Part shown: piece by piece, positions 1-11,657 of the stretch
Layout: the number at the start of each line of letters is the position of its first letter
Position numbering within the stretch: position 1 is the first letter of the stretch
The notes under the pieces: generated by a model
What the model saw: the letters and a program-made list of their open reading frames with translations, nothing else
Databases searched by the model: none
Told to the model about the DNA's origin: nothing
Program-made: the position numbers and the translations under genes
Source: a virus
Lineage: Duplodnaviria; Heunggongvirae; Uroviricota; Caudoviricetes
IMG/VR virus record: IMGVR_UViG_2537562189_000011
Span: 1-11,657 of that record
DNA length: 11,657 nt
Strand: one strand, 5' to 3'

Positions 1-441
1 TCATTCATCAGCGCCATACATCCAGTTATTGCGGTTAGCGGCCCGTTCTTCCTCCTCACGGAATCCACCCGCAGCACGCTTGTTTTTTGTGGACGGATCA
101 AGCCATTTCGTTTTCTGGTTATGACACGCCTGGCACAATGGCTGATGATTCCACTCAGGCCAGAAGAGAACATCATTACCGCCATCGATTGGGATAATGT
201 GATCCACCACCACGGCGGGCGTGTATATTCCTTTTTCCAGGCAATGCGCACATAACGGGTTTTTACTCAGATACATGGCGCGGTATTTCTCCCACTGCCT
301 CGTATACCCTCGCTCCCTGCTGCTGCCTCTCCGGCTGTCCTGCTGCTGGCGTGCGCTGCGTCTGTGCTCCTCACACTTGCCGGACTTCACGCGCCTGTTG
401 CAGCCTGGTTCTGTACATCGTCTTAATGGTTGCCACGGCAT
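1..441 (-). CDS. HNH endonuclease (packaging-associated)
   Basis: 146-aa ORF, ATG at 441-439, stop at 3-1. Cys-x2-Cys ... VVDHIIP ... N ... Cys-x2-CHNQK zinc-finger HNH motif. Start overlaps the stop of the upstream connector gene by 1 nt (TGATG). Confidence 0.85.
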   Translation of the reverse strand: MPWQPLRRCTEPGCNRRVKSGKCEEHRRSARQQQDSRRGSSRERGYTRQWEKYRAMYLSKNPLCAHCLEKGIYTPAVVVDHIIPIDGGNDVLFWPEWNHQPLCQACHNQKTKWLDPSTKNKRAAGGFREEEERAANRNNWMYGADE

Positions 442-737
442 CAGTACACCCCCACATCACGGTAAGCCGTCCAGAGTGCGCCAATCGTCATGGGTACGTG
501 TGTTTTTGCGTTATCCGCGACAATCTGGCGATTCTCATACAGGTGAGCGATAAACATCATGCAGCCAATCTTTATGGCTGGCGTGAACTCCAGCCCGTCA
601 TCAAAGCGCCTGCCTATGTGTATCTGGCACGCCTCAAGCGATGCGGCAATGTATCCGCTGATTAACTGGTCTTCCTCGTCTCCATCGATACGGCAATGGA
701 GTTTCACTTCTTCCAGGGTGATAAGTTCTTCTGTCAT
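441..737 (-). CDS. Head-tail connector protein (gp6-like)
   Basis: 98-aa ORF; N-terminus MTEELITLEEVKLHCRIDGDEEDQLISGYIAASLEACQ matches the conserved start of gp6-like connector proteins. ATGA overlap with the upstream gene. Confidence 0.75.
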   Translation of the reverse strand: MTEELITLEEVKLHCRIDGDEEDQLISGYIAASLEACQIHIGRRFDDGLEFTPAIKIGCMMFIAHLYENRQIVADNAKTHVPMTIGALWTAYRDVGVY

Positions 738-1072
738 TTTTCCGCGCCCTCACGACAAAGAATTTCAAGGCGTGTCCTGGCGACATCCGGCAACGGCTGC
801 CCGATGATATTCAGTACACGCCCCGCCAGCGGCCCCGTACTGACCTTTATCCGGCTGGTGGCGTTGATGTCCTTCCGGTACCGTATCCAGATCCTTACGG
901 TACCAATCGCCAGCTCTGCGCCCGATGAAATGGCCTCCTTGCTGCTGATCATGTTCACGCTTGCCCAGAGTGTGTGACCGTCCTCCCACGTTTCGAGTAT
1001 TTCGCCCGTCATGGCTCTGGTCTGTTTCAGGGTCTGAATCGTTATCCTGTCACGCAGTCGCCCTATGTTCAT
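734..1072 (-). CDS. Head closure / head-tail adaptor protein
   Basis: About 112 aa from ATG 1072-1070, which overlaps the portal stop as ATGA; an alternative ATG at 1114 would give 126 aa. MNIGRLRDRITIQ ... VRIWIRYRKDI pattern typical of head closure proteins. Confidence 0.65.
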   Translation of the reverse strand: MNIGRLRDRITIQTLKQTRAMTGEILETWEDGHTLWASVNMISSKEAISSGAELAIGTVRIWIRYRKDINATSRIKVSTGPLAGRVLNIIGQPLPDVARTRLEILCREGAEK

Positions 1073-2277
1073 TCCGGTTTTTCTCCCTCGCTGATTTTTA
1101 CTTCCTGTTTCCATGCCTGACTGAACTCATCACCACCATCACGCGGTGACAGTCCTTCACGTTCGCGGGCTTCGTTCGGGCACATAACGCCGGATTTGAT
1201 GCCGCGCTCATAGGTGGCAAAGCGTTCGCCAGGTGTGGCCCGTAACAGGTCCGCGCTGTCAAACTCCACCTGATACCGGATACCAGGTACAGGCGAGGCC
1301 ACCAGCAGGGCGTTTTTTATCTGCTGCTCAAAGTTCGCCAGCCACGGGCGCATCGTCATGGTGAGAAATGCGCGGCTTGCCTCGCTGAAATTGCTGTAGG
1401 TGCTGTTGCTGTATTCCTGCAAAAAAATCGGCGAGACGTTGAACATTCGGGCGATGTCTTCAATGGTAAAGCGACGGGAGGCCAGCCATTCAGCATCCTG
1501 ATTACTCATGCCCAGCTGCTGATAGCTCATCCCCCCTTCAAGGATGGGCGTTTTTCCGGCGTTTCTGGCCCCTTTGTAGCGTTCCAGTGCGGCTAATGCC
1601 TGTTTGCCCTTCACGCCGTCCAGCCATTCGCCTGACGTGATAACCCCTGCCGCCATCATGCCATCACGCATCACGCTCGCGCCGTGGCGTTGTTGGGCCA
1701 GCCCAAGCCCCAGCGATTCGCGGCAGATGGTTACAGGTGAGCGCCCCATAAAGCCGTCATCCGTGGAGTAACGAAGGTGAAGTACTTCCCACGGTAAATA
1801 GTTGTGGGTGTTTCCGGTGTAGGCGTCAGTGATGCAATAGCGCCAGTTGTGTTCGCCTGTCTGCTCCACGTTCACCGACTGCGGCGGGTAAGGATGTAAA
1901 GCCGCCGGAAAACCATCACGCCCCCACTGAATAACCGCATAAGCATTACCGTTTAACAGGCAGTGGCGGATCATCATTCGCTTAAACTGGTAGGGGGTTT
2001 GCCATGCGTTCGGGCGCTCGTTGAGGATGTGATCGACCGGATGAGAATCAAGCCACTCGCGGGCCTCCTTCCCCTTCTCATTGCGTACCAGGTACAGGTA
2101 GCATGGCATAGTAGCCACCGCCTCAGAGATGACCGTAACGGCGTTCATGACGGCAGGCAGTGATTCCGCTGTCCCCGATGATACGTACTCACCCGCCCCC
2201 GTGTTCGATGTGCCAGCCAGCGCCATAAATTCATCAAGCGTCATGCTGCGCTGCTCTTTTTTCTTCTGAAAGGCCAC
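1069..2277 (-). CDS. Portal protein (HK97 family)
   Basis: 402-aa ORF in the size range and position of HK97-type portals. GTG start at 2277 preceded by GGGGG; alternative ATG at 2244 (MTLDEF...). Lies 3 nt after the protease stop. Confidence 0.8.
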   Translation of the reverse strand: MAFQKKKEQRSMTLDEFMALAGTSNTGAGEYVSSGTAESLPAVMNAVTVISEAVATMPCYLYLVRNEKGKEAREWLDSHPVDHILNERPNAWQTPYQFKRMMIRHCLLNGNAYAVIQWGRDGFPAALHPYPPQSVNVEQTGEHNWRYCITDAYTGNTHNYLPWEVLHLRYSTDDGFMGRSPVTICRESLGLGLAQQRHGASVMRDGMMAAGVITSGEWLDGVKGKQALAALERYKGARNAGKTPILEGGMSYQQLGMSNQDAEWLASRRFTIEDIARMFNVSPIFLQEYSNSTYSNFSEASRAFLTMTMRPWLANFEQQIKNALLVASPVPGIRYQVEFDSADLLRATPGERFATYERGIKSGVMCPNEAREREGLSPRDGGDEFSQAWKQEVKISEGEKPE

Positions 2278-2280
2278 ATA

Positions 2281-2853
2281 TCACACCCCCGCTAAATCCA
2301 CCCACCAGCGGCGATTATCCGCACGCGGCATTTTTTCGGGGTGCTGCTCATACAGGGAACGGCGGGCCAGCTCCACGCCGGAATCGGGGTAAGCCGGTAC
2401 CGATGTAACGGTAATTTCGTACAGTTCCGCCACCAGCACGGTGCGCACGCATGGATCTGTTGTGGTATCCCATACATCCTTACGGGAGCGAAAGCCAAAG
2501 CTCATGCCGGATATATCACCACGTTTAACCAGTTCGATAACGTCGCGCCCTGTACTGGTATCCGGTGGGGTCAGTTCAAAGCGTAACCCTGTTTCATCCT
2601 CTTCCAGTTTCAGCGTGCCGGAACGGGTGCGCCCCAGTAACATACTGTGGTCATGCTCATACAGGCCGCGAACGTCATTACCCGCCGCAAGCCATTCAGT
2701 AAACGCCCCCCGCTGGAATTTTTCGTAAAACTCACCCCATAACAGTTCTGAAAGCTTATCCCAGCGAACAACGTAGCCTGTAAGCGTGTTGCTGCCGCTG
2801 GTGGTGATTTCCGATGACCGGATTTCCATACTCTTCATAATTTTTTCACCCAT
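2281..2853 (-). CDS. Prohead maturation protease (HK97 / S78 family)
   Basis: 190-aa ORF between the capsid and portal genes, with sequence character of HK97-type prohead proteases. Three in-frame ATGs at 2853, 2838 and 2829; 2838 has the best spacing to a GGTGA Shine-Dalgarno. Confidence 0.8.
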   Translation of the reverse strand: MGEKIMKSMEIRSSEITTSGSNTLTGYVVRWDKLSELLWGEFYEKFQRGAFTEWLAAGNDVRGLYEHDHSMLLGRTRSGTLKLEEDETGLRFELTPPDTSTGRDVIELVKRGDISGMSFGFRSRKDVWDTTTDPCVRTVLVAELYEITVTSVPAYPDSGVELARRSLYEQHPEKMPRADNRRWWVDLAGV

Positions 2854-2882
2854 AAAACACTAAAGGGGCTTTTAAGCCCCTT
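2852..2882 (-). terminator. Intergenic hairpin with U-tract between capsid and protease genes (candidate attenuator)
   Basis: AAGGGGCT (2863-2870), loop TTTA, AGCCCCTT (2875-2882). On the minus strand the stem is followed by UAGUGUUUUAU. Confidence 0.45.
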
Positions 2883-2892
2883 CTGTATGCTG

Positions 2893-4050
2893 TTAATCGT
2901 CGTCCTGTGGCAGTTCCAGAATCTTGATCGCGTTCGAATCCACCACGCCACCGCCTAAATATTTCTGCGTGAAAATTTTGATGAAGCCCGGCTCTGTGAG
3001 GTTGTCCGGTCTGGTGCGAACACCTGTTTCGTGATCAACAATGTAGTAACCGCGTTTGAAGTCACCCAGGGCAATAACGTTATCAGGCATAAACTCCAGA
3101 TATTCGACCGGAAGGCCCAGCAACGTATCAGGATCACCCGCCTGTAAACGGTCACGCCAGATGTAATCACCGTTCGCGTTCTTCACCTTCTGGAGTTTTG
3201 CCGCCGTCGTGGAGTTAACCACCCAGACCGCGTTTTTGCGGTATTTTTTACGTAATGCAAATTTCAGGTCGATCAGCGGGTCCGCAGATGTCCACGCCAG
3301 AGATTCGGAAGGTTTAATTACCTGCAACGTACCAAAATCACGCTCTTTGTCGTTCTTCTCTGCACGGGGTACGGATAAAAAGCCTTTTGCTTTTTTGTCA
3401 CCGTCGCCCACAACCAGATCGCTTTCTTCGGTTTCCGTGAAGGTGTCGCCAATCTCGCCCGTCAGCCATGAAAGGATGTCCACATCGGAAAAATCCACGA
3501 TTTCCTGTGTGGTGCGCGGGTACGCATAGACCGGATACAGCTTAATGCTCACCTCGTTAATCTGCGGGGTGCTGGTCTGTTCGCGTGCCTTACCCTCTTC
3601 ACCGTGGTTAACGGTCGCACCGCCAGCGGAAACAAGCTGCTTAAACTCGTTGCTGCTGATTTTTTTCACGGTACAGATGCGGCGCATGGTGGACTCATCC
3701 GCCAGCATTCGCATGATTTCGGTGTTCAGTTCGGGGATAACGGTATAACCACCATCAGCGGGAACGCCTGTACTTAATGCGCGGGTTTCACCTGTCAGAA
3801 TGTAGTTGCGGAGTTCTGCGGGGTCAGTGGTCTGACTGCTTTTACCTGGCTTGCTGCGCTCTTCGTCTGCAATGGCTTCAAGGCGGGAAATGTCTTTATC
3901 GAGGGATTCAGCTTTAGCGCGTAATTCGTCAAATTTTGCGCCCTCTGCATCGTTAAGGCTGCGGTTTTCTTTTTCCGCGTTCTCCAGCATGTCGCGCATC
4001 TGATTTTTAATGGCGGTTTTCTGCTGGCGTAATTCGATTATTCTCGGCAT
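2893..4050 (-). CDS. Major capsid protein (HK97 fold) with N-terminal scaffolding-like delta domain
   Basis: 385-aa ORF, ATG at 4050. The N-terminal ~100 aa is charged and coiled-coil-like (ELRQQKTAIKNQMRDMLENAEKENRSLNDAEGAKFDELRAKAESLDKDISRLEAIADEE), as in the delta domain of HK97-type capsid proteins; no separate scaffold gene is seen. Confidence 0.85.
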   Translation of the reverse strand: MPRIIELRQQKTAIKNQMRDMLENAEKENRSLNDAEGAKFDELRAKAESLDKDISRLEAIADEERSKPGKSSQTTDPAELRNYILTGETRALSTGVPADGGYTVIPELNTEIMRMLADESTMRRICTVKKISSNEFKQLVSAGGATVNHGEEGKAREQTSTPQINEVSIKLYPVYAYPRTTQEIVDFSDVDILSWLTGEIGDTFTETEESDLVVGDGDKKAKGFLSVPRAEKNDKERDFGTLQVIKPSESLAWTSADPLIDLKFALRKKYRKNAVWVVNSTTAAKLQKVKNANGDYIWRDRLQAGDPDTLLGLPVEYLEFMPDNVIALGDFKRGYYIVDHETGVRTRPDNLTEPGFIKIFTQKYLGGGVVDSNAIKILELPQDDD

Positions 4051-4140
4051 AAAAAAAGTACCTGGGTTAAGTAAGGAACTCCAGGACGCGGCAAAAACTC
4101 AACCGTTTTTCATAAGGAAATCAGCAATCGCACCGATCGT

Positions 4141-4246
4141 TTTCCCGCCTGGTAATGAATATTGGTGAGCACATTAACAGGCGGGAAAGTGGCCCCAGCG
4201 TCCTGGCACCACTGGCGAGAATAATCATGATTCAGGGCGGGTAAAA
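4141..4246. promoter_or_regulatory. Inverted and direct repeats of TTTCCCGCCTG upstream of the capsid operon (candidate regulator binding sites)
   Basis: TTTCCCGCCTG at 4141-4151 is the exact reverse complement of CAGGCGGGAAA at 4178-4188; an inner TAATG/CATTA pair (4153-4157 / 4172-4176) extends the palindrome. A related CAGGGCGGGTAAAA lies at 4233-4246. All are 90-200 bp upstream of the capsid start. Confidence 0.4.
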
Positions 4247-4291
4247 TATGCCGATCCGGTCAATGAACAACGTGGAACGACCACGAACAAA

Positions 4292-4330
4292 TAATTTACA
4301 AAAATTACAAAAAGCCGGATTTCTCCGGCT
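4292..4330 (-). terminator. Rho-independent terminator separating the replication/regulatory operon from the capsid operon
   Basis: Stem AGCCGGA (4313-4319), loop TTTC, TCCGGCT (4324-4330). On the minus strand it is followed by UUUUGUAAUUUUUGU, and it sits immediately 3' of the stop at 4337. Confidence 0.6.
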
Positions 4331-4336
4331 GTTTGA

Positions 4337-5029
4337 TTAGCTGTCCTGGTAATTGCGCCATATTTCATCACCAGCACCATCTATACCCATTTCGGCATAA
4401 GTGCGATCGACTGCCTTTTTCAGGTCTCCGAAATTATCCGGCGGCTCCGGTGCCCTCTGTGCCTTCCTTGAACATTCCAGCCGTCGCATCGTGATGTGAT
4501 GCCGTTCCTTGTCTGTCTCCACCAGCTGCATGACTTCACCCCATCGCGCCGCCGCCCTCCGGTAAAAGCCTTTCGCCTCCAGTTCCTCCGCTATGCGGTC
4601 ATGTACCATCGTCACCCCCTCAGAACGAAATATCATCACCGTAAGGGTCATCGCTCCCGCTGGTGGCTGATTACCCTGTGTGCCTGTGGTTTTGCGTCTG
4701 TTCCCGCCAGGAAGTGCCGCACGGGCACTGATTACGCTGTCTGCAATAACCTGATAACCCTGCCGCGTTTCCCCATTCTGTCCGGTCCACTGGCTGACCT
4801 GCATCGTGCCGGATACGCTGGCAACGTCGCCTTTTTGATGTTTAGCCAGGAAGTCGGCCTGCTTACCAAATGCGATGACCGATAGCCATAACGTCGCCTG
4901 CCCATCCTGCGCCTGACTACATGGCAGCGATACCGCCATACGCGCCAGCGTCATCGGTGTACCCTTGCTGGTCTGTTTTACCTGCTGGTCGTCCACCAGC
5001 CGCCCGTAAGCCGCTATCTGTGCTGTCAT
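4337..5029 (-). CDS. Two-domain protein: N-terminal SSB-like OB fold, Gly/Pro/Gln linker, C-terminal PerC-like small-regulator domain
   Basis: 230-aa ORF, ATG at 5029 overlapping the upstream stop (ATGA). Residues 1-105 follow the SSB OB-fold pattern (GRL..D..V ... TLW.SVI.FGK.A.F..K..KGD ... WT...G..R). The C-terminal ~90 aa carries AEELEAKGFYRRAAARW, recalled from PerC-type regulators. An internal ATG at 4609 has a strong GAGGGGG Shine-Dalgarno 5 nt upstream. Confidence 0.55.
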   Translation of the reverse strand: MTAQIAAYGRLVDDQQVKQTSKGTPMTLARMAVSLPCSQAQDGQATLWLSVIAFGKQADFLAKHQKGDVASVSGTMQVSQWTGQNGETRQGYQVIADSVISARAALPGGNRRKTTGTQGNQPPAGAMTLTVMIFRSEGVTMVHDRIAEELEAKGFYRRAAARWGEVMQLVETDKERHHITMRRLECSRKAQRAPEPPDNFGDLKKAVDRTYAEMGIDGAGDEIWRNYQDS

Positions 5030-5277
5030 GCCGTCTGCTCTCCGGTTTTAACGTTGATGGTTGTTACCTGTTCCGCTTCGGCAATCTCCCGTTCTGTCAA
5101 CGTGGCAAAGTTTGCCGCTGCTGTGGTCATGAATGCGCTTATCAGTTCGGGATGCTCCTTCGCGTATCCTTCCCCCGCGTGGCGGTCTATCGTCCTGATT
5201 GCCACCTTTAAGGCCAGTTCAGCCATATCTAACGCCTTATATTTCGGCTCTGTTCTGTCTCTGCGTTTTTGGGTCAT
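5026..5277 (-). CDS. Hypothetical protein (about 83 aa), translationally coupled to the SSB-like gene
   Basis: The ORF track extends to a TTG at 5334 (102 aa), but that extension is encoded by the iteron repeats. ATG at 5277 (MTQKRRDRTEP...) has a GAGAGG Shine-Dalgarno; a further ATG lies at 5226. No recognised domain. Confidence 0.45.
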   Translation of the reverse strand: MTQKRRDRTEPKYKALDMAELALKVAIRTIDRHAGEGYAKEHPELISAFMTTAAANFATLTEREIAEAEQVTTINVKTGEQTA

Positions 5278-5288
5278 TTCTCGCAACC

Positions 5289-5479
5289 TCTCACTTTTTC
5301 GCCTCACTTTTTCAAGCGTCTCACTTCGTCGCAATTGGGATTTTTGGTTTTTCTATGTGTGTGTTTCATAAGTATTTTTTTACCCCTCACTTTTGAGGAT
5401 GTATACAGGTAGAAAAGTGAGGGAGAGCAGGCTAATTTTGGCCCTCTTTCTATCCACCTCGCTTTTGCTCCTCACTTTT
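5289..5479. repeat. Iteron cluster (CTCACTTTT) flanking an AT-rich segment; candidate replication origin
   Basis: Perfect copies at 5290-5298, 5304-5312, 5387-5395 and 5471-5479, one inverted copy (AAAAGTGAG, 5413-5421), and degenerate copies at 5320-5328 (CTCACTTCG) and 5459-5467 (CTCGCTTTT). AT-rich core at 5331-5384. Lies immediately 3' of the helicase gene. Confidence 0.6.
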
Positions 5480-6459
5480 ATAGCGGCGCTACATCATCCC
5501 CATCGATACGAATAACCCCATCTTTTTCCAGCTTGTACAGCCAGCGCCGGAAGTTTTTCATTTCATACCCCAGCTTTTTCATGTCATCACGTAACAGCGG
5601 GATCGTGCACTTGTCGCCGTTCTGTGTGCGTGAACGGATGCACCCCCATAGCGCGGTATGGTTTTCCGTCTTGTTCCCTGCCTCCTCGATGCGCTCCAGT
5701 TCAACGGGAGGGCGCGGCTTATCCACCACCACCAGCGACGTGATTAATTCACCGTCAGCGTCGGTAAAAAGCTCCACCACGCGTAAGTCATATGCGGCTT
5801 CTTTGAGTTCCTCCGCGTCCTTCATTTTGGTGCATGAGATAACCAGCGCTTCGCCTCCTGCGTCCTCCCTGCGTATCCGGTATTCAGCATCCAGCGAAGC
5901 ACGAAATGCACTGGAACCGCGCGCGCCTTTCGCTCATCCTTGCCGGAATGGTGAACCACCAGCACCGTGGCCCCTGTGCGTCGATTCAGTTCGTCACAAC
6001 CACGGATAAACGCCCCCATATCACGGGAATCATTTCATCATTCCCACCAAGGCAACGCGCCAGCGTATCCAGAATAATCATGCGTACAGGTTTACCCGTT
6101 TCCCGCTCCACCTGACGGGCAGCGATAACCATTTCATCAACATCAAGCGGGGCAGCCGGAAAGATGGGGCGGTTTACCAGATACAGATTTTTCACCTGCT
6201 CATCGTGCACAACCTCCCAGGCTTTTACACGACGCGGAACACCTATACCGCCTTCACCAACCACATAGAGAACCGCACCATGTGCAACCCTGCGGCCTCC
6301 CCACTGGCGACCAGTGGCAACATGGCACGCCCACGATCCGGCAAGGAATGATTTATAGGACCCGCTAGCCCCGTATATGCTGCATAGCGATACCGCCGGA
6401 ATAATCCCCTTAACCACGTAATCCAGTTGCGTGTCGTATCCGGTAGATCCAACGCTCAT
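5478..6459 (-). pseudogene. Replication helicase (AAA_25 / RepA-like) disrupted by two frameshifts
   Basis: Three consecutive minus-strand ORFs in three frames together form one helicase-like protein: Walker A GASGSYKS and Walker B MIILDTL (6459-5986), GATVLVVHHSGKD (6019-5822), C-terminal domain (5825-5478). Reading continuity needs about +1 nt near 6033-6035 and -2 nt in the CCGCGCGCGCC tract at 5917-5927, which restores ...HHSGKDERKARGSSAFRASLD.... Confidence 0.7.
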
Positions 6460-6875
6460 CGGTAGCGTGGTTTTTCGCTGGTGGTTTTTTCTTCCGCCGG
6501 CTCTTTCCCGCGCACCCGTTCCAGGTATTCGCGCCAGTTCTCCCGCATATGGCTGTGCATCCCTTCGGGGTAATAATTCGCATCAGTTACACCCGCCGCC
6601 GCCAGTTTGTGCGCAATGGCATTAATATTTGATGGCCTGATGTGGCCTGCCTTGTACAGCCGGACACAATAGCGCCCCTCGTCGATGATTCTCAGGTCTG
6701 CCAGTTCATCCAGTTGATCATCAGCCAGCACAACGGGAGGCACATTATCGCCAGCCAGTCGCCCGTCCTGTTCCTGCCACTGTTTCGCATGTGCCCAGGC
6801 ATCACTACCCGCAAAAATAATGACTTCGGTCATCTTGTCGTAAGGCTGTTTTTTTAAGTTCGGTGCGCTTTTCAT
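6456..6875 (-). CDS. Hypothetical protein (139 aa), coupled upstream partner of the helicase gene
   Basis: ATG at 6875 with AGGGG Shine-Dalgarno; ATGA overlaps with both the upstream gene and the helicase start. No confident domain assignment. Confidence 0.55.
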   Translation of the reverse strand: MKSAPNLKKQPYDKMTEVIIFAGSDAWAHAKQWQEQDGRLAGDNVPPVVLADDQLDELADLRIIDEGRYCVRLYKAGHIRPSNINAIAHKLAAAGVTDANYYPEGMHSHMRENWREYLERVRGKEPAEEKTTSEKPRYR

Positions 6876-7171
6876 TTCTTGCCCCTGAATCCGTTAATCA
6901 TGGTTTTCAGCTTCTGGATGTTTGCACGTGCCCTGGCGTTGCTGGTGGGCACGTTATGCGGCGCGGTCTGTACCAGAGAAAAATCACGCCGGAACTGATA
7001 AACAGGCATCACGCAATCATATTCGTAACCTTCACGGCGGTAAGTTACGCACCGTCCCGCCACGCCCTTAATCATTACCGTGCCGCCGTACTGGTCGCGG
7101 TAAATATCACCGCGCGTAAATTTAGGGTGAGTGTTGCCACTGGCAGTTAAGCCAGAATATTTAAGTTTCAT
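6872..7171 (-). CDS. Hypothetical protein (99 aa), first gene of the replication operon
   Basis: ATG at 7171 with a GGAGA upstream; ATGA overlap with the next gene; preceded by a 230-bp AT-rich intergenic region. No recognised domain. Confidence 0.5.
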   Translation of the reverse strand: MKLKYSGLTASGNTHPKFTRGDIYRDQYGGTVMIKGVAGRCVTYRREGYEYDCVMPVYQFRRDFSLVQTAPHNVPTSNARARANIQKLKTMINGFRGKK

Positions 7172-7403
7172 TATTTTTATTCTCCGGTGTGCTGTTCGTT
7201 ATATCTGTCGTGCAATGTCTCTATTTCCTGCAACACATTTATTACAGGCTCAAGAAGCGTTATTAATGATGTAATAATCCGCGTTTTTTTTGCTATTACG
7301 TTCATTATCGCCAAAGGATTCAAGGCACATCCGCAATATTTCCATCATATTTTCACTGTGAGAAAGTGCAAGAAATACGCGATCTGTTGTTTCGTGGTAA
7401 ATA

Positions 7404-7637
7404 TCACGCATGGCTTACATCCTCAGGAAATTTTCTTCTGTAACGAGCCTCTGCCACATATTCCGCATAATCGGCGGCGATATTCAGTACATCAAGCCCC
7501 GTTGATTTATATTCTCTCGTGGAAAGTAAGAAAAAAGCCGCTCTAATAAGTTCTGGCATTGACGAAAGCGCATCAGCCGCATCATCAGGAACGCCGGAAA
7601 ATTCCTGTTTCAGGGAATTAAAACGATCATCACGCAT
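7404..7637 (-). CDS. Hypothetical protein (77 aa); possibly the C-terminal half of a gene split at a homopolymer tract
   Basis: ATG at 7637 sits immediately 3' of a G9 run (C9 on the plus strand, 7640-7648). One extra G would fuse it in frame to the upstream ORF. Confidence 0.4.
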   Translation of the reverse strand: MRDDRFNSLKQEFSGVPDDAADALSSMPELIRAAFFLLSTREYKSTGLDVLNIAADYAEYVAEARYRRKFPEDVSHA

Positions 7638-7870
7638 AACCCCCCCCCATTTTCACAATCAGCAATCAGGATAGCTTTGGCCTCATTCAGCGCCGTATCA
7701 GCACTAAATTGCATGACAGCCAGTGAGTGAGGAACGAAAGCACCGGCATATTCTGTTTCGCTGGTGGCGTGCTTATGTGCCCTGTCCGCGATAACAGAAA
7801 TATCAATCAGCGCGTGCATCAGCGTTTTGATGGCTTCGGCGGCTGCGTCCGGTGTGGTTTTATTGTGCAT
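7610..7870 (-). CDS. Hypothetical protein (86 aa); possibly the N-terminal half of a gene split at a homopolymer tract
   Basis: ATG at 7870; the reading frame runs through the G9 tract (ENGGG) and stops 27 nt later. Confidence 0.4.
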   Translation of the reverse strand: MHNKTTPDAAAEAIKTLMHALIDISVIADRAHKHATSETEYAGAFVPHSLAVMQFSADTALNEAKAILIADCENGGGLCVMIVLIP

Positions 7871-8072
7871 AAAGCATCCCCTGAATATTCGTGTTAATCA
7901 TTCCGGCACGTTTTGTGATTTCCTGTAATGATTCCCTTGTGGCGACAATTGCTTCATCTGGTAAGTGGTAATTACACACCACGCGACCTTTATCCACATT
8001 GACCAGTAGCTGCCCTGTGAATTTCTCACGAAACTGAATGCGGTTAAGGTCAGTAAGTGACAGATTAATCAT
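7860..8072 (-). CDS. Hypothetical small protein (70 aa)
   Basis: ATG at 8072 preceded by a strong AGGAGG Shine-Dalgarno at 6-nt spacing; the ORF track's longer version starts at a GTG at 8114. Start overlaps the stop of the upstream gene. Confidence 0.5.
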   Translation of the reverse strand: MINLSLTDLNRIQFREKFTGQLLVNVDKGRVVCNYHLPDEAIVATRESLQEITKRAGMINTNIQGMLYAQ

Positions 8073-8262
8073 AGCGCACCTCCTGACGAATACGGGCGGC
8101 AAATACAGCAACACAACCTGACGGGCAACGGCTATGCGCTTCGCGTTCCGTCCAGGCGGTTACGTGGATGATTTGAGATTCTCCGGCACTCAGTGCCAGA
8201 AAACGCCACACAAAGGCCGTTTGTGTGTGTACAAGGTGTGGGGTATGATTTACGGCAACCAT
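8065..8262 (-). CDS. Hypothetical small protein (65 aa)
   Basis: ATG at 8262 preceded by GAGGAG at 5-nt spacing; the ORF track's longer version starts at a GTG at 8361. No recognised domain. Confidence 0.5.
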   Translation of the reverse strand: MVAVNHTPHLVHTQTAFVWRFLALSAGESQIIHVTAWTEREAHSRCPSGCVAVFAARIRQEVRYD

Positions 8263-8351
8263 AACGGCTCCTCGTTTACGTTGTTGGTTAGAAGCCCTGC
8301 GAGTGGTAATGACACTTGCGGGGCTTTGCTTTTTTAAGTGCTCTTGTGTTA

Positions 8352-8397
8352 AGGTGGTCACCTAACAATAGAAAGGCTAATTCAATAGGTGACCACT
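8352..8397. promoter_or_regulatory. Operator-like inverted repeat pair (GGTGGTCACC / GGTGACCAC) in the divergent intergenic region
   Basis: GGTGGTCACC at 8353-8362 and its near reverse complement GGTGACCAC at 8388-8396, centres 35 bp apart, between the minus-strand gene starting at 8262 and the plus-strand gene starting at 8457. Confidence 0.45.
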
Positions 8398-8456
8398 TGT
8401 CAACAATCAAACGCGATAAAAGCCCTAAAGGGGACGGGCAATCCCCACAATTCAGA

Positions 8457-8588
8457 ATGCGAATTTCTCCAGAGCTAAAAGAGCAATTCGATAAAGAAGC
8501 ACAGAGCGACGGCATAAGCCTAGCCAACTGGCTTAAAGAGTTGGGGCGCACTGAACTAAAGCGGCGCGGTATAGAACCCAAAGGATAA
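8457..8588 (+). CDS. Ribbon-helix-helix (Arc/CopG-like) DNA-binding protein, copy 1 (43 aa)
   Basis: MRISPELKEQFDKEAQSDGISLANWLKELGRTELKRRG fits the strand-helix-helix pattern of ribbon-helix-helix regulators (Arc/CopG-like). Nested in the 90-aa ORF-track ORF 8316-8588; Shine-Dalgarno is weak. Confidence 0.45.
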   Translation: MRISPELKEQFDKEAQSDGISLANWLKELGRTELKRRGIEPKG

Positions 8589-8590
8589 AA

Positions 8591-8637
8591 ACTATCAGCG
8601 CCGTGGTGTGAGGTACTACGGCGCATTGCTTTACAGG
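8591..8637 (+). repeat. 47-bp conserved hairpin element, copy 1
   Basis: ACTATCAGCGCCGTGGTGTGAGGTACTACGGCGCATTGCTTTACAGG, 46 of 47 identical to 9332-9378. Contains a GCGCCGT / ACGGCGC stem (extendable to 11 bp with G-U pairs). Begins 2 nt after the stop codon and ends 8 nt before the next ATG. Confidence 0.7.
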
Positions 8638-8645
8638 GCAGTACC

Positions 8646-8873
8646 ATGACCAACAACACACTATCACCAATACAAGACACGCAAACGCAAGATGATGAAA
8701 TCATCCGGCAAAGGCAGTCAGAAGCCTGCGCCAGACTTGAGGAAGAACTAACCAGAACAAAAATACCACCACCAGCGCCGCGCTTAGTGCCACCAGAAAA
8801 ATTTGCCCTTGAAGATTTTGTCGATAAATACCCACGGCGGCTTAAATCCGGCAAAAACCGACCGCCAGGATGA
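8646..8873 (+). CDS. Hypothetical small protein (75 aa), MTNN... N-terminus
   Basis: ATG 8 nt after the 47-bp element. The first ~50 nt are homologous to the start of the ORF at 9387. No recognised domain. Confidence 0.4.
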   Translation: MTNNTLSPIQDTQTQDDEIIRQRQSEACARLEEELTRTKIPPPAPRLVPPEKFALEDFVDKYPRRLKSGKNRPPG

Positions 8874-8892
8874 GTGCACAAAACCGAACTAT

Positions 8893-8930
8893 GAAACGGA
8901 TTATTCCGTTTCCGGGGCGTTTGTGTGTGT
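8893..8930 (+). terminator. Candidate terminator hairpin after the first plus-strand gene pair
   Basis: GAAACGGA (8893-8900), loop TTAT, TCCGTTTC (8905-8912), followed by CGGGGCGTTTGTGTGTGT. The T-tract is interrupted, so this is weak. A second hairpin ACGCCCCG / CGGGGCGT (8993-9026) is followed by TTGTTGTTTTGGG. Confidence 0.3.
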
Positions 8931-9036
8931 ATAAAGAGTAAGCTATGCTCTTTTATAGCCATAATCGTTACCTCAATTAATGGTTTGGTTAGACGCCCCG
9001 TATGTGTTCCCATCACTGCGGGGCGTTGTTGTTTTG

Positions 9037-9129
9037 GGTGTATTTCACCTTCATTTTTAAATCTACATTCAGGTGAAATACACCGCAAGACTTTTTTTAT
9101 CTTTTTTTTTGCGTATACTGAAATACACC
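9037..9129 (+). promoter_or_regulatory. Promoter/operator region of the second ribbon-helix-helix gene: GGTG-N5-CACC inverted repeats plus a TATACT -10
   Basis: GGTGTATTTCACC at 9037-9049 and its reverse complement GGTGAAATACACC at 9072-9084 (centres 35 bp apart); a third half-site TGAAATACACC at 9119-9129 overlaps a TATACT at 9114-9119; T-rich stretch at 9091-9110; AGGAG Shine-Dalgarno at 9137-9141. Confidence 0.5.
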
Positions 9130-9149
9130 GATTATCAGGAGAACCAGAA

Positions 9150-9329
9150 ATGGCAACAGGTGCAAAGAACGCAAAATCACAAATGACAACGGTCAGAATC
9201 CCGCATGAGGTAATGACCGATATTGAGCAACTTAAAGAACCTGGCGAAAGTACCGCCGGATTTCTAGTTACGGCAGCAAAAGGCGAGATCAAACGCCGCC
9301 AGCGCCGCAAGGCCAAAGAATCAGAATAA
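9150..9329 (+). CDS. Ribbon-helix-helix (Arc/CopG-like) DNA-binding protein, copy 2 (59 aa)
   Basis: ATG at 9150 with CAGGAG Shine-Dalgarno at 8-nt spacing. TTVRIPHEVMTDIEQLKEPGESTAGFLVTAAKGEIKRR fits the ribbon-helix-helix pattern. Nested in the 134-aa ORF-track ORF 8925-9329. Confidence 0.55.
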   Translation: MATGAKNAKSQMTTVRIPHEVMTDIEQLKEPGESTAGFLVTAAKGEIKRRQRRKAKESE

Positions 9330-9331
9330 TT

Positions 9332-9378
9332 ACTATCAGCGCCGTGGCGTGAGGTACTACGGCGCATTGCTTTACAGG
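9332..9378 (+). repeat. 47-bp conserved hairpin element, copy 2
   Basis: ACTATCAGCGCCGTGGCGTGAGGTACTACGGCGCATTGCTTTACAGG; same placement as copy 1 (2 nt after the stop, 8 nt before the next ATG). Confidence 0.7.
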
Positions 9379-9386
9379 TACACACA

Positions 9387-9536
9387 ATGACCAATAAAGA
9401 ATCAACCAATACACCATCGCAAAAAACGAACAGAGAGCACGAAAATATGGCGCTCGAGCATGAATCAGAAAGATTCGCTCCATGCGCTTTTGTCCTTGAT
9501 GAGTTTCTAAAAAATATTCACGTTCTGAACGGATGA
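9387..9536 (+). CDS. Hypothetical small protein (49 aa), MTNK... N-terminus; not in the ORF track
   Basis: ATG at 9387 to TGA at 9534-9536, translated by hand: MTNKESTNTPSQKTNREHENMALEHESERFAPCAFVLDEFLKNIHVLNG. Position and first codons parallel the ORF at 8646. Confidence 0.3.
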   Translation: MTNKESTNTPSQKTNREHENMALEHESERFAPCAFVLDEFLKNIHVLNG

Positions 9537-9657
9537 AAATGGCAGCACAATACGGCCCCAACAAGCAAGGTAATTGCCCACCAGCCTGATCACGGTTATC
9601 ATGTTCGGGCTTATGATTGTTGACACATACGGCGCAGCGGGTTAATTGTTCAGAAAG

Positions 9658-9684
9658 GCGGTTCCATATCGGGACCGCTTTTTT
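9658..9684 (+). terminator. Rho-independent terminator closing the plus-strand regulatory cassette
   Basis: Stem GCGGTTCC (9658-9665), loop ATATC, GGGACCGC (9671-9678; 8 bp including one G-U), followed by TTTTTT (9679-9684). Confidence 0.6.
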
Positions 9685-9864
9685 ATGCCTGAAAATACCC
9701 TATAGCATGGCTTTTCAGATTCACCAGGGCGAACGAATCCCCGCCCCTGTACGGGCGTATATTTCATCATGGTTATACCTCAGTATTATGGCGTTTATTC
9801 CCGATACCGAGATCCCGGTATCGGTCAATAATGGATTGGTGGTGGCTGTGTGCCGCCAGTCTTT

Positions 9865-10053
9865 TTAGTGAACTGCCTTGCAGCTATCCTTCCAGGCCAA
9901 AACCTCAGATAAAGACCAGCCAACAGAACGCCCGCCAAGTTTACGACGTGATGGGAATTGTCCGGCCTTTTCCAGGCGGTAGCGGCATGAGCGGCTAAGG
10001 CCTGTTAGCTTTTCGCATTCTTTTTCACGTATAAACCGATCAGTGCTTAACAC
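9865..10053 (-). CDS. alpA: AlpA-family phage regulatory protein (small HTH regulator)
   Basis: 62 aa; RFIREKECEKLTGLSRSCRYRLEKAGQFPSRRKLGGRSVGWSLSEVLAWK matches the AlpA helix-turn-helix signature. GTG start at 10053 with AAGGGGG Shine-Dalgarno 5 nt upstream. Confidence 0.85.
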   Translation of the reverse strand: MLSTDRFIREKECEKLTGLSRSCRYRLEKAGQFPSRRKLGGRSVGWSLSEVLAWKDSCKAVH

Positions 10054-10427
10054 TATTGCCCCCTTTCGTTTCTTAAAGAGTTATTTCGTGTTCTATTGCG
10101 TTGGGATGTGTCTGATTGTGTCAGGATGATTCAGAGTTGGCAAATGTTGGTGTCGCATGGTTTACAGAAAGAGGAATAATCAGGATAAAATCATTTAAAT
10201 TCATGTTAATACAAAGGCATAAAATCTTGTTTTATGCTTTTTTTCGCACGCTTTAACGCGTAATTCACTAATGTATAAAAAACCAGCTGATCATTAAAAA
10301 TCAGTAACTTATAAATCTGTATTCTTTTTGGCCTCTTGTTCGTGATTGTGTCACGTTGTTGCACATTGTTTCACGTTGTATCTGTGCACTTATCCAGTAT
10401 GCGCATACTGAAAAAACACGAGAAAAA

Positions 10428-11657
10428 TTATTTTATTCTGGTTACTGGTAGCGTGGTTACGTTTTCATGTGTTCCCGCCAGTATCTCCAACCGCTCCACC
10501 CACATATCAAGCGCATTGCGTTTCGCATCAATATAGCGGGAATGGTTGTACACGCGTTGCATTCCTAGCATCTGGTGGCCTGTAAGCTGCTCCACGACGT
10601 GAGGATCAACGCCTAAATCGTTCAGCATGGTTGTAAAGGTGCGCCGGATGTCATGCAGTGACCAGTGAGGGTGTTTAAGCCTCCTGTGCACCAATCTGCC
10701 GTACTGCGATACGCTGGTTTCCTGTTTCACTTCCCCCAGCAATAAGCCCGTGTGCCTGTTCTGCTCCACCAGCTGCGTGACGAACGGCAGTATCGCTTCC
10801 GGTATGGGCCGGAATATGGCTACCTTCGTTTTGCTGTGCTCCTTCGGAACGGTCCAGAGCATTTCGGTAAAATCCCACTCGCCGATCTCCGATAACCTCA
10901 GTTCTACTGTCCGGCATCCGAAAACAATCAGGAGGCGGATTAGTGCGACGTAGTAAGGGGAAAATATTTTTTTGTCCAGTGCCTGCAATAATTCGCCAAG
11001 TTCTTTGTTACTTAAGACACGCTCACTTATATCCGGTTTTTTCCCAACGTCCGCCACACTCATATCATCAAGAACGTTGCTGATTGCATAGCGCCGCTTC
11101 CTGCAGAACTTAAGCGCCTGCTTGCATGTCTGTAGCAGGAACCCGGCGGAAACAGGGGCTTTCTTTGCCACCCGATCAAAACAGGCCAGCCAGTGCCGTA
11201 GCTCGCATTTATCCAGCGGCATAGGGCCAATGTGCTGTATTACGTGATTATTTAGCCGCTTTTTCAGTGGGTCATAATCCACACGGTTTTCCTTTGCGTA
11301 CGACTCAAGCCAGTAGGTGAGCGCATCGCCAACCGTTACCGGCTTTAACGCTTCCTGTACGGTGTAATTCATTTCATGACGTGGATTTTTCCCCTCTGCC
11401 AGCCATGCGCGACACTGGGCGGCTTTTTCCCTGGCTGATTTCAGGCTCAGATCAGGATAATTTCCCAGCTTAATGCGTTCCGGTGGTGCCCCCCTTCCCG
11501 TTCCGGCCCTGTAAGTGAAATACCAGGTTAAAAGGCCACTGGTTGAATGCCTGACGCTCAGGTTTCCACCGTCATTAAGAAAGGCTGTTTTTTGGGCGGG
11601 TGTGCCGTTGATTTTCCTCAGCTGGGTATCGCTCAGTTTGTTAAGTGCTCTGCTCAT
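10428..11657 (-). CDS. int: Tyrosine integrase, P4-type (site-specific recombinase)
   Basis: 409-aa ORF, ATG exactly at the window end (11657-11655), TAA at 10430-10428. N-terminal arm-binding-like domain (GLLTWYFTYRAGTGRG..RIKLGNYPDLSLKSAREKA) and a C-terminal catalytic domain with HxxR and a terminal Tyr region as expected for tyrosine recombinases. Confidence 0.9.
   Translation of the reverse strand: MSRALNKLSDTQLRKINGTPAQKTAFLNDGGNLSVRHSTSGLLTWYFTYRAGTGRGAPPERIKLGNYPDLSLKSAREKAAQCRAWLAEGKNPRHEMNYTVQEALKPVTVGDALTYWLESYAKENRVDYDPLKKRLNNHVIQHIGPMPLDKCELRHWLACFDRVAKKAPVSAGFLLQTCKQALKFCRKRRYAISNVLDDMSVADVGKKPDISERVLSNKELGELLQALDKKIFSPYYVALIRLLIVFGCRTVELRLSEIGEWDFTEMLWTVPKEHSKTKVAIFRPIPEAILPFVTQLVEQNRHTGLLLGEVKQETSVSQYGRLVHRRLKHPHWSLHDIRRTFTTMLNDLGVDPHVVEQLTGHQMLGMQRVYNHSRYIDAKRNALDMWVERLEILAGTHENVTTLPVTRIK

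What the first reader, a model, noticed from the sequence alone, without database searches (positions are those of the whole stretch)
1..11657. Whole window is a compact integrase-AlpA-replicon-capsid cassette: a capsid-forming phage satellite (cf-PICI-like), not a prophage fragment
An HK97-type head module (capsid, protease, portal, closure, connector, HNH) sits about 300 bp downstream of a small replicon (helicase plus iterons) and about 6 kb from a P4-type integrase and AlpA, all co-directional. There is no room for the early, lysis or tail regions an ordinary prophage would have. Satellites that encode their own capsid and packaging genes and take only tails from a helper phage are a recently recognised class, and this locus has that hallmark content. 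The element also carries unassigned small genes and a duplicated regulatory cassette that differ between relatives in such islands.
Basis: partly seen in the sequence, partly recalled or inferred. Interest (0 to 1): 0.8.

Follow-up and report, generated by a model that had tools for sequence, protein, structure and literature searches.

The report
Known capsid-forming phage satellite (EcCIEDL933 family)

Summary
On the minus strand the window encodes a P4-type integrase, AlpA, an Icd-like protein, small ORFs, DUF4222, a RepA-type helicase followed by iterons, SSB, PerC, then an HK97-type capsid, prohead protease, portal, head closure, head-tail adaptor and HNH.

The window is an exact piece of E. 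coli 1.2264 contig AEZO02000023.1, which ends 195 nt past HNH. The element sits between roxA and phoQ, the same site as EcCIEDL933, the experimentally characterised prototype cf-PICI. The head module is 97.3% identical in DNA to that prototype, and the capsid is 99.5% identical to the protein solved as PDB 9GYI.

Complete relatives continue with a small ORF, terS, terL and another small ORF, then attR. They are about 15.5 kb and carry no tail or lysis genes.

Differences from the prototype are modular. The replication module is swapped (RepA helicase with AAAGTGAGG iterons instead of a DUF927 primase-helicase with TAACCCGCA iterons). There is also a second opposite-strand ribbon-helix-helix cassette.

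In this record repA is split by three one-base deletions and ssb is fused to perC, more likely assembly or sequencing errors than real decay, but this is unresolved.

One feature is unexplained: a conserved stop-free reading frame antisense to the regulatory cassettes.

The parts
10428..11657 (-). P4-type tyrosine integrase, 409 aa
   Evidence: Pfam Arm-DNA-bind_3, Phage_int_M and Phage_integrase. 95% identical to the EcCIEDL933 integrase and 99.8% to that of STEC2017-197 at the same site.
10336..10375 (.). Four tandem 10-bp units (TTGTTNCACG type) between int and alpA; candidate binding array for AlpA/excisionase or Int
   Evidence: (D6). The same decamers occur in tandem in both att arms and upstream of the capsid gene. 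In L014 all 7 matches in 25 kb fall in these four control regions. The function is inferred.
9865..10053 (-). alpA, activator of the satellite cycle, 62 aa
   Evidence: Pfam Phage_AlpA 5e-18. 98% identical to EcCIEDL933 AlpA. An alpA mutation abolishes induction and transfer of the prototype (10.1101/2022.09.08.507074).
9150..9536 (+). Cassette B: YlcI/YnfO-family ribbon-helix-helix gene (9150-9329) plus a small ORF (9387-9536, cut short by a 1-nt deletion at 9514; 67 aa in L009)
   Evidence: NCBIfam YlcI_YnfO_N 3.8e-17; PHROG 949. The codon-position substitution pattern supports + strand coding. Truncation seen.
8316..8873 (+). Cassette A: Arc/HicB-like ribbon-helix-helix ORF (ends 8588, start uncertain) plus a 75-aa ORF (8646-8873)
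   Evidence: PHROG Arc-like repressor 4.2e-7; Pfam HicB 9e-4. PGAP names the homologues YlcI/YnfO family in L001 and L014.
8288..9409 (-). Stop-free frame on the gene strand, antisense to both cassettes: 373 codons here, 497 in the cleaner copies L009/L010
   Evidence: None of 5000 shuffles reaches 300 codons, and the feature is conserved in all 10 variants examined. Its meaning is unexplained.
8065..8262 (-). Icd-like small protein, 65 aa
   Evidence: NCBIfam phage_ICD_like 6.9e-17.
7250..8072 (-). Four small ORFs of unknown function: 7860-8072, 7610-7870, 7404-7637 and 7250-7411 (the last truncated by an inserted base at 7294)
   Evidence: PHROGs 340, 2512/5146, 2512/24341 and 2196, all of unknown function. 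No Pfam or PADLOC hit.
6872..7171 (-). DUF4222 protein, 99 aa, directly upstream of rep
   Evidence: Pfam DUF4222 2.1e-23. It holds the same position in every relative.
5478..6875 (-). RepA-family replicative helicase (466 aa when intact), split here into four ORFs by 1-nt deletions at 6490, 6035 and 5932
   Evidence: Pfam AAA_25. The intact 466-aa version in L009 matches PHROG 2850 at 7e-267 and helicase/primase families. Indels listed.
5289..5478 (.). Putative replication origin: seven AAAGTGAG(G) iterons around an AT-rich core (5340-5380)
   Evidence: The iteron sequence changes with the Rep type in relatives. Origin function is inferred from the usual PICI rep-ori layout.
5026..5277 (-). 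83-aa ORF of unknown function
   Evidence: PHROG 1231 2.4e-51.
4337..5029 (-). ssb (about 4620-5029) and perC (4337-4609), fused into one 230-aa ORF by a 1-nt deletion at 4654
   Evidence: Pfam SSB 2.7e-15 and PerC 4.3e-42 in one ORF. They are separate genes of 136 and 90 aa in L009 and other relatives.
4261..4330 (-). Terminator-like hairpin after perC (4313-4330), followed by a TTGTTNCACG-type decamer array (4261-4290) upstream of the head operon
   Evidence: (I1).
2893..4050 (-). HK97-fold major capsid protein, 385 aa
   Evidence: Pfam Phage_capsid 1.6e-61. Matches PDB 9GYI, the EcCIEDL933 T=4 capsid, at E 1.4e-255. 99.5% identical to the EDL933 copy.
2281..2853 (-). Prohead serine protease, 190 aa
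   Evidence: Pfam Peptidase_S78 4e-48; PHROG 80.
1069..2277 (-). Portal protein; the first few codons are altered by a 1-nt deletion at 2262
   Evidence: Pfam Phage_portal 2.3e-90.
734..1072 (-). Head closure protein, 112 aa
   Evidence: Pfam Phage_HCP 1.1e-22; PHROG 25 head closure Hc1. 100% identical to EcCIEDL933.
441..737 (-). Head-tail adaptor/connector, 98 aa
   Evidence: Pfam Phage_connect_1 3.2e-12; PHROG 40 adaptor Ad1. 99% identical to EcCIEDL933.
1..441 (-). HNH endonuclease of the packaging module, 146 aa
   Evidence: Pfam HNH 9.4e-8; PHROG 144 4.4e-43. 100% identical to L014 and 88% to EcCIEDL933.

Best explanation
The window is the integrase-to-HNH part (11.66 of about 15.5 kb) of a capsid-forming phage-inducible chromosomal island. 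It is integrated between roxA and the 3' end of phoQ in E. coli 1.2264 and is an allelic variant of the prototype EcCIEDL933.

Mechanism, taken from experiments on the prototype:
- A helper siphophage switches on alpA.
- AlpA drives excision, replication and expression of the island's own head and packaging operon.
- The island builds its own small T=4 HK97-fold capsids.
- It packages its own DNA with its own HNH, TerS and TerL.
- It takes only tails from the phage.

Shown here by computation: gene content, order, orthology to the prototype, insertion site, absence of tail and lysis genes in complete relatives, and a Rep-specific iteron cluster.

Inferred:
- The iteron cluster is the origin of replication.
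- This copy uses HK106-type tails, because its portal, closure and adaptor proteins are 99-100% identical to the prototype's.
- The TTGTTNCACG arrays are AlpA or Int binding sites.
- terS and terL follow HNH in this strain as they do in relatives.
For: - Domain assignments for every core gene.
- The window is the exact reverse complement of L008 3373-15029 (GCA_000194415.2, contig AEZO02000023.1), next to roxA, pepT and potA.
- EcCIEDL933 was located in EDL933 between roxA and phoQ. Against it, blastn identity is 97.3% over window 1-4335, and the head proteins are 98-100% identical except HNH at 88%.
- The capsid matches PDB 9GYI at 1.4e-255, and 9GYI is the EcCIEDL933 capsid.
- Comparison with the empty K-12 site gives an att core GGACATATTT at both ends of the EDL933 element. 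The same left junction is present in the source contig, 181 nt beyond window position 11657.
- Complete relatives L001, L014, L016 and L002-L007 all run int...HNH, 60-aa ORF, terS (Terminase_4), terL, 93-aa ORF and then host genes, with no tail or holin genes.
- True phages share at most about 40% capsid identity. The only closer 'phage' records are 3.8-16.5 kb records plus one capsid at the end of a 106-kb record, at 58-66%.
- Experimental basis for the mechanism: 10.1101/2022.09.08.507074 and 10.1101/2025.02.11.637232.
Against: - terS, terL and attR of this particular copy are not visible, because the contig ends 195 nt after HNH.
- As recorded, repA carries three frameshifts, ssb is fused to perC, and the portal start and two small ORFs are altered. 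If these changes are real, this copy could not replicate autonomously.
- No induction or transfer data exist for this strain, and no helper phage is identified for it.
Confidence: 0.93

Rival explanations
1. It belongs to the same family but is a decaying, immobile copy. On this reading the three repA frameshifts, the ssb-perC fusion and the truncated small ORFs are real mutations, so this island can no longer replicate after induction.
For: - Against the near-identical element L009, the window shows 12 one-base indels and 10 substitutions in 11.2 kb, while the adjacent 3372 nt of host DNA are 100% identical.
- Only 5 of the 12 indels lie in runs of 7 or more identical bases. Several are in short runs or in none (5932, 7294, 4654).
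Against: - An indel-to-substitution ratio above 1 is unusual for natural divergence. That judgement rests on my own knowledge and was not tested here.
- Ten of the 12 indels are missing bases, and 5 of the 16 runs of 7 or more in the element are affected. The host flank has no such run, so its cleanness is partly expected.
- The assembly is a draft that breaks just after HNH, as expected for a multi-copy repeat whose reads get mixed.
- The head genes stay intact.
Confidence: 0.3
2. It is a remnant of an HK97-like temperate prophage that lost its tail, lysis and early regions by deletion.
For: The head and packaging genes are phage-derived families. Int and AlpA also occur in prophages.
Against: - The same compact gene set, about 15.5 kb in the two elements whose ends were mapped here (L001, L016), recurs with precise ends at several different insertion sites: tqsA, roxA/phoQ and next to clpS.
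- It is orthologous to an element shown experimentally to be a mobile satellite.
- The capsid is at most about 40% identical to capsids of true phages.
- The left half (int, alpA, rep, ori) is PICI-type, not lambdoid.
Confidence: 0.03
3. It is a P4-like satellite, or a P4/PICI hybrid that remodels helper capsids.
For: It has a P4-type integrase, an AlpA/Vis-type regulator and an Icd-like gene.
Against: No Psu, Sid or Delta homologue appears among the ORFs. It encodes its own capsid, portal and protease, and in relatives its own terminase, which P4 lacks.
Confidence: 0.02

Closest known systems
EcCIEDL933, the prototype cf-PICI of E. coli O157:H7 EDL933 (L016 about 8150-23617)
   Same: - Same attB (roxA-phoQ) and the same att core, GGACATATTT.
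- Same gene order.
- Packaging module 97.3% identical in DNA.
- Protein identity: capsid 99.5%, protease 98.4%, portal 99%, closure 100%, adaptor 99%, AlpA 98%, Int 95%, SSB 98%.
   Different: - The rep-ori module is replaced: a RepA AAA_25 helicase with AAAGTGAGG iterons here, against a DUF927 primase-helicase with TAACCCGCA iterons in the prototype.
- There are two opposite-strand ribbon-helix-helix cassettes instead of one.
- The small ORFs between icd and DUF4222 differ.
- The 74-aa ORF between perC and the capsid gene is absent here.
- HNH is only 88% identical.
Unnamed cf-PICIs of E. coli STEC2017-197 (L014, same site), E. coli strain 10 (L001, inserted in tqsA) and GCA_037352345.1 (L009, same site, 99.8% identical)
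   Same: - RepA-type replicon with the same iterons.
- Both ribbon-helix-helix cassettes are present.
- The head genes are identical or nearly so.
- L014 and L001 show the complete right end: terS, terL and attR.
   Different: These copies have an intact repA and separate ssb and perC genes. Cassette A is diverged or replaced in L014 and L001.
Classical Gram-negative PICIs (EcCICFT073, EcCIED1a)
   Same: [quoted passage not shown]
   Different: Classical PICIs lack portal, adaptor, connector and terL and use helper-phage capsid proteins.
Phage HK97 and the helper phage HK106
   Same: HK97-fold capsid with protease-dependent maturation, and HNH-TerS-TerL packaging.
   Different: - Sequence identity is low.
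- The capsid is T=4 instead of T=7.
- No covalent crosslinks stabilise the capsid.
- There are no tail, lysis or lambdoid early genes.

Membership tests
cf-PICI (Alqurainy et al. 2022; SatelliteFinder cfPICI model, 11 core components) | Integrase at one end | tested here: met
   Pfam Arm-DNA-bind_3 and Phage_integrase, window 10428-11657.
cf-PICI | AlpA (or MerR/Stl) regulator next to int | tested here: met
   Phage_AlpA 5e-18, window 9865-10053.
cf-PICI | Primase/replicase with an adjacent origin | tested here: met
   RepA-family helicase at 5478-6875 with an iteron cluster at 5289-5478, and the iterons co-vary with the Rep type. Caveat: three frameshifts in this record.
cf-PICI | Own major capsid protein and prohead protease | tested here: met
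   Phage_capsid 1.6e-61 and Peptidase_S78 4e-48. The capsid matches PDB 9GYI at 1.4e-255.
cf-PICI | [quoted passage not shown] | tested here: met
   Phage_portal, Phage_HCP and Phage_connect_1. PHROG categories portal, Hc1 and Ad1.
cf-PICI | HNH endonuclease in the packaging module | tested here: met
   HNH at window 1-441.
cf-PICI | Own small and large terminase (terS, terL) | tested here: inconclusive
   Not in the window, and the source contig ends 195 nt past HNH. Both are present directly after HNH in every complete relative.
cf-PICI | No tail or holin genes inside the element (forbidden components) | tested here: met
   No window ORF hits a tail or lysis family. There are none between the att sites in L001, L014 or L016. 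The last 4 kb or so of this copy are unseen.
cf-PICI | Discrete att-bounded island of about 15 kb | tested here: inconclusive
   The left junction with core GGACATATTT is found in the source contig. The right junction is not available for this strain. EDL933 shows both junctions, about 15.47 kb apart. In L014 the element also lies between roxA and phoQ and the core is seen at its phoQ end.
cf-PICI | Helper-phage induction, island-made small capsids, and transfer that needs only phage tails | not testable with these tools
   Shown experimentally for the orthologous EcCIEDL933, not for this copy.
P4-like satellite | Psu, Sid and Delta capsid-remodelling and transactivation genes, plus an alpha primase | tested here: not met
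   No such family appears among the Pfam, NCBIfam or PHROG hits of any ORF.
Temperate HK97-like or lambdoid prophage | Tail, lysis and immunity/early modules inside the same att sites | tested here: not met
   Absent from the window and from complete relatives.

The most novel reading that the evidence does not exclude
The 1.0-1.8 kb stretch between alpA and icd may be a previously undescribed control region. Three features point that way:
- The gene strand is kept free of stop codons across the whole interval in every variant examined, although the genes with family support lie on the opposite strand.
- A conserved hairpin followed by a T-run sits upstream of each opposite-strand ribbon-helix-helix gene, about 30 nt from the icd start.
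- The amino-acid sequence of the long frame does not look conserved or protein-like.

One reading is that ribosome transit through this 'bridge' frame is what is selected. It could protect the alpA-to-rep transcript from Rho-dependent termination, by analogy with the icd leader of phage P1, which I recall from memory. The antisense cassettes and hairpins would then act as the switch.
Probability: 0.15. Interest if true: 0.5.

Novelty: already known. Interest (0 to 1): 0.18.

Why it matters
cf-PICIs matter because they make their own capsids and borrow tails, which lets them move DNA between species. That was established on EcCIEDL933, and this locus adds only another modular variant: a swapped rep-ori module and a second regulatory cassette.

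The practical values are:
1. Annotation. This is a satellite, not a defective prophage. The 230-aa 'PerC' and the split helicase in this record are more likely artefacts than real, though this is not settled.
2. Leads on regulation that the published work does not cover: the decamer arrays, the arm repeats, and the conserved antisense stop-free frame.

Tried and rejected
- **tRNA scan.** No tRNA gene is present. The element does not use a tRNA site.
- **21-bp direct repeat as att core.** CGGTGTAGTTAATGGTGTAGT, found near both ends, was my first candidate for the att core. Comparison with the empty K-12 site rejected it: the true junctions lie about 95-135 nt further out, at GGACATATTT. The 21-mer is internal to both arms.
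- **Rfam.** Only one sub-threshold hit (BSnc120, 29 bits against a gathering score of 114), taken as chance. There was no C4/CI-type RNA.
- **PADLOC.** No defence system; one weak Cas8g hit on a 67-aa ORF (E 6e-4) was dismissed.
- **Pfam and PADLOC on the 494-aa antisense ORF and the 247-aa EDL933 ORF.** Nothing found.
- **Enrichment of TTGTTNCACG.** With one mismatch allowed, the total count is not above shuffles. Only the positions and the tandem phasing are informative.
- **Promoter scan.** Not enriched over shuffles.
- **Frameshifts: error or real.** The host flank has no indels, but it also has no runs of 7 or more identical bases, so the test is inconclusive.
- **Rest of the element in strain 1.2264.** I could not reach the terS/terL/attR contig with the look-ups allowed.

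Full report
**What is in the window**

All major genes lie on the minus strand. In transcription order they are:
- P4-type integrase (10428-11657) and AlpA (9865-10053);
- an Icd-like protein (8065-8262) and four small ORFs of unknown function;
- a DUF4222 protein (6872-7171);
- a RepA-family helicase region (5478-6875), then an 83-aa ORF;
- SSB and PerC (4337-5029);
- after a 286-nt gap, the major capsid (2893-4050), prohead protease (2281-2853), portal (1069-2277), head closure (734-1072), head-tail adaptor (441-737) and HNH (1-441).

Pfam, NCBIfam and PHROGs all agree on these assignments, and no ORF falls into a tail or lysis family. There is no tRNA gene. Two small corrections apply: the 'duplicated regulatory cassette' is on the opposite strand, and the helicase is split into four ORFs in this record.

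**Source and surroundings**

The window is the exact reverse complement of positions 3373-15029 of locus L008, which is contig AEZO02000023.1 of assembly GCA_000194415.2, E. coli 1.2264. The contig ends 195 nt beyond HNH, so terS, terL and the right end of this copy cannot be seen. On the integrase side the neighbours are roxA, pepT and potA.

**Identity with the prototype**

I located EcCIEDL933, the prototype capsid-forming PICI, in the EDL933 chromosome. It lies between roxA and phoQ, the same locus as the window's element.

Comparison with the empty K-12 site places the junctions at a shared core, GGACATATTT, abutting the phoQ stop codon. The EDL933 element is about 15.47 kb, matching the published 15.4 kb. 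The same left junction is present in the source contig, 181 nt beyond window position 11657.

The window matches EcCIEDL933 at 97.3% DNA identity over positions 1-4335. Protein identities are capsid 99.5%, protease 98.4%, portal 99%, head closure 100%, adaptor 99%, SSB 98%, AlpA 98%, integrase 95% and HNH 88%. The capsid matches PDB 9GYI at E 1.4e-255, and 9GYI is the cryo-EM model of the T=4 EcCIEDL933 capsid.

**Complete relatives**

Three elements were examined in full:
- E. coli STEC2017-197 (L014), at the same site;
- E. coli strain 10 (L001), inserted in tqsA;
- EDL933 (L016).

After HNH each continues with a 60-aa ORF, a P27-family terS, terL and a 93-aa ORF, followed by host DNA. None has tail, tape-measure, holin or endolysin genes. 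Five further loci show the same layout at several insertion sites.

Related sequence is found in 1867 of 5426 complete E. coli genomes. Against the phage collection, genuine phages reach only about 33-40% capsid identity. The four closer records, at 58-66%, are three short records of 3.8-16.5 kb and one match at the end of a 106-kb Klebsiella phage record. The two of 15-16.5 kb are probably satellites deposited as phages.

This meets the published definition of the family. Nine of the 11 SatelliteFinder core components are in the window, the other two are outside it but present in all relatives, and the forbidden components are absent.

**Mechanism**

The mechanism is taken from experiments on the orthologous prototype:
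- Helper phages HK106 and HK446 induce the island through alpA.
- Mutations in the island's capsid, protease, portal, connector, HNH, terS or terL genes abolish island transfer but not phage transfer.
- Helper tail mutants abolish both.
- The island makes small capsids on its own.
- Tail-less capsids can later pick up tails from other phages.

The portal, closure and adaptor proteins here are 99-100% identical to the prototype's, so I infer the same tail compatibility.

**Differences from the prototype**

1. *Replicon.* EcCIEDL933 has a DUF927 primase-helicase. This element has a RepA (AAA_25) helicase. Directly 3' of each rep gene is an iteron cluster around an AT-rich core, and the iteron sequence changes with the Rep type:
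   - AAAGTGAG(G), 6-7 copies, for RepA;
   - TAACCCGCA, 9 copies, for DUF927;
   - GGTAGACA or GGTGAACAG for two D5_N types.
2. *alpA-icd interval.* Here it holds two tandem opposite-strand cassettes, each a ribbon-helix-helix gene followed by a small ORF. Cassette B's gene is YlcI/YnfO family (3.8e-17) and cassette A's is Arc/HicB-like. The cassettes share only a 75-nt and a 50-nt conserved segment. EDL933 carries one cassette. Other relatives carry one or two, with replacements.
3. *Smaller differences.* The 74-aa ORF between perC and the capsid gene is absent here. HNH is of a different allele.

**State of this copy**

Against L009, a near-identical element at the same site, the window has 10 substitutions and 12 one-base indels in 11.2 kb. 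Ten of the indels are missing bases, and five of them are in runs of seven or more identical bases. Their effects are:
- repA is split by deletions at 6490, 6035 and 5932;
- ssb is fused to perC by a deletion at 4654;
- the portal start is altered at 2262;
- two small ORFs are truncated at 9514 and 7294.

The flanking 3372 nt of host DNA are identical to L009, but they contain no run of seven or more, so that control is weak.

I judge assembly or sequencing error more likely, at roughly 70%. The reasons are the indel-to-substitution ratio, the bias towards missing bases, and a draft contig that breaks inside a multi-copy repeat. Real decay is not excluded.

**Regulatory sequence features (inferred functions)**

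TTGTTNCACG-type decamers occur in tandem with 10-bp phasing at four places:
- the attL arm;
- between int and alpA (window 10336-10375, in inverted orientation);
- upstream of the capsid gene (4261-4290);
- the attR arm.

In L014 all seven matches in 25 kb fall in these four regions. They are plausible sites for AlpA acting as excision factor and regulator, or for Int. A tandem GGTGTAGTTAAT repeat lies inside both arms and is a candidate arm-type Int site.

**An unexplained feature**

On the gene strand, the alpA-icd interval is free of stop codons over 373 codons in the window and 497 codons in the cleaner copies L009 and L010.
- None of 5000 dinucleotide shuffles reaches 300 codons.
- Shuffling codons within the four opposite-strand genes leaves the frame open in only 0.3% of trials. 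Shuffling the gaps between them never does.
- In all ten sequence variants examined, with Icd identity down to 45%, the interval is fully tiled by overlapping open frames of 88 to 498 codons, at least one of them 240 codons or longer in every variant.
- Databases hold over 900 such ORFs. Some are called as 550-604-aa 'Icd-like' proteins, which I read as in-frame fusions with icd.

The predicted product is rich in Ser, Leu, Arg and Cys and has no family hit. Substitution patterns favour the small opposite-strand genes as the selected coding sequences, and the gaps show no codon periodicity.

A conserved hairpin with a T-run precedes each ribbon-helix-helix gene, with two covarying pairs among seven variants. 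I leave the frame as unexplained, with a speculative translation-dependent anti-termination reading.

**Verdict**

Novelty is 'already known' and interest is low. The leads above concern regulation of the family, not the identity of this locus.

Noticed in passing
window 8288-9409 (-); L009 11879-13369; L010 10119-11603: A conserved stop-free frame on the gene strand, antisense to the ribbon-helix-helix cassettes. It tiles the whole alpA-icd interval in all 10 variants examined. It is far beyond chance (0 of 5000 shuffles), yet shows no protein-like conservation and no family hit.
   Followed up: partly
window 8291-8335 and about 8990-9040 (+): A conserved hairpin followed by a T-run upstream of each opposite-strand ribbon-helix-helix gene. 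Cassette A's copy lies about 30 nt from the icd start on the other strand. Two covarying pairs are seen in 7 variants. It could be an attenuator or the end of a short antisense RNA.
   Followed up: partly
window 8582-8656 and 9323-9397 (+): A 75-nt segment, 85% identical between the two cassettes, lying between each ribbon-helix-helix gene and the following small ORF. It contains the hairpin GCGCCGTGG...CTACGGCGC.
   Followed up: no
window 10336-10375 and 4261-4290; L016 8241-8260 and 23479-23498: Tandem 10-bp TTGTTNCACG-type units at four control regions: both att arms, the int-alpA spacer and upstream of the capsid gene. They are candidate AlpA/excisionase or Int sites.
   Followed up: partly
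L016 8283-8303 and 23511-23531; L008 3326-3346 (47 nt beyond window position 11657): A 21-bp direct repeat, CGGTGTAGTTAATGGTGTAGT (a tandem of GGTGTAGTTAAT), about 95-135 nt inside each end of the element. It is not the att core and is a candidate arm-type integrase site.
   Followed up: partly
window 9684, 9514, 7294, 6490, 6035, 5932, 4654, 4304, 4063-4057, 2262: Twelve one-base indels relative to the 99.8%-identical element L009, mostly missing bases in homopolymer runs. They split repA, fuse ssb to perC (deposited as a 230-aa 'transcriptional activator PerC', EIH22577.1) and truncate small ORFs.
   Followed up: partly
window 5289-5478; L016 14171-14470; L002, L004, L005 and L007 just 3' of rep: The iteron sequence co-varies with the Rep protein type across relatives. 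Four different rep-ori modules sit in otherwise similar islands.
   Followed up: yes
L016 22745-23182 (outside the window, between the last ORF and attR of EcCIEDL933): An array of about 5-7 copies of a roughly 48-nt unit (…GGTAACTGGTTGATATTTTCG… followed by a short hairpin) in the 850-nt non-coding tail of the island. Its function is unknown.
   Followed up: no
phage collection records LR881103.1 (16,548 bp) and OR544139.1 (15,321 bp); also OR850982.1 (3,794 bp) and PQ569648.1 (106,503 bp): The only 'phage' records with 58-66% capsid identity. The two of 15-16.5 kb are satellite-sized and are probably cf-PICIs deposited as phages. One other is a 3.8-kb fragment, and the last is a match at the end of a 106-kb Klebsiella phage record.
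   Followed up: no
window 2893-4050: After 9GYI, the closest solved structures are the capsid proteins of the Rhodobacter capsulatus gene transfer agent (6TB9/6TBA, E about 1e-46).
   Followed up: no
window 4141-4157 / 4172-4188 and 2862-2883: A 17-nt inverted repeat (94% complementary, 14-nt spacer) about 90-140 nt upstream of the capsid start, and a GC-rich hairpin between the capsid and protease genes.
   Followed up: no
window 1-441: HNH is only 88% identical to the EcCIEDL933 HNH, while the flanking head genes are 98-100% identical. It is 100% identical to HNH of L014 and L001, which points to a mosaic boundary inside the packaging module.
   Followed up: no

What the first reader, a model, noticed from the sequence alone, without database searches (positions are those of the whole stretch)
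1..4050. Head module is in non-canonical order (capsid, protease, portal, adaptors, HNH) with tight translational coupling
In HK97-like phages the transcriptional order is terminase, portal, protease, capsid, connector, closure. Here the capsid gene is first in the operon, followed by a hairpin/U-tract (2852-2882), then protease, portal, closure, connector and HNH, with 1-4 nt overlaps between genes. Putting the capsid gene first with an attenuator behind it would favour capsid stoichiometry. Inverted order relative to phages points to an independent, satellite-type module rather than a recent capture of a phage operon.
Basis: partly seen in the sequence, partly recalled or inferred. Interest (0 to 1): 0.5.

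Follow-up and report, generated by a model that had tools for sequence, protein, structure and literature searches.

The report
Known cf-PICI capsid-first packaging operon
This stretch is the capsid-and-packaging operon of a well-studied phage satellite (a near-copy of the prototype cf-PICI EcCIEDL933); its capsid-first gene order is real, but it is already published as the hallmark of that family, so the finding is correct but not new.

Summary
On the minus strand the window encodes major capsid (4050..2893), S78 prohead protease (2853/2838..2281), portal (2277..1069), head closure Hc1 (1072..734), gp6-like adaptor Ad1 (737..441) and HNH (441..1). A GC-rich hairpin with a U-tract (2883..2853) follows the capsid gene. 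Three junctions overlap by 4, 4 and 1 nt.

Window 1-4335 is 97.3% identical to the E. coli EDL933 chromosome. The capsid differs at 2 of 385 residues from EcCIEDL933 and PDB 9gyi. The cf-PICI papers already state that proteobacterial cf-PICIs have the conserved order capsid-protease-portal-connectors, then hnh-terS-terL, and use it as a recognition criterion.

In my survey every locus complete enough to score whose capsid is at least 51% identical had this order. All relatives at 40% or below, and HK022, had the canonical order. This supports an old, satellite-specific module.

The attenuator idea is plausible but untested. The hairpin is conserved in 78 of 84 distinct cf-PICI sequences, but a hairpin also follows the capsid gene in canonical-order phages, so it is not special to the satellite order. 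Tight overlaps are ordinary for phage head operons.

In passing I found a conserved structured leader with covariation, and a promoter-like region, upstream of the capsid gene. Neither is in Rfam or the papers searched.

The parts
2893..4050 (-). Major capsid protein gene (HK97 fold, 385 aa). It is the first gene of the packaging operon. The maturation motif STGVPAD lies at residues 93-99.
   Evidence: PF05065 E=1.6e-61. phrog_10. 383 of 385 residues identical to PDB 9gyi and to the EDL933 capsid.
2853..2883 (-). Intrinsic-terminator-like hairpin after the capsid stop. The stem is at 2883..2862 (GAAGGGGCU UAAA AGCCCCUUU), followed by an interrupted U-tract down to about 2853.
   Evidence: Terminator scan. 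Fold -17.8 kcal/mol, z = -3.3. Identical in EDL933. A hairpin of -9 kcal/mol or stronger is present in 78 of 84 distinct cf-PICI sequences, 55 of them with at least 4 T in the next 9 nt.
2281..2853 (-). Prohead serine protease (Peptidase_S78), 190 aa from the ATG at 2853. An alternative start is the ATG at 2838, preceded by GGGUGA.
   Evidence: PF04586 E=4e-48. PGAP uses the long form in EDL933 and the short form in strain 10. An A-run length difference at window position 2841 decides which ATG is in frame.
1069..2277 (-). Portal protein, 402 aa from the GTG at 2277. The prototype starts at the ATG at 2279; in the window that ATG is out of frame because an A-run is 1 nt shorter.
   Evidence: PF04860 E=2.3e-90. 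Indel at window position 2257. N-termini compared.
734..1072 (-). Head closure / head completion protein (Hc1), 112 aa. Its start overlaps the portal stop (ATGA).
   Evidence: PF05521 and phrog_25. Junction sequence. Identical to the EDL933 protein.
441..737 (-). gp6-like head-tail adaptor (Ad1), 98 aa. Its start overlaps the Hc1 stop (ATGA).
   Evidence: PF05135 and phrog_40. Junction.
1..441 (-). HNH endonuclease, the packaging accessory of HK97-type terminases, 146 aa. Its start overlaps the Ad1 stop by 1 nt (TGATG). The window ends at its stop codon.
   Evidence: PF01844 and phrog_144. TerS and TerL follow in L001 and L282.
4051..4212 (-). Structured 5' leader directly upstream of the capsid ATG. 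SL1 lies at 4212..4189 (GACG loop). SL2 lies at 4188..4141. The 3' domain includes GCGUCCUGG (4089..4081), which is complementary to the SL1 apex, and a U7 run at 4057..4051. There is no Shine-Dalgarno sequence before the ATG.
   Evidence: Fold z = -3.1. Covariation in SL1 and SL2. The SL1 motif lies 93-120 nt upstream of the capsid gene in 112 of 114 IMG/VR loci. The covariance model matches window SL1+SL2 at 25 bits with filters off. No Rfam family.
4218..4302 (-). Promoter-like region. It holds the conserved box TTTGTAAATTATTTGTTC (4302..4285), three GTTC repeats with a 10-bp period (4288, 4278, 4268), a -35-like TTTTAC (4246..4241) and a -10-like TTATTC/TATTCT (4224..4218).
   Evidence: Conserved across 48 diverse cf-PICI upstream regions. 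The box is unique in the window and absent from HK022. The function is inferred only.
4313..4330 (-). Terminator-like hairpin AGCCGGAGAAAUCCGGCU followed by UUUUUG. It closes the upstream replication/PerC gene block.
   Evidence: Terminator scan. Sequence.

Best explanation
The region is the morphogenesis and packaging operon of an EcCIEDL933-type capsid-forming phage-inducible chromosomal island (cf-PICI), a phage satellite.

Shown by others for the prototype: the island makes its own small T=4 HK97-fold capsids from capsid, protease and portal. It caps them with its own head-closure and adaptor proteins, which select the helper tails. It packages only its own DNA with HNH-TerS-TerL, and it takes tails and lysis functions from a helper phage.

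Shown here: the order capsid-protease-portal-Hc1-Ad1-HNH(-orf-TerS-TerL) is the fixed signature of the whole proteobacterial cf-PICI clade. It is absent from all canonical-order relatives examined.

Inferred: the operon is transcribed from an activator-dependent promoter about 160 nt upstream of the capsid ATG, through a structured leader. A leaky intrinsic terminator or 3'-stabilising hairpin after the capsid gene lowers the amount of message for everything downstream. All downstream products are needed at about one-twentieth or less of the capsid copy number (235 capsid to 12 portal). Those genes are then read as one translationally coupled block. The hairpin is inherited from the HK97-like ancestor, where it also follows the capsid gene. 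Putting the capsid gene first simply lets that single punctuation mark separate the one high-copy product from all the low-copy ones.

The confidence of 0.9 applies to the identity and the known-order claim. The attenuation step alone I would put at about 0.5.
For: Identity:
- Pfam and PHROG assignments.
- Window 1-4335 is 97.3% identical to EDL933 1687837-1692174. There PGAP annotates capsid, protease, portal, closure, connector, HNH, orf, TerS and TerL next to int, alpA, primase, SSB and PerC.
- The capsid has 2 of 385 differences from EDL933 and from PDB 9gyi.
- The window also has a tyrosine integrase, AlpA, a RepA-type replication gene, and no tail or lysis genes.

Published statements:
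- The order is conserved, all packaging genes are essential for transfer, and the modules differ from the helper HK106.
- The capsid is T=4 with 240 positions, and the order is used as an identification criterion.
- SatelliteFinder defines 11 core components.

Synteny: every locus complete enough to score with a capsid at least 51% identical has this order, and every one at 40% or below has the canonical order.

Hairpin and junctions:
- The hairpin is conserved with several different stem sequences.
- The capsid>protease gap is conserved, median 49 nt. The other junctions are +1, -4, -4/-8 and -1.

Leader and promoter region.
Against: - No transcript, 3'-end or protein-ratio data were available, so the attenuation step is inference.
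- In the window and in EDL933 the U-tract is interrupted (UUUAGUGUUUU), so termination may be weak or absent.
- A hairpin follows the capsid gene in canonical phages too, so it says nothing about why the order changed.
- The promoter and transcription start are predicted from weak hexamers only; the sigma-70 scan found no strong promoter there.
- In this copy the replication gene is split into three ORFs and SSB is fused to PerC. This particular island may therefore be defective, or the sequence may carry homopolymer errors.
- TerS and TerL lie outside the window.
Confidence: 0.9

Rival explanations
1. The hairpin does not terminate transcription. It acts as a 3' stem-loop that protects processed capsid mRNA from 3'-to-5' exonucleases. 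Capsid excess would then come from differential mRNA stability and from translation efficiency, with RNA polymerase reading through fully.
For: The U-tract in the window and in EDL933 is interrupted. 23 of 78 cf-PICI hairpins and 22 of 31 canonical-order hairpins have fewer than 4 T in the next 9 nt, yet the hairpin is still conserved. All downstream genes are essential for transfer.
Against: 55 of 78 cf-PICI hairpins do carry a U-rich tail typical of intrinsic terminators, and the Pasteurellaceae versions are textbook terminators. The two mechanisms are not exclusive.
Confidence: 0.3
2. The module is a remnant of a defective prophage whose head genes were scrambled by rearrangement, not a functional satellite module.
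For: This copy has a split replication gene, a fused SSB-PerC ORF and several 1-nt indels relative to E. coli relatives. O157 Sakai annotates the homologous element as 'prophage Sp7; untypable'.
Against: All six head and packaging ORFs are intact and 88-100% identical to the experimentally active EcCIEDL933 proteins. The same order is found in well over 100 loci across Enterobacterales, Pasteurellales and Orbales. 358 of 5426 complete E. coli genomes carry the module. Linear virion-derived records such as vB_KppS-Ant and Pmp8 show that such elements are packaged.
Confidence: 0.02
3. The order was copied recently from an as yet unsampled group of complete phages that have capsid-protease-portal order, so it is not satellite-specific.
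For: One 106-kb GenBank 'Klebsiella phage P12620-1' record carries capsid-protease-portal in this order at its right end. Phage databases are incomplete.
Against: That record is almost unannotated and ends inside the module, so it looks like a chimera or co-assembly. The other 'phage' records at 58-65% identity are 15-16.5-kb satellites or a 3.8-kb fragment. No canonical-size phage among 413 capsid-matching records exceeded about 40% identity. The published trees separate cf-PICIs from phages.
Confidence: 0.04
4. The hairpin is a complete terminator, and protease through TerL are expressed from a separate promoter. There would then be two transcription units rather than one attenuated operon.
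For: The gap after the capsid gene is the only sizeable intergenic space inside the module before HNH/TerS.
Against: Only 9-24 nt separate the U-tract from the protease start, so there is no room for -35 and -10 elements downstream of the hairpin. No promoter-like site was found on the minus strand there. A promoter buried in the capsid 3' end was not excluded.
Confidence: 0.05

Closest known systems
EcCIEDL933, the prototype capsid-forming PICI of E. coli O157:H7 EDL933 (Alqurainy et al., bioRxiv 10.1101/2022.09.08.507074; He et al., bioRxiv 10.1101/2025.02.11.637232; capsid structure PDB 9gyi)
   Same: The same genes in the same order. Window 1-4335 is 97.3% identical in DNA. Differences per protein: capsid 2 aa, protease 3 aa, Hc1 0 aa, Ad1 1 aa. 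The post-capsid hairpin and the leader are identical. Both have int, alpA, SSB and PerC upstream.
   Different: The left arm is mosaic: a RepA-type helicase here against a DUF927 primase in EDL933, and the integration site in the closest E. coli relative is different (tqsA). The HNH protein has 17 substitutions. The portal start is shifted by an A-run indel. The replication gene is split and SSB is fused to PerC in this copy.
HK97-like phage head modules (HK022, HK97, ST64B, Pseudomonas VW-6S), including the helper-type phages of cf-PICIs
   Same: The same protein families: P27-type TerS, TerL, portal, S78 protease, HK97-fold capsid with a cleaved delta domain, gp6-like Ad1 and Hc1, and HNH in many. 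A hairpin directly follows the capsid gene. Neighbouring genes overlap closely.
   Different: The order is (HNH)-TerS-TerL-portal-protease-capsid-Ad1-Hc1, followed by tail genes. Capsid identity is about 40% or less. These phages make T=7 heads. In the satellite both the triplet portal-protease-capsid and the pair Ad1-Hc1 are reversed in order with strand kept, and both are placed upstream of HNH.
Firmicutes cf-PICIs (two groups described by Alqurainy et al.)
   Same: The same minimal gene set and the same lifestyle.
   Different: One group begins its operon with portal-protease-capsid and the other with HNH-TerS-TerL. The authors infer independent origin.
Helper-embedded PICIs (Mageeney et al. 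2023, PMC10111431)
   Same: Some cf-PICI relatives retrieved here (L146-L158) sit inside a prophage terL gene, as described for the A:Terminase_1 sites.
   Different: In its closest relatives the window's element is integrated in a chromosomal gene, not in a prophage.

Membership tests
cf-PICI (capsid-forming PICI; SatelliteFinder model and Alqurainy/He criteria) | Tyrosine integrase at one end | tested here: met
   Window 11657..10428, with Arm-DNA-bind_3 and Phage_integrase domains.
cf-PICI (capsid-forming PICI; SatelliteFinder model and Alqurainy/He criteria) | AlpA/MerR-type regulator next to int | tested here: met
   Window 10053..9865, PF05930 Phage_AlpA, E=5e-18.
cf-PICI (capsid-forming PICI; SatelliteFinder model and Alqurainy/He criteria) | Primase/replicase module | tested here: inconclusive
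   A RepA-type helicase (AAA_25) is present at 6875..5478 but is split into three ORFs by indels relative to E. coli strain 10. This is either a pseudogene or sequence error.
cf-PICI (capsid-forming PICI; SatelliteFinder model and Alqurainy/He criteria) | Own major capsid, prohead protease and portal | tested here: met
   PF05065, PF04586 and PF04860, all as intact ORFs. 99% identical to the EcCIEDL933 proteins.
cf-PICI (capsid-forming PICI; SatelliteFinder model and Alqurainy/He criteria) | Head-tail adaptor and connector/closure genes | tested here: met
   PF05135 / phrog_40 and PF05521 / phrog_25.
cf-PICI (capsid-forming PICI; SatelliteFinder model and Alqurainy/He criteria) | HNH, TerS and TerL | tested here: inconclusive
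   HNH is present. TerS and TerL lie beyond position 1 of the window. They follow directly in L001 and in EDL933, which are 97-98% identical over the module.
cf-PICI (capsid-forming PICI; SatelliteFinder model and Alqurainy/He criteria) | Conserved proteobacterial order: capsid-protease-portal-connectors, then hnh-terS-terL | tested here: met
.
cf-PICI (capsid-forming PICI; SatelliteFinder model and Alqurainy/He criteria) | No tail or holin/lysis genes; size about 10-18 kb | tested here: met
   No such family was found among the window ORFs. The homologous E. coli elements are about 15 kb between chromosomal genes.
cf-PICI (capsid-forming PICI; SatelliteFinder model and Alqurainy/He criteria) | Helper-dependent transfer in its own small capsids | not testable with these tools
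   Shown experimentally for EcCIEDL933, not for this copy.
HK97-like tailed (pro)phage | Canonical order TerS-TerL-portal-protease-capsid-adaptor-closure, followed by tail genes | tested here: not met
   The order is reversed in two blocks and no tail genes are present.
Intrinsic (Rho-independent) terminator, for the 2883..2853 hairpin | GC-rich stem, short loop, and an uninterrupted U-tract immediately 3' of the stem | tested here: inconclusive
   The stem has 9 pairs, 5 of them GC, with a 4-nt loop. The tail UUUAGUGUUUU is interrupted. Most orthologous hairpins have at least 4 U in the next 9 nt. Function was not measured.

The most novel reading that the evidence does not exclude
The published part (the gene order) is only half of the architecture. 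Enterobacterial cf-PICIs may carry an undescribed cis-regulatory system around the capsid gene, made of three parts:
- an activator-type promoter with three 10-bp-periodic repeats;
- a leader RNA of about 125-165 nt, with SL1 (GACG loop), a covarying SL2, and a 3' hairpin that occludes the capsid start, which has no Shine-Dalgarno sequence;
- the conserved terminator after the capsid gene.

The apex of SL1 is complementary to the 5' arm of the 3' hairpin, and this complementarity is kept in three sequence types. That suggests a switch that gates capsid translation, or read-through, to the right moment of helper infection. Together with the post-capsid terminator it would set the capsid to minor-protein ratio.
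Probability: 0.35. Interest if true: 0.5.

Novelty: already known. Interest (0 to 1): 0.15.

Why it matters
The gene order itself adds nothing new. It is the published diagnostic of proteobacterial cf-PICIs, and this copy is nearly identical to the prototype.

The check adds three modest points.
1. A quantitative confirmation. The order tracks the capsid clade perfectly among the loci that could be scored, across more than 100 distinct sequences and three bacterial orders, with a clean identity gap (at least 51% within, at most 40% to canonical-order relatives).
2. The post-capsid hairpin is an inherited feature of HK97-like capsid genes, not a satellite invention. This weakens the adaptive story told for the order.
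3. A lead on how the operon may be regulated. A conserved structured leader and a promoter-like region upstream of the capsid gene are not mentioned in the cf-PICI papers read here, and the leader has no Rfam family. cf-PICIs are common (358 of 5426 complete E. coli genomes carry this module) and move between species by borrowing tails, so knowing what switches on their capsid operon would be useful.

Tried and rejected
- Rfam at gathering threshold on the window and on four related loci, and at E<=5 on 2800-4400. Nothing relevant was found for the hairpin or the leader. The only hits were a tRNA and an int-alpA RNA in other loci.
- tRNA/tmRNA scan of the window: none.
- Literature search for terminators or stem-loops after capsid genes: nothing useful.
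- Literature search for the leader and box sequences: no paper.
- Literature search for cf-PICI late activators: nothing specific. The words 'terminator' and 'promoter' do not occur in either cf-PICI preprint.
- Idea that the leader is a put-like antiterminator RNA of HK022. The put sites are not annotated in NC_002166. The leader covariance model and the box motif find nothing in HK022. The idea is neither supported nor properly tested.
- Idea that the repeat type in the promoter-like region tracks the gene immediately upstream (PerC or another). No correlation was found; that position holds variable accessory genes.
- Covariance model of the Klebsiella-type leader. With default filters it finds no counterpart in Pasteurellaceae, Xenorhabdus or Orbales cf-PICIs, nor in canonical phages. 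It finds only SL1+SL2 of the window, and only with filters off. The leader as defined is therefore confined to part of the Enterobacterales clade.
- L061 first appeared to be a canonical-clade capsid in satellite order. This was an artefact of sorting stop-to-stop ORFs by their start.
- cf-PICIs split across a prophage terL gene first looked new, but they are the published helper-embedded PICIs.

Full report
**What is in the sequence**

All long ORFs of the window lie on the minus strand. Between 4050 and 1 they are assigned as follows by Pfam and PHROGs:
- major capsid protein: 4050..2893, PF05065, E=1.6e-61
- Peptidase_S78 prohead protease: 2853..2281
- portal: 2277..1069, PF04860
- head completion / closure protein Hc1: PF05521, phrog_25
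- gp6-like head-tail adaptor Ad1: 737..441, PF05135, phrog_40
- HNH endonuclease: 441..1

The junction sequences are given. The closure gene starts at the ATG at 1072, giving an ATGA overlap with the portal stop. This is where the Pfam match begins and is the PGAP start in relatives. Hc1/Ad1 overlap as ATGA, and Ad1/HNH overlap as TGATG. Protease and portal are separated by 3 nt here and by 1 nt in EDL933. Capsid and protease are separated by 39 nt, or by 54 nt if the protease starts at the ATG at 2838.

That gap holds a hairpin, GAAGGGGCU-UAAA-AGCCCCUUU (2883..2862), followed by AGUGUUUUAU. The 63-nt RNA folds at -17.8 kcal/mol with z = -3.3.

**What it is**

The rest of the window holds a tyrosine integrase (11657..10428), AlpA (10053..9865), DUF4222, a RepA-type helicase, SSB and PerC. 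It has no tail or lysis genes.

Window 1-4335 matches the E. coli O157:H7 EDL933 chromosome (1687837-1692174) at 97.3% in one piece. The annotation there reads, in order: int, HTH (AlpA), DUF927 primase, SSB, PerC, capsid, protease, portal, head closure, connector, HNH, a small ORF, TerS (P27 family), TerL. The element lies between chromosomal genes. This is EcCIEDL933, the prototype capsid-forming PICI.

Protein differences from EDL933 are: capsid 2, protease 3, Hc1 0, Ad1 1, HNH 17. The capsid also differs at only 2 of 385 residues from PDB 9gyi, at the same positions that differ from the EDL933 protein. Of 5426 complete E. coli genomes, 358 carry at least 80% of window 1-4350. The left arm of the island is mosaic; the best full-length match is 95.5%.

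**Is the order known?**

Yes. [quoted passage not shown] It adds that two Firmicutes groups are ordered differently and that the three groups arose independently.

The follow-up paper uses this order as a search criterion and reports a T=4 capsid with 240 positions. SatelliteFinder defines the family by 11 core components, with tails and holins forbidden.

**Independent check of the synteny claim**

I aligned capsids of the window, three satellites and two phages. I used that alignment to fetch 80 loci from species-representative genomes and 80 from IMG/VR, and scored every locus with small HMMs for the eight proteins.

Every locus complete enough to score whose capsid is at least about 51% identical to the window had capsid-protease-portal-(Hc1)-Ad1-HNH-TerS-TerL. 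These loci come from Enterobacterales, Pasteurellales and Orbales. Every locus at 40% or below had (HNH)-TerS-TerL-portal-protease-capsid-Ad1-Hc1. So did HK022, ST64B and VW-6S.

The 113 distinct capsids in satellite order form one neighbour-joining clade. Minimum identity within the clade is 51%, and maximum identity to canonical-order capsids is 40%. One apparent exception, L061, was an ORF-sorting artefact.

In the phage database the only records above 40% identity are the following:
- 15-16.5-kb satellites deposited as phages (vB_KppS-Ant, Pasteurella Pmp8)
- a 3.8-kb fragment
- one almost unannotated 106-kb record that ends inside the module

The linear vB_KppS-Ant record starts at TerS and ends after HNH plus a small ORF. 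This places cos between them, as in HNH-type HK97-like phages. Relative to a phage, the block HNH-cos-TerS-TerL is kept. The head genes have been moved in front of it, and both the triplet portal-protease-capsid and the pair Ad1-Hc1 are reversed in order but not in strand. A single inversion cannot produce this.

**The hairpin and the 'attenuator' idea**

I took the 70 nt after the capsid stop in every locus. Of 84 distinct satellite-order sequences, 78 have a hairpin of -9 kcal/mol or stronger, and 77 have one that starts within 20 nt of the stop. Of the 78 hairpins, 55 have at least 4 T in the 9 nt after the GC-closed stem.

The stem is usually GGGGC/GCCCC. In some lineages it is replaced by unrelated stems, for example GCGUUCCUG/CAGGAGCGC in Proteus and Providencia, GGGGGA/UCCCCC, and GGAGGAGGC/GCCUCCUUU. 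This indicates that the structure is what is kept, not the sequence.

The capsid>protease gap is conserved, with a median of 49 nt. The other junctions are +1, -4, -4/-8 and -1. The only other large gap is HNH>TerS, median 273 nt, which is the cos region. The downstream genes are all essential for transfer, and there is no room for a promoter after the hairpin. RNA polymerase must therefore read through at least part of the time.

A leaky terminator, a 3' stabiliser, or both, giving more capsid message than downstream message, would fit the need for 235 capsid subunits per 12 portal subunits. This remains inference, because no transcript data could be consulted.

The hairpin is also not specific to the satellite arrangement. 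31 of 32 canonical-order relatives have a strong hairpin after the capsid gene, although mostly without a U-tract. HK022 has GGCGGG-GAAA-CCCGCC followed by AUUUUAA between its capsid and adaptor genes. The punctuation mark was therefore inherited with the capsid gene. What the new order changes is only which genes lie behind it.

Overlapping starts and stops are likewise usual in canonical head operons.

The capsid ATG has no Shine-Dalgarno sequence and is preceded by a conserved structured region.

In the Klebsiella/Enterobacter type the leader consists of:
- SL1: GUGGC-A-CUCA-GACG-UGAG-CC-GCCAC
- SL2: a long variable hairpin that follows immediately
- a C/U-rich spacer
- SL3: UGGUUUCACGUC...ACGGAAACCA, ending 4-7 nt before the AUG

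On 35 diverse leaders the three-helix model is 95.7% paired, against at most 49% for slid controls, and it exceeds all 500 shuffles. All 9 base pairs of the SL2 stem show double substitutions. SL1 has two covarying pairs. SL3 varies only through wobbles.

The SL1 apex (AGACGUGA) is complementary to the 5' arm of SL3 (UCACGUCU). This complementarity is kept in the Serratia-like type (GACGGG / CCCGUC) and in the window type (CCAGGACGC / GCGUCCUGG) (and by eye). That hints at alternative pairing, but it rests on only three lineages.

In 112 of the 114 newly fetched contigs it lies 93-120 nt upstream of a capsid gene in satellite order. A covariance model of this leader aligns window SL1 (4212..4189) and SL2 (4188..4141) at 25 bits, and only with filters off. 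It finds nothing in Pasteurellaceae, Xenorhabdus or Orbales satellites, nor in HK022. No Rfam family matches, and the sequences are not found in the searchable literature.

Further upstream lie the following:
- a conserved box TTTGTAAATTATTTGTTC (4302..4285)
- three GTTC repeats with a 10-bp period
- weak -35-like and -10-like hexamers ending about 6 nt before SL1
- a terminator-like hairpin (4330..4313) that closes the PerC gene block

I read this as an activator-dependent promoter plus a regulatory 5' UTR. That reading is inference.

**Verdict**

The satellite interpretation is right, but it is already in the literature, and this copy is an allele of the prototype. The stoichiometry and attenuator idea is reasonable and untested, and the evidence that the hairpin is ancestral weakens its link to the gene order. 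The finding ranks low for novelty. The leader and promoter region is the only part that may be new.

Noticed in passing
window 4051-4212 (minus strand): A conserved structured 5' leader lies directly upstream of the capsid ATG, which has no Shine-Dalgarno sequence. It has SL1 with a GACG loop, a covarying SL2, and a 3' hairpin next to the start codon. The SL1 apex is complementary to the 5' arm of that 3' hairpin in three sequence types. No Rfam family matches and it was not found in the papers searched.
   Followed up: partly
window 4218-4330 (minus strand): A promoter-like region is conserved across cf-PICIs. It holds the box TTTGTAAATTATTTGTTC (4302..4285), three GTTC repeats with a 10-bp period (other cf-PICIs have TACCC repeats instead), weak -35 and -10 hexamers, and a terminator-like hairpin at 4330..4313. 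The repeat type did not correlate with the gene immediately upstream.
   Followed up: partly
window 4337-5029 (minus strand): SSB and a PerC-family regulator are fused into one 230-aa ORF. In E. coli strain 10 and EDL933 they are two genes. A 1-nt difference at about 4654 causes the fusion. It is either a real frameshift or a homopolymer sequencing error.
   Followed up: partly
window 5478-6875 (minus strand): The RepA-type helicase gene is one 1398-nt gene in E. coli strain 10. Here it is split into three ORFs of 139, 157 and 115 aa by several 1-2-nt indels at 5933, 6033 and 6485. The island may be replication-defective, or the assembly may carry indel errors.
   Followed up: partly
window 2257 and 2841: Two A-run length differences from relatives sit exactly at gene starts. 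One moves the portal start from the prototype's ATG to a GTG two bases downstream, leaving a 12-codon mini-ORF that ends in ATGA at Met12. The other brings an upstream ATG into frame for the protease.
   Followed up: yes
window 8215-9397: A diverged tandem duplication of about 700-741 bp (70-85% identity between copies). It carries two copies of a YlcI/YnfO-like gene plus a small ORF on the plus strand, between alpA and the leftward early genes.
   Followed up: partly
L146, L147, L150-L154, L158 (IMG/VR contigs): Here cf-PICIs sit inside a prophage large-terminase gene. The two terL halves (HMM positions 6-312 and 307-541, or 3-202 and 195-533) flank the satellite, whose integrase lies next to the left half. 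A canonical portal-protease-capsid module follows the right half. This matches the published helper-embedded PICIs (PMC10111431).
   Followed up: yes
L002 (LR881103, 'Escherichia phage vB_KppS-Ant') and L003 (OR544139, 'Pasteurella phage Pmp8'): These GenBank 'phage' records of 15-16.5 kb are cf-PICI satellites. One ORF in vB_KppS-Ant is annotated as a tape measure protein, and one in Pmp8 as a tail terminator. The linear ends of vB_KppS-Ant place cos between HNH plus a small ORF and TerS. Pmp8 carries an int-alpA RNA (RF02996), which the window lacks.
   Followed up: partly
window 1-441 compared with L282: HNH is by far the most diverged protein of the module relative to EDL933, with 17 substitutions, at least 11 of them within residues 29-51. 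Hc1 is identical. This suggests local mosaicism or selection on the HNH N-terminal region.
   Followed up: no

What the first reader, a model, noticed from the sequence alone, without database searches (positions are those of the whole stretch)
4337..5029. SSB-like OB-fold fused in frame to a PerC-like regulator domain, with a strong internal ribosome-binding site
The 230-aa ORF begins as a recognisable SSB-type OB fold but replaces the usual acidic tail with a Gly/Pro/Gln linker and a ~90-aa domain carrying AEELEAKGFYRRAAARW. An in-frame ATG at 4609 has a GAGGGGG Shine-Dalgarno 5 nt upstream, so the regulator domain could also be made as a separate 90-aa protein. A nested or dual-product gene of this type is unusual. 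The PerC-like assignment is from memory of the family motif, not a search.
Basis: partly seen in the sequence, partly recalled or inferred. Interest (0 to 1): 0.55.

Follow-up and report, generated by a model that had tools for sequence, protein, structure and literature searches.

The report
Frameshift error joins two satellite genes
The apparent SSB–PerC fusion protein comes from one missing G in an error-rich stretch of a draft E. coli assembly; the same element sequenced elsewhere has two ordinary, separate genes, ssb and perC, so nothing new is here.

Summary
The 230-aa ORF exists on the minus strand (5029→4337). Pfam confirms both halves: SSB OB-fold at residues 5-99 and a complete PerC domain at 141-229, starting at the internal Met (ATG 4609) behind a GAGGGGG Shine-Dalgarno.

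The SSB acidic tail has not been replaced. It is still encoded one frame over (…DDPYGDDISF-TGA, 4652-4620). One G is missing at 4654 (GGGAGGCGAT→GGGAGCGAT). That shifts ssb past its own stop, across the 10-nt spacer and into perC.

None of 722 complete E. coli genomes (823 loci) has this deletion; every locus inspected is annotated as ssb (136 aa) plus perC (90 aa).

The window comes from the draft contig AEZO02000023.1 (E. coli 1.2264). Three independent assemblies of the same element at the same roxA site are identical to each other. Two of them also match the source contig's 7.9-kb host flank at 100%. Against them the window shows 12 single-base indels and 10 mismatches, all inside the element. 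These break repA into four ORFs and clip the portal start.

Verdict: the fusion is a consensus error, or at most a private lesion, in an ordinary capsid-forming PICI satellite. It is not a real feature, and interest is very low.

The parts
4620..5029 (-). ssb gene of the satellite. It is 411 nt (136 aa) in relatives and 410 nt here because one G is missing. The OB-fold is encoded by about 5017-4733.
   Evidence: Pfam SSB at residues 5-99, E=2.7e-15. Relatives are annotated 'single-stranded DNA-binding protein', 136 aa. With the G restored, the protein is 100% identical to WP_000126700.1.
4654..4654 (-). Site of the single-base deletion. Relatives read GGGAGGCGATGAC and the window reads GGGAGCGATGAC. 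This is what creates the 230-aa ORF.
   Evidence: Alignment A1 and indel lists. None of 722 complete E. coli genomes has the deleted version.
4620..4652 (-). Out-of-frame relic of the SSB acidic C-terminal tip (DDPYGDDISF) and the original ssb stop codon TGA (4622-4620).
   Evidence: Three-frame translation. The same codons are in frame in L001-L004 and L016-L018.
4615..4621 (-). GAGGGGG Shine-Dalgarno of perC. It overlaps the ssb stop and lies 5 nt before the ATG.
   Evidence: Read directly. It is invariant in all five aligned loci.
4337..4609 (-). perC-family regulator gene, 90 aa plus a TAA stop. It is an independent gene.
   Evidence: Pfam PerC covers model positions 1-89 of 90, E=3.9e-43. 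Relatives are annotated 'PerC family transcriptional regulator', 273 nt. The protein is 100% identical to WP_000233304.1.
4303..4330 (-). Intrinsic-terminator-like hairpin (AGCCGGAGAAATCCGGCT) followed by a T-tract, directly after perC.
   Evidence: Consensus scan. This is a pattern match only.
5026..5277 (-). Small upstream ORF (83 aa in relatives) whose stop overlaps the ssb start (ATGA). It is probably in the same transcription unit.
   Evidence: tblastn, 92.5% identity to the L005 homologue; gene calls.
5478..6875 (-). repA-family helicase gene (466 aa in relatives), split here into four ORFs by three single-A deletions at about 6490, 6035 and 5932.
   Evidence: tblastn shows the frame changes. 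Restoring the three A's gives an open 466-aa frame.
1..11657 (-). Most of a capsid-forming PICI satellite: int, alpA, icd-like, DUF4222, repA, ssb, perC, HK97-type capsid, protease, portal, head closure, head-tail connector and HNH. It is integrated next to roxA. The source contig ends 195 nt beyond window position 1, before terS and terL.
   Evidence: The cfPICI core gene set is taken from PMC10085698.

Best explanation
The window holds two ordinary, adjacent, co-transcribed genes of a capsid-forming PICI satellite. The first is ssb: an OB-fold, a short Gly/Pro/Gln linker and the acidic tip …DDPYGDDISF. The second is perC: 90 aa with its own GAGGGGG ribosome-binding site, 10 nt after the ssb stop.

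In this deposited draft sequence (E. coli 1.2264, AEZO02000023.1) one G of a GG pair in the ssb linker is missing. perC lies in the +1 frame relative to ssb, and no stop intervenes. The shifted reading therefore misses the ssb stop, crosses the spacer and runs into perC, giving a 230-aa chimeric ORF.

The missing base is most likely a consensus or assembly error. It is one of 22 discrepancies (12 one-base indels and 10 mismatches) confined to this repeated mobile element near the contig end.

Shown here: the deletion, its uniqueness, the intact two-gene arrangement elsewhere, and the local excess of indels.

Inferred: that the cause is sequencing error rather than a real private mutation; that SSB serves the satellite's RepA-driven replication; and that PerC acts as a small transcription regulator.
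For: - The acidic tail and TGA stop are present in the -1 frame, immediately before the perC SD and ATG.
- All aligned relatives have one extra G and separate genes of 136 aa and 90 aa.
- The 66-nt stretch with the deletion has no exact match in 722 complete genomes (823 loci); the best hit is 98.5%, which equals one gap.
- The exact 230-aa protein occurs on a single contig in the 153-billion-gene index. No cluster representative among the top 120 hits covers more than 56% of it.
- Three independent assemblies (GCA_037352345.1, Logan SRR28385201, Logan SRR387477) carry the element at the same site. They are identical to each other over 11,230 nt.
- Two of these assemblies (L016, L017) are also 100.000% identical to the source contig's 7,877-nt host flank. 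The window nevertheless differs from all three by 10 mismatches and 12 single-nt indels, all within contig positions 2,457-10,617.
- The indels include A7→A6 three times, T7→T6, T6→T5, and a cluster at 4057-4063 (C4→C3, +T, T8→T7).
- Restoring the missing bases gives open, full-length RepA and SSB with no other lesions.
Against: - No raw reads were available, so a genuine private mutation in strain 1.2264 cannot be formally excluded.
- The ssb deletion is in a GG dinucleotide, not a long homopolymer, and many A7, T7, A9 and G9 runs in the window are correct.
- The T6 variant at 9514 also occurs in two other assemblies, so not every discrepancy need be an error.
- The sequencing platform of the draft could not be verified.
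Confidence: 0.9

Rival explanations
1. The deletion is a real, private mutation in strain 1.2264. Under this reading the satellite's replication module is decaying, with three frameshifts in repA and one in ssb. The cell would then make a tail-less SSB fused to PerC, plus free PerC from the internal start.
For: - Host-flank genes are intact and free of indels, so the assembly is not uniformly poor.
- Four of the frameshifts fall in repA and ssb, as expected if later hits are neutral after the first inactivation.
- The module does decay naturally elsewhere: strain MFDS1006657 keeps only remnants of ssb and perC at the same site.
Against: - The ratio of 12 indels to 10 substitutions is far from the roughly 1:10 expected of spontaneous mutation in E. 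coli (from my own knowledge, not checked here).
- All 22 differences lie in the element and none in 9 kb of adjacent chromosome. Three isolates sampled independently show zero differences among themselves.
- There are no nonsense mutations or larger deletions, and every broken frame reopens when single bases are restored.
- Intergenic homopolymer miscounts cluster at 4057-4063.
- The fusion protein is absent from every other assembly indexed.
Confidence: 0.08
2. An evolved SSB–PerC fusion or nested dual-product gene, in which the long and short products both have selected functions.
For: The ORF is open, and the internal SD and ATG are strong.
Against: - The architecture occurs once. All 823 homologous loci in complete genomes lack the deletion.
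- No two-domain homologue appears in the protein search.
- The junction peptide is the frameshifted reading of a conserved acidic tail plus an intergenic spacer.
Confidence: 0.01
3. Programmed -1 ribosomal frameshifting that yields both a normal tailed SSB and a read-through fusion.
For: The acidic tail is in the -1 frame relative to the OB-fold in this sequence.
Against: - There is no X XXY YYZ slippery heptamer at the shift site (C GGG AGC).
- The two-frame arrangement is not conserved, because relatives encode the tail in frame.
Confidence: 0.005

Closest known systems
ssb + perC gene pair of E. coli PICI and cf-PICI satellites (for example WP_000126700.1 and WP_000233304.1 in strain PE164; PerC-like genes of EcCIEDL933 and EcCICFT073)
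   Same: Once the missing G is restored, the products are 100% identical to WP_000126700.1 (SSB) and WP_000233304.1 (PerC). Gene order, the 10-nt spacer and the SD are the same. PerC-family regulators are described as common cargo of Gram-negative PICIs (PMC11773190, PMC6092414).
   Different: Only the single missing G at 4654 in this draft sequence.
Capsid-forming PICI (cfPICI), prototype EcCIEDL933
   Same: The window carries int, alpA, a replication helicase, an HK97-type capsid, a prohead protease, a portal, a head-closure/adaptor protein, a head-tail connector and HNH in the canonical order. The related element at this site spans about 14-15 kb between roxA and phoQ, in line with the 14-kb median size for cfPICI in PMC10085698.
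   Different: terS and terL fall off the contig end here. Several genes appear frameshifted in this assembly only.
Bacterial SSB (E. coli Ssb type)
   Same: An N-terminal OB-fold (PF00436), a Gly/Pro/Gln-rich disordered linker, and an acidic-hydrophobic C-terminal tip D-D-I-[S/P]-F.
   Different: It is short (136 aa) and scores just under the TIGR00621 cutoff (53.0 bits against 53.95). It is a mobile-element paralogue, not the chromosomal ssb.
EPEC PerC / EHEC Pch regulators
   Same: A full-length PF06069 match and the same ~90-aa size.
   Different: Its effect on LEE1 is unknown. Published PICI PerC homologues vary: some activate, EcCIEDL933 and EcCICFT073 showed no effect, and EcCIMP1_025 represses (PMC11773190). 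There is a weak sub-threshold resemblance to the ANR family (E=3e-4).

Membership tests
SSB family (PF00436 / bacterial Ssb) | OB-fold domain scoring above the Pfam gathering threshold | tested here: met
   56.7 bits against a cutoff of 26, residues 5-99.
SSB family (PF00436 / bacterial Ssb) | Acidic C-terminal tip (…D-D-I-P/S-F) in frame at the end of the protein | tested here: not met
   It is not in frame in the 230-aa ORF as deposited.
SSB family (PF00436 / bacterial Ssb) | ssDNA binding and oligomerisation | not testable with these tools
   This needs biochemistry.
PerC family (PF06069) | Full-length match to the PerC profile | tested here: met
   146.1 bits against a cutoff of 22.6, model positions 1-89 of 90, for the 90-aa product starting at ATG 4609.
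PerC family (PF06069) | Stand-alone small protein (~90 aa) with its own translation start | tested here: met
   GAGGGGG SD 5 nt before the ATG. Separate 90-aa genes are called or annotated in relatives.
PerC family (PF06069) | Regulation of LEE1/ler or another target promoter | not testable with these tools
   The literature shows variable activity among PICI homologues.
cfPICI satellite (SatelliteFinder definition, PMC10085698) | Core set of int, regulator (alpA), primase/replicase, capsid, protease, portal, head-tail adaptor, head-tail connector and HNH | tested here: met
   All are found in the window by tblastn or Pfam. repA is frameshifted in this assembly only.
cfPICI satellite (SatelliteFinder definition, PMC10085698) | terS and terL present; no tail or holin genes | tested here: inconclusive
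   The contig ends before terS and terL. Related elements have P27-type terS and terL. The element at the same site in MFDS1006657 then runs straight into phoQ with no tail or lysis genes.
Natural two-domain SSB–PerC architecture | Recurrence of the fused architecture in independent genomes | tested here: not met
   No such architecture was found at 823 loci. The exact protein sits on a single contig. The protein search found no hit covering both halves. Caveat: only cluster representatives are shown.
Programmed ribosomal frameshift site | Slippery heptamer plus conservation of the two-frame layout | tested here: not met
   There is no X XXY YYZ motif at the site. Relatives are in frame.

The most novel reading that the evidence does not exclude
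The single-G deletion is genuine in strain 1.2264. The cell would then express an SSB that has lost its partner-binding acidic tip and is covalently tethered to a PerC regulator, alongside free PerC from the internal start. Such a protein could poison SSB tetramers or bring PerC to ssDNA during satellite replication.
Probability: 0.07. Interest if true: 0.2.

Novelty: not a real feature. Interest (0 to 1): 0.04.

Why it matters
Biologically it matters little. ssb and perC are well-known, separately encoded cargo of E. coli phage satellites.

The practical value is as a warning. A one-base consensus error in an old draft assembly produced a deposited 'fusion' protein, EIH22577.1, named 'transcriptional activator PerC'. 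It looks like a new domain architecture. It also sits in a single 90%-identity cluster with both SSB and PerC sequences and probably bridges the two families.

Scans for unusual fusions should first check whether the junction peptide is an out-of-frame reading of a conserved tail plus an intergenic spacer.

Tried and rejected
- Programmed frameshifting: rejected, because there is no slippery site and the layout is not conserved.
- Uniform homopolymer truncation across the assembly: rejected, because many A7, T7, A9 and G9 runs are correct and the host flank has no indels. The errors are local to the repeated element near the contig end.
- Natural decay of the element: considered seriously after the clean host flank appeared. 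It was then made unlikely by three identical independent copies of the element in the same chromosomal context.
- Exact-pattern scans for the deleted allele: 0 hits in GTDB representative genomes. The one metagenome hit, VFSW01026419.1, is an unrelated chance 22-mer match.
- Literature search for the accession, assembly or SRA run, to learn the sequencing platform: nothing useful beyond the strain name and serotype.
- Rfam scan of the window: no hits.
The 409-aa version encoded in the window worked.
- Structure prediction: not run, because the Pfam matches and the comparative data were already decisive.

Full report
**Observation.** The ORF is real in this sequence. It lies on the minus strand and runs from ATG at 5029 to TAA at 4339-4337, giving 230 aa. 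Pfam places an SSB OB-fold at residues 5-99 (PF00436, 56.7 bits, cutoff 26). It places a complete PerC domain at residues 141-229 (PF06069, model positions 1-89 of 90, 142.7 bits). The internal ATG (4609-4607) is Met141, so it is exactly position 1 of the PerC model. GAGGGGG (4621-4615) lies 5 nt upstream.

Translating all three minus-strand frames shows that the SSB acidic tail has not been replaced. In the -1 frame, directly upstream of the perC ribosome-binding site, the DNA reads AGC GAT GAC CCT TAC GGT GAT GAT ATT TCG TTC TGA. That is S-D-D-P-Y-G-D-D-I-S-F-stop (4655-4620), a canonical SSB C-terminal tip with its own stop codon. The peptide 'AMTLTVMIFRSEGVT' in the fusion is the frameshifted reading of that tail plus the 10-nt intergenic spacer.

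**Comparison with relatives.** A megablast of the region against 5,426 complete E. coli genomes found 1,502 genomes with a match. All those listed are annotated 'single-stranded DNA-binding protein | PerC family transcriptional regulator'. In the loci I fetched, ssb is 411 nt (136 aa), followed by a 10-nt spacer, followed by perC. perC is 273 nt (90 aa) in five of these loci and a shorter 249-nt allele in strain 10.

Alignment shows that the window lacks one G: relatives have GGGAGGCGATGAC and the window has GGGAGCGATGAC. perC lies in the +1 frame relative to ssb, and no stop intervenes. The deletion therefore carries the ssb reading frame straight into perC.

A 66-nt query spanning the deletion matched 823 places in 722 genomes. 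None was exact; the best was 98.5%, which equals one gap. Pattern scans for the deleted allele found nothing in GTDB representatives. The only metagenome hit was an unrelated chance match.

The exact 230-aa protein is on a single contig in the gene-position index. In the protein search no listed hit covers more than 56% of the query. The listed hits are all SSBs of 126-149 aa, apart from one 130-aa PerC. One caveat applies: only cluster representatives are shown, and the query itself is hidden in a cluster with a 109-aa representative.

**Source.** The window is positions 196-11,852 of AEZO02000023.1 (GCA_000194415.2), E. coli 1.2264, an O76:H- STEC. The protein is deposited as EIH22577.1, 'transcriptional activator PerC'. 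The contig begins inside the element.

**Error or real mutation?** The window has other frameshifts relative to relatives:
- repA (466 aa elsewhere) is split into four ORFs by three single-A deletions.
- The first codons of the portal gene are shifted by an A7→A6 change.
- Two small ORFs are also shifted.

I first weighed real decay of the element, for three reasons. The 7.85-kb host flank (roxA, pepT, potABCD) has intact genes and no indels against the nearest complete genome. Homopolymers are not systematically shortened. A related element at the same site in strain MFDS1006657 has only remnants of ssb and perC.

The decisive result came from looking up the window's integrase. Three independent assemblies carry the same element at the same roxA site: GCA_037352345.1, Logan SRR28385201 and Logan SRR387477. 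The findings were:
- The three assemblies are identical to each other over 11,230 nt.
- Two of them (L016 and L017) are 100.000% identical to the source contig's 7,877-nt host flank, with 0 mismatches and 0 gaps.
- The window differs from all three by the same 10 mismatches and 12 single-base indels (10 deletions, 2 insertions).
- All 22 differences lie between contig positions 2,457 and 10,617.
- The indels include A7→A6 three times, T7→T6, T6→T5, and a tight intergenic cluster at 4057-4063 (C4→C3, +T, T8→T7).
- In the three other assemblies the gene calls give RepA at 466 aa, SSB at 136 aa (ending …PPAGGDDPYGDDISF) and PerC at 90 aa. I read the SSB and PerC sequences directly in L018.

Restoring the missing bases in the window reopens repA completely. 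It also gives an SSB identical to WP_000126700.1 and a PerC identical to WP_000233304.1.

Several features fit local consensus error and do not fit natural divergence. The indel-to-substitution ratio is 12:10. Nothing changes in 9 kb of adjacent chromosome. There is no variation among three other isolates. There are no nonsense mutations or larger lesions. A repeated mobile element at a contig end is a plausible place for such errors. My recollection is that these 2011-12 drafts were partly 454-based, but I could not verify the platform. Without reads, a genuine private mutation keeps a probability of roughly 8%.

**What is really there and how it works.** The window is most of a capsid-forming PICI satellite. 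Its genes in order are int, alpA, icd-like, DUF4222, repA helicase, a small ORF, ssb, perC, HK97-type capsid, prohead protease, portal, head closure, head-tail connector and HNH. terS and terL lie beyond the contig end (cfPICI definition from PMC10085698).

ssb and perC sit at the end of the early or replication block. The start of ssb overlaps the stop of the upstream ORF (ATGA). perC follows 10 nt after ssb with its own SD. A terminator-like hairpin with a T-tract follows perC at 4330-4303 (pattern match only).

By inference from the families, the SSB coats ssDNA during RepA-driven satellite replication and uses its acidic tip to recruit host partners. PerC is a small transcription regulator. 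PerC-family genes are reported as common PICI cargo with variable effects on LEE1: some activate, EcCIEDL933 and EcCICFT073 have no effect, and EcCIMP1_025 represses (PMC11773190, PMC6092414).

**Verdict.** The fusion is not a real feature. Underneath it are already-known, separately encoded genes.

Noticed in passing
window 2262-10422 (contig AEZO02000023.1 positions 2457-10617): There are 12 single-base indels and 10 mismatches relative to three mutually identical independent assemblies of the same element, and none in the adjacent 9 kb of chromosome. The consequences are that repA is split into four ORFs (deletions at ~6490, 6035, 5932), the portal 5' end is shifted (2262, A7→A6) and two small ORFs are shifted (7294, 9514). 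Any other oddity reported from this window should be checked against L016-L018 first.
   Followed up: yes
protein cluster of EIH22577.1: The 90%-identity cluster that holds the chimeric 230-aa protein has 617 members. It includes both 136-aa SSBs and 90-aa PerC regulators under a 109-aa partial SSB representative, so the chimera probably bridges the two unrelated families. It is a database artefact caused by this one frameshift.
   Followed up: partly
window 8582-8656 and 9323-9397; also 8215-8264 and 8915-8964: Direct repeats of 75 nt (85% identical) and 50 nt (70% identical) lie about 700-741 nt apart. They mark a tandem duplication of a small module (a hypothetical ORF plus a YlcI/YnfO or DUF3950-like ORF) between alpA and the icd-like gene. 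The long 373-aa minus-strand ORF at 8288-9409 across this region looks spurious. Relatives annotate small plus-strand genes there.
   Followed up: partly
window 7640-7648: A G9 tract on the gene strand sits immediately upstream of the ATG of a 77-aa ORF, inside the end of the preceding 86-aa ORF. Its length is polymorphic among relatives: G8 in L001 and L019, G9 in L005. It could modulate translation or coupling, or simply be a slippage hotspot.
   Followed up: no
L014 (NZ_CP073589.1, strain MFDS1006657) 7880-8041: A related cf-PICI sits at the same roxA-phoQ site. It has a different replication gene (a primase-family protein instead of RepA) and only short annotated remnants of ssb and perC. 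This shows modular exchange and natural loss of this gene pair.
   Followed up: partly
window 4340-4609 (PerC protein): There is a weak, sub-threshold match to the ANR (AraC negative regulator) family NF033650 (E=3.3e-4, 20.4 bits against a cutoff of 32). This echoes the remark in PMC11773190 that a PICI PerC-like protein behaves as a repressor and resembles ANR proteins.
   Followed up: no
L012 (JAWVHI010000001.1): Another assembly carrying a related element has portal, capsid and integrase genes, and host genes such as pntB, all fragmented into several ORFs. This is evidently an indel-rich assembly and a second example of frameshift noise in this element family's public records.
   Followed up: no

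What the first reader, a model, noticed from the sequence alone, without database searches (positions are those of the whole stretch)
5289..5479. Iteron cluster with AT-rich core immediately downstream of the helicase gene: candidate satellite origin of replication
Five perfect and two degenerate copies of the 9-mer CTCACTTTT (one inverted) occur within 190 bp, flanking a ~55-bp AT-rich stretch. A specific 9-mer is expected far less than once in 190 bp by chance, so five copies is highly non-random. The arrangement matches the iteron-type origins placed just 3' of the initiator gene in PICI-type satellites. The repeats also overlap the 5' region of the next gene, so they could double as an operator.
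Basis: partly seen in the sequence, partly recalled or inferred. Interest (0 to 1): 0.65.

Follow-up and report, generated by a model that had tools for sequence, protein, structure and literature searches.

The report
Iteron replication origin of phage satellite
The repeat cluster is real and is almost certainly the replication origin of a capsid-encoding phage satellite (a PICI), where the helicase encoded just upstream binds; origins of this kind are already described, so it is a correct but largely ordinary call.

Summary
Observation confirmed. There are five perfect copies of CTCACTTTT (one inverted) and two degenerate copies in 5290-5479, with none elsewhere in the window. They flank a 51-bp stretch that is 71% AT. 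All genes here run on the minus strand. The cluster fills the 200-bp gap between the stop codon of a RepA-family (AAA_25) helicase and an 83-aa gene, inside an element with int, alpA, ssb, perC and an HK97 capsid module (cf-PICI type).

Interpretation supported. In 66 of 75 helicase homologue loci across Enterobacterales, the same slot scores at least four copies of one 7-mer. In most of these the site layout is the same. The repeat sequence differs between lineages (GTGAGG, GTGGGG(G)A, GTGCGGC) and all copies in a locus change together. The variable base tracks one residue (N, H/K, S/G) just before the recognition helix of the helicase's predicted C-terminal winged-helix domain. This also holds in natural chimeras. 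One Salmonella locus has mixed repeats.

PICI origins of this design are published (Fillol-Salom 2018). A listed PICI carries the same helicase and the same origin sequence as a close relative of the window. Here the helicase has three frameshifts, so the origin probably needs Rep supplied in trans. Nothing was tested experimentally. Novelty: new member of a known kind.

The parts
5478..6875 (-). RepA-family (AAA_25, SF4-like) initiator-helicase gene. Here it is a pseudogene, split into four ORFs by three 1-nt deletions near 5933, 6033 and 6485.
   Evidence: Pfam AAA_25 at E 1e-27. Alignment to the intact 466-aa gene of E. coli O103:H2 12009 shows three single-base deletions. The nearest solved structure by sequence is RSF1010 RepA 1G8Y.
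5481..5666 (-). Coding region for the C-terminal winged-helix domain, the predicted iteron reader. The recognition helix FRRWLYKLEK is at 5523-5552 and the specificity residue Asn is at 5553-5555.
   Evidence: The AF2 model has pLDDT about 90 for residues 60-115 with H-H-H-wing topology. The best Foldseek matches, none significant by E-value (best 0.046, probabilities 0.97-0.99), are winged-helix DNA binders (IclR, Fur, DtxR, H1, ORC). The residue co-varies with the iteron base.
5471..5479 (-). Iteron 1, AAAAGTGAG (perfect). It overlaps the helicase stop codon.
5458..5466 (-). Iteron 2, AAAAGCGAG (1 mismatch), 13 bp after iteron 1.
5413..5421 (+). Iteron 3, the only inverted copy. It forms a convergent pair with iteron 4.
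   Evidence: (I3)
5395..5412 (.). 18-bp spacer of the convergent iteron pair, with the central palindrome TGTATACA (5400-5407). Spacer length and a (T)ATATA(C) centre are conserved across genera.
   Evidence: spacing is fixed at 20 nt between the regex cores in 60 of 77 sequences examined, 63 of which (excluding the window and L001) have a convergent pair, and nearly all of these have a TATATA-like centre; an 11-bp hairpin is possible as ssDNA (z = -3.2).
5386..5394 (-). Iteron 4, AAAAGTGAG (perfect).
5335..5385 (-). AT-rich, A-tract-rich core, the presumed DNA-unwinding region.
   Evidence: 71% AT, with 29 A of 51 on the minus strand. Mean AT over 77 homologous sequences (75 loci plus L001 and the window) peaks at 0.69-0.73 at the same offset, 100-140 nt after the stop codon.
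5320..5328 (-). Iteron 5, CGAAGTGAG (2 mismatches).
5303..5311 (-). Iteron 6, AAAAGTGAG (perfect).
5290..5298 (-). Iteron 7, AAAAGTGAG (perfect), 13 bp after iteron 6. It ends 12 nt before the ATG of the next gene.
5026..5277 (-). 83-aa gene of unknown function (phrog_1231) downstream of the origin.
   Evidence: Annotated start in homologues. 70% identical to the gene in the same slot of EcCICFT073, which has unrelated iterons.
4337..5029 (-). SSB fused to PerC by a 1-nt deletion near 4654. The element's own single-strand binding protein probably serves the origin.
   Evidence: Pfam SSB plus PerC in one ORF. The two genes are separate in L001. The deletion was mapped.

Best explanation
Region 5278-5477 is the replication origin of a capsid-forming PICI-type phage satellite. 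The helicase encoded immediately upstream has a Toprim-like N-terminal domain, an SF4/RepA-type ATPase and a C-terminal winged helix. It is inferred to be both initiator and replicative helicase.

Inferred mechanism. The winged-helix domain reads the ~10-bp iteron AAAAGTGAGG. An Asn at the N-cap of the recognition helix pairs with the A in GTG-A-GG. Seven sites are arranged, in gene orientation, as two tandem copies, a convergent pair around TGTATACA, the 51-bp A-rich core, and then three more tandem copies. Occupying these sites would melt the AT-rich core and let the helicase load itself. The element's SSB and the host replisome would complete replication after helper-phage induction.

What is shown: the repeats, their position, their conservation, the co-variation with the helix residue, and the domain folds as predicted models. 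What is inferred: binding, melting, self-loading and replication.

In this copy the helicase gene carries three frameshifts. The origin would therefore fire only with Rep of the same specificity supplied in trans, unless the frameshifts are sequencing errors.
For: (1) The cluster is non-random and unique in the window.

(2) It begins at the stop codon of an AAA_25 helicase, inside an element with int, alpA, ssb, perC and HK97 capsid, protease, portal and HNH genes. An intact E. coli relative continues into terS and terL.

(3) In 75 loci with helicase homologues from Xenorhabdus, Pectobacterium, Serratia, Morganella, Pantoea, Erwinia, Kosakonia, Enterobacter and others, the 210 bp after the stop codon holds 4-10 copies of one 7-mer in 66 loci. 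Only 28 of 6,688 background windows reach 4 copies, and in 61 loci no background window equals the origin window. In most loci the site offsets are the same (about 0, 12, 57 inverted, 87, then 143-185), and the AT peak lies at 100-140.

(4) The iteron sequence differs between lineages, but all copies within a locus change together. The variable base follows the residue before the recognition helix (K-x-[FML]-x-[RK]-W): N with A, H or K with G, S or G with C.

(5) This rule was used as a prediction and then checked on E. coli alleles fetched afterwards. KHF and KHL alleles have GTGGG iterons; KNM and KNF alleles have GTGAG. The rule held in chimeras that share the N-terminal or ATPase domains but differ in the C-terminal domain: P0038 versus P0091, and P0059 versus P0091.

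(6) The AF2 model places that residue at the N-cap of helix 3 of a winged-helix fold.

(7) EcCICFT073 has a different initiator in the same slot and unrelated iterons (GGTAGACAG), although the downstream gene is 70% identical. That rep-ori was shown to drive plasmid replication (PMC6092414).

(8) SaPI Reps use a C-terminal winged-helix domain to bind iterons located just 3' of rep around an AT-rich centre (PMC9371898).

(9) A 16,971-bp circular Klebsiella record (CP018459.1) is a cf-PICI-like element with the same origin layout.
Against: There is no experimental evidence for binding or replication for this helicase type. The published functional test used a different initiator.

The helicase here is frameshifted, so this copy may be non-functional.

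One Salmonella locus (L093) has an Asn-type helix but mixed GTGAGG/GTGGGG/GTGGGT repeats. The single residue therefore cannot be the sole determinant, or that origin is a recent recombinant.

The number of independent specificity switches is small (roughly 4-6). Gene and origin are physically linked, so part of the co-variation is co-inheritance.

Unlike SaPI origins as described, the repeat sets on the two sides of the AT-rich core point the same way.

Nine of the 75 loci have few repeats or a truncated origin.
Confidence: 0.85

Rival explanations
1. The repeats are operator sites of a transcription regulator controlling the downstream operon (83-aa gene, ssb, perC, capsid module). This could be instead of origin function or in addition to it.
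For: The last repeat ends 12 nt before the ATG at 5277. Repeated short sites upstream of a gene are typical operators. A helicase with a winged-helix domain could also act as a roadblock or autoregulator.
Against: The simple scan found no sigma-70-like promoter on either strand in 5000-5800. EcCICFT073 has a 70% identical downstream gene but completely different repeats that go with its different initiator. Locus L085 keeps the repeat layout while a different gene follows. The first repeats overlap the helicase stop codon about 200 bp upstream of the next gene. The repeat sequence co-varies with the helicase C-terminal domain.
Confidence: 0.07
2. The region is a packaging signal (cos or pac site) recognised by the satellite's small terminase and HNH proteins.
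For: cf-PICIs package their own DNA and need a specific site. Repeats with A-tracts resemble some cosB or pac regions.
Against: The same repeats and layout occur in PICIs with a different, lambda-like capsid and terS module (L001, EcCIRM12579) and in loci with other gene contexts. The repeats therefore track the helicase and not the packaging module. In relatives, terS and terL lie about 5 kb away beyond HNH.
Confidence: 0.02
3. The inverted pair (5384-5423) is an RNA or DNA hairpin acting as a terminator or attenuator between the helicase gene and the next gene. The direct copies would be incidental.
For: An 11-bp perfect inverted repeat exists (I3). The ssDNA fold gives -9.1 kcal/mol, z = -3.2. 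Both arms change together between lineages, which mimics compensatory change.
Against: No U-run follows the stem on the coding strand, and the scan found no terminator on the minus strand. There is no Rfam match. The five direct copies change in the same way as the arms, which a hairpin does not explain.
Confidence: 0.02
4. It is a chance or low-complexity repeat with no function.
For: The region is T-rich on the + strand, and short T-rich words recur more easily there.
Against: None of 200 shuffles reached five copies. Layout is conserved across genera and across sequence classes.
Confidence: 0.01

Closest known systems
Gram-negative PICI origins (Fillol-Salom et al. 2018, ISME J, PMC6092414); tested example EcCICFT073 pri-rep-ori
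   Same: Same element type and same slot: DUF4222 gene, initiator, origin, about 85-aa gene, ssb, perC. Iteron sets flank an AT-rich region immediately 3' of the initiator gene. EcCIRM12579, listed in that paper's Table S1, carries a helicase (WP_000833618.1) identical to that of L001, the close relative of the window, and the same origin sequence as L001.
   Different: The experimentally tested EcCICFT073 initiator is a 584-aa primase-family protein. It shares only the N-terminal ~125 aa with this helicase (62% identity), and its iterons are unrelated (GGTAGACAG / GGTAGATA). I could not see that paper's Fig. 2a, so I cannot say whether this exact iteron set is drawn there.
SaPI Rep/ori of Staphylococcus aureus (Ubeda et al. 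2007, from memory; Qiao et al. 2022, PMC9371898)
   Same: A self-contained initiator-helicase with a C-terminal winged-helix domain that reads short iterons. There are 6-12 iterons directly after the rep ORF and an AT-rich centre. Rep and origin form specificity pairs that differ between islands.
   Different: SaPI Reps are SF3 or SF6 (MCM-like) AAA+ helicases that move 3'-5'. This one has a RecA-fold AAA_25 / RSF1010-RepA-like (SF4) core, and that family is known to move 5'-3'. SaPI iterons on the two sides of the AT-rich region are described as pointing in opposite directions. Here both flanking sets are co-directional, and the only inversion is a convergent pair inside the rep-proximal set. 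The iterons here are about 10 bp rather than 5-6.
Phage T7 gp4 / mitochondrial Twinkle primase-helicases
   Different: No zinc-binding or full RNA-polymerase subdomain was detected, so primase activity is unproven. gp4 and Twinkle lack a C-terminal origin-binding winged helix and do not recognise iterons.
Satellite phage P4 alpha protein with ori/crr (from memory)
   Same: One satellite-encoded protein combines priming or helicase functions with a C-terminal origin-binding domain that reads short repeats.
   Different: P4 alpha is a primase plus an SF3 helicase. Its repeats (type I, TGTTCACC) sit in ori and in a separate crr site, not in one block after the gene.
IncQ plasmid RSF1010 RepA helicase and oriV
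   Same: Nearest solved helicase by sequence (1G8Y, E = 0.006).
   Different: RSF1010 RepA is only a helicase. Its iterons (20-mers) are bound by a separate protein, RepC. There is no winged-helix or Toprim-like domain on the helicase.
Classical plasmid iteron origins (pPS10, F, R6K, RK2; from memory)
   Same: Repeated initiator sites lie next to an AT-rich unwinding region.
   Different: Those iterons are 17-22 bp. They are bound by WH1-WH2 Rep proteins that are not helicases, and they depend on DnaA boxes and DnaB/DnaC. No conserved DnaA box was found here: the nearest match, CTATCCACC at 5449-5457, varies in L001.

Membership tests
PICI replication origin (as defined in PMC6092414 and PMC9371898) | Lies immediately 3' of the replication-initiator (rep / pri-rep) gene | tested here: met
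   The first iteron overlaps the helicase stop codon. This holds in 66 of 75 homologous loci.
PICI replication origin (as defined in PMC6092414 and PMC9371898) | [quoted passage not shown] | tested here: met
   Four sites at 5386-5479 and three sites at 5290-5328 flank 5335-5385, which is 71% AT.
PICI replication origin (as defined in PMC6092414 and PMC9371898) | [quoted passage not shown] | tested here: not met
   Six of the seven sites share one orientation. The single inverted site (5413-5421) lies within the rep-proximal set. This is a difference from the SaPI description. Whether it is required of Gram-negative PICI origins is not stated in the text I could read.
PICI replication origin (as defined in PMC6092414 and PMC9371898) | Initiator is a helicase with a C-terminal winged-helix domain matched to the iterons | tested here: met
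   AF2 winged-helix model. The recognition-helix residue co-varies with the iteron base across loci and chimeras. This is a prediction, not a binding assay.
PICI replication origin (as defined in PMC6092414 and PMC9371898) | Rep-dependent autonomous replication of a rep-ori fragment | not testable with these tools
   Needs the plasmid-maintenance assay used for EcCICFT073. The circular 17-kb Klebsiella record CP018459.1 is only circumstantial.
PICI / cf-PICI element (host of the origin) | int, alpA and rep transcribed in one direction; no tail or lysis genes; own capsid, protease, portal, HNH and terminase module for cf-PICIs | tested here: met
   int, AlpA, AAA_25, SSB, PerC, capsid, S78 protease, portal, head completion, connector and HNH are all on the minus strand. 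terS and terL lie beyond the window in the relative L096. The window ends inside the element, so absence of tail genes is shown only for relatives.
Classical plasmid iteron origin (WH1-WH2 Rep type) | 17-22-bp iterons bound by a non-helicase Rep, with conserved DnaA box(es) | tested here: not met
   The repeat unit is about 10 bp. The adjacent initiator is a helicase. No conserved DnaA box was found.
IncQ (RSF1010) replicon | Separate RepC iteron-binding initiator, RepB primase and ssi sites; RepA is a bare helicase | tested here: not met
   The helicase carries extra N-terminal Toprim-like and C-terminal winged-helix domains. No RepC or RepB homologue is seen among the window ORFs.

The most novel reading that the evidence does not exclude
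This may be a distinct class of self-loading SF4 initiator-helicase, with a Toprim-like domain, a RepA-type ATPase and a winged helix. It is widespread in Enterobacterales satellites. Its origin specificity would be set largely by one residue at the N-cap of the recognition helix: Asn reads A, His or Lys reads G, Ser or Gly reads C at position 5 of AAGTG-N-GG. Simple residue swaps would then create separate origin-specificity (compatibility) groups among co-resident satellites. The strictly spaced convergent iteron pair around a conserved TATATA centre, rather than the larger AT-rich block, may be where two hexamers assemble head-to-head.
Probability: 0.35. Interest if true: 0.5.

Novelty: new member of a known kind. 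Interest (0 to 1): 0.3.

Why it matters
It locates the origin of a satellite family present in roughly 7-9% of complete E. coli genomes (383-491 of 5,426). No genome record listed in that search annotates the region.

It shows that the published PICI origin design also holds for a RepA/SF4-type helicase, across at least about twenty Enterobacterales genera.

It gives a concrete, testable pairing between one protein residue and one iteron base. That pairing could be used to predict which satellites can cross-activate or compete for each other's origins, and to design orthogonal rep-ori pairs.

For this particular window, it flags that the origin is intact while the initiator gene is broken.

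Tried and rejected
- **Promoter and terminator scan of 5000-5800:** no promoter, and only one weak plus-strand terminator-like site at chance level. This gave no support for an operator or terminator reading.
- **Rfam at permissive threshold:** nothing found.
- **DnaA box:** the nearest match, CTATCCACC at 5449-5457, is not conserved even in the 97.5%-identical relative. Rejected.
- **Pfam on the helicase N- and C-terminal fragments:** no hits.
- **PDB sequence search with the whole helicase:** only RSF1010 RepA, and weakly.
- **Phage collection:** no full-length homologue in bona fide phages, only ATPase-core matches at 41% identity or less. The 53% hit H39 is a Salmonella genome contig, not a phage.
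- **Global MAFFT alignment of all origins:** too divergent to give a clean footprint. I relied on offset tables instead.
- **N-terminal domain as the iteron reader:** considered and rejected. It is shared at 62% identity with the CFT073 initiator, whose iterons are unrelated, and identical N-termini occur with both A-type and G-type iterons.
- **ED1a record:** not present in the collection.
- **Fig. 2a of PMC6092414:** could not be read. Whether this exact iteron set was already drawn there remains open.

Full report
**1. What is in the sequence**

The window carries perfect CTCACTTTT at 5290, 5303, 5386 and 5471 on the + strand and at 5413 on the - strand. There is a one-mismatch copy at 5458 and a two-mismatch copy at 5320. 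No other perfect copy exists in the 11.6 kb. In 200 dinucleotide-preserving shuffles, no 9-mer reached more than three non-overlapping copies in any 200-bp span. The stretch 5335-5385 between the two repeat groups is 71% AT, against 49% for the window, and has 29 A of 51 on the minus strand.

**2. Context**

All credible genes lie on the minus strand. In order they are:
- tyrosine integrase (10428-11657)
- AlpA (9865-10053)
- several small genes
- DUF4222 (6872-7171)
- an AAA_25 / RepA-family helicase (5478-6875)
- the 200-bp repeat region (5278-5477)
- an 83-aa gene (5026-5277)
- SSB and PerC (4337-5029)
- HK97-type capsid, S78 protease, portal, head-completion protein, connector and HNH

A 95.5%-identical E. 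coli element continues into terS and terL and sits at the tqsA attachment site. This is the gene content of a capsid-forming PICI (bioRxiv 10.1101/2022.09.08.507074).

Read in gene orientation, the repeat is AAAAGTGAG(G). Copy 1 overlaps the helicase stop codon. Copy 7 ends 12 nt before the ATG that homologues use for the next gene. The repeats therefore do not overlap that coding sequence.

Compared with the intact 466-aa gene of E. coli O103:H2 12009, the window's helicase has three 1-nt deletions. A fourth deletion fuses ssb to perC. The structural genes are intact.

**3.

I collected helicase homologues and 80 loci from one-genome-per-species contigs, and later added E. coli, Salmonella, Enterobacter and Klebsiella alleles.

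- In 66 of 75 usable loci, the 210 bp after the stop codon holds 4-10 copies of a single 7-mer.
- Only 28 of 6,688 background windows from the same loci reach 4 copies. In 61 loci no background window equals the origin window.
- In most of these loci the site offsets are nearly constant: about 0 and 12 (direct), 57 (inverted), 87 (direct), then 143-185 (two to four direct copies).
- Mean AT content peaks at 0.69-0.73 at offsets 100-140.
- The inverted and direct sites at about 57 and 87 form a convergent pair with a fixed spacer and a conserved (T)ATATA(C) centre in almost every genus. In the window this centre is TGTATACA at 5400-5407.

**4. Co-variation with the helicase**

The repeat sequence is not conserved between lineages:
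- AAGTGAGG in the window type, in Xenorhabdus and in Rosenbergiella
- AAGTGGGGGA in Pectobacterium, Serratia, Morganella and Erwinia
- AAGTGGGGA or GTGGGGGC in Pantoea and Kluyvera
- AAGTGCGGC in Kosakonia, Enterobacter, Phytobacter and Klebsiella

Within a locus all copies carry the same variant. The variable base follows the residue just before a conserved [FML]-x-[RK]-W-L-x-K-L helix near the C-terminus: Asn with A, His or Lys with G, Ser or Gly with C.

I treated this as a prediction and then fetched E. coli alleles:
- KHF (P0007, P0091) and KHL (P0111) alleles have GTGGG repeats.
- KNM (P0038) and KNF (P0059) alleles have GTGAG repeats.

These alleles are natural chimeras. P0038 and P0091 share the N-terminal domain. 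P0059 and P0091 share the ATPase domain. Yet the repeats follow the C-terminal domain.

One exception was found. A Salmonella allele with KNF but a different helix 1 has mixed GTGAGG/GTGGGG/GTGGGT repeats.

An AF2 model of the last 115 residues gives a winged-helix fold with pLDDT about 90. The co-varying residue sits at the N-cap of helix 3. The best structural matches, none significant by E-value, are winged-helix DNA binders.

**5. Natural swap control**

EcCICFT073 is the experimentally studied E. coli PICI. In the same slot it has a 584-aa primase-family initiator that shares only the first ~125 residues with this helicase. Its intergenic repeats are GGTAGACAG-type. The downstream 83-85-aa gene is nevertheless 70% identical. 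Conversely, locus L085 keeps the GTGGGG layout but is followed by a different gene. The repeats therefore belong to the initiator and not to the next gene or the packaging module. The same origin also occurs in PICIs with a lambda-like capsid and terS module.

**6. Mechanism**

The best-supported reading is a Rep-binding iteron origin. The helicase-initiator binds the seven sites through its winged-helix domain, melts the adjacent A-rich core and loads itself. The element's SSB and the host replisome then complete replication.

This is inferred by analogy with two published systems:
- SaPI Reps use a C-terminal winged-helix domain to bind iterons directly after rep around an AT-rich centre, and bind and melt without ATP (PMC9371898).
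- The EcCICFT073 rep-ori drives plasmid replication (PMC6092414).

Binding, melting and replication were not tested here.

**7. Rivals**

- Operator for the next gene: no promoter was found, and the swap controls argue against it. A secondary regulatory role cannot be excluded.
- Packaging site: the repeats track the helicase across different packaging modules.
- Hairpin or terminator: a stable 11-bp stem is possible, but no U-run follows it and there is no Rfam match. The direct copies also change along with the stem arms.
- Chance: excluded.

**8. Known or new**

Origins of this design are described for Gram-negative PICIs. The paper's Table S1 lists EcCIRM12579, which has a helicase protein identical to that of L001 (the close relative of the window) and the same origin sequence as L001. 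I could not view that paper's Fig. 2a.

The origin variant occurs in 383-491 of 5,426 complete E. coli genomes, and no record listed in that search annotates it.

I rate this as a new member of a known kind. The points that may be new are the SF4/Toprim-like architecture of the initiator, the residue-to-base correspondence, and the conserved convergent pair with its TATATA centre.

**9. Verdict**

The finding is correct and well called, but unsurprising to a specialist. Interest is 0.3. Confidence that the region is a Rep-binding origin is 0.85. In this copy the origin is probably orphaned by the frameshifted helicase.

Noticed in passing
window 4654, 5933, 6033, 6485: Four single-base deletions relative to the 97.5%-identical E. 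coli O103:H2 element. Three break the helicase into four ORFs and one fuses SSB to PerC. Integrase, capsid, protease and portal ORFs are intact. This is either real decay of the replication module or homopolymer-type sequencing errors.
   Followed up: partly
[not shown]
   Followed up: partly
window 5395-5412; loci L002-L079 at offsets about 60-85 after the helicase stop: The spacer of the convergent iteron pair has a fixed length and a conserved (T)ATATA(C) centre from E. coli to Xenorhabdus, Pectobacterium and Gilliamella. This suggests a functional element of its own, such as a nucleation or melting point or a host-factor site.
   Followed up: partly
L093 (Salmonella, Logan SRR3081675 contig), 2599-2880: The origin has mixed iteron types (GTGAGG, GTGGGG, GTGGGT) next to a helicase with an Asn-type recognition helix but a helix 1 of the His-type clade. 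It may be a recombinant or a transitional origin.
   Followed up: no
L092 = CP018459.1 (K. pneumoniae 'plasmid' pKp_Goe_795-4, 16,971 bp circular): This record, deposited as a plasmid, has cf-PICI gene content (integrase, RepA-type helicase, capsid, adaptor, terminase) and the same origin layout with (A/G)TGCGGC iterons. It is probably an excised satellite assembled as a circle.
   Followed up: partly
window 8288-9409: The mechanical 373-aa minus-strand ORF is not a gene. The region holds two plus-strand YlcI/YnfO-like small genes (8316-8588 and 8925-9329) within a partly duplicated segment, as in the relative L096 (10267-11448).
   Followed up: partly
L007, L015, L025, L079 (Xenorhabdus) and L022, L075: A Xenorhabdus subgroup has degenerate iterons (AAAATGAGG, AAAGCGAG, ACGAGGAG) in the usual layout. 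Two loci have origins truncated after the first two repeats, and one of these also has a deletion in the helicase winged-helix domain. These are apparently decaying copies.
   Followed up: no
L006, L011, L079 (one Xenorhabdus bakwenae chromosome); L034, L046 (one Pantoea dispersa genome): Several satellites with this rep-ori module co-reside in one genome, sometimes with the same iteron class and sometimes with different ones. This bears on trans-activation of orphan origins such as the one in this window.
   Followed up: no

What the first reader, a model, noticed from the sequence alone, without database searches (positions are those of the whole stretch)
5478..6459. Replication helicase inactivated by two frameshifts, both at simple-sequence tracts
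The Walker A/B region, the VLVVHHSGKD motif and the C-terminal domain lie in three different frames. Continuity is restored by adding one base in a short homopolymer at 6033-6035 and removing one CG unit from CCGCGCGCGCC at 5917-5927. The two shifts do not cancel, so the gene as sequenced cannot make a full-length initiator. Either the satellite is decaying and replication-defective, or these are tract-length sequencing errors; both are slipped-strand hotspots.
Basis: seen in the sequence. Interest (0 to 1): 0.6.

Follow-up and report, generated by a model that had tools for sequence, protein, structure and literature searches.

The report
Satellite helicase frameshifts: likely assembly errors
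The replication helicase gene of this E. coli phage satellite is broken by three one-base deletions in this record, but the same satellite is intact in three other datasets, so the breaks are almost certainly errors of an old draft assembly.

Summary
The frameshifts are really in the sequence, but the description needs correcting. The gene is a 466-aa RepA-family (AAA_25) helicase spanning 5478-6875 on the minus strand, not 5478-6459. It carries three single-base deletions, not two. They lie at 6485-6490 (T7 to T6), at 6033-6035 (T4 to T3) and between 5932 and 5933 (CGTCTC to CGCTC). The CG tract at 5917-5927 is unchanged in every intact relative.

The window is an exact piece of the draft assembly GCA_000194415.2 (E. 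coli O76:H- strain 1.2264). The same capsid-forming PICI sits at the same chromosomal site in three other datasets. Those three copies are identical to each other and have every gene intact.

Against them the window shows 12 indels and 10 substitutions, all between 2262 and 10422. The 5.2-kb chromosomal flank shows no difference at all. Natural pairs of these satellites show 14-34 substitutions per indel. The indels also break the portal gene, the SSB gene and two small genes. Restoring the differing base gives protein lengths equal to the relatives', and three of the restored proteins match widespread proteins exactly.

Verdict: consensus errors in an old draft assembly, in an ordinary satellite helicase. 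Real decay is unlikely but cannot be excluded without reads.

The parts
5478..6875 (-). RepA-family (Pfam AAA_25) replication helicase gene of a capsid-forming PICI. It is 466 aa when intact and is split into four ORF pieces in this record.
   Evidence: Intact homologues of 1401 nt / 466 aa are annotated 'helicase RepA family protein'. Re-inserting three bases gives a 466-aa ORF with AAA_25 at residues 148-315, E = 5e-43.
6485..6490 (-). Deletion 1. The window has T6 (A6 on the coding strand) where the closest relatives have T7. It ends the N-terminal ORF at 139 codons.
   Evidence: Some relatives have T4, which is in frame. None of 451 complete E. coli genomes with this stretch matches the T6 version in full. 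The resulting 139-aa product occurs in 36 blocks of the public collection, many of them from 2010-2012 drafts.
6456..6459 (-). ATGA overlap.
   Evidence: Read from the sequence. The gene aa + 327 aa in other assemblies overlap by 4 nt.
6033..6035 (-). Deletion 2. The window has T3 where all relatives have T4. It shifts the frame between the Walker B region and the VLVVHHSGKD motif.
   Evidence: 13 of 13 aligned relatives have the extra T. No complete E. coli genome shares the lesion.
5932..5933 (-). Deletion 3. One T is missing between these two bases (CGTCTC to CGCTC). This is not a homopolymer. It shifts the frame just after HHSGKDE.
   Evidence: 14 of 14 aligned relatives have the T.
5917..5927 (.). 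It is unchanged in this window.
   Evidence: Identical in L001-L004 and in the intact L020-L022. One unrelated assembly (L016) has its own 1-nt deletion at the position equivalent to 5927.
5290..5479 (.). Cluster of CCTCACTTTT repeats, five direct and one inverted, just 3' of the helicase gene and overlapping its stop codon. This is the putative replication origin (inferred).
   Evidence: None of the 22 differences from the intact relatives falls here.
2257..2262 (-). Lesion of the same kind in the portal gene. T6 against T7 frameshifts the first codons of the 403-aa portal protein.
   Evidence: The repaired 403-aa protein is an exact match to a protein seen on about 1000 contigs.
4654..4654 (-). 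Lesion of the same kind in the SSB gene. C replaces CC, which removes the acidic C-terminal tail and creates an SSB-PerC fusion ORF (4337-5029).
   Evidence: 12 of 12 relatives have CC. The fusion product is found only in this assembly. The repaired 136-aa SSB is an exact match on 224 contigs.
7294..7294 (-). One extra T that splits a 77-aa gene next to the DUF4222 gene. Gene calling gives 53 aa here.
   Evidence: Gene calls are 53 aa in this assembly against 77 aa in L020-L022.
9509..9514 (+). A6 against A7 truncates a 67-aa hypothetical gene to 49 aa.
   Evidence: The repaired 67-aa protein is an exact match on about 1000 contigs.

Best explanation
The region is the replication helicase gene of a capsid-forming phage-inducible chromosomal island (cfPICI) of E. 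coli. The gene is a single ORF of 466 codons. It encodes an N-terminal domain of about 130 residues with no family match, a linker, a RecA-like AAA_25 ATPase domain and a C-terminal domain. A cluster of CCTCACTTTT repeats lies directly downstream and is probably the origin the protein acts on (inferred).

In this record the gene is cut into pieces by three single-base deletions. These deletions are most likely not in the bacterium. They are most likely consensus errors of the 2011-2012 draft assembly the window comes from (GCA_000194415.2, strain 1.2264). They belong to a run of 22 discrepancies packed into 8 kb near the end of a contig. These discrepancies are 10 one-base deletions, 2 one-base insertions and 10 substitutions.

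Shown here: the lesions themselves, their absence from all relatives, and the abnormal spectrum of differences. Inferred: that the cause is technical. Possible causes are homopolymer undercalling and a poor consensus in a repeat-prone region at a contig end.
For: 1. Source. The window is an exact reverse-complement substring of AEZO02000023.1 and starts about 195 nt from the contig end. A paper names this accession series as strain 1.2264, O76:H-.

2. Intact copies. The same satellite sits next to roxA/pepT in L020 (GCA_037352345.1) and L021 (Logan assembly of SRR28385201). L022 (Logan assembly of SRR387477) carries the same satellite, but its contig does not reach those flanking genes. The three copies are identical to each other over 11.2 kb. 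They encode a 466-aa helicase, a 136-aa SSB, a 90-aa PerC and 77-, 83- and 67-aa proteins. The portal is called at 403 aa in L020 and 391 aa in L021/L022, although the DNA is identical.

3. Spectrum. Window against these copies gives 10 substitutions and 12 indels, all between 2262 and 10422. The adjoining 5,218 bp of chromosome shows no difference.

4. Baseline. Natural pairs of these satellites show 14-34 substitutions per indel. The probability of 12 or more indels among 22 changes is 2e-7 if 10% of changes are indels.

5. Blind to coding. Seven indels hit five genes and five lie between genes.

6. Homopolymers. Five of the 16 runs of 7 or more bases are one base shorter in the window, and none is longer.

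7. Repairs. Restoring one base gives an SSB, a portal protein and a 67-aa protein that match exactly proteins seen on 224 to about 1000 contigs. These genes therefore carry no other change.

8. Rarity. None of 646 complete E. coli genomes with this stretch shares the lesions at 5932 and 6033, and none of 451 matches the T6 version. The frameshifted products of SSB-PerC and portal occur only in this assembly.

9. Same signature elsewhere. Other draft assemblies of the same era show homopolymer-only indels in the related island (L009 against the complete genome TR01: 7 indels, all in runs).
Against: No reads or quality values could be examined, so the errors are inferred and not seen. I could not establish the sequencing platform of this assembly from the tools; that it was pyrosequencing is my recollection only.

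The discrepancies are confined to the satellite. Even without the long-run indels, 16 differences in 11.2 kb against none in 5.2 kb of flank gives P about 6e-4. A uniform error rate does not explain this. It needs a locally poor consensus, which is plausible at a repeat-prone contig end but was not shown.

One lesion (5932/5933) and the ten substitutions are not homopolymer events. Three of the four substitutions in the helicase change conserved residues (F276L, K298N, S342G), which also fits relaxed selection.

I could not show that SRR387477 or the 2024 isolate is strain 1.2264 itself.
Confidence: 0.85

Rival explanations
1. The lesions are real. The copy of the satellite in strain 1.2264 is a decaying, immobile remnant that has picked up frameshifts in its helicase, SSB, portal and two small genes.
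For: Five genes are hit, as expected once an element is dead. The differences are confined to the satellite while the chromosomal flank is identical to relatives. Three of the four helicase substitutions are non-synonymous at otherwise invariant positions. Homopolymers are also biological slippage sites.
Against: Indels outnumber substitutions (12 to 10), against 1 per 14-34 in natural pairs. There are no nonsense substitutions, larger deletions or insertion sequences. The SSB, portal and 67-aa genes carry nothing but the single indel, so all hits would have to be very recent. The intergenic indels have the same character. A genome-wide mutator is excluded by the clean flank. No other assembly shares the lesions at 5932, 6033, 4654 or 2257.
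Confidence: 0.11
2. The A-run at 6485-6490 is a natural slippage switch. A7 or A4 gives a fused protein. A6 gives a separate 139-aa N-terminal protein and a 327-aa helicase, translationally coupled through the ATGA overlap, or the fused protein by -1 slippage. On this reading, at least this one break is a real, tolerated variant.
For: The 139-aa product occurs in 36 blocks of the public collection, on several different islands and in some recent assemblies. L013 shows this as its only indel in 4.9 kb. The break falls in the linker between the N-terminal domain and AAA_25. The stop and the restart overlap as ATGA.
Against: None of 451 complete genomes matches the A6 version. Many carriers are early drafts whose other indels are all homopolymer shortenings. 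The A6 run does not form a canonical X XXY YYZ heptamer in the reading frame (read from the sequence). This reading would explain one of the three breaks at most. The helicase is still destroyed by the other two.
Confidence: 0.04

Closest known systems
Capsid-forming PICI (cfPICI) of Enterobacteriaceae, e.g. EcCIEDL933 (described in PMC10085698 and the work cited there)
   Same: The gene order on the minus strand is integrase, AlpA-type regulator, Icd-like and small genes, DUF4222, replication helicase, SSB, PerC, HK97-type capsid, prohead protease, portal, head closure, head-tail connector, HNH. Relatives continue with terS and terL. No tail or lysis genes are present.
   Different: Nothing of substance. 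In this record terS and terL are missing because the contig ends 195 nt past the window, and several genes carry single-base indels that the same island lacks in other datasets.
RepA-family hexameric replicative helicases grouped in Pfam AAA_25 (PF13481). That plasmid RSF1010 RepA is the classic member is my recollection and was not tested.
   Same: There is a strong AAA_25 match over residues 148-315 (E = 5e-43). The Walker A motif is GASGSYKS, the Walker B motif is RMIILD, and the HHSGKD motif is present.
   Different: The protein has an extra N-terminal domain of about 130 residues and a C-terminal domain of about 150 residues, neither with a family match. No solved structure was found by sequence at E <= 0.01. 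NCBI names the isolated N-terminal fragments 'DNA primase', but no primase family matched here.
Homopolymer-length consensus errors in early draft bacterial assemblies
   Same: One-base shortening of A/T runs of 7-8 bases, blind to coding status, giving split gene calls. The same pattern appears in other drafts of the era for the related island.
   Different: This window also has indels outside homopolymers and ten substitutions, all packed into 8 kb. That points to a locally poor consensus and not only to homopolymer miscalling.

Membership tests
Pfam AAA_25 / RepA-family helicase | Match to the AAA_25 profile above the curated cut-off | tested here: met
   The repaired 466-aa protein scores 147.4 bits against a cut-off of 27, over residues 148-315. 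RefSeq annotates the intact homologues as 'helicase RepA family protein'.
Pfam AAA_25 / RepA-family helicase | Walker A and Walker B motifs present | tested here: met
   GASGSYKS and RMIILDT are read in the translation of 5986-6459 and in the repaired protein.
Pfam AAA_25 / RepA-family helicase | Single uninterrupted reading frame in this record | tested here: not met
   Three 1-nt deletions split the gene. The frame is intact in L020-L022 and in the complete genomes inspected.
Pfam AAA_25 / RepA-family helicase | ATPase, helicase and origin-specific activity | not testable with these tools
The link to the origin is inferred from the adjacent CCTCACTTTT repeats.
Capsid-forming PICI | Integrase, AlpA-type regulator and a replication gene in the left half | tested here: met
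   The gene calls carry Phage_integrase, Phage_AlpA and AAA_25.
Capsid-forming PICI | Own capsid, protease, portal, head-tail connector or adaptor, and HNH genes | tested here: met
   Phage_capsid, Peptidase_S78, Phage_portal, Phage_HCP, Phage_connect_1 and HNH are all called in the window's contig (locus L010).
Capsid-forming PICI | terS and terL present | tested here: inconclusive
   They lie beyond the end of the contig and are not in the window. They are present directly after HNH in relatives L001, L003, L004, L008 and L016.
Capsid-forming PICI | No tail or lysis genes inside the element | tested here: met
   None appears among the gene calls between the integrase and HNH.
Pseudogene (real gene decay) | Lesions reproduced in independent data from the same or a related strain | tested here: not met
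   The lesions at 5932 and 6033 were found in no other assembly or complete genome. The closest relatives are intact.
Pseudogene (real gene decay) | Mutation spectrum like that of natural divergence | tested here: not met
   12 indels to 10 substitutions, against one indel per 14-34 substitutions in natural pairs.

The most novel reading that the evidence does not exclude
The A-run at the domain boundary (6485-6490) could be a real slippage switch in PICI and cfPICI replication helicases. It would toggle between a fused 466-aa protein and a translationally coupled pair (139-aa N-terminal protein plus 327-aa helicase), so that islands are switched replication-competent or not. The two other breaks in this window would still be errors.
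Probability: 0.04. Interest if true: 0.45.

Novelty: not a real feature. Interest (0 to 1): 0.08.

Why it matters
It matters mainly as a caution. Satellite catalogues built from draft assemblies will score this island as defective, with a split helicase, an SSB-PerC 'fusion' and a truncated portal. The element is most likely intact and mobile. If the lesions were real, it would be one more decaying island, which is also unremarkable. The gene itself is a common, already annotated cfPICI helicase, found in several hundred complete E. coli genomes.

Tried and rejected
1. An exact look-up of the 157-aa ORF (5986-6459) found nothing, because gene callers chose another start. The 139-aa and 115-aa pieces then led to the source contig.

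2. My first screen for private indels, requiring the same alignment column in all relatives, missed the homopolymer events because BLAST places gaps differently. Left-normalising the indels fixed this.

3. I counted 'private' substitutions against a small set of mosaic relatives. The result was uninformative until the near-identical relatives L020-L022 were found.

4. I asked whether the substitutions look like trades between neighbouring homopolymer runs. About half would do so by chance, so I dropped the argument.

5. The repaired 466-aa and 327-aa helicase sequences are not in the protein collection. This is because of three amino-acid differences from the clean allele, so the look-up could not identify the strain.

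6. A sequence search of the PDB gave no hit, and NCBIfam gave only sub-threshold RadA matches.

7. A literature search for the run SRR387477 or for the sequencing method of strain 1.2264 found only a paper naming the strain.

8. I considered a programmed -1 frameshift at the A-run. The run is not a canonical heptamer in frame, and complete genomes do not match the A6 version, so I rejected it.

Full report
**What is in the sequence.**
The gene lies on the minus strand.
- ORF 5986-6459 holds Walker A (GASGSYKS) and Walker B (RMIILD).
- ORF 5822-6019 holds VLVVHHSGKDE.
- The frame of ORF 5478-5825 holds the C-terminal part.

**True extent of the gene.**
A search of complete E. coli genomes with 5300-6600 found 661 genomes with a match. 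The matched gene is annotated 'helicase RepA family protein'. In the annotated relatives it is a single gene of 1398-1401 nt (466 aa for the 1401-nt form). It also covers what is a separate 139-codon ORF in the window, 6456-6875. The gene is therefore 5478-6875. The ATG at 6459 is internal Met140.

**The lesions.**
Alignment with relatives shows three single-base deletions.
- T6 instead of T7 at 6485-6490. Some relatives have T4, one codon fewer and in frame.
- T3 instead of T4 at 6033-6035.
- One T missing between 5932 and 5933 (CGTCTC to CGCTC).

Re-inserting the three bases gives a 466-aa ORF. It has a strong AAA_25 match over residues 148-315. The first break falls in the linker before that domain. 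The shifted N-terminal ORF stops at a TGA that overlaps Met140 as ATGA.

**Where the window comes from.**
Exact look-ups of the ORF fragments led to the source. The window is an exact reverse-complement substring of contig AEZO02000023.1 of GCA_000194415.2 and begins about 195 nt from the contig end. A paper identifies this accession series as E. coli O76:H- strain 1.2264.

The element is a capsid-forming PICI inserted next to roxA/pepT. Its genes are integrase, AlpA, small genes, DUF4222, helicase, SSB, PerC, capsid, protease, portal, head closure, connector and HNH. In relatives terS and terL follow, but here the contig ends (family description in PMC10085698).

**Other genes are broken too.**
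In this assembly several other genes differ from all relatives.
- SSB and PerC are fused into a 230-aa ORF.
- The portal is called with a GTG start at 402 aa instead of 403.
- A 77-aa gene is cut to 53 aa.
- A 67-aa gene is cut to 49 aa.

Each case traces to one single-base indel. Restoring one base gives an SSB, a portal protein and a 67-aa protein that are exact matches to proteins seen on 224 to about 1000 contigs. These genes therefore carry no change other than the indel.

**The decisive comparison.**
The window's integrase is rare, and looking it up found the same island in three other datasets. These are a 2024 assembly (L020), a Logan assembly of SRR28385201 (L021) and a Logan assembly of SRR387477 (L022). 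All three are identical to each other over 11.2 kb and every gene is intact, including the 466-aa helicase.

The window differs from them at 22 positions, all between 2262 and 10422.
- 10 one-base deletions.
- 2 one-base insertions.
- 10 substitutions.

The 5,218 bp of chromosome next to the island in the same contig are identical to L020 and L021. Between natural pairs of these islands there are 14-34 substitutions per indel. Twelve or more indels among 22 changes has P about 2e-7 if a tenth of changes are indels.

Seven of the indels hit genes and five lie between genes. Five of the 16 homopolymers of 7 or more bases are one base short in the window, and none is longer. The chromosomal flank has no run that long. 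None of 646 complete genomes shares the lesions at 5932 and 6033, and none of 451 matches the T6 version. Other drafts of the same period show the same homopolymer-only shortening in a related island when compared with a complete genome.

**Interpretation.**
The spectrum of differences is technical in character and not evolutionary. Indels outnumber substitutions, they ignore coding status, almost all are one-base losses, and they sit in 8 kb near a contig end inside a repeat-prone mobile element. The most likely explanation is a poor consensus in an old draft assembly (confidence about 0.85).

Several things remain unshown.
- I could not see reads.
- I could not confirm the sequencing platform.
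- I could not prove that any of the intact datasets is strain 1.2264.
- The restriction of the discrepancies to the island needs a local cause. Leaving out the long-run indels, P is about 6e-4 for a clean flank under a uniform rate.

Real decay of this copy stays possible (about 0.11). It would require a burst of very recent, mostly frameshifting mutations limited to the island.

**A side issue.**
The A6 version of the first tract occurs in 36 blocks of the public collection, on several islands and in a few recent assemblies. Some of these may be true slippage variants that split the protein at its domain linker. This does not rescue the window's gene, and complete genomes do not support it.

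**What the gene does (inferred).**
It is the island's replication initiator-helicase. It probably acts on the cluster of CCTCACTTTT repeats at 5290-5479, directly downstream and overlapping its stop codon. An island-encoded SSB lies next to it.

**Verdict.**
There is nothing new biologically.

Noticed in passing
window 5290-5479: Five direct copies and one inverted copy of CCTCACTTTT lie in the 190 nt downstream of the helicase gene, the last one overlapping its stop codon. Some are spaced 83-85 nt apart, and there is a palindrome at 5384-5423. The cluster looks like the island's replication origin.
   Followed up: partly
window 4337-5029: A 230-aa ORF with both SSB and PerC domains is created by a one-base loss at 4654. 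It removes the acidic SSB tail (DDISF in the repaired protein). This product exists only in this assembly.
   Followed up: yes
L016 (GCA_900163895.1, FUKZ01000134.1), position equivalent to window 5927: An unrelated assembly has its own one-base deletion at the edge of the CCGCGCGCGCC tract, splitting its helicase into 354 + 115 aa. Whether that deletion is real or an error is unknown.
   Followed up: partly
window 6485-6490 and loci L005-L014: The T6/A6 allele that splits the helicase into 139 + 327 aa recurs in 36 blocks of the public collection, on different islands (lambda-type capsid PICI at roxA, cfPICI at tqsA). It is matched in none of 451 complete genomes with this stretch. This could be a mix of early-draft homopolymer errors and possibly rare true slippage.
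   Followed up: partly
window 7640-7648: A run of nine C at the junction of two small overlapping ORFs (86 aa and 77 aa) is C7 in several relatives. The length varies by two bases between islands.
   Followed up: no
window 1 / contig end: The source contig ends about 195 nt beyond the HNH gene, so terS and terL of the island are missing from the contig. In SRR387477 the island assembles as its own 15-kb contig that breaks 181 nt before the integrase. This could reflect repeats or a mixture of integrated and excised forms.
   Followed up: no
L008 (AEZK02000026.1) 5126-6342: An assembly with a neighbouring accession prefix (AEZK) has its island integrase split into 91 + 314 aa and also carries the A6 helicase allele. 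This suggests similar consensus problems there.
   Followed up: no
repaired helicase residues 1-140 (window 6456-6875): The N-terminal domain has no Pfam or NCBIfam match. NCBI nevertheless names isolated fragments of it 'DNA primase', and older annotations call it 'bacteriophage P4 DNA primase'. That name is not supported by any profile match here.
   Followed up: partly

What the first reader, a model, noticed from the sequence alone, without database searches (positions are those of the whole stretch)
6872..8262. Run of six small genes of unknown function between the regulatory cassette and the helicase
Six minus-strand ORFs of 65-139 aa with credible ribosome-binding sites and overlapping starts and stops show no domain I can recognise. 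In satellites, small genes in this position often encode helper-interference, packaging-redirection or derepression functions. Two of them (6872-7171 and 6456-6875) are translationally coupled to the helicase and may be replication accessories.
Basis: inference. Interest (0 to 1): 0.4.

Follow-up and report, generated by a model that had tools for sequence, protein, structure and literature searches.

The report
Early-operon small genes of a phage satellite
The run of small genes is real and conserved: it is the front of the replication operon of an E. coli capsid-forming phage satellite, but two genes belong to known families, two ORFs are halves of one gene, and the 139-aa ORF is the helicase's own N-terminus.

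Summary
The minus-strand ORF chain at 8262-6872 exists. Its genes are translationally coupled, present in hundreds of E. coli genomes and under purifying selection. It is not six unknown genes.

- 8262-8065 is an Icd-like protein. It matches the same models as the 65-aa P4 ORF I take to be kil.
- 7171-6872 is an orthologue of RgdR (DUF4222), a characterised EHEC regulator. Its RGD motif and K35 are intact.
- 7870-7610 and 7637-7404 are two halves of one ~154-aa gene, split here at a hypervariable poly-G tract (G9).
- ORF 6875-6456 is the N-terminal domain of the 466-aa RepA-family replicase, cut off by a 1-nt deletion. The replicase carries two more frameshifts.
- Only the 70-aa, ~154-aa and 77-aa genes are true unknowns. 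The 70-aa and 77-aa genes have no match in phage genomes.

The RgdR stop overlaps the replicase start in 76 of 76 related loci. DUF4222 genes also sit next to replication initiators in lambdoid prophages. The predicted RgdR core is a Tudor/KOW-like barrel.

I read the run as the early operon of a cf-PICI satellite: division block, unknown accessories, RgdR, replicase. I do not read it as an interference or packaging module. Interest is modest.

The parts
8291..8327 (-). Conserved GC-rich hairpin 29-65 nt upstream of the Icd-like start, followed on the sense strand by a C-rich, G-poor motif (CTAACCAACAACG). It marks the upstream boundary of the conserved block.
   Evidence: The terminator scan scores it as a + strand terminator, with 15 pairs. 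A hairpin sits at the same place in all 57 distinct Icd-like upstream regions, in 29 different sequences. Six of 8 consensus pairs show compensatory changes. Its function is not established.
8065..8262 (-). Gene A, 65 aa: an Icd-like protein and the first gene of the chain. It matches the same models as the 65-aa P4 ORF I take to be kil.
   Evidence: NCBIfam NF033153 at 6.9e-17 (cutoff 25 bits, score 61.3). PHROG 29966 and 1743. 95% identical to ECs1577 of Sakai Sp7. The 65-aa P4 ORF whose Shine-Dalgarno pairs with CI RNA hits the same two models at 1.6e-21 and 2.2e-21.
7860..8072 (-). Gene B, 70 aa, unknown function (PHROG 340). Its start overlaps the stop of A by 8 nt.
   Evidence: PHROG 340 at 1e-23. 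No Pfam, NCBIfam, PADLOC or PDB match. No tblastn hit in 50,697 phage genomes. Only 21 cluster representatives among 1.84 billion proteins. Annotated as a 70-aa CDS in relatives.
7610..7870 (-). ORF C, 86 aa here: the N-terminal half of a ~154-aa gene (PHROG 2512). The out-of-frame tail begins after the poly-G tract.
   Evidence: Matches PHROG 2512 positions 1-77 of 154, and PHROG 5146. It is fused to D in E. coli 042 and in the 120 best database hits. pN/pS is 0.14.
7640..7648 (-). Poly-G tract (G9 on the coding strand) at the C/D junction. Its length decides whether C and D are one protein or two.
   Evidence: Tract lengths in 54 loci: G7 in 15, G8 in 23, G9 in 12, G10 in 3, G11 in 1. The length differs between loci whose 250 + 250 nt flanks are identical. 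G8 in L001, G10 in 042.
7404..7637 (-). ORF D, 77 aa: the C-terminal half of the ~154-aa gene. It has its own ATG just after the G-run.
   Evidence: Matches PHROG 2512 positions 78-154, and PHROG 24341 at 1.8e-41. pN/pS is 0.09 over 12 alleles. In other elements it is a separate gene, with a 127-aa gene lying between C and D.
7177..7411 (-). Gene E, 77 aa in relatives (PHROG 2196). Here a 1-nt insertion near 7294 breaks it into a 53-aa ORF (7250-7411) plus an out-of-frame remainder.
   Evidence: L013 is 99.2% identical with one gap and encodes the intact 77-aa protein. PHROG 2196 at 2.8e-42 for the intact form. 44 alleles without internal stops, pN/pS 0.38. ECs1580 of Sp7 is a remote relative at 5.9e-11. 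No hit in phage genomes.
6872..7171 (-). Gene F, 99 aa: an RgdR orthologue (DUF4222). Its stop overlaps the replicase start (ATGA).
   Evidence: Pfam DUF4222 at 2.1e-23. 78% identical over all 99 residues to ECs1581/RgdR. R20-G21-D22 and K35 are present (sequence; PMC3378721). The AF2 core has pLDDT about 90 and is a Tudor/KOW-like barrel followed by a C-terminal helix.
5478..6875 (-). RepA-family replicase, 466 aa in relatives. Here 1-nt deletions at 6485, 6033 and 5933 break it into four ORFs.
   Evidence: Indel list against L001 and L002. tblastn of the intact protein maps to four frames of the window. Pfam AAA_25 at 2.4e-43 on the intact protein. The ~125-aa N-terminal domain is shared by three replicase size classes.

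Best explanation
The interval is the promoter-proximal part of the early (replication) operon of an Escherichia coli capsid-forming phage-inducible chromosomal island (cf-PICI). The element is of the EcCIEDL933 / OI-51 / Sp7 kind.

Shown: the order on the minus strand is a structured leader hairpin, then an Icd-like gene. Next come three satellite-specific genes of unknown function: 70 aa; ~154 aa, made of two helical halves joined at a poly-G/poly-Gly hinge; and 77 aa. Then come RgdR (DUF4222) and the replicase. All are joined by overlapping stops and starts. Icd-like and RgdR form a conserved frame. The genes between them are shuffled among elements.

Inferred mechanism: when a helper phage switches on AlpA, the operon is transcribed and read through by coupled translation. 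The Icd-like product halts host division. RgdR is a small Tudor/KOW-like barrel with a basic C-terminal helix and non-specific DNA binding. I infer that it acts at the transcription/replication interface next to the replicase with which it is co-translated. Its published effects on LEE1 and motility would then be by-products of that activity. The three unknown proteins are probably host- or helper-directed accessories, but their targets are unknown.

In this particular copy the replicase, gene E and the C-D gene are frameshifted. Either the copy is defective or the sequence carries indel errors.
For: Element identity:
- The window carries int, AlpA (Pfam 5e-18), a RepA-type replicase, SSB, PerC, an HK97-type capsid, protease, portal and an HNH gene.
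- Sakai Sp7 (OI-51) has the same layout. EcCIEDL933 is the published prototype cf-PICI.

Operon character:
- Starts and stops overlap throughout.
- The order Int - AlpA - Icd-like - variable genes - E - RgdR - replicase - SSB - PerC recurs across 85 loci.

Selection:
- pN/pS is 0.09-0.56, with no internal stops.

RgdR and replication:
- The replicase start overlaps the RgdR stop in 76 of 76 loci. This holds although the replicases fall into three size classes.
- Short DUF4222 genes sit directly before, or one gene before, HTH_36 / Phg_2220_C / lambda-P replication genes. This is seen in a Klebsiella phage and in Erwinia, Pantoea and Citrobacter prophages.

RgdR fold:
- The DUF4222 core folds as a 5-stranded barrel (pLDDT about 90).

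Published RgdR data:
- It activates LEE1 and represses motility.
- It binds DNA non-specifically.
- It occurs in strains without LEE.
Against: - No expression or functional data exist for this element.
- AlpA dependence of this operon is carried over from other PICIs (PMC6092414, PMC11773190). It was not shown here, and no convincing promoter was found.
- The same RgdR allele occurs with replicase N-terminal domains only 44% identical to one another. This argues against a specific RgdR-replicase contact.
- In two of the four lambdoid contexts an Ash/pRha gene lies between DUF4222 and the initiator.
- Cell-division inhibition by the Icd-like protein rests on family naming and on my memory of P1 Icd and P4 Kil.
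- The functions of B, C-D and E remain unknown. The C-D model is poor (pLDDT 50).
Confidence: 0.7

Rival explanations
1. One reading: the small genes encode helper-phage interference, packaging redirection or helper derepression, as P4 epsilon or the SaPI and PICI interference genes do.
For: The position matches P4, where epsilon, orf151 and cnr lie between the immunity region and alpha. B and E have no match in phage genomes, and B belongs to a very small family. That fits a satellite-specific job. Their function is otherwise open.
Against: There is no BLAST similarity to P4 epsilon, orf151 or cnr, and P4 cnr is DUF5375, not DUF4222. There are no PADLOC hits. In EcCICFT073 the interference gene rppA lies after the ori, and the genes cloned and tested for interference were taken from that region. 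cf-PICIs assemble their own small capsids and take only tails from the helper. Two of the genes already have other assignments.
Confidence: 0.15
2. Cargo reading: the genes are host-directed 'morons'. On this view RgdR, like the PerC/Pch gene downstream, is carried to regulate host virulence and motility genes, not to serve the satellite life cycle.
For: Deleting rgdR or OI-51 lowers type III secretion and sheep colonisation. RgdR activates LEE1 and represses motility (PMC3378721). The window protein keeps R20 and K35, which matter for activity.
Against: RgdR homologues are common in strains without LEE. The gene is fused by an ATGA overlap to the replicase in 76 of 76 loci. DUF4222 sits in the early/replication operon of lambdoid prophages of other genera. 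R20 is not conserved among natural alleles (R, L, N, H, S or P), whereas G21-D22 are invariant. Cargo genes usually sit at element ends, not inside a coupled operon.
Confidence: 0.2
3. Decay or artefact reading for this copy: the run is part of a degraded, non-functional element, or of an error-rich assembly. On this view the ORF pattern the first reader saw is partly an artefact of frameshifts.
For: Against the closest relatives the window shows single-base indels at 2257, 4051, 4300, 4654, 5933, 6033, 6485, about 7294 and 8329, a compensating insertion/deletion pair at 4060/4064, and the G-tract difference. Most are deletions, and several fall in homopolymer runs. They break the replicase into four ORFs, truncate gene E and fuse SSB to PerC. 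Apart from 6485, these indels are absent from the relatives compared.
Against: A, B and RgdR are intact, and all the genes are intact in relatives. The 6485 deletion recurs in an independent contig (L029). There it splits the replicase exactly at the domain boundary and is followed by an in-frame ATG. G9 also occurs in 11 other loci.
Confidence: 0.35

Closest known systems
RgdR (ECs1581) of O-island 51 / CP-933C / Sp7 in E. coli O157:H7 (Flockhart et al. 2012, PMC3378721)
   Same: Both are 99 aa with a DUF4222 domain. They are 78% identical, and RGD at 20-22 and K35 are kept. Both sit directly before, and overlapping, the satellite replicase, downstream of an Icd-like gene.
   Different: The partner replicase is a 466-aa RepA/AAA_25 helicase here, not the 710-aa primase of Sp7. 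Residue 10 is A, as in the CFT073 and ED1a variants. Activity on LEE1 and motility was not tested for this allele.
Left (early) operon of satellite phage P4: kil/eta - (CI RNA) - epsilon - orf151 - cnr - alpha
   Same: In both, an AlpA/Vis-type regulator lies upstream and a 65-aa Icd-like gene heads the operon. Several small genes follow, and then the replicase.
   Different: No CI-RNA-type complementarity to the gene's Shine-Dalgarno is present in this class. The same test recovers the complementary segments in P4 that I take, from memory, to be seqA, seqB and seqC. Epsilon and cnr have no counterpart. The orf151 N-terminus aligns only weakly with DUF4222 (hhalign probability 9.8%). This element also encodes its own capsid.
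EcCIEDL933, the prototype capsid-forming PICI (Alqurainy et al., bioRxiv 10.1101/2022.09.08.507074)
   Same: Both have int, alpA, a small-gene run, a replicase, SSB, PerC, and an HK97-type capsid, protease and portal module with HNH.
   Different: The three or four genes between Icd-like and RgdR are replaced. Sp7 has ECs1578-1580; only ECs1580 is remotely related to gene E. The replicase class differs. The window stops before terS and terL.
Phage P1 immI operon (c4 RNA - icd - ant)
   Same: Both have a small Icd-family ORF at the head of an operon, with downstream genes translationally coupled (family model NF033153; the P1 details are from my own knowledge).
   Different: There is no Rfam C4 RNA match in the window. 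There is no BLAST-level similarity to phage Icd genes: the only tblastn hit in 50,697 phage records is another cf-PICI that was deposited as a phage.
Homopolymeric-tract contingency (phase-variable) loci
   Same: A G7-G11 tract inside coding sequence changes length between otherwise identical sequences and switches the reading frame.
   Different: Both outcomes may be functional, because D keeps its own ATG and C and D are separate genes in other elements. Only about one third of tracts are in frame, as expected without selection on frame. Switching within a strain was not shown.

Membership tests
Icd-like protein family (NCBIfam NF033153) | Score above the curated cutoff of the family model | tested here: met
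   61.3 bits against a cutoff of 25, E 6.9e-17, residues 17-60. The 65-aa P4 ORF scores 76.1 bits on the same model.
Icd-like protein family (NCBIfam NF033153) | First gene of the early operon, downstream of an AlpA/Vis-type regulator; about 65 aa | tested here: met
   Window order, 85 related loci, P4 map.
Icd-like protein family (NCBIfam NF033153) | Translation start controlled by a same-strand antisense-acting RNA (P4 CI with seqA/seqC, or P1 c4) | tested here: not met
   The complementarity scan recovers the P4 pairing but finds none to the Shine-Dalgarno in the window. No Rfam C4 hit. A different conserved hairpin is present instead.
Icd-like protein family (NCBIfam NF033153) | Inhibits cell division or kills when expressed | not testable with these tools
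   Needs expression in E. coli and microscopy.
RgdR / DUF4222 | DUF4222 domain above the Pfam gathering score | tested here: met
   82.1 bits against 27, covering the full 53-position model.
RgdR / DUF4222 | Full-length (99 aa) orthology to ECs1581, with the RGD motif at 20-22 and K35 | tested here: met
   78% identity over residues 1-99. R20, G21, D22 and K35 are read from the sequence. Their importance is taken from PMC3378721.
RgdR / DUF4222 | Activates LEE1 / type III secretion and represses motility | not testable with these tools
   Published for ECs1581 and C1493 only.
Capsid-forming PICI (cf-PICI) | PICI-type int, alpA and rep together with its own capsid, protease, portal, connectors and HNH | tested here: met
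   ORFs and the annotation of relatives. AlpA Pfam 5e-18. AAA_25 replicase.
Capsid-forming PICI (cf-PICI) | Own terS and terL | tested here: inconclusive
   The window ends at the HNH stop codon. Sp7 has terS and terL just beyond HNH.
P4 epsilon / cnr (derepression, copy-number control) | Sequence similarity to P4 epsilon or Cnr | tested here: not met
   blastp finds nothing better than E 0.008 over a 22-residue stretch. Cnr is DUF5375.
PICI interference proteins (RppA type) | Located after the ori and blocks the helper's small terminase subunit | tested here: not met
   These genes lie before the replicase, whereas rppA lies after the ori. Sequence comparison with RppA was not done.
Known anti-phage defence systems (PADLOC) | Match to any PADLOC model | tested here: not met
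   No hits at E up to 0.1 for any of the proteins.
Phase-variable homopolymeric tract | Tract length varies between otherwise identical sequences and changes the reading frame | tested here: met
   Lengths 7/8/10, 8/9, 9/10 and 7/9 occur in four groups with identical 500-nt flanks. Frame consequences.
Phase-variable homopolymeric tract | Reversible switching within one strain, with a phenotype | not testable with these tools
   Needs deep amplicon sequencing and protein detection.

The most novel reading that the evidence does not exclude
DUF4222/RgdR may not be primarily a virulence regulator. It may be a widespread Tudor/KOW-like adaptor that lambdoid phages and PICI satellites co-translate with their replication initiators. 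It would link RNA polymerase or DNA to the start of replication, and its effects on LEE and flagella in EHEC would be spill-over. The operon it closes would then be gated at its head by a toxic Icd-like ORF behind a conserved covarying hairpin, possibly through Rho or an antisense RNA. A hypermutable poly-G hinge inside the operon would toggle a two-domain accessory protein between fused and split forms.
Probability: 0.25. Interest if true: 0.6.

Novelty: new member of a known kind. Interest (0 to 1): 0.35.

Why it matters
cf-PICIs are a recently recognised and very common class of satellites, yet the genes between alpA and the replicase have not been studied.

This analysis gives a corrected gene map of that block. 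It ties a published EHEC virulence regulator (RgdR) to the satellite's replication module and to a Tudor/KOW-like fold, which gives a concrete hypothesis for how it acts.

It narrows the true unknowns to three small protein families, two of which have no match in phage genomes. It also flags two features that can be tested directly: a covarying leader hairpin before the Icd-like gene, and a hypermutable poly-G hinge.

None of this overturns current understanding. It mainly corrects an over-count and points to simple experiments.

Tried and rejected
- Pfam, NCBIfam and PADLOC gave nothing for B, C, D, E or the replicase N-terminal domain.
- The PDB sequence search gave nothing for A, B, C-D, E or F.
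- Rfam at E up to 1 gave only an irrelevant Brucella sRNA hit at 10199-10277, and no C4 RNA.
- P4-type immunity was tested with a complementarity scan. It recovers the complementary P4 segments but finds none at the Shine-Dalgarno of gene A. The single 9-mer match (8657/8288) is at chance level.
- An antisense promoter inside gene A was considered. A TATGAT hexamer is present in two Icd-like classes, but it coincides with conserved N-H-T codons and the -35 is weak. I keep this only as a low-probability idea.
- P4 orf151 as a DUF4222 relative: hhalign probability 9.8%, so inconclusive.
- The AlphaFold model of the fused C-D protein had pLDDT 50. I therefore ran no fold search on it.
- The BFVD fold search for RgdR returned only uncharacterised small barrels and DUF1653 proteins.
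- The genome-contig scan with a single protein returned only 2 loci.
- The literature search for Icd-like proteins returned nothing useful.
- The promoter scan found no convincing sigma-70 promoter for the operon.
Full report
**Observation**

The minus strand between 8262 and 6872 carries an unbroken chain of small ORFs.
- Each ORF is preceded by a Shine-Dalgarno-like sequence.
- Neighbouring ORFs overlap: A/B by 8 nt, B/C by 11 nt, D/E by 8 nt, and F/replicase by 4 nt (ATGA). All of this is read directly.
- The block is AT-richer (43-49% GC) than the capsid genes (about 55%).

The chain is not a chance pattern.
- Every ORF hits a PHROG family at E 1e-15 to 1e-49.
- Megablast finds part of 6400-8400 in 1801 of 5426 complete E. 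coli genomes. At least 80% of it is present in 272 genomes at 95-97% identity.
- Across 85 related loci, 5 to 44 distinct alleles per gene have no internal stop. Pooled pN/pS is 0.56 for A, 0.14 for C, 0.09 for D, 0.38 for E and 0.21 for F. Gene B showed no variation in these loci.

**What the element is**

The window reads as follows on the minus strand:
- integrase (11657-10428) and AlpA (10053-9865, Pfam 5e-18);
- a region with plus-strand ribbon-helix-helix-like ORFs;
- the small-gene run;
- a RepA/AAA_25 replicase, SSB and PerC;
- an HK97-type major capsid protein, prohead protease, portal and connectors, and an HNH gene.

The closest relatives sit next to tqsA and pntB in E. coli 14EC001 and 042. 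Sakai prophage Sp7 (O-island 51, CP-933C) has the same plan. This is the plan of the capsid-forming PICI EcCIEDL933.

**Gene by gene**

- A (8262-8065, 65 aa) is an Icd-like protein (NF033153, 6.9e-17) and is 95% identical to ECs1577.
  - P4 has a 65-aa ORF whose Shine-Dalgarno pairs with the CI RNA.
  - I take that ORF to be kil. Kil is described as the nested, truncated form of Eta in PMC10111431.
  - It hits the same NCBIfam and PHROG models at 1.6e-21 and 2.2e-21.
- B (8072-7860, 70 aa) matches only PHROG 340.
  - It has no hit in 50,697 phage genomes.
  - It has only 21 cluster representatives among 1.84 billion proteins.
- C (7870-7610) and D (7637-7404) match the two halves of PHROG 2512 (154 aa).
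  - In E. coli 042, and in the 120 best database hits, they form one protein of 150-161 aa.
  - The model is poor (pLDDT 50). It suggests two helical hairpins joined by a disordered Gly-rich linker.
- E (7411-7177) is 77 aa in relatives (PHROG 2196).
  - The window has one extra base near 7294 relative to L013 (99.2% identity), which truncates E to 53 aa.
- F (7171-6872, 99 aa) carries DUF4222 (2.1e-23) and is 78% identical along its whole length to RgdR/ECs1581.
  - RgdR activates LEE1 and type III secretion, represses motility and binds DNA non-specifically. R20 and K35 influence its activity (PMC3378721).
  - The window protein has A10, R20, G21, D22, Q27, K35, R45 and R61.
- The '139-aa gene' (6875-6456) is residues 1-135 of the 466-aa replicase of L001 and L002.
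  - A 1-nt deletion at 6485, in an A7 run on the coding strand, ends it.
  - Further deletions at 6033 and 5933 break the rest of the replicase into three more ORFs.

**Comparative picture**

I compared 80 IMG/VR loci, two genome loci and three annotated genomes.
- The order Int - AlpA - Icd-like - variable genes - E family - RgdR - replicase - SSB - PerC recurs.
- The genes between Icd-like and E are swapped among elements. Sp7 has ECs1578 and ECs1579 instead of B, C and D. ECs1580 is a remote relative of E (5.9e-11).
- In some elements C (74 aa) and D (73-84 aa) are separate genes with a 127-aa B-like gene between them.
- The replicase start overlaps the RgdR stop in 76 of 76 loci. This holds although the replicases fall into classes of 465-471, 582-604 and 710-714 aa.
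- All these classes share the ~125-aa N-terminal domain at 43-100% identity.
- The same RgdR allele occurs with N-terminal domains only 44% identical to one another. Allele-specific co-evolution is therefore not evident.

**RgdR fold and neighbourhood**

- With a shallow alignment, AlphaFold2 gives a confident core (residues 20-70, pLDDT about 90). The core has five strands and a short helix and is followed by a long C-terminal helix.
- Several of these domains bind RNA polymerase. That statement is from my own knowledge, and the resemblance is at fold level only.
- DUF4222 also occurs outside satellites.
  - In Klebsiella phage KpnBHU6, a 59-aa DUF4222 gene (1e-20) overlaps by 4 nt the start of an HTH_36 / Phg_2220_C / DnaD_N-type initiator.
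  - In lambdoid prophages of Erwinia, Pantoea and Citrobacter, the gene sits after cro and a CII-like gene. It lies directly before, or one gene before, the initiator and lambda-P genes.
- DUF4222 is therefore an early-operon gene attached to replication modules of several unrelated kinds.

**Leader hairpin**

- A GC-rich hairpin lies at 8291-8327, that is 29-65 nt upstream of the start of A.
- An equivalent hairpin is found before every one of 57 distinct Icd-like upstream regions, in 29 different sequences.
- Six of 8 consensus pairs show compensatory changes.
- On the sense strand it is followed by a conserved C-rich, G-poor motif (CTAACCAACAACG) and not by a U-tract.
- On the opposite strand the tail has at least 5 T in 10 nt in 38 of 57 variants. 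The scan scores the hairpin as a plus-strand terminator.
- I could not decide between three readings: a sense-strand regulatory structure, possibly with Rho loading downstream; a terminator of an antisense RNA; or a simple module boundary.

**Poly-G tract**

- The run at 7648-7640 is G9 in the window, G8 in 14EC001 and G10 in 042.
- In 54 loci the counts are G7 in 15, G8 in 23, G9 in 12, G10 in 3 and G11 in 1. Only about a third are in frame.
- The length differs between loci whose 250 + 250 nt flanks are identical, in four independent groups. The tract therefore changes much faster than point substitutions accumulate.
- G7 and G10 give one C-D protein. G8 and G9 give C with a short foreign tail plus D read from its own ATG.

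**Sequence quality**

- Against the closest relatives the window has single-base indels at 2257, 4051, 4300, 4654, 5933, 6033, 6485, about 7294 and 8329, and a compensating insertion/deletion pair at 4060/4064.
- Most are deletions, and several are in homopolymers. This is a pattern typical of long-read assembly errors (my inference).
- They break the replicase and gene E, and they fuse SSB to PerC into a 230-aa ORF.
- The 6485 deletion also occurs in an independent contig, L029. There it splits the replicase exactly at the domain boundary.

**How it most likely works**

- Shown: this is a coupled operon head that consists of Icd-like, B, C-D, E and RgdR and runs into the replicase.
- Inferred: AlpA-dependent expression after helper induction (by analogy with PICIs). 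A division block by the Icd-like protein. RgdR acting at the transcription/replication interface. Unknown host- or helper-directed roles for B, C-D and E.
- I put 0.7 on this overall reading. Most of that weight rests on the descriptive part.

**Rivals**

These readings are not mutually exclusive, and the third concerns only this copy.
- An interference, derepression or packaging module (0.15).
- Host-directed cargo regulators (0.2).
- A decayed or error-ridden copy (0.35).

**Comparison with what is known, and novelty**

- The element type, the Icd-like family and RgdR are known.
- B, C-D and E are catalogued but uncharacterised families.
- New here are the corrected gene map, the invariant RgdR-replicase junction, the wider DUF4222-replication linkage, the Tudor/KOW-like fold, the covarying hairpin and the hypermutable hinge.
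- These are useful leads of modest surprise.

Noticed in passing
window 5478-6875 and 4337-5029: The RepA-family replicase is broken into four ORFs by 1-nt deletions at 6485, 6033 and 5933. A 1-nt deletion at 4654 fuses SSB and PerC into one 230-aa ORF. Further 1-nt deletions lie in homopolymers at 2257, 4051 and 4300. The pattern looks like long-read assembly error, or a decaying element.
   Followed up: partly
window 7640-7648: A hypervariable poly-G tract sits at the junction of ORFs C and D. It ranges from G7 to G11 in 54 loci, and only about a third of tracts are in frame. The length differs between loci with identical 500-nt flanks.
   Followed up: yes
window 8291-8327 (a second copy of the adjoining motif lies at 8985-8998): A covarying GC-rich hairpin followed by CTAACCAACAACG precedes every Icd-like gene examined. 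Its role is undecided: a leader structure, a Rho gate or an antisense terminator. The motif TTGGTTAGA(A/C)GCCC recurs at 8985-8998, which may be a remnant of a second Icd-like module.
   Followed up: partly
window 8354-8403: A 10-bp perfect inverted repeat (GTGGTCACCT at 8396-8387, AGGTGACCAC at 8363-8354) lies just downstream of a TTGACA hexamer (8403-8398). It could be an operator or promoter for the small-gene operon. The -10 element is weak.
   Followed up: no
window 8263-9860: The 'regulatory cassette' holds a 75-nt direct repeat (8582-8656 and 9323-9397, 85% identical). Each copy spans the end of a plus-strand ribbon-helix-helix-like ORF (weak HicB match, 9e-4), a hairpin, and the start of an 'MTN...' ORF. 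The 373-aa minus-strand ORF at 8288-9409 looks spurious. ECs1576 of Sakai is its counterpart.
   Followed up: partly
window 6456-6875; loci L001, L003, L004, L038: An N-terminal domain of about 125 aa with no Pfam match is shared (43-100% identity) by replicases of three size classes: 465-471, 582-604 and 710-714 aa. It always follows RgdR directly. In L029 it is a separate ORF.
   Followed up: partly
L088 (LR881103, 'Escherichia phage vB_KppS-Ant', 16.5 kb): This record is deposited as a phage but has the gene content of a cf-PICI. It carries int, AlpA, a D5-type primase, capsid, portal, terS and terL. Its Icd-like domain is the C-terminus of a 324-aa ORF, which resembles the nested eta/kil arrangement of P4.
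   Followed up: partly
loci L082, L026, L057, L035, L021, L023 (second, divergent Icd-like copies): In this Icd-like class, a segment about 75 nt upstream is complementary to the sequence overlapping the Shine-Dalgarno. The pairing is kept by compensatory changes: CCTGTAGTG/CACTACAGG, CCAGATGA/TCATCTGG, CCCAATTT/AAATTGGG and CCCAAAGTG/CACTTTGGG. This points to a leader structure that sequesters the Shine-Dalgarno.
   Followed up: no
alignment A1 of RgdR homologues (window 6872-7171): The arginine of the 'RGD' motif is not conserved among natural alleles (R, L, N, H, S or P at position 20). G21-D22-I23 and most of residues 21-66 are invariant.
   Followed up: partly
window ends (1 and 11657): The window starts exactly at the stop codon of the HNH gene and ends at the integrase start codon. 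terS, terL and the attachment sites of the element therefore lie outside it.
   Followed up: no

What the first reader, a model, noticed from the sequence alone, without database searches (positions are those of the whole stretch)
7600..7660. C9/G9 homopolymer at the junction of two ORFs: one extra base would fuse them into a ~163-aa protein
The ORFs 7610-7870 and 7404-7637 are separated only by a nine-base homopolymer; the second ATG follows the tract directly. A tract of 10 (or 7) puts both in one frame. This is the signature of a slipped-strand on/off or long/short switch, or of a homopolymer sequencing error. The tract could also act as the ribosome-binding site for the downstream ORF.
Basis: seen in the sequence. 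Interest (0 to 1): 0.45.

Follow-up and report, generated by a model that had tools for sequence, protein, structure and literature searches.

The report
Hypervariable poly-G junction between two satellite genes
A run of nine G's sits where two small genes of an E. coli phage satellite (a capsid-forming PICI) meet; its length really does differ between near-identical strains (6 to 11), fusing or separating the genes, but both genes stay readable at every length, so it looks like a mutation hot spot in a ribosome-binding site and not an on/off switch.

Summary
C9 lies at 7640-7648 (G9 on the coding minus strand), inside ORF 7870..7610 and 2 nt before the ATG of ORF 7637..7404. G7 or G10 fuses them into 154 or 155 aa, not ~163.

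The window is an EcCIEDL933-type capsid-forming PICI of E. coli. In relatives the run is G6 to G11. Among 57 IMG/VR loci with this junction: G7 18, G8 16, G9 13, G10 3, G11 3, interrupted 4. Elements with identical 460-nt flanks carry G7, G8, G9 and G10. Within the O111 clone, with an otherwise identical 1.1 kb, G9 (36 genomes), G10 (5) and G8 (1) coexist. A/T runs of 6-7 in the same loci are essentially invariant.

Both halves are autonomous genes elsewhere. There, the homologous junctions carry a short G-rich Shine-Dalgarno and an ATGNNTGA overlap, which is exactly the G8/G11 state. All three frames are common (13 fused, 20 coupled, 10 with the window's 28-nt overlap), and none removes either ORF.

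Best reading: the downstream gene's Shine-Dalgarno has expanded into a slippage-prone homopolymer, giving a tolerated fused/split polymorphism. G9 is a genuine allele, shared by the nearest relatives, although the window sequence carries other homopolymer deletions. This is a new member of a known kind, of modest interest.

The parts
7640..7648 (-). G9 homopolymer (C9 on + strand). It forms codons 75-77 (Gly-Gly-Gly) of the upstream ORF and is the Shine-Dalgarno-like run of the downstream ORF. It is the hypervariable site.
   Evidence: for the sequence. Length G6-G11 in relatives. Anti-SD duplex about -11 kcal/mol.
7610..7870 (-). Upstream small gene ('N module'), 86 aa in the G9 frame, ending ...CENGGGLCVMIVLIP*. 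Function unknown.
   Evidence: It matches phrog_5146 (N only) and positions 1-77 of phrog_2512. It stands alone as a 78-81 aa gene in 26 of 80 IMG/VR loci. The exact product is indexed in 237 blocks of assemblies.
7404..7637 (-). Downstream small gene ('C module'), 77 aa, with its own ATG at 7637-7635. Function unknown.
   Evidence: It matches phrog_24341 (C only) and positions 78-154 of phrog_2512. A 100% identical copy stands alone behind a different 121-aa gene in E. coli FORC_029.
7630..7637 (-). ATGCGTGA. This is the start codon of the C gene plus the TGA that terminates the N gene in G5/G8/G11 alleles, giving the canonical 8-nt coupled overlap. That TGA is not in the N frame in this window.
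   Evidence: The G8 layout is annotated as two genes in O55:H7 CB9615 and in Nissle.
7610..7612 (-). TGA stop of the N ORF in the G6/G9/G12 frame, giving the 28-nt overlap with the C ORF.
5060..6459 (-). Context: the RepA-family helicase gene of the island, broken in this window by three single-base deletions (near 5932, 6035 and 6490) that the nearest relatives lack.
   Evidence: It is an intact 465-466 aa gene in relatives.
9865..10053 (-). Context: the alpA-like regulator gene upstream of the operon that holds the two ORFs. The integrase gene lies at 10428-11657(-).
   Evidence: PF05930 and PF00589 on the collinear genes of L084-L090. RefSeq annotation of L001.

Best explanation
The tract is a real, slippage-prone poly-G run at the boundary of two autonomous small genes of unknown function. 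They lie in the alpA-side early operon of an EcCIEDL933-type capsid-forming PICI.

Shown: in related islands, each gene occurs on its own with other neighbours. The homologous boundary there consists of a short G-rich Shine-Dalgarno (GGGGG, GGGGGG or GGAGG) buried in the last codons of the upstream gene, followed by an ATGNNTGA or ATGNNTAA start/stop overlap.

Inferred: in this lineage the Shine-Dalgarno run has grown into an uninterrupted G6-G11 homopolymer. Growth came by slippage and probably also by T->G changes at the 3' T. Replication slippage now moves it by single bases far faster than the flanks accumulate substitutions.

Shown: the length sets one of three layouts.
- G7/G10: one fused 154/155-aa protein with a Gly-Gly(-Gly)-Val linker.
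- G5/G8/G11: two genes in the canonical 8-nt ATGCGTGA overlap.
- G6/G9/G12 (this window): two genes overlapping by 28 nt, with the upstream protein gaining a 9-residue hydrophobic tail (LCVMIVLIP).

Shown: the downstream gene keeps its own ATG and G-rich ribosome-binding site in every layout, and the upstream module is complete in every layout. All three layouts are common in nature.

Inferred: the polymorphism is therefore tolerated, being neutral or only mildly consequential, and is not an on/off phase switch. The G9 in this window is a genuine, common allele.
For: Tract and frames.

Length variation among relatives:
- Individual genomes: G11 in ST130, G7 in O157:H7, G10 in 042, G8 in Nissle, O55:H7 CB9615 and Shigella flexneri, G6 in O145 RM8995-C1.
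- The 57 IMG/VR loci with this junction: G7 18, G8 16, G9 13, G10 3, G11 3, interrupted 4.

Hypermutability relative to the flanks:
- A group of 11 loci with identical 230+230-nt flanks carries G7, G8, G9 and G10.
- 62% of zero-distance pairs differ in tract length, against 77-80% of the most diverged pairs. Part of this figure is inflated, because loci L084-L092 were retrieved by a G9-specific product.
- Without those loci, 4 of the 7 recurrent IMG/VR haplotypes still carry more than one length.

Within one clone (O111 STEC), over 1112 nt: 36 genomes are identical with G9, 5 have a 1-nt longer span and 1 has a 1-nt shorter span. Two of the five were read directly and are G10, and the shorter one is G8. 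The other three are inferred from match length.

Controls: A/T runs of 6-7 in the same loci are invariant or nearly so (28/28, 14/14, 11/11, 10/11). The interrupted Gly stretch GGCGGGGGC has a constant length in every locus that carries it.

Autonomy of the two genes:
- N-only genes of 77-81 aa sit next to at least four different downstream genes.
- An identical C gene stands alone behind another gene, with the junction CAGGGGGGTAAACATGCGTGA.
- Remote homologues are mostly 70-95-aa N-only or C-only proteins.
- PHROGs holds separate N, C and fused families.

No selection for the fused frame: de-duplicated haplotype/tract combinations are 13 fused, 20 coupled and 10 with the 28-nt overlap.

SD role: the anti-SD duplex is about -11 kcal/mol for G>=7, comparable to the other junctions. 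The +-25 nt around the run is the most conserved part of the two genes (heterozygosity 0.02-0.03 against 0.15-0.29).

G9 is genuine: the exact 86-aa product is indexed in 237 blocks. The nearest relatives L084 (NCBI draft) and L092 (Logan assembly of ERR15827034) are 99.6-99.7% identical and have G9. The Sanger genome of O111:H- 11128 has G9.
Against: - No read-level data were available. The switching rate within a culture is unknown, and some of the minority lengths inside clones (for example in PacBio-era assemblies) could be consensus errors.
- There was no G/C homopolymer of similar length to use as a control. The controls were A/T runs of 6-7.
- The window itself carries several single-base indels, mostly in A/T runs, relative to its nearest relatives. 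Its own homopolymer calls are therefore not fully trustworthy.
- Neutrality is inferred from frame frequencies only. The functions of both proteins are unknown, and the structure model is poor (pLDDT 48). A functional difference between the fused and split forms cannot be excluded.
- The persistence of an uninterrupted run across diverged N and C modules could reflect selection for mutability, not merely a shared recombining junction.
Confidence: 0.68

Rival explanations
1. Adaptive contingency locus. The satellite uses the poly-G run as a stochastic switch between one bifunctional fusion protein and two separate proteins (or between three states). This diversifies some property such as helper-phage interaction, induction or interference across a population.
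For: - The run is long, pure and hypervariable, even inside clones.
- It stays uninterrupted across diverged modules. Only 4 of 57 loci have an interruption, although synonymous GGN codons could break it.
- Both locked-fused alleles (GGGTGGG) and locked-split alleles (GGGGGTGG) exist, as would be expected if the states differ in value.
- Clone-specific fixed states exist: O157:H7 G7, O55:H7 G8.
Against: - No state abolishes either ORF.
- Frame classes are roughly equally frequent, with no 3-nt periodicity.
- The purity of the run can be explained by the near-invariant junction segment that the mosaics share.
- No phenotype or function is known.
- From established knowledge: mismatch-repair-proficient E. 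coli is not known to rely on simple-sequence contingency loci.
Confidence: 0.15
2. Assembly or sequencing error in this window. The true tract in the source organism is G10 (or G7) and the gene is fused; the 9 is a homopolymer under-call.
For: - The window differs from two otherwise near-identical independent assemblies by 5 single-base deletions and 1 insertion in 4.3 kb. Most are in A/T runs, and they break the RepA helicase gene in three places and a 77-aa gene once.
- The 157-aa helicase fragment the window encodes is found nowhere else in the collection.
- Relatives never share the shortened runs at 6485-6490 and 9509-9514.
Against: - Both nearest relatives (L084, L092), which have intact genes, also read G9.
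- The exact G9 product is indexed in 237 blocks, and all nine places whose sequence was fetched read G9.
- G9 also occurs in the Sanger-sequenced O111:H- 11128.
Confidence: 0.1
3. Recoding site. Ribosomal -1/+1 frameshifting or RNA-polymerase slippage on the G run produces some fusion protein from split alleles (and some separate proteins from fused ones), so all alleles express a mixture.
For: - A run of 9 identical bases permits tRNA re-pairing in any frame, and nascent-RNA slippage.
- The SD-like run lies immediately upstream.
- From established knowledge: slippage-based recoding is well known at dnaX, in IS3-family orfAB and at long A/T runs.
- None of this was tested directly here.
Against: - A recoding site is expected to conserve one out-of-frame layout, but all three frames and the in-frame fusion occur freely.
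- No significant downstream RNA structure was found (z = +0.8; 160 of 200 shuffles fold at least as well).
- From memory: polymerase slippage is documented mainly for A/T runs.
Confidence: 0.07

Closest known systems
Poly-G/poly-C contingency loci of Campylobacter jejuni, Neisseria and Haemophilus, including cases where tract length merges two annotated ORFs into one (for example the C. jejuni Cj0031/Cj0032 pair, recalled from memory)
   Same: Both have an uninterrupted G/C homopolymer inside coding sequence, single-base length changes by slipped-strand mispairing, length polymorphism among near-identical strains, and fused versus split annotation depending on length.
   Different: In those loci the off-frame truncates the protein and switches a phenotype off, and switching is measured within cultures. 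Here neither module is lost in any frame, all frames are common, the host is mismatch-repair-proficient E. coli, the element is a phage satellite, and no switching rate or phenotype is known.
Homopolymeric-tract microevolution in clonal pathogens: Bordetella pertussis (PMC1891110) and the Listeria inlA poly(A) tract (PMC2831843)
   Same: Tract-length differences arise between isolates that are otherwise almost identical, with mutation frequency orders of magnitude above point mutation.
   Different: Those tracts inactivate or restore a gene. This one rearranges the junction of two genes that each remain intact.
Translationally coupled overlapping gene pairs (ATGA or ATGNNTGA) with the downstream Shine-Dalgarno inside the upstream gene, as is common in phage and satellite operons
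   Same: The G8/G11 alleles and the homologous junctions in sister islands have exactly this layout. The G run occupies the Shine-Dalgarno position.
   Different: The Shine-Dalgarno has become a 6-11-nt homopolymer abutting the start codon, which makes the frame relation between the two genes unstable. The window's G9 state has a 28-nt overlap instead of 8.
GnT mutational hot-spot motifs (Horton et al. 2025, PMC12344412)
   Same: The run is followed by T. A common allele, GGGGGGGGTATG (ENGGGM, 154 aa, indexed in 105 blocks), is what a T->G change at the 3' T of G7TT would give.
   Different: That paper concerns substitutions that extend G tracts. The main behaviour here is single-base insertion and deletion.
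Programmed frameshift or slippage sites (dnaX, IS3 orfAB, the phage tail chaperone G/GT)
   Same: Two overlapping ORFs can be joined by a shift of one base at a slippery run.
   Different: No fixed out-of-frame arrangement, no stimulatory structure was detected, and many natural alleles are simply in frame.

Membership tests
Simple-sequence (homopolymer) contingency / phase-variable locus | Uninterrupted mononucleotide run of about 7 or more within or next to a coding sequence | tested here: met
   G9 at 7640-7648, codons 75-77 of the upstream ORF.
Simple-sequence (homopolymer) contingency / phase-variable locus | Tract length varies among closely related strains much faster than the flanking sequence | tested here: met
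   - Identical 460-nt flanks carry G7, G8, G9 and G10.
- The O111 clone has G8, G9 and G10 in an otherwise identical 1.1 kb.
- Control A/T runs are essentially invariant.
Simple-sequence (homopolymer) contingency / phase-variable locus | Length change switches expression of a product on and off (premature stop removes function) | tested here: not met
   For G5-G13, the N module (residues 1-74) and the 77-aa C ORF with its own ATG are intact in every frame. Frames occur 13:20:10.
Simple-sequence (homopolymer) contingency / phase-variable locus | Measurable high-frequency reversible switching within a clonal culture, with a selectable phenotype | not testable with these tools
   No reads or cultures were available, and the function of both proteins is unknown.
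Translationally coupled overlapping gene pair | Both ORFs are autonomous genes that exist independently | tested here: met
   N alone with other downstream genes. C alone behind another gene. Separate PHROG families. Remote homologues are mostly single-module.
Translationally coupled overlapping gene pair | The downstream start codon is preceded by a Shine-Dalgarno inside the upstream gene | tested here: met
   GGGGGGGGGTTATG, with a predicted anti-SD duplex of about -11 kcal/mol. GGGGG, GGGGGG or GGAGG occupy the same position in homologous junctions.
Translationally coupled overlapping gene pair | Short stop/start overlap (ATGA or ATGNNTGA) | tested here: not met
   In this window (G9) the overlap is 28 nt. 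The 8-nt ATGCGTGA overlap is realised in G8/G11 alleles such as O55:H7 CB9615 and Nissle.
Programmed frameshift / transcriptional slippage recoding site | One out-of-frame arrangement of the two ORFs is conserved across homologues | tested here: not met
   All three frame relations, including the direct fusion, are frequent.
Programmed frameshift / transcriptional slippage recoding site | Stimulatory RNA structure downstream of the slippery run | tested here: inconclusive
   The 141-nt fold has z = +0.8 against shuffles. Only a weak pairing of the G run itself with a downstream UUAAUUCCC stretch is predicted.
Programmed frameshift / transcriptional slippage recoding site | A trans-frame product is detected | not testable with these tools
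   This needs protein or RNA data.
Capsid-forming PICI (EcCIEDL933 family; 10.1101/2022.09.08.507074) | Integrase, alpA, a replication module and its own HK97-type capsid, protease and portal genes in a phage-satellite-sized island | tested here: met
   Collinear RefSeq annotation of L001 lists integrase, HTH regulator, Icd-like, DUF4222, RepA helicase, SSB, PerC, major capsid, prohead protease and portal. Pfam hits on L084-L090 agree. The O157:H7 copies are close relatives.
Capsid-forming PICI (EcCIEDL933 family; 10.1101/2022.09.08.507074) | Helper-phage-dependent induction and transfer in small capsids | not testable with these tools
   This is an experimental property. Moreover, the replication gene reads as broken in this window.

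The most novel reading that the evidence does not exclude
The poly-G run is a genuine contingency locus of a phage satellite in E. coli. By slipping among G7-G11, the cf-PICI population continuously generates three sub-populations: one making a fused two-domain protein, one making two coupled proteins, and one making an upstream protein with a hydrophobic tail. These would differ in how the island responds to or interferes with helper phages, as a bet-hedging device carried by the satellite and not by the host. Tract length might additionally tune translation of the downstream gene through Shine-Dalgarno spacing.
Probability: 0.12. Interest if true: 0.65.

Novelty: new member of a known kind. 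Interest (0 to 1): 0.35.

Why it matters
Practically, this one site makes the same locus appear in RefSeq as one gene, as two genes, or as a 'frameshifted' pseudogene, and as three separate PHROG families. Anyone comparing cf-PICI gene content, or using this region for typing STEC lineages, should know that the differences come from a hypervariable G run.

Biologically, it is a clear example in mismatch-repair-proficient E. coli of a G/C homopolymer that changes faster than the surrounding kilobase accumulates any substitution. It also shows how an expanded Shine-Dalgarno can fuse and un-fuse neighbouring genes, which is a cheap route to domain fusion in mosaic mobile elements.

If the fused and split forms turn out to behave differently, it would be a stochastic switch in a phage satellite. 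That remains unproven.

Tried and rejected
- **Short exact-length queries.** Counting each tract length in the 5,426 complete E. coli genomes with short exact queries was abandoned. BLAST's DUST filter should mask homopolymers of 7 or more, so such queries should not seed (reasoned from the tool description, not run). The natural 155-aa P0001 was used instead.\n- **Frameshift-stimulating RNA structure.** Looked for and not found.\n- **Literature.** Searches found no description of this tract or of phase variation in PICIs.\n- **Source of the window.** Looking up the window's broken helicase fragment found it nowhere else.

Full report
**1. The observation**

The + strand reads ...CGCATAA CCCCCCCCC ATTTTC..., with the nine C's at 7640-7648. 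All genes of the window run on the minus strand, where the site reads GAA AAT GGG GGG GGG TTA TGC GTG ATG ....

- ORF 7870..7610 (86 aa) runs through the G9 as codons 75-77 and stops at a TGA at 7612-7610.
- ORF 7637..7404 (77 aa) starts at an ATG 2 nt after the run. The two ORFs therefore overlap by 28 nt and are not separated by the run.
- Editing the run in silico gives a fused 154-aa (G7) or 155-aa (G10) protein. G5/G8/G11 give an upstream protein ending ...ENGGG(G)YA* whose TGA lies inside ATGCGTGA. G6/G9/G12 give the tail ...LCVMIVLIP*.
- As a string, a nine-base G/C run is only mildly unexpected: 0.10 expected, and 12 of 200 shuffles have one. It is the only G/C run of 7 or more in the window.

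**2. Context**

The window is collinear with islands of E. coli that RefSeq annotates, in order, as: integrase, HTH regulator, Icd-like, several small hypothetical proteins, DUF4222, RepA-family helicase, SSB, PerC, major capsid protein, HK97 prohead protease and portal. In strain ST130 the island is integrated next to roxA/pepT. AlpA and AAA_25 Pfam domains sit on the corresponding genes.

This is the gene set of the capsid-forming PICIs typified by EcCIEDL933 (10.1101/2022.09.08.507074). Parts of it occur in 1,867 of 5,426 complete E. coli genomes. The two ORFs lie in the early operon, between the Icd-like gene and DUF4222/RepA.

**3. The tract in relatives**

Sequences read directly gave these lengths:

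| Length | Genomes |
|---|---|
| G6 | O145 RM8995-C1 |
| G7 | O157:H7 PV15-279 |
| G8 | Nissle, O55:H7 CB9615, E2863, 2013C-4538, Shigella flexneri SFBU1023 |
| G9 | O111:H- 11128, O111:H8 7-15 45A, PV0838, nine assemblies retrieved by the exact G9 product |
| G10 | 042, O111:NM 2010C-3053, SD134209 |
| G11 | ST130 |

Eighty IMG/VR loci were retrieved with the N module alone, which is blind to frame. Of these, 57 have this junction: G7 18, G8 16, G9 13, G10 3, G11 3, and four interrupted runs (GGGGGTGG three times, GGGGGGGGTGG once).

A systematic sample of 60 of the 909 matching complete genomes shows the same spread. G7 is inflated there by the many O157:H7 genomes.

**4. How fast it changes**

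- Eleven loci with identical 230-nt flanks on both sides carry G7, G8, G9 and G10. Pairs with zero flank differences differ in tract length 62% of the time, against 77-80% for the most diverged pairs. Part of this set was selected for G9.
- Within the unselected IMG/VR set, 4 of 7 recurrent haplotypes still show more than one length.
- In the O111 STEC clone, 36 complete genomes are 100% identical to a 1,112-nt query with G9. Five match with a span one base longer and one with a span one base shorter.
- Two of the five longer ones, and the shorter one, were read directly: G10, G10 and G8. The other three are inferred from match length.
- By contrast, every sampled O157:H7 genome has G7 and every sampled O55:H7 genome has G8. 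A six-genome sister lineage from three laboratories has G8. Differences between lineages are therefore reproducible and not random assembly noise.
- Control runs in the same IMG/VR loci do not vary: T6 28/28, A7 14/14, A7 11/11, A7 10/11.
- The interrupted Gly stretch GGCGGGGGC of sister islands has a constant length in every locus that carries it.
- I had no G/C run of comparable length as a control and no reads. Some of the minority lengths inside clones could therefore be consensus errors.

**5. The two ORFs are two genes**

- In 26 of the 80 IMG/VR loci the N module is a free-standing gene of 77-81 aa, followed by one of at least four unrelated downstream genes.
- The junctions there are AAT GGC GGG GGC GAT TAT GCG AAA TAA (next gene ATGCGAAATAA...), CAG/CAA GGG G.. 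CAC CAT GCA TGA (ATGCATGA overlap) and GGAGGTGGTGAGCCATGAATAA.
- In every case a G-rich Shine-Dalgarno lies in the last codons of the upstream gene, and the stop overlaps the next start.
- Conversely, in E. coli FORC_029 a 100% identical C gene follows a different 121-aa gene, with the junction CAGGGGGGTAAACATGCGTGA.
- A search of 1.84 billion representative proteins found only about 50 relatives. Most are N-only or C-only proteins of 70-95 aa, and only two or three span both halves at near full length.
- PHROGs holds three families: fused (phrog_2512, 154 positions), N only (phrog_5146) and C only (phrog_24341), all of unknown function.
- The G8/G11 state of the tract reproduces the canonical ATGCGTGA coupling exactly, and its upstream tail (ENGGGYA*) is in the same frame as ENGGGDYAK* of the sister islands.
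- I conclude, by inference, that the ancestral layout is two coupled genes. The run is the downstream gene's Shine-Dalgarno, expanded into a homopolymer.
- Predicted pairing with the 16S 3' end is about -11 kcal/mol for G7 or longer, in the range of the other junctions (-6.8 to -11.5).

**6. Is any frame preferred?**

After collapsing identical haplotypes, the combinations are 13 fused, 20 coupled and 10 in the window's frame. The length distribution declines smoothly from 7-8 to 11 without a three-base periodicity.

The top 120 protein hits to the fused form are all fused, but only because half-length proteins score lower. They show GG and GGG linkers recurring in several diverged backgrounds.

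The +-25 nt around the run is the most conserved part of both genes (heterozygosity 0.02-0.03 against 0.15-0.29). This fits a constrained start/SD region and a homology patch shared by the mosaics. It also explains, without invoking selection for mutability, why the run is pure in diverged modules.

**7. Is the window's G9 an error?**

The window does look error-prone or decayed. Compared with L084 (GCA_052053195.1) and L092 (Logan assembly of ERR15827034), which are identical to each other here, it has 7 substitutions, 5 one-base deletions and 1 insertion in 4.3 kb.

- Three deletions break the RepA helicase gene, and the insertion truncates the next small gene.
- The resulting helicase fragment exists nowhere else in the collection.
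- Yet at the tract both relatives read G9, and the exact 86-aa G9 product is indexed in 237 blocks of the collection.
- The allele is therefore real. A residual ~10% chance remains that this particular sequence mis-calls it.

**8. Other readings**

- A frameshift or slippage recoding site is unlikely. No single out-of-frame layout is conserved, and no structure stands out (z = +0.8).
- An adaptive fused/split switch cannot be excluded, because nothing is known about the proteins. There were no Pfam, PADLOC or PDB hits. The AlphaFold model is all-helical with the linker least confident, but poor overall (pLDDT 48).
- Locked alleles of both kinds exist: GGGTGGG fused, and GGGGGTGG split.

**9. 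Comparison and verdict**

The site behaves like the homopolymeric tracts described in Campylobacter, Neisseria, Bordetella (PMC1891110) and Listeria inlA (PMC2831843) in its mutability. It fails the defining on/off criterion of a phase-variable gene, because both modules survive in every frame.

It is best filed as a hypermutable expanded Shine-Dalgarno at a coupled gene junction of a cf-PICI, producing a tolerated fusion/fission polymorphism. That makes it a new member of a known kind.

I found no prior description of it. Its most tangible consequence today is inconsistent annotation: one gene, two genes or a 'frameshifted' pseudogene.

Noticed in passing
window 5932, 6035, 6490 (RepA helicase gene, about 5060-6459, minus strand): Three single-base deletions relative to all relatives split the 465-466-aa RepA-family helicase into several ORFs. 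The deletions are a T lost from GTC, T4->T3 and T7->T6. The 157-aa fragment is found nowhere else in the protein collection. Either the source assembly has homopolymer errors or this island copy can no longer replicate.
   Followed up: partly
window 7294 (ORF 7250-7411, minus strand): A one-base insertion relative to the nearest relatives truncates the next small gene to 53 aa. It is 77 aa in relatives, and the window's ORF matches only positions 1-42 of the 74-position phrog_2196.
   Followed up: partly
window 2257, 9514, 9684: There are further window-specific one-base shortenings of A/T runs (7 to 6). One lies about 23 nt inside the 5' end of the portal gene and two lie in the regulatory region near alpA. 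Relatives have 7 at these sites.
   Followed up: partly
L105 (GCA_014665435.1), junction TGTGAAAATGGGGGGGGTATG: A common fused allele (ENGGGM, 154 aa, indexed in 105 blocks) has G8 followed by a single T instead of G7 TT. That is a T->G change at the base 3' of the run, as described for GnT mutational hot spots (PMC12344412). The tract can therefore lengthen without changing frame.
   Followed up: partly
L106/L107 (GGGTGGGTT) and L033, L055, L061 (GGGGGTGGTT), L080 (GGGGGGGGTGGTT): Interrupted, presumably stabilised alleles exist in both the fused frame (ENGWVM) and the two-gene frame (ENGGGYA*).
   Followed up: partly
RefSeq records: L002/L003 (one gene), L001, L098, L093 (two genes), L099, L104 (pseudogene 'frameshifted'): NCBI's pipeline annotates the same locus in three different ways depending on tract length. 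In G8 alleles of the O111 lineage it also picks a much longer upstream start (438 nt).
   Followed up: yes
IMG/VR loci L004-L083, region of the N and C genes: The early operon is strongly mosaic. At least three diverged N modules and several unrelated downstream modules are joined at a nearly invariant ~50-nt junction (...ATTGCTGATTGTGAAAAT-Gn-TTATGCGTGATGATCGTTT...). This looks like a recombination linker between modules.
   Followed up: partly
window 9092-9110: T7 and T9 runs lie 3 nt apart on the + strand, upstream of the alpA-side genes. No IMG/VR relative shared the exact flanks, so their variability could not be assessed.
   Followed up: no
L108 (Shigella flexneri SFBU1023, CP182556.1): The island copy in Shigella has G8, but its C gene carries a further frameshift about 68 codons in, suggesting decay of this copy.
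   Followed up: no

What the first reader, a model, noticed from the sequence alone, without database searches (positions are those of the whole stretch)
8352..9536. Tandemly duplicated plus-strand cassette: operator pair, ribbon-helix-helix gene, 47-bp hairpin element, MTN-ORF
This is the only plus-strand coding region in the window and it consists of two paralogous units. Each has a small ribbon-helix-helix gene, then exactly 2 nt after its stop a 47-bp element (46/47 identical between copies) containing a GC-rich stem-loop, then 8 nt later an ORF beginning ATGACCAA whose first ~50 nt are also conserved. The proteins have diverged while the intergenic element has been kept almost exactly, which argues for selection on the nucleic acid itself (RNA structure, processing site, translational coupling element or protein-binding site). 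By position, opposite the alpA-to-rep operon, this is a candidate immunity/repression switch of the satellite, conceptually reminiscent of RNA-based immunity in P4, though no complementary target was found here.
Basis: seen in the sequence. Interest (0 to 1): 0.75.

Follow-up and report, generated by a model that had tools for sequence, protein, structure and literature searches.

The report
Tandem repressor modules in satellite switch
This stretch is the control region of an E. coli phage satellite: two different small DNA-binding repressor genes with their own binding sites sit in tandem, written backwards inside a long reading frame that links the activator gene alpA to the satellite's early genes, and the conserved 47-base hairpin is the joint after each repressor gene, not an RNA immunity factor.

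Summary
Two 47-nt elements (8591-8637, 9332-9378) are 46/47 identical. Each starts 2 nt after a ribbon-helix-helix (RHH) gene and ends 8 nt before an ATGACCAA ORF.

The window is a capsid-forming PICI of E. coli. The cassette occupies the same position as the immunity region of satellite P4, between the vis/alpA homologue and an Icd/Kil-like gene. No CI/C4-type RNA is present. Instead there are RHH repressor modules. Their operator sequences change with the RHH type and lie in the spacer of a leftward promoter facing icd.

The whole cassette is antisense to a long stop-free minus-strand frame, an analogue of P4 eta. That frame is kept open in nearly all relatives. Antisense stops number 1, against 15.8 expected from synonymous shuffles.

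The 47-mer is confined to E. coli and Shigella. It is missing wherever the RHH gene is the last gene, and its hairpin shows no significant covariation. It is the exact breakpoint of an RHH-module swap between this window and its closest relative. I read it as an intercistronic hairpin plus the ribosome-binding region of the second ORF, which also serves as a recombination joint.

The tandem layout recurs in relatives. The overall arrangement is a new variant of a known kind.

The parts
8065..8262 (-). icd/kil-like gene, first gene of the leftward early operon
   Evidence: NF033153 phage_ICD_like, 61 bits. The C-terminus of P4 Eta hits the same domain.
8291..8335 (+). Leader hairpin plus T-run, copy 1: an intrinsic terminator on the plus strand, lying in the 5' leader of icd
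   Evidence: Terminator scan; fold -27 kcal/mol on plus against -16 on minus. Covariation in 20 relatives: 98% of cells paired, 4 compensatory pairs, 0/500 shuffles.
8354..8396 (.). Operator of unit 1: perfect 11-nt inverted repeat with 21 nt between the arms
   Evidence: Another Arc-type module (L170) has the same geometry with a different sequence.
8374..8403 (-). Predicted leftward promoter P_left1 (TTGACA, 18 nt, TAGCCT) with the operator arm in its spacer
   Evidence: Script scan. Homologous modules have TTGACA-17-TATTAT or TACTAT at the same place. Predicted only.
8397..8588 (+). RHH1, an Arc-like ribbon-helix-helix protein (63 aa, TTG start)
   Evidence: PHROG Arc-like repressor 5e-7; Arc repressor is the best PDB sequence hit, but weak (E 0.2); ATG-start homologues.
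8591..8637 (+). 47-mer copy 1 (hairpin 8598-8624, then the AGG ribosome-binding site of ORF2a)
   Evidence: Left edge is the breakpoint of the module swap against L001.
8646..8873 (+). ORF2a (75 aa, MTNN type). In every tandem array sampled this type is the ORF2 of the icd-proximal unit
8880..8962 (-). Remnant of the icd 5' end (MAIKEHSLLFIHTQT...), in frame with the long minus-strand ORF. The duplication junction is near 8915
8992..9035 (+). Leader hairpin plus T-run, copy 2
9037..9130 (.). Operators of unit 2: 14-nt inverted repeat (9037-9050/9071-9084) and a third half-site at 9119-9130 next to the TATACT -10 (9114-9119)
   Evidence: Other YlcI-type modules have three sites at the same spacing (45 and 25 bp) with different sequences.
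9060..9088 (-). Predicted leftward promoter P_left2 (TTGCGG, 17 nt, TAGATT) with the operator in its spacer
   Evidence: Predicted only.
9150..9329 (+). RHH2, a YlcI/YnfO-family ribbon-helix-helix protein (59 aa)
9332..9378 (+). 47-mer copy 2 (hairpin 9339-9365)
9387..9536 (+). ORF2b (49 aa, ERFAPCAF motif family), truncated by a 1-nt deletion at 9509
9574..9684 (+). Promoter-like TTGCCC-17-TATCAT (9574-9602) and a strong plus-strand terminator (9658-9684) that closes the cassette
8291..9517 (-). Body of the eta-like stop-free frame (409 codons), antisense to both cassettes. It ends 26 nt before the icd ATG
   Evidence: Stop-avoidance test.
9642..9770 (-). Start of the eta-like ORF (GAGG ribosome-binding site, conserved N-terminal peptide). 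It is out of frame with the body because of an A6 run where most relatives have A7
9865..10053 (-). alpA (the P4 vis homologue), the PICI activator
   Evidence: PF05930, 65 bits; function from PMC6092414.

Best explanation
The region is the immunity and early-control region of an E. coli capsid-forming PICI. It is built on the P4 plan but uses protein repressors instead of the CI RNA.

Each unit is an autonomous module with these parts:
- a leftward sigma-70 promoter aimed at the icd/kil-led early and replication operon;
- type-specific operator repeats inside that promoter and next to the rightward promoter;
- a small RHH repressor gene;
- the 47-nt hairpin joint;
- a small second gene, ORF2.

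Proposed mechanism. The RHH dimer binds its operators, shuts the leftward promoter and autoregulates. Two heterologous modules in series would give two immunity specificities and two gated promoters.

The whole cassette is encoded antisense inside a long reading frame (eta-like) that runs from alpA to icd. As in P4, helper-induced, AlpA-driven transcription would be kept alive by ribosomes translating this frame. That transcription runs head-on through the RHH operons and so flips the switch.

The 47-mer is the intercistronic piece of the RHH-ORF2 mRNA. It contains a stable hairpin right after the RHH stop codon, probably a decayed or leaky terminator or a 3' stabiliser. It also carries the ribosome-binding site of ORF2. 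It is the right-hand homology arm at which RHH modules are exchanged between satellites.

Shown: the anatomy, the protein folds, the operator/RHH co-variation, the promoter geometry, the enforced open antisense frame, and the swap breakpoint.
Inferred: DNA binding, which promoters fire, translation of the eta-like frame, and the role of the hairpin.
For: Element type and position:
- The closest relative is annotated with int, alpA, an Icd-like gene, a RepA helicase and HK97-type capsid genes.
- The Icd-like domain is shared with the C-terminus of P4 Eta, and alpA lies upstream.
- The P4 eta mechanism is summarised in PMC10111431.

RHH repressor modules:
- RHH folds.
- Operator repeats differ by RHH type but keep their geometry.
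- A leftward TTGAC(A/G)-17-TAnnnT promoter with the operator in its spacer occurs in 17 of 18 modules. These include Pectobacterium, Edwardsiella and Serratia.

Long minus-strand frame:
- Its longest stop-free stretch is 540-1233 nt within the 1300 nt scanned and reaches 1386 nt when the whole alpA-icd gap is read. It often starts at the alpA stop codon and is often in frame with icd.
- It has a conserved start and N-terminal peptide.
- Antisense stops in that phase: 1 observed against 15.8 +/- 3.1 expected under synonymous shuffles, 0/500 shuffles as low. The other two phases have 92 and 77.

47-mer:
- It follows the RHH stop in all 127 sampled copies.
- In three rarer variants (L188, L200, L198) the stem differences from the common form are G-U or G-C substitutions that keep plus-strand pairing.
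- It is kept when ORF2 is replaced by a lipoprotein gene.
- It is absent when the RHH gene is followed directly by a terminator.
- Window and L001 are 99.5% identical from 8582 rightward and about 96% identical left of 8297. Between those points the operator+RHH1 module does not align, so the right-hand breakpoint sits at the left edge of the 47-mer.

Tandem layout: it recurs with variable second modules.
Against: - No experiment or transcript data were available. All promoters are predictions.
- Hairpin covariation is not significant: 88% of cells paired against 87% in shuffles, and only 1 pair shows a change on both sides. One common variant (GCGCCATAGTTTGAGGAACGCAGGCGC) loses inner pairs.
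- The U-tract after the hairpin is weak in the window and absent in some relatives, so terminator activity is doubtful.
- In this window the eta-like frame is broken twice by 1-nt homopolymer differences and is not in frame with icd.
- The translated eta-like sequence looks like antisense junk and matches no family.
- Published work shows AlpA as the activator and leaves the question of a repressor open. It does not show one (PMC6092414).
Confidence: 0.6

Rival explanations
1. The 47-mer has no biochemical role of its own. It is a young, lineage-specific junction that stays nearly identical because modules are repeatedly exchanged by homologous recombination or gene conversion at it, and because it came in together with ORF2.
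For: - The module-swap breakpoint lies exactly at its left edge.
- It is restricted to E. coli and Shigella.
- It is absent from other genera with the same switch.
- There is no significant covariation.
- The hairpin core is almost invariant, so selection cannot be told apart from recency.
Against: - It is more conserved than the coding DNA on both sides across non-homologous RHH modules.
- It is retained when ORF2 is replaced by other genes.
- The stem changes in the L188, L200 and L198 variants are wobble-compatible on the plus strand only.
- A 27-nt GC-rich hairpin at a fixed 9 nt after a stop codon is unlikely to be inert in an mRNA.
Confidence: 0.25
2. The 47-mer works through the opposite strand or through sense/antisense pairing. 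Its hairpin and the complementary hairpin in the eta-like mRNA could start a kissing-loop contact between the convergent transcripts. Alternatively it could pause ribosomes or RNA polymerase on the AlpA-driven transcript, making it part of the switch itself.
For: - The element lies inside the enforced open minus-strand frame.
- Convergent transcripts are fully complementary here.
- Its minus-strand reading (CKAMRRSTSHHGADS) is the one conserved peptide stretch in the hypervariable body.
Against: - Minus-strand folding is weaker and not distinctive (z -1.8).
- G-U pairs favour the plus strand.
- The switch exists without the element in RHH-only loci and in other genera.
- Variation within the element is not synonymous-biased in the minus frame (sequence comparison).
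Confidence: 0.1
3. One reading: the 47-mer is an RNA immunity or processing element comparable to P4 CI/seqA.
For: - The position is equivalent to the P4 immunity region.
- It is a stable hairpin.
- It is highly conserved.
Against: - No C4, isrK or c4-a1b1 match in the window at E up to 1, while P4 gives all three.
- No complementary target.
- It is the same across different immunity (RHH/operator) types, so it cannot set specificity.
- It is dispensable in relatives.
Confidence: 0.04
4. The cassettes are toxin-antitoxin or defence pairs (an RHH antitoxin plus a small toxin, ORF2) carried as cargo, not the satellite's own switch.
For: - RHH1 weakly resembles HicB/CopG antitoxin DNA-binding domains.
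- Two-gene operon layout.
Against: - ORF2 matches no toxin or defence family. Pfam and NCBIfam give nothing, PHROGs gives only an unknown-function family for ORF2b, and PADLOC gives only one weak, probably spurious hit.
- ORF2 is optional or replaced in relatives while the RHH gene and its operators stay.
- The RHH gene comes first and its operators sit in the promoter of the neighbouring icd operon in 17 of 18 modules.
- The position between alpA and icd is fixed across genera.
Confidence: 0.05

Closest known systems
Immunity region of satellite phage P4 (vis - eta/kil with embedded PLE, seqA, CI RNA, seqC)
   Same: - Same position: after the vis/alpA homologue and before the replication genes.
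- Same Icd-like (Kil) domain at the end.
- Same long reading frame bridging vis/alpA to kil, with the immunity determinants embedded in it.
- In P4, translation of eta prevents termination (PMC10111431).
   Different: - No C4/CI, isrK or seqA RNAs.
- The embedded determinants are RHH protein genes with DNA operators, encoded on the opposite strand.
- The modules are exchangeable and can be stacked in tandem.
immI region of phage P22 (Arc and Mnt RHH repressors, ant, sar antisense RNA) and immI of P1 (c4 RNA - icd - ant); from my own knowledge
   Same: - Small RHH repressors act on divergent or overlapping promoters of an operon led by a small toxic or regulatory gene. In P1 the controlled gene is icd.
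- A short antisense RNA over the ribosome-binding site of the first gene is plausible here too (8256-8336).
   Different: - No sequence relationship to Arc or Mnt beyond the fold (Arc E 0.2).
- The controlled operon is the satellite's replication and packaging operon.
- The repressor genes are overprinted antisense in an open frame.
Stl/Rpr master repressors of Gram-positive PICIs (SaPIs)
   Same: A repressor divergently placed between int and the replication operon (PMC6092414).
   Different: - Stl proteins are large helix-turn-helix repressors inactivated by helper proteins.
- For Gram-negative PICIs the literature reports only the activator AlpA and calls the existence of a repressor unclear.
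- Nothing here shows that a helper protein targets the RHH proteins.
'Bro zone' of Gram-negative PICIs (Tommasini et al. 2023, PMC10111431)
   Same: Same zone between the integration and replication modules. That paper notes immunity RNAs inside Bro-network genes and describes domain swapping.
   Different: That paper does not mention RHH or YlcI genes or an antisense arrangement. In this window the zone has no Bro-family domain.

Membership tests
Ribbon-helix-helix (Arc/MetJ/CopG) DNA-binding proteins | Strand-helix-helix fold of about 45 residues | tested here: met
Ribbon-helix-helix (Arc/MetJ/CopG) DNA-binding proteins | G-x-S/T/N turn before the second helix | tested here: met
   GIS in RHH1 and GES in RHH2 (translations). 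G32, E33 and S34 are invariant or nearly so in 32 YlcI homologues.
Ribbon-helix-helix (Arc/MetJ/CopG) DNA-binding proteins | Binds repeated operator half-sites as dimers or higher oligomers | not testable with these tools
   Type-specific inverted or direct repeats lie next to each gene, which is consistent. Binding itself was not measured.
YlcI/YnfO family (NF041551) | Score above the curated cut-off | tested here: met
   RHH2 scores 62.1 bits against a cut-off of 30. RHH1 does not match, so only one of the two genes is a member.
P4-type immunity region | vis/alpA homologue followed by a long ORF ending in an Icd/Kil-like domain | tested here: met
   alpA, the Icd-like domain, and an open frame from the alpA stop to icd in relatives. 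In this window the frame is interrupted at two homopolymer runs and ends 26 nt before the icd ATG.
P4-type immunity region | CI (C4-family) RNA with seqA/seqC (isrK, c4-a1b1) targets | tested here: not met
   No such Rfam match anywhere in the window at E up to 1. The positive control on P4 gives C4 at 75 bits, isrK at 61 bits and c4-a1b1 at 44 bits.
P4-type immunity region | Translation of the long ORF suppresses termination | not testable with these tools
   Indirect only: stop codons are avoided in that frame (1 against 15.8 expected), and the frame reads through the terminator hairpin at 9658-9684.
Intrinsic (Rho-independent) terminator, considered for the 47-mer | GC-rich stem followed directly by a U-tract | tested here: inconclusive
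   The stem is present, and the window tail ATTGCTTTAC passes the simple scan. Tails in relatives are ATTGCTATGC, ACAGGGTTAC or GCAATCATAG, so a U-tract is not conserved.
Structured RNA element, considered for the 47-mer | Base pairs maintained by compensatory change | tested here: inconclusive
   25 distinct sequences: 88.4% of cells paired against 87.2% in shuffles, and 1 pair with a change on both sides. There is too little variation to decide.
   2722 places in 1668 of 5426 E. coli genomes, median 1 per genome that has any and maximum 7. No match in the phage collection. Every sampled copy follows an RHH-type ORF.
Capsid-forming PICI (cf-PICI) | int, alpA and replication genes plus the satellite's own capsid, protease, portal, connector and HNH/terminase genes | tested here: met
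   ORFs in the window and the annotation of the nearly identical island in NZ_CP146507. Family definition from 10.1101/2022.09.08.507074.

The most novel reading that the evidence does not exclude
The exchangeable RHH-operator modules are the missing master repressors and immunity determinants of Gram-negative PICIs and many P4-like satellites. They are true antisense-overlapping genes inside a translated eta-like frame. Induction would work by AlpA-driven, ribosome-protected transcription running head-on through the repressor operon. Short plus-strand antisense RNAs over the icd ribosome-binding site and over the eta start may help. Tandem modules would give one satellite two immunities against competing satellites.
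Probability: 0.35. Interest if true: 0.85.

Novelty: new variant of a known kind. Interest (0 to 1): 0.66.

Why it matters
How Gram-negative PICIs stay silent is an open question. The founding paper found only the activator AlpA and called the existence of a repressor unclear (PMC6092414).

This analysis points to a concrete and widespread candidate. It is a hypervariable RHH repressor with matching operators inside the promoter of the early operon, conserved from E. coli to Pectobacterium, Edwardsiella and Serratia.

It also shows that these genes are overprinted antisense in a reading frame whose openness is under selection. That links PICIs mechanistically to the P4 eta/CI paradigm.

Together this gives directly testable predictions on three points:
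- satellite immunity;
- competition between co-resident satellites (up to 7 copies of the 47-mer element in one genome);
- induction.

It also flags a region that automatic annotation currently mislabels as Icd-like or BRO-N pseudogenes.

Tried and rejected
- Rfam search of the whole window. The only hit is a sub-threshold BSnc120 match (29 bits against 114) upstream of alpA, taken as chance.
- Search for a trans target of the 47-mer, allowing G-U pairs. Only its own antisense and chance-level 13-17-mers were found.
- Covariance model of the hairpin on 82 sources (the window and 81 loci, 80 of them icd-anchored). 77 matches, but no significant covariation.
- Scan of one genome per species with the ORF2 profile. 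Only Shigella flexneri was found, so there is no deep phylogeny to use.
- Pfam and NCBIfam on the long minus-strand ORF. No family matched, so it is not a recognisable Bro-N protein here.
- BLASTP of window Icd against the old P4 'cI' ORF gave nothing. The profile search settled the homology.
- Programmed -1 frameshift at A AAA AAG in the terminator (9679-9686, minus strand). Rejected because 20 of 22 distinct relatives have A7 and read straight through. The window also has many other homopolymer deletions.
- ORF2 as a lambda-N-like arginine-rich peptide binding the hairpin (boxB-like) with a boxA-like tail. Rejected because the MTNN-type ORF2 lacks the arginine-rich stretch and the boxA-like tail is not conserved.
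- Toxin-antitoxin or defence cargo. No toxin or defence family support for ORF2.
Full report
**What the window is.** The window carries the following genes:
- a P4-type integrase (10428-11657, minus);
- alpA (9865-10053, minus; PF05930);
- an Icd-like gene (8065-8262, minus; NF033153);
- DUF4222, RepA-helicase and SSB genes;
- HK97-type capsid, protease and portal genes, and an HNH gene.

A nearly identical island in E. coli NZ_CP146507 is annotated the same way. This gene set matches the capsid-forming PICI family (10.1101/2022.09.08.507074).

**Check of the observation.** The two 47-mers (8591-8637, 9332-9378) differ at one base, and none is expected by chance. Their spacing is as described: 2 nt after the stop codon and 8 nt before ATGACCAA. 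Each folds into an 11- or 9-bp GC-rich hairpin (z about -2.7). The operator repeats are perfect.

Each unit also carries a copy of the icd 5' end and of a leader hairpin (8215-8340 and 8915-9040). In unit 2 the icd piece is a remnant (MAIKEHSLLFIHTQT...).

The two RHH proteins share no detectable sequence similarity. The two ORF2 proteins share a FALExF motif.

**Distribution of the 47-mer.**
- The 62-nt core occurs at 2722 places in 1668 of 5426 complete E. coli genomes, with a median of one per genome that has any.
- It is absent from the phage collection.
- In 127 copies from IMG/VR contigs and E. coli genome records (including the window's two), it always follows an RHH-type ORF.
- The ORF2 family has 36 clusters, all from E. 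coli or Shigella and none with a Pfam domain. A scan of one genome per species found only Shigella.
- Among loci retrieved through the icd gene, and so unbiased with respect to the hairpin, 66 of about 75 have the element and 5 have two copies.
- About 9 have an RHH gene followed directly by the downstream terminator, with neither hairpin nor ORF2.
- In some loci the hairpin is followed by a lipoprotein gene or other DNA instead of ORF2.
- YlcI-type RHH genes in Pectobacterium, Edwardsiella and Serratia satellites sit at the same position with the same leader and operator layout. They lack the hairpin and end at an ordinary terminator.

The hairpin is therefore a lineage-specific intercistronic element, not a core part of the switch.

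**Is the hairpin a selected RNA structure?** A covariance model found 77 copies, 25 of them distinct. The paired fraction (88%) is no higher than in shuffles, and only one pair changes on both sides. Three rarer variants (L188, L200, L198) differ from the common stem only by G-U or G-C substitutions that keep plus-strand pairing. One common variant loses inner pairs. The U-tract after the stem is weak and not conserved. The element is identical across different RHH/operator types, so it cannot carry immunity specificity.

**Recombination joint.** Window and NZ_CP146507 are 99.5% identical from 8582 rightward and about 96% identical left of 8297. Between those points the operator-plus-RHH1 module does not align. 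The breakpoints fall at the left edge of the 47-mer and in the conserved icd leader, just upstream of the terminator hairpin. Module exchange at these conserved flanks is therefore documented. The tandem layout recurs, always with an MTNN-type ORF2, the icd remnant and the leader hairpin between the two modules. The second module varies.

**The switch.** Each RHH type has its own repeat sequence in a conserved geometry. YlcI types have three sites spaced 45 and 25 bp apart. Arc types have an inverted repeat with a 20-21 nt gap. A leftward TTGAC(A/G)-17-TAnnnT promoter with an operator half-site in its spacer is found in 17 of 18 modules, including the three other genera. In the window the predicted promoters are 8403-8374 and 9088-9060. 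This is the signature of a repressor gating the promoter of the icd-led operon. The PICI literature reports only the activator AlpA and calls a repressor 'unclear' (PMC6092414). I found no paper linking RHH or YlcI proteins to PICI control.

**The unexpected layer.** On the minus strand the whole alpA-icd gap is one stop-free frame in nearly all relatives.
- The longest stop-free stretch is 540-1233 nt within the 1300 nt scanned and reaches 1386 nt when the whole alpA-icd gap is read. The other two minus frames stay open for only about 80-510 nt.
- It often starts at the alpA stop codon. It is often in frame with icd, or else ends 7-28 nt before the icd ATG.
- It is present in the other genera too.
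- It has a conserved ribosome-binding site and N-terminal peptide (M..YTP..GRGFVRPGE).

All four plus-strand ORFs of the window share one frame, and their wobble positions coincide with those of the minus frame (coordinates). Over 25 non-redundant plus-strand genes, antisense stops in that phase number 1. Synonymous shuffles give 15.8 +/- 3.1 (0/500 as low), and the other two phases have 92 and 77.

P4 has the same design. Its eta ORF (8168-8812) overlaps vis and ends in the same Icd-like domain. It contains the CI/seqA RNAs. According to the summary in PMC10111431, its translation prevents termination of the late transcript. The window has none of those RNAs. The PICI region is therefore a P4-type immunity region in which opposite-strand RHH genes replace the CI RNA.

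In this window the frame is broken at two homopolymer runs: A6 instead of A7 at 9679-9684, and a deletion at 9509. The window shows many similar 1-nt deletions elsewhere. These are either assembly errors or decay.

**Leader hairpin.** The hairpin before each operator (8291-8335, 8992-9035) is a plus-strand intrinsic terminator with strong covariation: 98% of cells paired, four compensatory pairs, 0/500 shuffles. Its many G-U pairs would be mismatches on the minus strand. The segment 8256-8336 folds at z = -5.3, with the complement of the icd Shine-Dalgarno sequence in a loop. This suggests a short RNA antisense to the icd ribosome-binding site, but its promoter could not be separated from coding constraint.

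**Verdict.** The 'switch' reading is supported by comparative evidence. The 'RNA immunity' reading of the 47-mer is not. The most likely role of the 47-mer is an intercistronic hairpin (a decayed terminator or stabiliser) plus the ORF2 ribosome-binding site, which also serves as a recombination joint. Confidence in that specific role is modest. The wider architecture is a new variant of the P4 plan and is worth experimental follow-up.

Noticed in passing
window 8256-8336 (+); second copy about 8957-9035: Possible short RNA antisense to the icd ribosome-binding site and start codon. It folds into two hairpins (z -5.3), with the anti-Shine-Dalgarno sequence in the first loop and a covarying plus-strand terminator. 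The same leader occurs in Pectobacterium, Edwardsiella and Serratia satellites. A TTGTGT-17-TATGAT promoter is possible, but it overlaps icd codons.
   Followed up: partly
window 9574-9684 (+): Promoter-like TTGCCC-17-TATCAT followed after about 55 nt by a strong terminator. The motif is kept in 32 of 54 distinct relatives. It could make an RNA of about 80 nt antisense to the 5' part of the eta-like ORF.
   Followed up: partly
window 2257, 2841, 4654, 5933, 6033, 9509 and others: Single-base deletions, most of them in homopolymer runs, relative to the closest relative. They split repA into four ORFs, fuse ssb with perC, truncate ORF2b and break the eta-like frame. The pattern looks like long-read assembly error or recent decay.
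   Followed up: partly
window 9642-9770 (-); loci L029, L122, L181: The eta-like ORF has a conserved start and N-terminal peptide. In some relatives the same N-terminus continues into ordinary-looking protein sequence (possibly Bro/Ant-like) instead of antisense 'junk'.
   Followed up: no
window 8207-8227 and 8915-8927: A palindrome CACACAAAGGCCGTTTGTGTG lies inside the first codons of icd. It is terminator-like on the minus strand. The left junction of the tandem duplication falls at its copy near 8915.
   Followed up: no
L002 3850-4443, L003 3884-4363, L004 3994-4249 (minus strand): RefSeq annotation calls the antisense of the RHH/ORF2 cassette an 'Icd-like' or 'BRO-N' pseudogene. In L002 the RHH gene itself, and in all three loci ORF2, is left unannotated.
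   Followed up: partly
L198 and L040, downstream of the hairpin: A small lipoprotein-like gene (MLKLKKHVPMMVALIITIFLLISC...) replaces ORF2 after a variant hairpin. The site after the hairpin therefore accepts different cargo.
   Followed up: no
window 10199-10277 (-): Weak Rfam match to Brucella sRNA BSnc120 (29 bits, gathering score 114) between int and alpA. Probably chance.
   Followed up: no

What the first reader, a model, noticed from the sequence alone, without database searches (positions are those of the whole stretch)
8353..9129. Both ribbon-helix-helix paralogues are preceded by paired GGTG-Nx-CACC palindromes with identical 35-bp centre spacing but different internal spacers
Copy 1 has GGTGGTCACC and GGTGACCAC (2-bp spacer between arms); copy 2 has GGTGTATTTCACC and GGTGAAATACACC (5-bp spacer) plus a third half-site over the TATACT -10. 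The same arm sequence with the same 35-bp pair spacing but different arm separation suggests two paralogous regulators with diverged operator geometry, allowing separate autoregulation.
Basis: seen in the sequence. Interest (0 to 1): 0.55.

Follow-up and report, generated by a model that had tools for sequence, protein, structure and literature searches.

The report
Repressor binding sites in phage satellite
The paired palindromes are very likely the binding sites of two small ribbon-helix-helix repressors that sit on back-to-back promoters in an E. coli phage satellite, pointing to a repressor switch that has not been described for this class of satellites.

Summary
The window is an E. coli capsid-forming phage-inducible chromosomal island (PICI). 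Between alpA and the icd/replication operon lie two tandem cassettes, each holding operators and a small ribbon-helix-helix (RHH) gene.

RHH-1 is 63 aa, starts at TTG 8397 and is Arc-like. RHH-2 belongs to the YlcI/YnfO family. They are related only at superfamily level.

In about 160 related loci, the DNA-reading beta-strand residues co-vary one-to-one with the repeated sites upstream. I found 11 YlcI classes, each with its own GTG-N5-CAC centre, and at least 6 Arc-like classes. AlpA stays identical across classes. The sites are therefore operators of the cognate RHH.

The sites are not only autoregulatory. O2 always lies in the spacer, and O1 at or just past the -10 or start site, of a positionally conserved leftward promoter that reads into icd/replication. 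That geometry explains the 35-bp spacing, which is 22-25 bp in other classes. O3 in cassette 2, and O1 in cassette 1, overlap the RHH gene's own promoter.

Binding and repression are inferred, not shown. Both cassettes also lie antisense inside a long reading frame that is kept free of stop codons, as in P4 eta.

The parts
8065..8262 (-). icd-like gene, first gene of the leftward (replication) operon and the predicted target of PL1
   Evidence: NCBIfam phage_ICD_like E 6.9e-17. Annotated as Icd-like in relatives.
8215..8335 (.). Element A copy 1: conserved leader region with a two-hairpin unit, forming an intrinsic terminator on the + strand (8291-8335)
   Evidence: Direct repeats D2/D3/D8. 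Terminator scan. MFE -35.5, z -5.1. 7 of 10 pairs show compensatory changes.
8347..8355 (+). PR1, an extended -10 promoter for RHH-1 (TG 8347-8348, TAAGGT 8350-8355) that overlaps O1
   Evidence: TGnTAnnnT sits at a fixed position (-50) in 54 of 56 distinct family members, against a background of 0.7% per position.
8352..8363 (.). O1 of cassette 1: AGGTGGTCACCT
   Evidence: Conserved as AGGTG-NN-CACCT in all PQFRMRI-class loci, with the central dinucleotide free to vary.
8374..8379 (-). PL1 -10 (TAGCCT on the minus strand)
   Evidence: Best leftward sigma-70 match. TAnnnT is conserved at this place across the classes.
8387..8398 (.). O2 of cassette 1: AGGTGACCAC(TT). It lies in the PL1 spacer and covers the RHH-1 Shine-Dalgarno sequence.
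8398..8403 (-). PL1 -35 (TTGACA on the minus strand), embedded in codons 1-3 of RHH-1
   Evidence: TTGACA lies at this position in 50 of 52 distinct loci.
8397..8588 (+). RHH-1 gene: Arc-like ribbon-helix-helix protein, 63 aa, TTG start
   Evidence: PHROG 228 Arc-like repressor E 5e-7. Full-length alignment to P22 Arc. AF2 pLDDT 82.5, with top Foldseek hits all Arc (TM 0.89, rmsd 1.3 A). 63-aa homologues.
8590..8640 (+). Element B copy 1: conserved hairpin between RHH-1 and the 75-aa ORF
   Evidence: Direct repeat D1, 85% over 75 nt. MFE -21.7.
8646..8873 (+). 75-aa ORF downstream of RHH-1, function unknown
   Evidence: Annotated as a hypothetical protein in relatives. No Pfam or PHROG hit.
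8915..9035 (.). Element A copy 2, including a remnant of the icd 5' end on the minus strand and a + strand terminator at 8991-9035
9037..9049 (.). O1 of cassette 2: GGTGTATTTCACC (inverted copy)
   Evidence: Near-invariant in 31 distinct MTTVR-class sequences that are otherwise 76% identical.
9060..9065 (-). PL2 -10 (TAGATT on the minus strand)
   Evidence: Read from the sequence. The position is conserved across the family.
9072..9084 (.). O2 of cassette 2: GGTGAAATACACC, in the PL2 spacer
   Evidence: O2 is fixed at -77 from the ATG in all classes.
9083..9088 (-). PL2 -35 (TTGCGG on the minus strand; TTGACG or TTGAAG in most relatives)
   Evidence: The leftward -35 lies at -61/-62 in 48 of 64 distinct loci.
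9090..9113 (.). T-tract between the divergent promoters. On the minus strand it is an A-tract just upstream of the PL2 -35, so it may act as an UP element.
   Evidence: Conserved T-rich block. The UP-element role is an inference.
9114..9119 (+). PR2 -10 (TATACT)
   Evidence: A -10 lies at -36 from the ATG in 72 of 72 distinct loci.
9118..9128 (.). O3 of cassette 2: CTGAAATACAC, covering the end of the -10 and the +1 of PR2
   Evidence: O3 lies 45 bp from O2 in nearly all classes.
9150..9329 (+). RHH-2 gene: YlcI/YnfO-family ribbon-helix-helix protein, 59 aa
   Evidence: NF041551 62.1 bits against a cut-off of 30. PHROG 949. AF2 pLDDT 87 with extended residues 1-18, helix 19-28 and helix 35-58. 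hhalign to the Arc-like family 88.5%.
9331..9381 (+). Element B copy 2: conserved hairpin
   Evidence: D1.
9387..9536 (+). 49-aa ORF, a version of a 67-aa protein truncated by a 1-nt deletion in an A-run
   Evidence: PHROG 21027 E 1.9e-10. Comparison with L001 and L002.
8291..9517 (-). Stop-free antisense reading frame running through both cassettes (eta-like ORF, broken upstream in this window)
9865..10053 (-). alpA, the known PICI activator. It is convergent with the RHH genes and co-oriented with the long antisense frame.
   Evidence: Pfam Phage_AlpA E 4.8e-18.

Best explanation
The palindromes are operators of the two RHH proteins encoded just downstream of them. Each cassette is a compact switch made of an RHH gene, its sites and two promoters. 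The two cassettes are arranged differently.

Cassette 1 (Arc-like RHH-1):
- O2 (8387-8398) fills the spacer next to the -35 (TTGACA, 8403-8398) of a leftward promoter, PL1.
- O1 (8352-8363) covers the PL1 start site. It also covers the -10 of the rightward extended -10 promoter, PR1, that expresses RHH-1.
- Bound RHH-1 would therefore shut off PL1, which reads through the element-A leader into icd and the replication genes. It would also limit its own synthesis.

Cassette 2 (YlcI/YnfO-type RHH-2):
- O2 (9072-9084) sits in the spacer of PL2, and O1 (9037-9049) sits a few bases downstream of its -10.
- A weaker O3 (9118-9128) sits on the -10/+1 of the back-to-back promoter PR2 (TATACT), giving negative autoregulation.

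Specificity resides in beta-strand residues 12 and 14 of YlcI, equivalent to Arc Q9 and N11. These read the variable centre of the site. The invariant Arg (YlcI R16, RHH-1 R22, Arc R13) and other conserved parts of the protein match the conserved GTG/CAC arms.

The cassettes are exchangeable units of different specificity, flanked by conserved elements A and B. This island carries two of them in series, so the outer one (PL2) reads antisense through the inner one.

What is shown:
- The sequences and their positions.
- The RHH folds and homology.
- Protein-site co-variation.
- Positional conservation of the promoter elements.

What is inferred:
- Binding itself.
- The direction of regulation (repression).
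- That PL is the promoter of icd/replication.
- The contact model.
For: 1. RHH identity.
- RHH-1 aligns over its full length with P22 Arc.
- RHH-1 matches the PHROG Arc-like repressor family at E 5e-7.
- The best structural matches to its AF2 model are all Arc.
- RHH-2 passes the YlcI/YnfO model.
- RHH-2 aligns to the Arc-like family by hhalign at 88.5%, placing its R16 on RHH-1 R22, which the separate RHH-1/Arc alignment equates with Arc R13.
- The RHH-2 model has an extended N-terminus followed by two helices, with a conserved G-E-S turn.

2. Co-variation in the YlcI family. Across 87 YlcI modules (80 IMG/VR loci plus 7 modules from the window and E. coli loci) there are 11 beta-strand classes, each with its own site centre:
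- MTTVR: AAATA
- LFTVR: AAACA
- SVTAR: TCTTA
- QLNAR: AATCG
- QVNVR: AATAG
- ALKAR: TGGCC
- KLEAR: TCAGC
- QVSVR: AACAC
- TVAAR: TTGAA
- QKTAR: ACTTG
- KKNIR: TGTGCGCACA
Classes with similar residues have similar centres.

3. Co-variation in the Arc-like family. Across 80 loci there are at least 6 classes: PQFRMRI with AGGTG-NN-CACCT, PPFHMRI with AGGTGTACACCT, PAFQxRI with AGGTGTGTACCT, PMFNVRI with AGGTATAGACCT, PTFQIRI with ACGTACGTAC, and PIFSxRL with GTATGGACC.

4. Phylogenetic footprint. In 31 distinct MTTVR-class upstream regions with 76% mean identity, the conserved blocks are O1, O2, the PL -35, the T-tract, the PR -10 plus O3, and the Shine-Dalgarno sequence.

5. Promoter scaffold.
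- The leftward -35 sits at one fixed position in 48 of 64 YlcI sequences and 50 of 52 Arc-like sequences.
- The PR2 -10 is present in 72 of 72.
- The PR1 extended -10 is present in 54 of 56.

6. Context. The order int(-), alpA(-), RHH(+), icd(-), DUF4222(-) holds wherever these genes are detected; about 25 YlcI loci from other genera gave no icd hit.

7. Other candidate binders are excluded. AlpA is 100% identical in islands carrying at least five different operator classes.

8. The sites occur nowhere else in the window.
Against: - There is no experimental evidence for binding, transcription start sites or repression. The promoter calls are consensus matches.
- The YlcI leftward promoter scores barely above shuffled sequence (8.23 against 7.91). 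Its support comes from positional conservation only.
- The published model for Gram-negative PICIs needs only the activator AlpA, and an alpA mutant of EcCIEDL933 is not induced. The weight of an RHH repressor in the life cycle is therefore unknown.
- A 35-bp separation is unlike the adjacent half-sites of Arc, CopG or MetJ operators, so the stoichiometry and any cooperativity are unclear.
- Foldseek found nothing significant for the YlcI monomer model.
- The RHH genes share wobble positions with an open antisense frame. Codon-level conservation therefore does not prove on its own which strand is the coding one. The sense frame is, however, better conserved.
Confidence: 0.62

Rival explanations
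1. The sites are purely autoregulatory. Each RHH controls only its own promoter, and the sites have no role in the leftward operon.
For: O3 in cassette 2 and O1 in cassette 1 do overlap the promoters of the RHH genes themselves. Autoregulation is typical of small RHH proteins (general knowledge).
Against: In YlcI cassettes O1 and O2 lie 41-83 bp upstream of the PR2 start site, where they cannot occlude it. They instead bracket the -10 of a leftward promoter whose -35 is positionally conserved in both families. That promoter has an A-tract upstream and the icd leader directly downstream.
Confidence: 0.15
2. The cassettes are type II toxin-antitoxin modules. The RHH is the antitoxin and the downstream small ORF is the toxin. 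The palindromes are then the usual toxin-antitoxin operator.
For: Many RHH-1 homologues are labelled 'HicB family antitoxin' in databases. There is a weak Pfam HicB hit of 19.5 bits. A small ORF follows each RHH gene.
Against: - The HicB hit is below the Pfam cut-off of 21 bits and covers only the RHH part.
- There is no HicA or other toxin family in the downstream ORFs.
- The downstream sequence is not conserved among RHH-1 loci.
- A 57-nt gap with a hairpin separates the genes.
- The conserved partner is instead the divergent icd operon.
Confidence: 0.05
3. The inverted repeats act as RNA hairpins (a terminator, attenuator or processing site) in a transcript, not as protein-binding DNA.
For: Both inverted repeats fold stably as RNA: -23.4 kcal/mol (z -7.7) and -21.9 kcal/mol (z -4.3). 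A T-run follows IR-2 seven nucleotides downstream.
Against: In several YlcI classes (KLEAR, QLNAR, QVSVR, ALKAR, TVAAR) O1 and O2 are direct repeats and cannot pair. The O3 copy has no partner. The sites co-vary with the protein's beta-strand. The T-run does not abut the stem.
Confidence: 0.05
4. The sites are bound by another island or host factor, such as AlpA, integrase or a replication initiator (iterons), rather than by the RHH proteins.
For: AlpA is the known regulator of these islands. Repeats near replication genes can be iterons.
Against: AlpA and Icd are identical or nearly identical across islands that carry different site classes. Only the adjacent RHH co-varies with the sites. The sites are absent from the rest of the window.
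Confidence: 0.05
5. The RHH acts mainly as an activator or as a Cro-like early regulator, not as the maintenance repressor, even though it binds these sites.
For: In YlcI cassettes O2 is centred about 48 bp upstream of the PR2 start site, and PR2 has no -35. That is a position from which activators act. P22 Mnt both represses and indirectly activates (general knowledge).
Against: O3 on the -10/+1 and O1 on the PL start site are repressor positions. No data exist either way.
Confidence: 0.08

Closest known systems
Phage P22 immI region (Arc and Mnt RHH repressors at the overlapping Pant/Pmnt promoters, with sar antisense RNA)
   Same: - Small RHH repressors are involved. RHH-1 is a recognisable Arc homologue and shares the PQF-x-x-R beta-strand.
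- An operator lies in the -35/-10 spacer of the promoter for the operon to be kept silent.
- Closely packed opposing promoters couple repression to autoregulation.
   Different: - There are two or three separate sites 22-45 bp apart, not one 21-bp operator with adjacent half-sites.
- The regulated operon is icd/replication of a satellite, not an antirepressor.
- The cassettes lie antisense inside a long open frame.
Satellite phage P4 immunity region (PLE, CI RNA, nested eta/kil, upstream alpA-like gene)
   Same: - It occupies the same genomic slot, between the alpA homologue and the replication genes.
- A long ORF starts just after alpA and runs into the first small gene of the replication operon (P4 description in PMC10111431).
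   Different: The P4 immunity factor is a processed RNA that causes premature termination. Here there is no C4/isrK-type RNA. The embedded determinant is instead a protein repressor gene on the opposite strand, together with its operators.
P1/P7 immI (c4 RNA - icd - ant)
   Same: An icd homologue is the first gene of the controlled operon.
   Different: In P1/P7, control is by c4 antisense RNA acting on icd translation. No c4 family match was found here, and no ant gene follows in this window.
Stl/Rpr master repressors of SaPIs and Gram-positive PICIs
   Same: The gene is divergent from the excision/replication operon, and the predicted job is the same: keeping the island silent.
   Different: - The fold is different (helix-turn-helix against RHH).
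- The size is different (about 250 aa against 59-63 aa).
- No helper-phage antirepressor is known here.
Immunity cassettes of lambdoid phages (cI, cro and operators as a mosaic unit)
   Same: Repressor and operators co-vary as one exchangeable unit between conserved flanks, and many specificity classes circulate in one gene pool.
   Different: - The fold is RHH rather than helix-turn-helix.
- Only one regulator gene is evident per cassette.
- Two cassettes can sit in tandem.
RHH antitoxins of type II toxin-antitoxin systems (HicB, CopG-like)
   Same: They share the fold and the palindromic operators, and the database label of RHH-1 homologues is HicB antitoxin.
   Different: There is no toxin partner and no HicB N-terminal domain. 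The conserved partner is the divergent icd operon.

Membership tests
Ribbon-helix-helix (Arc/MetJ/CopG) superfamily | N-terminal beta-strand followed by two helices | tested here: met
   AF2 models: RHH-2 has extended residues 1-18, helix 19-28 and helix 35-58 (pLDDT 87). RHH-1 has extended residues 1-24, helix 25-37 and helix 42-56 (pLDDT 82.5). The strand itself is not assigned in a monomer model.
Ribbon-helix-helix (Arc/MetJ/CopG) superfamily | Similarity to solved RHH proteins | tested here: met
   RHH-1: the top Foldseek hits are all P22 Arc (TM 0.89, rmsd 1.3 A, prob 1.0), followed by CopG, AmrZ, NikA and antitoxins. Its sequence aligns to Arc 1b28. RHH-2: support comes only through hhalign to the RHH-1 family (88.5%); Foldseek found nothing significant.
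Ribbon-helix-helix (Arc/MetJ/CopG) superfamily | G-x-S/T/N turn at the start of helix B | tested here: met
   In YlcI, G32, E33 and S34 are invariant or nearly so. RHH-1 has G-(I/V/M)-S with S41 at 90% or more.
Ribbon-helix-helix (Arc/MetJ/CopG) superfamily | Dimer that inserts a two-stranded sheet into the major groove | not testable with these tools
   Only single chains can be modelled. Co-variation of the beta-strand residues with the site centre is indirect support.
YlcI/YnfO family (NCBIfam NF041551) | Score above the curated cut-off of 30 bits | tested here: met
   RHH-2 scores 62.1 bits, E 3.8e-17. RHH-1 does not match this model, so only cassette 2 is a member.
HicB antitoxin / type II toxin-antitoxin module | Pfam HicB above the gathering score, plus an adjacent HicA toxin | tested here: not met
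   RHH-1 scores 19.5 bits against the cut-off of 21. The downstream ORFs match no toxin family, and the downstream partner is not conserved.
P4/P1-type RNA immunity (Rfam C4, isrK) | Match to the C4 or isrK covariance models in the immunity region | tested here: not met
   No family reaches its gathering score in the window. Neither C4 nor isrK appears even at E up to 10 in 7900-10200.
Arc-type operator | One operator of about 21 bp with two adjacent half-sites, bound by a tetramer and placed between -35 and -10 | tested here: inconclusive
   O2 does lie in the spacer of the leftward promoter. However, the two sites are 33-35 bp apart and each is a 12-bp palindrome. Stoichiometry cannot be tested here.
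PICI master repressor (functional class) | Gene divergent from the replication operon, with operators on that operon's promoter | tested here: met
   The architecture is conserved wherever the flanking genes are detected among about 160 loci; about 25 YlcI loci from other genera gave no icd hit.
PICI master repressor (functional class) | Represses island genes and is relieved by a helper phage | not testable with these tools
   No experimental data were found. [quoted passage not shown]

The most novel reading that the evidence does not exclude
The RHH cassettes are the so-far missing immunity or master-repressor system of Gram-negative PICIs, including the prototype capsid-forming island EcCIEDL933, which carries a cassette identical to cassette 1. 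On this reading:
- The cassettes form a hypervariable set of heteroimmune repressor-operator units, with at least 17 specificity classes and a readable two-residue recognition code.
- They keep the icd/replication promoter silent.
- They are encoded antisense inside an eta-like ORF whose translation, coupled to alpA, carries AlpA-dependent transcription through the repressed switch.
- Tandem cassettes would then act as a double lock or confer dual immunity.
Probability: 0.35. Interest if true: 0.75.

Novelty: new variant of a known kind. Interest (0 to 1): 0.6.

Why it matters
[quoted passage not shown] A conserved, operator-matched RHH gene divergent from the replication operon is a concrete candidate and can be tested directly in EcCIEDL933.
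- The many natural protein-operator pairs form a ready-made data set for how RHH beta-strand residues read DNA. They are also a source of orthogonal small repressor-operator pairs.
- Keeping a stop-free antisense frame across a repressor gene and its operators is an unusual coding constraint. It links these islands to the eta/kil logic of P4.

Tried and rejected
- Rfam searches, at gathering scores on the whole window and at E up to 10 on 7900-10200, found no known RNA family. In particular there was no C4 or isrK.
- An exact search of species-representative genomes for the element-B hairpin found one Shigella locus only, so it gave no diversity.
- BLASTP of RHH-1 against RHH-2 gave no alignment. 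Profile comparison was needed.
- Foldseek of the YlcI monomer model against the PDB found nothing significant; the best hit was the SeqA N-terminal domain at E 2.4.
- A PDB sequence search with RHH-2 gave no hit.
- tblastn of RHH-2 against 50,697 GenBank phages gave no match, so this clade is not a phage gene in that collection.
- Pfam and PHROG scans of the long antisense ORF and of Sakai ECs_1576 found nothing.
- The toxin-antitoxin, RNA-hairpin, AlpA-site and iteron readings were considered and rejected for the reasons given under the rival explanations.
- K-12 YlcI was checked as a possible parallel. It sits next to cos and nohD and has no triple operator, so it is a different context.
- Seven literature searches found no paper on YlcI/YnfO function or on an RHH repressor in PICIs.
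Full report
**What the window is**

The ORF list and annotated relatives identify an E. coli capsid-forming phage-inducible chromosomal island (PICI). The following genes are all on the minus strand:
- the integrase (10428-11657)
- alpA (9865-10053)
- an icd-like gene (8065-8262), followed by DUF4222 and a RepA helicase
- the capsid, protease, portal and HNH genes

The finding lies in the only stretch that carries plus-strand genes, between alpA and icd. More than 1,100 of 5,426 complete E. coli genomes hold related DNA. Cassette 1 is 100% identical in protein to the one in O157 Sakai prophage-like element Sp7. On my own knowledge, not checked here, Sp7 corresponds to the prototype capsid-forming island EcCIEDL933.

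**Checking the observation**

Each pair is itself a perfect inverted repeat: 11-nt arms at 8354-8364 / 8386-8396, and 14-nt arms at 9037-9050 / 9071-9084. Cassette 2 has a third, direct copy at 9119-9130, immediately after TATACT.

The motifs are unique in the window:
- GGTG-N5-CACC occurs twice against 0.20 expected.
- The 11-mer and 12-mer cores occur with 0-1 mismatch only at these sites.
- The loose N2 pattern with one mismatch is not enriched by itself.

**The region is a tandem pair of cassettes of about 700 bp**

Each cassette has the same parts in the same order:
- Element A: a conserved leader with a hairpin that is an intrinsic terminator on the + strand.
- The repeated sites.
- A small RHH gene.
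- Element B: a hairpin that is 85% identical between the cassettes.
- A small ORF of unknown function.

Copy 2 of element A even retains a remnant of the icd 5' end on the minus strand. Cassette 2 therefore looks like an import from another island.

**The proteins**

RHH-2 (9150-9329, 59 aa):
- It passes the NCBIfam YlcI/YnfO model at 62 bits against a cut-off of 30.
- Its AF2 model (pLDDT 87) is an extended N-terminus followed by two helices, joined by a conserved G-E-S turn.

RHH-1:
- It most likely starts at TTG 8397 (63 aa), because 63-aa homologues cover it completely and the N-terminal extension is conserved.
- It aligns end to end with P22 Arc, including the PQF-x-x-R strand.
- It matches the PHROG Arc-like repressor family at E 5e-7.
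- The best structural matches to its model are all Arc: TM 0.89, rmsd 1.3 A.

The two proteins give no BLASTP alignment. Their family profiles do align (hhalign 88.5%, E 2.7e-6), which places YlcI R16 on RHH-1 R22; the separate RHH-1/Arc alignment puts RHH-1 R22 on Arc R13. By the same two alignments, YlcI residues 12 and 14 fall on Arc Q9 and N11, the base-contacting residues of Arc (established knowledge of the Arc-operator structure, PDB 1par). 'Paralogues' therefore holds only at superfamily level.

**Co-variation, the main evidence that the sites are operators**

I fetched 80 loci encoding YlcI relatives and 80 encoding RHH-1 relatives from viral contigs, plus nine E. coli loci.

In the YlcI family every cassette has three copies of an 11-bp site, GTG-N5-CAC. 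The N5 centre is specific to the beta-strand class:
- MTTVR: AAATA (31 distinct sequences, several genera)
- LFTVR: AAACA
- SVTAR: TCTTA
- QLNAR: AATCG
- QVNVR: AATAG
- ALKAR: TGGCC
- KLEAR: TCAGC
- QVSVR: AACAC
- TVAAR: TTGAA
- QKTAR: ACTTG
- KKNIR: TGTGCGCACA

Classes with similar residues have similar centres. Within the MTTVR class the upstream regions are only 76% identical overall. The conserved blocks are exactly the three sites, a leftward -35, the T-tract, the rightward -10 and the Shine-Dalgarno sequence.

The Arc-like family behaves the same way:
- PQFRMRI: AGGTG-NN-CACCT, with the central dinucleotide free to vary (GT, GC or AC)
- PPFHMRI: AGGTGTACACCT
- PAFQxRI: AGGTGTGTACCT
- PMFNVRI: AGGTATAGACCT
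- PTFQIRI: ACGTACGTAC
- PIFSxRL: GTATGGACC

AlpA and Icd are identical or nearly so in islands that carry at least five different site classes. Only the adjacent RHH tracks the sites.

**Where the sites sit**

In both families the plus-strand sequence just right of O2 is (C)GTCAA, TTCAA or CGCAA. On the minus strand this reads as a -35: TTGAC(G/A), TTGAAG or TTGCGG. Seventeen or eighteen bases further on there is a TAnnnT.

The best leftward sigma-70 match falls at one fixed position:
- In 48 of 64 distinct YlcI sequences, at -61/-62 from the ATG.
- In 50 of 52 distinct Arc-like sequences, where TTGACA is embedded in codons 1-3 of the RHH gene.

O2 is therefore in the spacer of a leftward promoter (PL), and O1 is at or just past its -10 or start site. 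Downstream of PL lie the element-A leader and then icd. The window coordinates are:
- PL1: -35 at 8403-8398, -10 at 8379-8374.
- PL2: -35 at 9088-9083, -10 at 9065-9060.

This geometry explains the 35 bp. It is not a constant of the proteins. O2 is always at -77 and O3 is 45 bp further on, but the O1-O2 distance varies by class:
- 35 bp in the MTTVR, LFTVR and QLNAR classes.
- 25 bp in SVTAR, KLEAR, QVSVR and TVAAR.
- 22-23 bp in QVNVR and ALKAR.
O1 may be inverted or direct.

The rightward promoters differ between the families:
- YlcI genes have a -10 (mostly TATACT) at -36 in 72 of 72 sequences, with O3 on its last bases and on +1.
- Arc-like genes have an extended -10, TGnTAnnnT, at -50 in 54 of 56 sequences (background 0.7% per position). 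It overlaps the left half of O1.

Both cassettes thus couple control of PL to control of the RHH gene itself.

**Mechanism proposed**

The RHH, made from PR, binds O1 and O2 and blocks PL, and with it the icd/replication operon. In YlcI cassettes it binds the weaker O3 at higher concentration. O3 usually starts CTG rather than GTG and often carries a second mismatch. In Arc-like cassettes binding at O1 limits PR directly.

The variable strand residues read the site centre. The invariant Arg and the conserved N-terminal arm and basic tail fit the conserved GTG/CAC arms; this part is inference.

In this island two cassettes are in series, so PL2 would transcribe antisense through cassette 1. Seven of the YlcI loci and eight of the 80 Arc-like loci also carry two cassettes in tandem.

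None of the following has been tested experimentally: binding, transcription start sites, or the direction of regulation.

**Rivals**

- A toxin-antitoxin reading fails. The HicB hit is below cut-off, there is no toxin, and the downstream partner is not conserved.
- An RNA-hairpin reading is energetically possible in this window. However, in five classes O1 and O2 are direct repeats.
- AlpA or iteron readings fail on co-variation.
- Purely autoregulatory sites do not explain O1 and O2 in YlcI cassettes, which lie well upstream of PR2.

**Comparison with the literature**

The papers in the library describe AlpA as the helper-induced activator of Gram-negative PICIs. They say that a global repressor is unclear (PMC6092414; PMC11773190; the capsid-forming PICI preprint). 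A comparative paper places 'immunity repressor RNAs' and Bro-network genes in this zone (PMC10111431). No paper in the library treats YlcI/YnfO function or an RHH repressor in these islands.

The nearest known system by working principle is P22 immI. By genomic position it is the P4 immunity region.

**Seen in passing**

The minus strand carries a frame that stays open through both cassettes (8291-9517). In relatives it starts about 90 nt after the alpA stop with a conserved N-terminus. It ends just before icd or in frame with it.

In that antisense phase there are no stop codons in 71 of 71 distinct YlcI genes and in 59 of 60 Arc-like genes. The other two phases average 3-4. In the 200 nt of promoter DNA upstream, 61 of 71 YlcI loci also have none, against about 5 in the other phases.

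This is the P4 eta/kil arrangement as described in PMC10111431, with a protein repressor cassette embedded on the opposite strand. The two frames share wobble positions, and the RHH frame is the better conserved one.

**Verdict**

It is incomplete about the target and wrong about what sets the spacing.

Noticed in passing
window 8291-9517 (-); L002 3299-4720; L011 1633-3132; L004 2692-3489: A long minus-strand reading frame is kept free of stop codons through both RHH cassettes, their operators and terminators. In relatives it starts about 90 nt after alpA (MMKYTPVQGRGFVRPGE...) and ends at or in frame with icd, as with P4 eta/kil. There are no stops in this antisense phase in 71 of 71 YlcI genes and 59 of 60 Arc-like genes, against 3-4 in the other phases. 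No Pfam or PHROG hit.
   Followed up: partly
window 8256-8335 and 8956-9035 (+): Element A folds into two hairpins followed by a U-run (MFE -35.5 and -33.5, z -5.1 and -5.8). The terminal hairpin shows compensatory changes in 7 of 10 pairs across 20 loci. The loop of the first hairpin (CUCC) is the complement of the icd Shine-Dalgarno sequence. A -10-like TATGAT at 8244-8249 lies upstream but is also icd coding sequence. This could be a cis-antisense RNA of about 80 nt against the icd ribosome-binding site, or a structure in the icd leader.
   Followed up: partly
window 8598-8624, 9339-9365, 9628-9636: The element-B hairpin (GCGCCGTGGTGTGAGGTACTACGGCGC) is almost identical downstream of both RHH genes, although the genes differ. 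Its 3' arm, TACGGCGCA, recurs a third time inside a promoter-like TTGACA-N17-TAATTG, which is followed by a terminator at 9657-9685. The function is unknown. An exact copy was found in only one other species representative, a Shigella.
   Followed up: partly
window 4653, 5932, 6032, 6486, 9497-9502, 9680-9685: Compared with a 96-99% identical island (L001), the window has single-base indels. They split the RepA helicase gene into several ORFs, alter the SSB region, truncate the 67-aa ORF to 49 aa, and break the long antisense frame. Either this copy is decaying or the assembly has short indel errors, some of them in homopolymer runs.
   Followed up: partly
L002 3230-3330: One relative has O1 and O2 of one specificity class (GTGACTTGCAC, strand QKTAR) but an O3 that matches another class (CTGAACACCAC, strand QVSVR). 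The operator set is recombinant and would uncouple autoregulation from PL control.
   Followed up: no
L170 5252-5446 (E. coli K-12 ylcI): The K-12 namesake YlcI lies directly beside the DLP12 cos site and nohD and has no triple repeat upstream. The YlcI/YnfO family therefore has a second, phage-cos context that differs from the satellite switch. The satellite clade has no match in 50,697 GenBank phages.
   Followed up: partly
window 9037-9130 and family-wide: Site spacings in YlcI cassettes are mostly 25, 35 or 45 bp, differing by about one helical turn. This suggests that the helical face matters, through cooperativity or position relative to RNA polymerase. Two classes have 22-23 bp.
   Followed up: no
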